DNA of 10,134 bases from an uncultured archaeon. GTDB taxonomy: Archaea > Iainarchaeota > Iainarchaeia > Iainarchaeales > CSSED10-239. Shown piece by piece: positions 1 through 10,134 of the stretch; the first letter of the stretch is position 1; each line of letters begins with the position of its first letter. The position numbers and the translations under genes were made by a program. The notes under the pieces were generated by a model, which was given only the letters and a program-made list of their open reading frames with translations, was not told the origin of the DNA and ran no database searches. The stretch covers positions 1-10,134 of the forward strand of contig CAYXAY010000026.1 of assembly GCA_964463155.1 (NCBI GenBank), written 5' to 3'.

Positions 1-181
1 GTTTCTTGTGTATGAATTTTGATATTATATTTTTGAGATACAACATTAAAAATGTTACTATTTCACTTATAAAAACACTACGGAATGTATTATACCTGTA
101 TTTTGAAACAAAAACAAAGTGAAACGAATTTCGGCGTTCATCCGATTGGTTTTTATTCTGATAGCTACACAAGTTATTCAT
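1..181 (-). CDS. tnpA: IS200/IS605-family (Y1/HUH) transposase TnpA-like protein; only the N-terminal 60 codons are present because the ORF runs off the left edge
   Basis: This ORF is absent from the supplied track because the window edge truncates it. The reverse strand reads AGGAGG (196..191), 9 nt, then ATG (181..179). It continues MNNLCSYQNKNQSDERRNSFHFVFVSKYRYNTFRSVFISEIVTFLMLYLKNIISKFIHKK with no stop down to position 1. The FHFVFVSKYRxxxF block resembles the conserved N-terminal strand/KYR motif of IS200/IS605 TnpA (IS608: YHIVWCPKYRRKVL, from memory). The HUH motif and catalytic Tyr would lie outside the window and cannot be confirmed. Confidence 0.5.
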   Translation of the reverse strand, partial: MNNLCSYQNKNQSDERRNSFHFVFVSKYRYNTFRSVFISEIVTFLMLYLKNIISKFIHKK

Positions 182-205
182 ATTGAATTTCCTCCTATAT
201 TTTAT

Positions 206-226
206 AGCCGCGAAGCGGCTTTTTTT
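206..226 (+). other. GC-rich hairpin AGCCGC-GAA-GCGGCT followed by a T-run; candidate IS200/IS605 left-end subterminal hairpin or intrinsic-terminator-like insulator upstream of the tnpA-like start
   Basis: A perfect 6-bp stem (206..211 with 215..220) carries a 3-nt loop and is followed by T6 at 221..226. It is a conspicuous GC island in AT-rich spacer, 25 nt upstream of the tnpA-like ATG on the other strand. Confidence 0.35.
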
Positions 227-253
227 ATAGGAGTAATAGTAGAAATAGTTTAA

Positions 254-446
254 AAATATTTATTCGGCATTCATCAGCACATAAATGTGCAGTATACTGC
301 CGAGGATTTAATTAAAAGAAAAGAAACTTGTTGTTCAAGAAAATCCAAATGATGGACTTTACAAATTTTATAAAATAAGTCCACTTGGTAAAAAAGTACT
401 AAGTGATGTTAAAAAAGTCAAAGAAGAAATTAAATATAAGAAGTAA
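254..446 (+). pseudogene. Possible frameshifted remnant of a small winged-helix (wHTH) DNA-binding protein gene
   Basis: The frame at 312..446 is open and reads LKEKKLVVQENPNDGLYKFYKISPLGKKVLSDVKKVKEEIKYKK*. It has no ATG, GTG or TTG start. Its TAA (444..446) abuts the tgt stop codon (447..449). Frame 254..~319 reads KYLFGIHQHINVQYTAEDLIKRKE and could join it through a 1-nt shift in the A-rich run near 311..325. The joined text resembles a recognition helix plus wing (LV..E...G...Y.I(T/S)..G..L). This rests on pattern recognition only. Confidence 0.2.
265..302. other. Imperfect nested palindrome/hairpin (outer CGGCA/TGCCG, inner GCACAT-AA-ATGTGC)
   Basis: CGGCA at 265..269 pairs with TGCCG at 298..302. 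The inner arms GCACAT (277..282) and ATGTGC (285..290) are perfectly complementary. The two stems are separated by 7-nt largely unpaired segments. It could be an IS200/IS605-type subterminal imperfect palindrome or a protein-binding site. Confidence 0.3.
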
Positions 447-1550
447 TTATTTATTCTTCAAATAGTTTTTTAAAAAATCCTTTTGAAACTTCTCAAAGGT
501 TCCTTCTTCTATTGTGTTTCTAGAGTCTTCCATTAAACGATGAATAAATCTAACATTGTGCTCAGACAACAGAATCTTTACTGTTGGCTCATCAAGCCTG
601 TAAAGGTGATGAAGATAAGCTATTGTGTGATGCTTACAAGCATAACAATCACATTCTTTTTCTATTGGCTTGAACAGGTGCGCATTATAACTTTTCCCAA
701 TCTTTAAAATTCCATTTCTTGTAAAAATCATGCCGTGTCTTGCCATCTTTGTTGGATAGATAGAATCAAAGCAATCTACTCCTTTACCAATTGAAATTAT
801 CATGTCTTCAGGAGAACCAACACCCATGAGATATTTTATCTTGTAGTTATCAAGATACTCTAAAGAAAAATCAATTGCTTTATACATCTTTTCCTTTTCT
901 TCGCCTATGGCTAGCCCCCCAATGGCTAGCCCATCAAAATCCATGTCGTTGATTGCTAAAGCACATTCTTTTCTTAAATCTTTGTAGGTTCCACCTTGAA
1001 CTATACCAAACACTTTTTGCTTTTTGTTCTTGTGCTCATCAAGACATCTTTTTGCCCAAGCAATTGTTCTTGTTGTGGCAACTTGAAATTCTTTCTTTGT
1101 ATGATCTGGGCCAAGGACATGGTCAAGGACCATGGCAATGTCTGAGCCAATAATATTTTGGTTTTCCATAAGATTCTCAGGAGAAATGAAATGAATGTCT
1201 CCTGAAAATGGACATCTAAACCTTACTCCCTTGTCATTAAGAGAAATTAGAAACTGAGGGTCAAGAAGTTGAAAGCCCCCAGAGTCTGTAAATATTGGTT
1301 TTTTCCAGTTTATGAAATTATGATAACCATTAGCCTTCTTGATGGTATCAAGGCCTGGTTTTAAATAAAGAAGATAAGCATTTGAAATAAAACATTGAGT
1401 CTTAACATTTTCAAGAACATCAAAAGTAAGAAATTTACCTGCGCCTTTAGTGACAACGGGCATGTAAAAAGGCGTTTTAATCTTGCCATGACTTGTCTTT
1501 AATTCGCCACATCTTGCACCTTGAGATTTATCAGTAATTTTAAATGTCAT
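447..1550 (-). CDS. tgt: tRNA-guanine transglycosylase, bacterial/eukaryotic (queuine/preQ1) type, catalytic TIM-barrel only
   Basis: The 367-aa ORF starts with ATG. It is collinear with bacterial Tgt over its full length. Matching blocks are TPFYMPVVTKG, FTDSGGFQ, AMVLDHV, GIVQGGTY, FDGLAIGGLAIGEEK, YLMGVGSPEDM and GVDCFDSIYPTKMARHG. The zinc motif is CDCYACKHHTIAYLHHL. Confidence 0.9.
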   Translation of the reverse strand: MTFKITDKSQGARCGELKTSHGKIKTPFYMPVVTKGAGKFLTFDVLENVKTQCFISNAYLLYLKPGLDTIKKANGYHNFINWKKPIFTDSGGFQLLDPQFLISLNDKGVRFRCPFSGDIHFISPENLMENQNIIGSDIAMVLDHVLGPDHTKKEFQVATTRTIAWAKRCLDEHKNKKQKVFGIVQGGTYKDLRKECALAINDMDFDGLAIGGLAIGEEKEKMYKAIDFSLEYLDNYKIKYLMGVGSPEDMIISIGKGVDCFDSIYPTKMARHGMIFTRNGILKIGKSYNAHLFKPIEKECDCYACKHHTIAYLHHLYRLDEPTVKILLSEHNVRFIHRLMEDSRNTIEEGTFEKFQKDFLKNYLKNK

Positions 1551-1583
1551 AAATATTCAATATTGCCCAAGAAATAATGCGTT

Positions 1584-2420
1584 TTAGAAAAGAACATATC
1601 CAAACAATAGAACGCAAGCAACCCCAAGAAGAATATATATCCCAAATCTTGGAAGATAGTCAAAGATTGGAATCGCTGATATCTTTAGTTTCTTTATCCT
1701 GTCTATGTCTTCTTTTTCAAGAACTGTTCTTTTACCAAGTTCTAGCTTTGCCTTTAATTCTTTTGTTGCAAATTCACTAGCAAATACATCTCCTTCTTCA
1801 AGTTTTGCTGTTGGTTTCTTTCTTAAATAAATATATTTCTTTATTTCGTCTTCAAAAATCATAATAAAACTTCCAAAAAACATTGGGGGTATTGTAATGT
1901 ATATTATCTGTGGCATATTGCCAACAACTACTGCAACAACAACGAAAGCAGCAAATATCAAGAACAGACCAAGTGATTTTGCTATTAGCCATCTTTTGCT
2001 TTTCCAAAATTTATTTGTTAGTTTTATTTTGTCATATAGTCTTATTATATAACTAATTGAGACAAATAACACCGATAATAAAGATGAAGCAATAATCGCC
2101 CAAATTATAAATAATTGACCGTAGAAGAAAGGAAGCATCATATGTATTCCAATAAATAACTTGATATCTCCCCCACCAATCTTTCCATAATAATATGCAA
2201 TGTAACCAAACACATAAATGATTAAAGCAATCACGCAGATTTCTAAAACATCCACAAAGTAGTAAGTAAAGACATTAATAATTAGACCTAAACCAATCAA
2301 TGGAAGACTTATCCAATCATAGATATAACCTGTCTTTTGATCATAATAAGCTGCAAGACCTACCGCAATCAATATCAACAAAATCCTTATGACAAAAATT
2401 GTATCAAAGCCAAATAACAT
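1584..2420 (-). CDS. A24-family aspartic membrane peptidase (archaeal prepilin/preflagellin peptidase, PibD/FlaK/EppA-like)
   Basis: The 278-aa polytopic membrane protein has its first catalytic Asp in LAAYYD27QKTGYI. The second lies in the GxGD motif KIGGGDIKLF. A ~60-aa charged soluble insertion precedes the last TM helix. The ATG lies 10 nt after the srp54 stop, so co-transcription is likely. Confidence 0.8.
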   Translation of the reverse strand: MLFGFDTIFVIRILLILIAVGLAAYYDQKTGYIYDWISLPLIGLGLIINVFTYYFVDVLEICVIALIIYVFGYIAYYYGKIGGGDIKLFIGIHMMLPFFYGQLFIIWAIIASSLLSVLFVSISYIIRLYDKIKLTNKFWKSKRWLIAKSLGLFLIFAAFVVVAVVVGNMPQIIYITIPPMFFGSFIMIFEDEIKKYIYLRKKPTAKLEEGDVFASEFATKELKAKLELGKRTVLEKEDIDRIKKLKISAIPIFDYLPRFGIYILLGVACVLLFGYVLF

Positions 2421-2430
2421 TTTATCACAT

Positions 2431-3858
2431 CTACTTTAATCTTAACTTTTTTTTCTTCATTCCTTTCATGTTTGCTAACTGGTTCATGTTTATCTTTGAC
2501 AGATCAATGTTTTCAGGATTGATTTTTCCATCCTTTTCTTGTAATTGCTTTGTCATACCTTCCATCTTTTTTGCATCCATGCCTTTAAACATCTTTTTCA
2601 TTTTCTTAACATGCGAACAAAGTTCTTTAATATCTTCAATTTTTGTTCCTGACCCTTTTGCGATTCTGTCCATTCTTGACCTTGTTAAGAAATCGGGGCC
2701 GTTTGCTAATTCTTCTTTAGTTAATGAATTAAGAATTGCTCTGTACTTTGCCATCTTCTTTTCGCCAAGCTCTTTTTGCTCGTTTGATATTTTGTTTCCG
2801 ACACCTAAAAAACCTAAAACCTTTGTAAAAGGCCCAAGCTTTTTTGAAAACTCAAGTTGTTGTTTAAAAAGTTTAAATGTTATGTTTCCTTTAAGGATAT
2901 CTTCAGGATTAATATCCTTTATCTTTTCCATTTCTTCTTCCGTAGTTGCTTCAGTTATCTTTTCCATTAGGCTTTCAAGGTCTCCAAAGCCAAGAACTCT
3001 AGAAAGATATCTGTTTGCATCAAAGATTTCAAAATCATCTACTTTTTCTCCCGTGCCTATAAAGTAAACAGGAGACTTCGTGATATAACATGCAGTTAAT
3101 GCCCCCCCACCTTTTGCTGAACCATCCAGCTTGGTGATGATAACACCGTTAACTCCAATTGCATTATTAAAAGCAGTAGCTTGATCTTTAACTGCTTGAC
3201 CAATGTCTGCAGAGATTACCAATAAAGAAAATTTAGGATTAAAAACTTCATCAATCTCTTTAATCTCAGTTACTAATTCATCATCTAAAGCGCTTCTTCC
3301 TGCTGAATCAACAATAATTAAATTACATCCATTTTTCTTATGGACATCAATTCCTTCTCTTGTTACCTTTGCTGCTGAAGCCTCTTTTGGGTTGCCATAG
3401 AAAAAAACTCCTACCCTGTCACTTAGCTGTTTTAACTGTTCATAAGCAGCTGGTCTGAAAGTATCTGCACAGATAACACCAACCTTTAGTCCTCTCTTCT
3501 TATAGAACTTAGCAAGCTTTGCTGCTGTTGTTGTCTTTCCGGAACCAAAAAGTCCACACAATAGAATAATTTCTGGATTTTCTGGAAGAGGAGTTTTTAC
3601 TTCTCCACCCATATATTTAAGAAGAGTCTCATAACATAATCTAACGATATGTTCTTTTCTTGTTATCCCGCTTGGAATCTCATCAAAAGCTTTTTCTTCT
3701 ATTTCTTTTGAGATATTAAGAACTAGTTGTATATTTACATCTGAAGATATTAGCGCCCTTTGTATTTCCTTAATAACTTCTTTAATAAGCTCTTTATCGA
3801 CATGCATTGAGTTCTTGATTCTATCAAGTGCATCTCGTAGTTTCTCGCCTAGTCCCAT
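2431..3858 (-). CDS. srp54: Signal recognition particle 54-kDa protein (SRP54/Ffh)
   Basis: The NG domain carries GLFGSGKTTTAAKLA, DTFRPAAYEQL, DSAGR and TKLDGSAKGGGALT. A Met-rich M domain follows (KKMKKMFKGMDAKKMEGM). The track ORF begins at a TTG (3864). The first ATG is at 3858 and gives MGLGEKLRDAL, the typical SRP54 N-terminus. Confidence 0.95.
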   Translation of the reverse strand: MGLGEKLRDALDRIKNSMHVDKELIKEVIKEIQRALISSDVNIQLVLNISKEIEEKAFDEIPSGITRKEHIVRLCYETLLKYMGGEVKTPLPENPEIILLCGLFGSGKTTTAAKLAKFYKKRGLKVGVICADTFRPAAYEQLKQLSDRVGVFFYGNPKEASAAKVTREGIDVHKKNGCNLIIVDSAGRSALDDELVTEIKEIDEVFNPKFSLLVISADIGQAVKDQATAFNNAIGVNGVIITKLDGSAKGGGALTACYITKSPVYFIGTGEKVDDFEIFDANRYLSRVLGFGDLESLMEKITEATTEEEMEKIKDINPEDILKGNITFKLFKQQLEFSKKLGPFTKVLGFLGVGNKISNEQKELGEKKMAKYRAILNSLTKEELANGPDFLTRSRMDRIAKGSGTKIEDIKELCSHVKKMKKMFKGMDAKKMEGMTKQLQEKDGKINPENIDLSKINMNQLANMKGMKKKKLRLK

Positions 3859-3925
3859 AATCAATCAAATATATATTTTAGTATATAATTAAAGAAACAA
3901 ATAGAATATAAATATTAAGGAAAAG

Positions 3926-3936
3926 AAAAAACAAAT
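3926..3936 (-). terminator. Oligo-T tract (minus strand ATTTGTTTTTT) at the stop of the 81-aa ORF; left copy of an 11-nt direct repeat
   Basis: The plus strand reads AAAAAACAAAT at 3926..3936. Archaeal termination commonly uses oligo-T runs. An identical 11-mer occurs at 5571..5581. Confidence 0.3.
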
Positions 3937-4181
3937 TATTTAATAAAAATTGTTTTAATTTTCCCGTTAGAATTTTTAAATGATACATTTAATTTCCCGC
4001 AGTCTATCCTTTTAGAATTTGGGTCAATTGGCTTTGATTGGTCTGTGGCAATCTTTTCTTCTTCAGTAATGTTACTGCTTGAACTAAAGCTTGAACTAAA
4101 ACTGGTATTAATAATTGGAGACACCACCCCTAACACTAAAATAAAAAACACTATGCTTAATATTAATGTTTTTGAATTCAT
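3936..4181 (-). CDS. Small hypothetical secreted or membrane-anchored protein (81 aa)
   Basis: ATG at 4181 is preceded by GAGGT-N5 and a TTTATATAA TATA-like box. The N-terminus MNSKTLILSIVFFILVLGVVSP is a hydrophobic signal or anchor. A Ser-rich linker (SFSSSFSSSS) follows, then a ~45-aa charged C-terminal part with a single Cys. I recognise no family. Confidence 0.5.
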   Translation of the reverse strand: MNSKTLILSIVFFILVLGVVSPIINTSFSSSFSSSSNITEEEKIATDQSKPIDPNSKRIDCGKLNVSFKNSNGKIKTIFIK

Positions 4182-4247
4182 AGTTTACCTCTTATATAAA
4201 TATTTTTGTAGGCTAGAAATGCTTTTAAAGAAGTAGTTTAAAATAAA

Positions 4248-5333
4248 TCAATATTTATTTAAAATCACTTTTAAATGATTTATAAAATTTTCTGTGTCTA
4301 AAAAGTAATTCGGATATGCTTTTTTAAGATCTTGCACATTGTCTGCAGAAACTAAAACAACATCATACCCAATTTTATTGTATATTTTCTTTTCGGCATC
4401 AGAGTATGCGATTAATGCTTTTTCTTCTTCTAATTTAGTAAATGCAGACACCGTTAATTTGTCAATATTTGTGTCTAATTCTAAAAGATAAAAATACCTG
4501 TTCTTTTTTTGTTTAAAATTATCAAAATATTTAAGTGATTTCGTCCATTGAGTCATTTTTTGTACAACTTGTAATTCTTTTTCCTTTTCTTTAATTTGCA
4601 AATAAAGTTCTTTTTCATTTTGTGGTGTTTGAGAAACAATTGGAGAATTTTCCATTCTTGCAAATGCCGAACTTACTAATCTAAAGAAAATTTCCCAATT
4701 TTCTTCTCCTTGATTGGATTTTATTGCTTGTTTTGTAAAAAAATCAACGGTCTCTACTGCTGTTGCCCATAGATGTTGTAATTTAGATCTTATTTGTACT
4801 TCAACTAATAGATCATTATATTCTTTTTTTCCTTTATCACTATTATATCTATACACTAAATGTATGCTTCTATAACCATCTAATTTTGGGCTAGCAATAT
4901 AATCTTTTACATTTACTTTTTTGTGTTTAAGGTCTCCATTACGATAATATTTATCATATAATGTTCTTACTTGTTTTGTGTTGGACATTATTACTCTACA
5001 ACCTGCAATGTCTTGCATTTGCGTTAACTTCATCGTTGGTTTGTTATCGTAATATTCTCTGTTAAGTTTTTTTAGTATTGAAGAAATCCTTTTTAATCTT
5101 TGAGCAGACAACGCATTTTTATTAATTTTTTGAGAAACTCTTTTTAATCGATTATTAAATACTTGTAAGGGGTGGCTATGCATTGCTTTCCAATAATTTA
5201 CAATCCCTAATGCTGCATCTATTTCGACAGTTGAATGTTTATTATTATCTAATAAAATTATTGCAGCAGTATTTATCTTTGATTTTGAGAGTTCTTTAAT
5301 TTTTTGTTGTTCCATAATACTGTATAGAAGCAT
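4248..5333 (-). CDS. RelA/SpoT-homologue (RSH) synthetase-fold nucleotide pyrophosphokinase, small-alarmone-synthetase/toxSAS-like, with an uncharacterised C-terminal domain
   Basis: The 361-aa ORF carries the canonical synthetase motifs: R79-L-K81-R-I-S84-S-I-L-K88-K89, D108-IAGCR, DGY154-RSIH158, and E178-VQIRS-KLQH-LWA. Residues ~206..361 match no motif I recognise and have no Cys/His cluster. They end in KKAYPNYFLDTENF. No SD precedes the start. A TATA-like box directly abuts the first ATG, so the second ATG at 5315 (MEQQKIKEL) on a leaderless mRNA is a plausible true start. Confidence 0.85.
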   Translation of the reverse strand: MLLYSIMEQQKIKELSKSKINTAAIILLDNNKHSTVEIDAALGIVNYWKAMHSHPLQVFNNRLKRVSQKINKNALSAQRLKRISSILKKLNREYYDNKPTMKLTQMQDIAGCRVIMSNTKQVRTLYDKYYRNGDLKHKKVNVKDYIASPKLDGYRSIHLVYRYNSDKGKKEYNDLLVEVQIRSKLQHLWATAVETVDFFTKQAIKSNQGEENWEIFFRLVSSAFARMENSPIVSQTPQNEKELYLQIKEKEKELQVVQKMTQWTKSLKYFDNFKQKKNRYFYLLELDTNIDKLTVSAFTKLEEEKALIAYSDAEKKIYNKIGYDVVLVSADNVQDLKKAYPNYFLDTENFINHLKVILNKY

Positions 5334-5350
5334 AAATTTTTTAAATATAT
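5334..5350 (-). promoter_or_regulatory. TATA-like box (minus strand ATATATTTAAAAAATTT) immediately upstream of the RSH gene
   Basis: The A/T box centre lies roughly 26 nt upstream of the second in-frame ATG (5315). This fits an archaeal promoter driving a leaderless transcript. The background is AT-rich, so specificity is low. Confidence 0.25.
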
Positions 5351-5351
5351 C

Positions 5352-5395
5352 AATTTGCGCGGTTTCAAATTAATTTTTGTGTTTAATTGCGCGGT
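5352..5395. promoter_or_regulatory. Two TTGCGCGGT boxes 32 nt apart upstream of the RSH gene; candidate operator sites
   Basis: TTGCGCGGT occurs at 5355..5363 and 5387..5395. The first is embedded in the inverted repeat AATTTG(5352..5357)-CGCGGTTT-CAAATT(5366..5371). These are GC islands in a very AT-rich spacer, positioned just upstream of the TATA-like box. Confidence 0.3.
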
Positions 5396-5494
5396 AAAAA
5401 TATAGATTATTATTTGTCTGTAAATCCTTTGTTTATGAATATTCTACACAAATTAATCAACACAATCTACAAAAATACTAAAAAAAGATCTGAC

Positions 5495-5510
5495 ATTGCG
5501 CGTATACAAT
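5495..5510. promoter_or_regulatory. Third TTGCGCG box within the inverted repeat ATTG-CGCGTATA-CAAT
   Basis: ATTG (5495..5498), CGCG (5499..5502), TATA (5503..5506) and CAAT (5507..5510) give the same arm-CGCG-N4-arm architecture as the 5352..5371 site. Confidence 0.25.
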
Positions 5511-5570
5511 TAAAAGAAAATTTTATTTTTTTGGGAAAATTGTGCCAAAAAAATAAGAGAAAGAGAATTT

Positions 5571-5581
5571 AAAAAACAAAT
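5571..5581 (-). terminator. Oligo-T tract (minus strand ATTTGTTTTTT) 9 nt after the ftsY stop; right copy of the 11-nt direct repeat
   Basis: The plus strand reads AAAAAACAAAT at 5571..5581. A second minus-strand T7 lies at 5547..5553. Confidence 0.35.
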
Positions 5582-5589
5582 GGTTAAGT

Positions 5590-6954
5590 TTAGACAACAA
5601 CTCTATCAATTATGAACTGAGGAGAGAATGCTTCTAGGGCATCATAGGTTTGACCTGTGCCAACATAGAAGATTGGTTTTTTTAATTCATTTAAAATTGA
5701 GATTGCTACCCCCCCTTTAGGGTCGGTGTCAATCTTTGTTAAGATTACTCCATCAACACCAATCTCTTTTTCAAAACCAGATACTTGATTAACAATTGCT
5801 TGGCCTGCTTGTGCTTCGCCTATATAGATTGTAAGATTTGGGTTAACTACCCTTTTGATTTTCTTAAGCTCTTGCATTAAATTGTTATTGGTTTCTTGTC
5901 TTCCAGCAGTATCAATAAACACATAATCAATCTTTCCGGCCTTTGCTGAAGTCACAGCATCAAAGGCAACAGCTGCTGGATCTGAACCATAGTTTTGTTT
6001 GATTATTTTTACACCAATGGTGTTAGCGTGCTTCTCAAGCTGGTCTATGCTTCCTGCTCTAAAGGTGTCTCCTGATGCTAAGATTACCGATTTTCCTTTT
6101 TGTTTGTGTTGGTAAGCAAACTTAGAAATTGTTGTTGTCTTTCCTGCGCCGTTTGGGCCAATAAACATTATTACAAATGGTTGTTCTGCTTTTTTTGTCT
6201 TTGTTATATAATTATTAATATCACAATCAATGTCTAGCTGTGTCTTTAATGATTCTCTAATATGTTCTTTTATGTCTTCAAGCGGATTATCTTTAGAAAA
6301 GCTTGCAGAAACTAGTTTTTCTTTTAAATCATTACAGATGTTTTCTGCTGACACTATTGAAACATCGGCCTCAAGTAAAGACAATTGAAATTCTTCAAGG
6401 AAATATGAGATTTCCTTCTCTGATAATTTGATTTTATTTGTAAAAATGCTTTTAATTGAAGTTACAAAAGATTTTTTTATTTCTGTTGATTTCTTTACTG
6501 TGAGATCTTCAGATCCGGTTTCGCTCAGCTCGTGCACAATAGGTTGTGTTGGTCTTTGCTCTAGCTTTGGTATTGGTCTTTCTTCTGTTTCTGGTTGTTT
6601 TGGTGTTGGGCGTTCTTCAATCTTTGGAACTGGTCTCTCTTCTACTGATGGCTGATGCTTTGGCTTAGGTTTAAAGATTTCAAAAATAGAATGTTTCTCT
6701 TTTACTGGTTCGTGTGCAACACTTTTTTCTTCAACAACTGGTTTTGGTTCTTCAATAATTGGTTGAGAAACTGCTTCTTCTAGTTGTCCAAGATTTAGTG
6801 AATCGGTTTCGCCCAAATCAAACAAATCGCTTTGCGATTTCTTGGTACCCTGAGAACCTTCGGTTGGCATGAGCTCGCGCGCAATTGTTTCTTGAGTTTT
6901 ACCAAATAGCTTATCTGTAAAGCTCTTGAATTTATTTTTTAATAAATCAAACAT
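5590..6954 (-). CDS. ftsY: Signal recognition particle receptor FtsY with a long acidic/Pro-rich N-terminal A-domain
   Basis: The NG domain carries GPNGAGKTTTISKFA, DTFRAGSIDQL, DTAGR and TKIDTDPKGG. The track ORF starts at a TTG (6969). The ATG at 6954 (MFDLLKNKFKSF) is preceded by GAGGA-N8 and is the more likely start. Confidence 0.95.
   Translation of the reverse strand: MFDLLKNKFKSFTDKLFGKTQETIARELMPTEGSQGTKKSQSDLFDLGETDSLNLGQLEEAVSQPIIEEPKPVVEEKSVAHEPVKEKHSIFEIFKPKPKHQPSVEERPVPKIEERPTPKQPETEERPIPKLEQRPTQPIVHELSETGSEDLTVKKSTEIKKSFVTSIKSIFTNKIKLSEKEISYFLEEFQLSLLEADVSIVSAENICNDLKEKLVSASFSKDNPLEDIKEHIRESLKTQLDIDCDINNYITKTKKAEQPFVIMFIGPNGAGKTTTISKFAYQHKQKGKSVILASGDTFRAGSIDQLEKHANTIGVKIIKQNYGSDPAAVAFDAVTSAKAGKIDYVFIDTAGRQETNNNLMQELKKIKRVVNPNLTIYIGEAQAGQAIVNQVSGFEKEIGVDGVILTKIDTDPKGGVAISILNELKKPIFYVGTGQTYDALEAFSPQFIIDRVVV
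6541..6642 (-). repeat. In-frame tandem peptide repeats in the FtsY A-domain
   Basis: Reverse translation of 6642..6541 gives EERPVPK-I-EERPTPK-QPET-EERPIPK-L-EQRPTQP, four copies of an E(E/Q)RPxPK-like unit. Confidence 0.7.
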
Positions 6955-6972
6955 CTTGCAAATCCTCAAAAG

Positions 6973-7467
6973 CTATTCTATTGAATTATCTACGGCTTGT
7001 TCTTTTTGCACTTGTTTTTCTTGCATCTCTTTAAAAACTTTTGATATCTGAGAAAGCATCTGTGCTGTTTGGTTATAAGTTGTTATCAGTTTTTGCTTAG
7101 CTTCCAGAAGTTCTTTTTTTCTTTTCTCAACATCTAAAACTACTTCTTCCATTGTCTTTTCTGTCATAATGTTGCCTGGAAGCATGACTTTTATTGCGGA
7201 TTTACTAGAAACCTCGCATTCAATCAAGATCCCTGCACCTATATTAACAAGCATCTTTTCGTTCTTGTCAAGCTTTTTAATTTGGGAAAGAGTCGCTTCT
7301 GCCTTTTTCATCTCTTGAAGAAGTCCGTCAATCTGTTCAACTCTTTGGGATATCCCCTGAAGTTCTTTTTCCTTGTTTTGATATAATTTTATTGTTTGAT
7401 TCTTATCAAGCTTAATTGTCTTTTTTACTTTTTCTGTTTTTTTCTTTTTGCCGTTTTCTTTTGCCAT
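6973..7467 (-). CDS. pfdA: Prefoldin alpha subunit (GimC alpha)
   Basis: Coiled-coil segments flank a double beta-hairpin core (MLVNIGAGILIECEVSSKSAIKVMLPGNIMTEKT). It occupies the conserved position between aIF6 and FtsY. The track start is a TTG at 7473. The ATG at 7467 (MAKENGKKKK) is preceded by AGGTGA-N7. Confidence 0.85.
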   Translation of the reverse strand: MAKENGKKKKTEKVKKTIKLDKNQTIKLYQNKEKELQGISQRVEQIDGLLQEMKKAEATLSQIKKLDKNEKMLVNIGAGILIECEVSSKSAIKVMLPGNIMTEKTMEEVVLDVEKRKKELLEAKQKLITTYNQTAQMLSQISKVFKEMQEKQVQKEQAVDNSIE

Positions 7468-7482
7468 TTTCAATTCACCTTT

Positions 7483-8154
7483 TTATTTTAAATCAACAAC
7501 CAATTCATCAATCTTTCTCATCTCAATATTACTAGTTGTTTCTCCAACCAATAATCCTTGCTTGTTACCAATACTGTCGTTACCTACAAAAACATCTCCG
7601 TAGTTTGTGGTTGTTGCTTTCCCAGGAACATTAAATTTTTTCTTAAAATAATTAAATTCCTTAAAATCAATTCTTGGATTTATTAAAAACATAGAGTCAT
7701 TTACAAATATTGAACTTCCCGGAAGATCAAGTCCTGCAAATTGTTTTTGCTCAATCTCTACTCCAAAAAACTTTCTCATATCACTTACTGTTTCTGGAAG
7801 CAATAGTGGGCTTGCTACTCCATAACTGGAATTAAAAGCTAAAAGATTCCCAAAAGCGTTATTGTCATCCCTTATTGTCTTTACTTTTAGTCCTTCCTTT
7901 TCAAGATGTTCTATTTCTTCTAGATGAATACTGTTTTTTTCAACAACAACTTTCTCGTTCGTTCCTGTCAAATAGACTCCTATAAGTGCAGACTTATTGA
8001 TAGATGCTTTAATCACTTTTACATTTAAAATCTCTTCAATCAACTTTTCTTCTTTTGAAAGAACACTGTGTGGGACTATACATATCTTTTCTGAGCAATA
8101 TGAATAGATATTTAAAAAAGAAGAATTGTAAATTGTTCCTCTATCTAGTTTCAT
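7483..8154 (-). CDS. eif6: Translation initiation factor 6 (aIF6/eIF6)
   Basis: The 223-aa length is typical for aIF6. Pentein-repeat blocks include NNAFGNLLAFNSSYGVASPLL, LPGSSIFVNDSMFLINP and NYGDVFVGNDSIGNKQGLLVGETTSNIEM. It sits in the conserved L31e-aIF6-PfdA order. Confidence 0.9.
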   Translation of the reverse strand: MKLDRGTIYNSSFLNIYSYCSEKICIVPHSVLSKEEKLIEEILNVKVIKASINKSALIGVYLTGTNEKVVVEKNSIHLEEIEHLEKEGLKVKTIRDDNNAFGNLLAFNSSYGVASPLLLPETVSDMRKFFGVEIEQKQFAGLDLPGSSIFVNDSMFLINPRIDFKEFNYFKKKFNVPGKATTTNYGDVFVGNDSIGNKQGLLVGETTSNIEMRKIDELVVDLK

Positions 8155-8167
8155 TTTCTTTTACCCT

Positions 8168-8596
8168 CTATTCTGTTTGTATTGGAGCCATCTTCTTTTC
8201 TGTTTTTGGGCTCATTTTCTTTTGTGTCTTTGCGCTTGGCTTTTTTGCTTGTGTTGCTTCTTTTACTGTTTTTGAAATAGTTTCTTTTAACTTTGGTTTT
8301 TCCGTTGTCTCTGGAGCCTTTCCAAACTCCTTAAAGCCTTTAGAGCCCTTCAAGAAAACATAAACCTTCCCTGAATCAATCTTTATGCTTACTGCAATCT
8401 TTCTGGGAGGGTTTTGAATGCTGTTTTTCCAGATATATTCGTTTACCTCTTTTGAAATTATCACATCTTTCTTTTCCATTCTTGTGTGTTTCTTTAGGAA
8501 ATTAAAGATTTCAGTGATTGCATGGTTTGCTCTTCTGGTTCTTGGCTTGTTGTCATAAACCTTGTTTAAAGGTATTATATAATTTTCACTTGGCAT
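8168..8596 (-). CDS. rpl31e: 50S ribosomal protein L31e with a Lys-rich C-terminal extension
   Basis: The L31e core is IPLNKVYDNKPRTRRANHAITEIFNFLKKHTR...EVNEYIWKNSIQNPPRKIAVSI. It is followed by about 55 extra K/T/E/P-rich residues. Confidence 0.85.
   Translation of the reverse strand: MPSENYIIPLNKVYDNKPRTRRANHAITEIFNFLKKHTRMEKKDVIISKEVNEYIWKNSIQNPPRKIAVSIKIDSGKVYVFLKGSKGFKEFGKAPETTEKPKLKETISKTVKEATQAKKPSAKTQKKMSPKTEKKMAPIQTE
8184..8231 (-). repeat. 24-nt tandem duplication inside the L31e tail (KTQKKMSP / KTEKKMAP)
   Basis: GGAGCCATCTTCTTTTCTGTTTTT (8184..8207) and GGGCTCATTTTCTTTTGTGTCTTT (8208..8231) match at 17 of 24 positions by my hand count. They encode two consecutive 8-aa repeats. 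Confidence 0.6.
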
Positions 8597-8609
8597 TTAA
8601 TCACTTCCT

Positions 8610-8927
8610 TTATTTTTTCTTTTTCTTTGGATGTCTTACAACTGTTGTGTTTCTTGTCTTTCTTACTTTTCTTCTTGAGCTCTTTTCTTTCTTACCACTC
8701 ACTCTTGCAGTTTTCTTTACTGCGTCTGCTTTTTGCAATTGTAATTTCCGGAATTGATCTCCAAACTCTGTTTGTTTCCAGTTTCTTTTCTGTCTTCTGT
8801 TCCAGATTCTTTTTCCTGCCTTTTGGATAATCCAAACAGGAGTATTTAGATACCCTGGACCTACTTTGTCTCTTTGAGCAATTAGAAACTCTTTCTTTTC
8901 TCTAGTTTTATTTCTTGCCATAATCAT
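8610..8927 (-). CDS. rpl39e: 50S ribosomal protein L39e with a ~50-aa basic C-terminal extension
   Basis: The L39e core is MARNKTREKKEFLIAQRDK...TPVWIIQKAGKRIWNRRQKRNWKQTEF. ATGs occur at 8927 (ATGA overlap with the S19e stop, GGAGG upstream) and at 8921 (MARNK). The protein is about twice the usual ~50-aa L39e length. Confidence 0.8.
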   Translation of the reverse strand: MIMARNKTREKKEFLIAQRDKVGPGYLNTPVWIIQKAGKRIWNRRQKRNWKQTEFGDQFRKLQLQKADAVKKTARVSGKKEKSSRRKVRKTRNTTVVRHPKKKKK

Positions 8928-9481
8928 TCAGCCTCCTCTTGCTTTTTCTTGGAGTCTTTTTTTCCTTTCTTTTCTGTGCCATCAAATACTAGCTTTTCTT
9001 TTGTTTCTTTTATTATTTCTTTGTCTTTCTTAACAATCTTGTATTTACCCAGATCCTTTAATATTTCTGTTGCCATCTTGTCTAAGTATTTCTGGCCTGC
9101 AGGAGTTATTATTCTCCCTTTCTTTTCTTCTGACTTTGATACCAAACCTAGTTTTTCTAAATCTTGTAAGCAAACTCTTATGATTTTTCCACCTGCTTTT
9201 CTAAATTCTTCAGGTTTTACCCCCCTGTTCTTTCTTCCACCATAATATGTTCTTAAAGAATTAACTGTTGTCTTGTCATTAATTGCTACTTTTCTTAAGA
9301 TTGAAGCCATTCTAACATACCACCAGTCAAGATCTTGTGGGGCTCTTTCTCTACTACAGCCGGTTTTTACAAACTCCGCAAACTCAGGCATCTTTACTTT
9401 CTTGTTTGTTTTTAGATCCTTTGATATCTCAGTTATCATTATCTGAGCAGGGACGTCTTTTACATTAGCCAAATTATTCAC
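8924..9481 (-). CDS. rps19e: 30S ribosomal protein S19e
   Basis: Core blocks are VKDVPAQIMITEISKDLK, ERAPQDLDWWYVRMASILRKV, YGGRKNRGVKPEEFRKAGGKIIRVCLQDLEKLGLV, followed by a Lys-rich tail. The track start is a GTG (9481) lying inside a GAGGTGA motif. A TTG at 9472, 5 nt after that motif, would give M-ANVKDVP and may be the real start. Confidence 0.9.
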   Translation of the reverse strand: MNNLANVKDVPAQIMITEISKDLKTNKKVKMPEFAEFVKTGCSRERAPQDLDWWYVRMASILRKVAINDKTTVNSLRTYYGGRKNRGVKPEEFRKAGGKIIRVCLQDLEKLGLVSKSEEKKGRIITPAGQKYLDKMATEILKDLGKYKIVKKDKEIIKETKEKLVFDGTEKKGKKDSKKKQEEAE

Positions 9482-9641
9482 CTCTAGTTTTTTAAAATCC
9501 TTTTATTTCTAGCTTCCTTTTTTGGAAAGGCATAGAAAAATTTTCGCATTTCTGCTGAAGTTTTAAGCAAAGTTGTTTTTTGCTAAAAACAAGTATTATA
9601 ATATATTTATAGAAGAGTTTTGTTTATATAGGTTTTGGTTT

Positions 9642-9953
9642 TTACCTAATTGCAATCTTCTTGATATTGTTGCAATCTAGGCAATGTAGCTTTAGGTATT
9701 TTTGCTTCTTGTGGTTTTTGGTTTCTGTTATTGTTCTTACCTTTGTGTTTTTGCTTGTTCTAAGGCAATGGCAGAACTTACAGGTCTTTCTGTGAAGCTC
9801 TCCTGGCATCCTAAAGTTGATTTTTTTGGAGATATCAAAAGCCAAATCAGTGTATTCCTTTATGTAAGGGTTTTTTTTTTCTTCTTTGGATTCAGAAATA
9901 GCAAAATCTATTAAAAAATAAATTCTTTTCTTGTAATTGTCTTTGTCACTCAT
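9642..9953 (-). CDS. rnp4: RNase P protein component 4 (Rpp21/Rpr2/Rnp4 family zinc-ribbon protein)
   Basis: The 103-aa basic protein has an N-terminal helical part, then a zinc ribbon C-KF-C...(x24)...C-LD-C (RKTCKFCHCLR...KLHCLDCNNIKK). It sits upstream of S19e as in the conserved archaeal cluster. Confidence 0.75.
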   Translation of the reverse strand: MSDKDNYKKRIYFLIDFAISESKEEKKNPYIKEYTDLAFDISKKINFRMPGELHRKTCKFCHCLRTSKNTKVRTITETKNHKKQKYLKLHCLDCNNIKKIAIR

Positions 9954-9961
9954 GTTTTTTC

Positions 9962-9967
9962 AAAAAA
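9962..9967 (-). terminator. T6 tract directly after tRNA-Gly
   Basis: The minus strand reads tRNA 3' end, then TC-TTTTTT-G, then AAAAAAC-ATG (rnp4 start). Oligo-T is the usual archaeal termination signal. Confidence 0.35.
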
Positions 9968-9969
9968 GA

Positions 9970-10041
9970 TACGCCTGCCGGGATTCGAACCCGAGCCGAA
10001 AGCTTGGCAAGCTCCCATACTAACCACTATACTACAGGCGT
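9970..10041 (-). tRNA. tRNA-Gly (anticodon GCC), 72 nt, no encoded CCA
   Basis: I folded this cloverleaf by hand. Acceptor stem ACGCCTG pairs with CAGGCGT, with discriminator A. U8-A9 follow. The D arm is GTAT-AGTGGTTA-GTAT. The anticodon arm is GGAGC-TTGCCAA-GCTTT, with U33, GCC at 34-36 and A37. The variable loop is 4 nt. The T arm is TCGGG-TTCGAAT-CCCGG, with the canonical T-loop. Confidence 0.85.
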
Positions 10042-10070
10042 ATAATCAGATAATATAATTAATGTAAAAA

Positions 10071-10081
10071 ATATTTATAAA
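10071..10081 (-). promoter_or_regulatory. TATA-like box (minus strand TTTATAAATAT) upstream of tRNA-Gly
   Basis: The TTTATAAATA core ends 30 nt upstream of the mature tRNA 5' end, an appropriate distance for an archaeal TATA box with a short leader. The AT-rich background lowers specificity. Confidence 0.3.
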
Positions 10082-10134
10082 CTATTGGTTTATTGGTTTT
10101 GGGACAAAAGTCAAGTGTAAATATATTTCATAGC

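Follow-up and report, generated by a model that had tools for sequence, protein, structure and literature searches.

CapRel is among the best-understood prokaryotic immune sensors that directly recognise a viral protein, and to our knowledge all descriptions of it so far come from bacteria and bacteriophages. RelA/SpoT-homologue (RSH) and toxSAS enzymes count as uncommon exceptions in archaea. DPANN archaea and CPR bacteria have tiny genomes, few CRISPR or restriction-modification (RM) systems and almost no known viruses. For the characterised protein CapRel(SJ46), the functional meaning of the residues that are mapped below was established experimentally, and substitution of Y352/Y355 resulted in a constitutively toxic enzyme (PMC9712102). 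Neutralisation of the donor site through a YXXY motif is coupled to the toxSAS enzymes that target tRNA (PMC11782079).

The DNA studied here is a stretch of 10,134 nucleotides from an uncultured archaeon (contig CAYXAY010000026.1), referred to as the window. The original prediction, made from the letters of the window, was that an RSH-type synthetase encoded in it is no housekeeping enzyme of alarmone synthesis but a CapRel-like toxSAS that inhibits itself, and that the gene has no partner and resides in a DPANN-like archaeon. The DPANN-type host and the absence of a partner gene were confirmed, and the full-length homology to CapRel(SJ46) found with both phmmer and Foldseek bears out the predicted class more strongly than the letters alone could.

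The gene and its synthetase core

The existence of a 361-codon maximal open reading frame on the minus strand (4248..5333) was confirmed. Translation very probably begins at the second ATG, M7 (nt 5315), because homologues are 353-356 aa long, M7 is invariant in an alignment of 61 sequences, the database copy of the window's protein has 355 aa, and the upstream ATG is absent from the sister locus L087. The coding sequence would then extend over 4248..5315 (minus strand), from the M7 ATG at 5315-5313 to the TGA stop at 4248-4250, with the maximal frame reaching 5333.

The N-terminal region (residues 7-70; 5124..5315, minus strand) is helical in the AF2 model (H9-14, H17-28, H35-50 and H53-70) and in the phmmer alignment collinear with the N-terminus of CapRel(SJ46). 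It is followed by the toxSYNTH (RelA_SpoT) nucleotidyl/pyrophosphotransferase core (residues 71-205; 4719..5123, minus strand), identified by Pfam PF04607 and residue mapping. The four motif blocks previously listed for the core were found at the residues given for them: R79-L-K-R-I-S-S-I-L-K-K89, M-Q-D108-I-A-G-C-R113, G153-Y-R-S-I-H158 and E178-VQIRSKLQHLWA. The core includes R79 and R113 of the adenine/ATP-donor site, D108, the G-loop tyrosine Y154 and E178, all of which are invariant in the 61-sequence alignment; mean column identity across the 61 homologues is 74 per cent, and the reading frame is intact.

The match to RelA_SpoT (PF04607) covers residues 78-191 (E=2.5e-19, 70 bits versus a cut-off of 27), and D108 maps to D111 of CapRel(SJ46). 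RelA_SpoT is the sole Pfam domain of the protein; the HD hydrolase, TGS and ACT/RRM domains of long RSH enzymes are absent, and the long-RSH model TIGR00691 scored 29.8 bits against a cut-off of 499. Similarly, the NCBIfam equivalog of the housekeeping RelQ/RelP type (NF053588) gave 58 bits against a cut-off of 320, and the protein, at 355 aa, carries additional regions at both termini as opposed to the approximately 200-aa, single-domain RelQ/RelP enzymes.

Homology to CapRel(SJ46) over the full length

A phmmer search of the PDB returned CapRel(SJ46) (7ZTB/9ERV) with E=8.3e-44, residues 14-352 aligning with 14-364 of 7ZTB chain A; the next-best match, RelQ, had E=1e-11 and was restricted to the catalytic core. 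The AF2 model (pLDDT 83.8, pTM 0.82) had 7ZTB/9ERV, 'Salmonella tRNA pyrophosphokinase CapRel', as top Foldseek matches (E=1e-21, 357-360 columns, TM 0.66-0.70), with a global rmsd of 9.6 A to the open crystal form at the same TM of 0.66-0.70. Confidence was lower in the hinge, residues 331-350 (pLDDT 68-75). This hinge and the large rmsd may hint at a closed, auto-inhibited state. Identity to CapRel(SJ46) is only 30-36 per cent, which was counted against the explanation preferred below.

Residues of CapRel(SJ46) could be placed on the archaeal protein. A77 and R79 are kept, R116, D111 and Y155 correspond to R113, D108 and Y154, V338/L339 to V326/L327, and A351-Y352-P-N-Y355 to A339-Y340-P-N-Y343. 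The mapped residues (A77, the donor-site residues, V326/L327 and A339-Y343) are invariant in the 61 homologues. In the scaffold, A341 is replaced by S329. The capsid-contact residues L280 and L307 of CapRel(SJ46) sit in insertions that are missing from the archaeal protein, therefore the trigger of CapRel(SJ46) is not transferable to it. Judged by alignment and model, the protein is a full-length homologue of CapRel(SJ46) and more than an analogue. In a rough NJ tree the archaea-centred clade falls inside the bacterial and viral full-length homologues.

The C-terminal half

The C-terminal half (residues ~206-361) had been described as an unknown domain that matched no motif and was possibly a new sensor. 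This part of the prediction did not hold: the region aligns with the anchor helices, the pseudo-zinc-finger domain (pZFD) and the YXXY motif of CapRel(SJ46), it is spanned by the Foldseek alignment to 7ZTB (E=1e-21), and it represents a domain already known, the pseudo-ZFD, whose neutralisation motif AYPNY is unchanged.

The connecting 'anchor' helices (residues 206-270; 4524..4718, minus strand; H211-227, H240-254 and H256-266 in the AF2 model) align with residues 214-273 of CapRel(SJ46). The pZFD follows (residues 271-332; 4338..4523, minus strand), assigned by its AF2 topology and the Foldseek alignment to 7ZTB, which covers the region. Its strands are predicted at 281-287, 292-298 and 323-329, with a helix (300-317) between the second and the third. 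With two further helices behind it (H333-339 and H345-359), this arrangement matches the topology described for CapRel(SJ46), a three-stranded antiparallel sheet with a helix between strands two and three and two helices after it (PMC9712102). The domain has no Cys/His cluster and no zinc-binding cysteines, and is putatively the sensor surface. In pairwise, domain-wise comparisons the pZFD diverges fastest of all parts of the protein and the YXXY anchor is conserved, as in the characterised CapRels; the same identities led us to reject the idea that the pZFD is unusually conserved in the clade.

In the C-terminal anchor/switch (residues 333-361; 4251..4337, minus strand) helices 333-339 and 345-359 are joined by the hinge that bears the YXXY neutralisation motif, Y340-P-N-Y343 (4305..4316, minus strand), which translates to YPNY and is invariant in the clade. 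The stretch K337-K338-A339-Y340-P341-N342-Y343-F344 is identical to K349-F356 of CapRel(SJ46). The protein had been said to end in AYPNYFLD; the motif is there, at residues 339-346, but is followed by 15 more residues.

Control region and transcript end

A TATA-like box (ATATATTTAAAAAA; 5337..5350, minus strand) lies 22-35 nt before the M7 ATG, a spacing that implies a leaderless or near-leaderless mRNA. The box is kept in L087, L008, L010 and L035, and its clade-wide form is TTTAAAnA / TTTATAnA. It was present in the sequence as had been claimed; likewise, no SD sequence precedes the gene and T-rich DNA follows its stop codon. Around the stop codon an 18-nt inverted repeat combined with this T-rich run (TGATTTATTTT) constitutes a candidate transcription end (4231..4270, minus strand).

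Upstream of the TATA-like box, three copies of a GCGCAA box were found on the minus strand: box 1 (5355..5361) at -45 from the ATG and abutting the TATA-like box, box 2 (5387..5393) at -77, 32 nt upstream of box 1, and box 3 (5496..5502) at -186. In the clade the boxes occupy fixed offsets (-45, -77, about -186 and sometimes -218), and the array is clade-specific and 62-fold enriched. CGCGCAA occurs four times in the window, three of the four upstream of CapRel, and in 1.0 Mb of loci paired boxes were found solely upstream of CapRel. Within these data a general promoter or regulon signal was rejected, as pairs stand before CapRel only. The three boxes are most simply a promoter/operator carried by the gene's own cassette (see below), and autoregulation through them by the CapRel protein itself is possible.

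Neighbouring genes and the search for a partner

The neighbours in the window are all housekeeping genes, with translation and secretion genes around CapRel. An HD hydrolase or a recognisable antitoxin was not found in the 10 kb window, in agreement with the earlier observation that neither adjoins the gene, and Rfam identified a tRNA-Gly only. All-against-all clustering of the ORFs within 3 kb of the gene at 71 homologue loci returned duplicates of the same genomes and no conserved partner or antitoxin; the neighbour genes of the window recur in none of the 71. In these loci CapRel is thus a single ORF without a cognate antitoxin gene.

Two small ORFs were considered and rejected. The downstream 81-aa ORF is a native spacer gene that is also present in L089, which has no CapRel; its homologues in the L089 spacer share a C-terminal G-x-[IT]-K-x-[IL]-F-[IL]-K. 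In the spacer upstream of CapRel, a 61-aa ORF in antisense (5387-5572, plus strand) was rejected as a gene: it has no family match and no homologue in any locus, and its TTG 'start' is the reverse of box 2. One homologue adjoins AbiEii, RhuM and Schlafen/AlbA genes, the only sampled locus visibly beside other defence genes.

An accessory cassette in the FtsY-SRP54 spacer

CapRel occupies the spacer between FtsY and SRP54 as part of a unit of about 1.36 kb (4229..5584, minus strand; boundaries good to about 10 nt) that consists of the upstream control region, the gene and a tail of about 20 nt. At the empty site, seen in L089, ATACACTTAT comes after the stop of FtsY and runs straight into AAGCATTTCTAG; in the window AAGCATTTCTAG comes after the CapRel stop. 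The spacer of L091 measures merely 124 bp. Presence and absence at the same site were thus observed among close relatives, one sister having CapRel and a closer one being without it, and in the closest relative by flanking genes the gene is wholly absent. No remnant of CapRel was detected in the empty site of L089/L090 by tblastn at E<=10. The original prediction had set the gene in an archaeal core-gene cluster. The gene is an accessory insertion there, and the location is uninformative on function.

The CapRel copy of L087 is 78 per cent identical, which is inside the 63-89 per cent range of the neighbouring genes, and the window copy seems to have been kept from the common ancestor with L087 onwards. 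Retention of this age represents less turnover than is seen for many defence genes, and it was counted against the best explanation. The GC content of the cassette is 0.26 versus 0.33 in the rest of the window.

When cassettes in unrelated contexts are compared, homology spans from about -225 to the stop. L043 and L045 have exactly 1302 bp (-204..+33) in common at 94 per cent nucleotide identity in unrelated archaeal contexts; a very recent cross-domain transfer was rejected for this pair, the flanking genes being archaeal in both and the 'Patescibacteria' label wrong. Direct repeats of 31-151 nt bracket the cassette in 6 of 37 loci. At the window's own cassette no flanking direct or inverted repeat exceeded chance, with a weak 7-nt TAAACT(T/A) as the only candidate. 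Taken together, promoter and gene form a discrete, accessory and mobile cassette of about 1.3-1.4 kb.

Family and distribution

The protein matches PADLOC PDC-S33 over its full length (E=1.6e-113, residues 11-358 on positions 4-342 of the 349-position profile) and also PHROG phrog_4773 (full-length, E=8e-96), and homologues in the databases number in thousands. The family is therefore already indexed, contrary to the novelty implied at the outset. The seeds of PADLOC PDC models were genes situated within BREX, DISARM or type I RM systems. PDC-S33 is annotated 'candidate' and phrog_4773 'unknown function', and neither entry points to CapRel or to archaea; our literature search found no paper on PDC-S33, nor was it found in the text supplements of the archaeal immune survey.

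The homologues form a large clade centred on DPANN archaea, with at least three members in verified bacterial contexts. Going by conserved residues, a full CapRel with intact auto-inhibition machinery is common in DPANN archaea and in Methanoperedens, and CapRel has evidently been exchanged between DPANN archaea and CPR bacteria. Close relatives (>=45 per cent identity) were not found on IMG/VR viral contigs, where the best matches had 31-44 per cent, and BFVD yielded partial matches to the catalytic core only. The gene of the window is not on a recognisable prophage. New in this work are the DPANN-centred clade, the FtsY-SRP54 cassette, the GCGCAA array and the flanking direct repeats.

Discussion

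The best explanation, to which we assign a probability of roughly 0.72, is that the gene encodes a fused, single-polypeptide CapRel-family toxSAS toxin-antitoxin, borne on an accessory cassette in a DPANN-type (Iainarchaeum-like) archaeon. It draws on the homology along the whole protein, the conservation of the mapped residues, the fold, the stand-alone gene, its accessory and mobile behaviour and the clade-specific boxes. Besides the low identity and the long retention, the missing L280/L307 insertions, the lack of close relatives on IMG/VR contigs, the housekeeping neighbours and the single locus near other defence genes were counted against it. By homology to CapRel(SJ46), the C-terminal pseudo-ZFD would at rest fold back on the N-terminal toxSYNTH domain, and the hinge Y340-P-N-Y343 would insert between R79 and R113, blocking the ATP (pyrophosphate-donor) site. 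Upon infection a newly made viral protein would bind the pseudo-ZFD/anchor surface and keep the enzyme open. The open enzyme is expected to pyrophosphorylate tRNAs at their 3' CCA end with ATP as donor, upon which aminoacylation and translation would stop and the infection be aborted. We infer the closed conformation, the tRNA substrate, the viral trigger and the antiviral benefit from this homology, and the tRNA substrate also from the coupling of YXXY neutralisation to tRNA-targeting toxSAS. Context for a viral trigger comes from the origin of PDC-S33, the defence genes beside one homologue, the accessory and mobile behaviour and the fast-evolving pZFD. The CCA end of tRNA is universal, which would explain how near-identical copies can work in archaea and bacteria.

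An unlikely explanation, though one that deserves some weight, is that the module is selfish or serves conflict without an antiviral role, its CapRel-type switch acting as an addiction or persistence element or responding to something other than a virus, for instance a signal between host and symbiont or a protein induced by stress, in episymbiotic DPANN/CPR organisms. In favour, the cassette is mobile and self-contained, it occurs mainly in DPANN and CPR lineages, which share an episymbiotic lifestyle, and is mostly outside recognisable defence islands, and its conserved operator-like boxes recall autoregulated type II TA loci. Activation of CapRel(Ebc) is reported to involve host FtsZ (PMC13423816). 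Against this, the characterised fused CapRels are all anti-phage (PMC9712102), the family was found independently through its embedding among defence genes (PDC-S33) and is also a phage protein family (phrog_4773), and fastest evolution of the pZFD is what one expects of an arms-race sensor.

That the protein is a housekeeping or stress alarmone synthetase, producing a (p)ppGpp or (pp)pApp signal under a C-terminal domain that acts as metabolic regulator, is very unlikely. The RelA_SpoT fold with its intact catalytic site, the location among translation and secretion genes and the retention since the L087 ancestor with a divergence similar to that of the neighbours would all suit such a role, but the score on the RelQ-type equivalog is far below its cut-off (58 versus 320 bits), the best full-length matches are to the tRNA pyrophosphokinase CapRel and not to RelQ/RelP, and the YXXY donor-site lock is typical of tRNA-targeting toxSAS (PMC11782079). 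Moreover, the relative nearest in its flanking genes does not have the gene at all, the gene has unrelated positions in the 71 other loci and lacks a hydrolase partner in the window and in those loci, and no stringent response is known from archaea (PMC3153485).

That the gene was acquired horizontally and is now decaying or inactive, as the GC content (0.26 versus 0.33 in the surroundings) and the absence from the closest relative might suggest, is hardly credible in view of the intact frame, the catalytic and regulatory residues invariant in 61 homologues (74 per cent mean column identity) and the conserved promoter and box array.

In a more far-reaching reading, the DPANN/CPR CapRel clade might be a mobile immunity cassette that is complete in itself, regulates itself and passes between archaea and bacteria, a proposal that we regard as quite unlikely in its entirety. 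The GCGCAA array would then be an operator bound by CapRel, with a DNA-binding role for the pZFD, which would make this the first autoregulated fused toxSAS, or else a promoter working in both domains of life. Insertion of the unit of about 1.3 kb would follow a mechanism not described so far, in which 31-151 nt of the target are duplicated, and the sensor would be directed at a protein from the viruses of ultra-small episymbionts, of which hardly any are known.

For DPANN/CPR organisms the gene offers a compact, testable one-gene immune system. Its distribution supports the idea that an effector whose target is universal, like the CCA end of tRNA, passes freely from one domain of life to another. 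Hunting for triggers with the archaeal CapRel could help to reveal DPANN and CPR viral proteins, and for the regulation and movement of minimal cassettes the conserved boxes and the long duplications at the flanks give concrete starting points.

Comparison with known systems

RelQ and RelP are tetrameric (p)ppGpp synthetases. They (5DEC, 6EWZ) have the RelA_SpoT core in common with the archaeal protein over approximately 120-190 residues (E=1e-11, Foldseek TM 0.7 on the target) and are without the N-terminal extension, the pZFD and the YXXY motif.

The bicistronic FaRel2/ATfaRel2 and PhRel/ATphRel systems (PMC11782079, PMC7229694) likewise possess a toxSYNTH domain that is neutralised at the donor site by a YXXY-bearing element of the pZFD type, and their target is tRNA. 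In these systems toxin and antitoxin are separate genes that act in trans, whereas in the archaeal protein the two are fused and neutralisation would occur in cis. The PDB search gave no sequence match to the FaRel2/PhRel systems at E<=1.

CapRel(SJ46) of Salmonella prophage SJ46 (7ZTB, 9ERV; PMC9712102) has the same one-polypeptide layout and is collinear with the archaeal protein from end to end. Both consist of N-terminal helices, toxSYNTH, anchor helices, a pseudo-ZFD without cysteines and C-terminal helices whose hinge bears YXXY, and they share the ATP-site arginines, the catalytic Asp, the G-loop Tyr, the V/L/A residues of the interface and KKAYPNYF. In both the pZFD is the most variable part, and a separate antitoxin gene is absent. 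The archaeal protein differs from CapRel(SJ46) in its host, in its identity of 30-36 per cent and in missing the L280/L307 loops, and is known here from sequence and model; in contrast to CapRel(SJ46), it is carried by a minimal cassette of about 1.3 kb with a clade-specific GCGCAA array.

Gene content of the window

Every gene of the window is encoded on the minus strand; the order is TGT, A24 prepilin-type peptidase, SRP54, an 81-aa small ORF, the RSH gene, FtsY, prefoldin, eIF6, L31e, a 105-aa ORF, S19e, an Rpr2-type RNase P subunit and tRNA-Gly. This gene set is archaeal. Among named relatives of its SRP54, those nearest are 'Candidatus (I)ainarchaeum' and MAGs of Diapherotrites (50-61% identity), in support of a DPANN host. 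The RSH gene (4248..5333, minus strand) has a maximal ORF of 361 codons. Its true start is probably the second ATG, M7 (nt 5315): homologues are 353-356 aa long, this methionine is invariant, and an upstream ATG is lacking in the sister locus.

TGT (447-1550, minus strand) is only 367 aa long, with the Pfam TGT domain spanning residues 11-363, and appears to lack the extension with a PUA domain that canonical archaeosine TGTs carry at the C-terminus. In the AT-rich stretch downstream of it a GC-rich hairpin with a T run behind it, AGCCGCGAAGCGGCTTTTTTT (~205-235, plus strand), resembles an intrinsic terminator. The EERP-x-PK motif is present in repeated form in the N-terminal region of FtsY (6500-6850). 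L31e (C-terminus, 8168-8380) and S19e (C-terminus, 8924-9060) carry long Lys/Glu-rich extensions past their Pfam domains, as does the 105-aa ORF (8610-8927), which occupies the usual L39e position without Pfam support.

Relationship of the RSH protein to CapRel(SJ46)

The synthetase motifs listed in the original prediction were all found in the translation at the residues named there, and the Pfam RelA_SpoT profile gave a significant match (residues 78-191, E=2.5e-19). The C-terminal domain, which had been considered unknown, could be identified: the protein as a whole, this half included, matches CapRel(SJ46), the fused toxSAS toxin-antitoxin of Salmonella prophage SJ46, by sequence (E=8e-44) as well as by fold (E=1e-21). 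In the PDB sequence search the alignment with CapRel(SJ46) (7ZTB, 9ERV) covered window residues 14-352, and the housekeeping enzymes RelQ/RelP matched over the catalytic core only (E=1e-11). For an AlphaFold2 model computed with 61 homologues as input (pLDDT 83.8, pTM 0.82) the top Foldseek matches were the same two entries, 'Salmonella tRNA pyrophosphokinase CapRel', aligned over 357-360 columns with TM 0.66-0.70. The predicted C-terminus consists of three strands with a helix between the second and the third, followed by two hinge-joined helices, the same pseudo-zinc-finger topology as in CapRel(SJ46) (PMC9712102). The family is already catalogued: full-length matches were also obtained with the PADLOC candidate profile PDC-S33 (E=1.6e-113) and with the PHROGs family phrog_4773 (E=8e-96). 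PDC (phage defence candidate) models are seeded with genes found inside BREX, DISARM or type I RM systems.

The functional residues of CapRel(SJ46) could be mapped onto the window protein: the ATP/adenine site (R79 and R116; R79 and R113 in the window), the catalytic aspartate (D111; D108), the G-loop tyrosine (Y155; Y154), the interface residue A77 (A77), the interface scaffold V338/L339 (V326/L327) and the YXXY neutralisation motif A351-Y352-P-N-Y355 (A339-Y340-P-N-Y343). All are invariant across the clade of close homologues described below. In CapRel(SJ46), substitutions in YXXY or in the interface lead to constitutive toxicity, and Y155A inactivates the enzyme (PMC9712102). Every character of fused CapRels that can be examined here is thus present, and we regard membership of the window protein in this family as nearly certain.

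Distribution of the family

At least 4506 homologues were found among 8000 candidates scored in the protein database; the best 120 of the 4506 had 60% identity or more, and their length was nearly always 350-360 aa. In GTDB representative genomes, copies with 50-79% identity occur in Woese-, Nano-, Iain-, Aenigmat-, Micr- and Nanohaloarchaeota and in Methanoperedens, those with 30-49% identity in ordinary bacteria, one Cenarchaeum MAG and IMG/VR viral contigs. In a rough neighbour-joining tree, drawn without support values, the high-identity copies form one clade nested in bacterial and viral diversity, and the window sequence groups with Iainarchaeum-type sequences.

Clade members were found in three verified bacterial contexts: a ~950-kb contig with trigger factor, TsaD/TsaE, RuvC and T4SS pilins (L006/L007/L015), a locus with the DNA polymerase III beta clamp (L025), and a Dojkabacteria locus with MutL and Sua5-TsaE (L032). 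CapRel has thus indeed passed between DPANN archaea and bacteria of the CPR type. Taxon labels of database records are unreliable: L043 was deposited as 'Patescibacteria group bacterium', but its flanking genes (Rpb3-type RpoD, S4, DUF655) are archaeal, so that either the label or the bin assignment must be wrong.

In pairwise comparisons the pseudo-zinc-finger domain (pZFD) was always the fastest to diverge (73 vs 87%, 55 vs 76%, 30 vs 53% and 10 vs 43% identity for pZFD vs the catalytic domain toxSYNTH in example pairs), while the YXXY anchor was conserved. Characterised CapRels are reported to show the same pattern (PMC9712102).

A mobile accessory cassette between FtsY and SRP54

The original prediction placed the gene in an archaeal core-gene cluster. 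Comparison with relatives sharing the flanking genes showed that it is an accessory cassette. L087 (SRP54 89% identical to the window) has CapRel in the same gene order, and its 78% identity falls inside the 63-89% range of the nine flanking genes. L089 and L090 (SRP54 91%), more similar to the window than L087 is in eight of the nine flanking genes, contain neither CapRel nor a remnant, and in L091 (SRP54 70%) the spacer is an empty 124 bp. The window's neighbour genes were found in none of 71 related loci, and no gene recurs beside CapRel across these loci; it stands alone. The presence/absence polymorphism could have arisen by homologous recombination via the conserved flanking genes.

Judged from the empty site, the cassette was inserted directly behind the FtsY stop; it is followed by AAGCATTTCTAG, the promoter region belonging to a small native ORF of the secreted type (in the window the 81-aa ORF, 3936-4181, minus strand; L089 4367-4588; L087 7706-7891). 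Since all three close relatives have this ORF, it can be ruled out as a partner of CapRel. It encodes an N-terminal hydrophobic segment and, at the C-terminus, the conserved motif G-x-[IT]-K-x-[IL]-F-[IL]-K; it has a TATA-like box of its own and GAGGT ahead of the ATG, and gave no family match.

Among close homologues in unrelated contexts, DNA similarity extends from about -225 to the stop codon. Two archaeal contigs, L043 (5797-7098) and L045 (2694-3994), have exactly 1302 bp (-204 to +33) in common, 94% identical at the nucleotide level, and their flanks are unrelated. The ~1.3-kb unit is bracketed in 6 of 37 loci by significant direct repeats, which differ in sequence from site to site (L013, 151 nt; L029, 87; L009, 64; L027, 47; L008, 32; L010, 31) and score 22-118 vs a shuffled maximum of at most 16. 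They look like unusually long target duplications from an insertion mechanism. No such repeats bracket the window's own cassette, and no recombinase gene lies within the unit.

In L089 the FtsY-SRP54 slot holds an overlapping two-gene module (89 aa + 59 aa; 4813-5204, minus strand), found also downstream of TGT in L087 (11515-11903; 90% and 81% identical). The 89-aa gene has paralogues at L089 12048-12308 and L024 3660-3863. The module, which has no Pfam or PHROG match, behaves as a second small mobile cassette and is possibly a toxin-antitoxin pair.

The upstream GCGCAA box array

CGCGCAA occurs four times in the window vs 0.15 expected, a number reached in 0 of 200 shuffles; three copies are on the CapRel strand, at -45, -77 and -186 from the M7 ATG. 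They belong to an array (window 5352-5507, minus strand) with consensus aaccGCGCAAnttgAcat, whose offsets are the same across the clade (L008-L046). The boxes often form pairs with a 32-nt spacing, a fourth box is sometimes present at about -218, and the proximal one adjoins a TTTAAAnA TATA-like box. At least one box is present in 33 of 37 clade loci; upstream of the gene the density is 62 times that in the remainder of these loci (11.8 vs 0.19 sites/kb). The array is absent from distant CapRel loci, where boxes are not enriched, and no paired boxes occurred elsewhere in the AT-rich loci, which are part of 1.0 Mb of loci in total.

Boxes were kept in two verified bacterial copies (L015, L025). 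The Dojkabacteria copy (L032) has lost its boxes, and a TGnTATAAT-like 'gtggtataat' lies ~90 nt upstream of its CapRel gene, which suggests that the promoter was replaced after transfer into the bacterium. We read the array as a putative cassette-borne promoter/operator; since the cassette encodes only one protein, putative autoregulation by CapRel through the boxes is an attractive idea.

Proposed function

By homology, the resting enzyme would be closed, with the YPNY hinge between R79 and R113, where it blocks the ATP-donor site. Binding of a viral protein to the pZFD/anchor surface would hold it open, and the open toxSYNTH would pyrophosphorylate tRNA 3' CCA ends, stopping translation and aborting the infection. 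We assign this full mechanistic reading a probability of roughly 0.7. The same switch may instead serve in a non-antiviral conflict or addiction role, as the lineages involved are episymbionts and most copies lie outside visible defence islands. A housekeeping alarmone synthetase is unlikely, as had been predicted: the score is far below the RelQ equivalog cut-off, the C-terminus is CapRel-specific, the gene is missing from the closest relative and there is no hydrolase. The conservation rules out a dead relic. With its box array and the mobility of the cassette, the locus offers two features of interest beyond those of an ordinary homologue.

Comparison with known systems

In the literature searched, no paper describing CapRel in archaea was found. 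Surveys of RSHs give capRel as bacterial and describe RSHs in archaea as sporadic. CapRel goes unmentioned in a 2026 survey on the immunity of archaea, which reports that DPANN are enriched in single-gene PDCs. The window protein thus adds an archaeal, DPANN-centred member to the CapRel family. The capsid contacts L280 and L307 of CapRel(SJ46) are in insertions missing from the archaeal protein; the two proteins have the sensor fold in common, but the CapRel(SJ46) trigger is not transferable.
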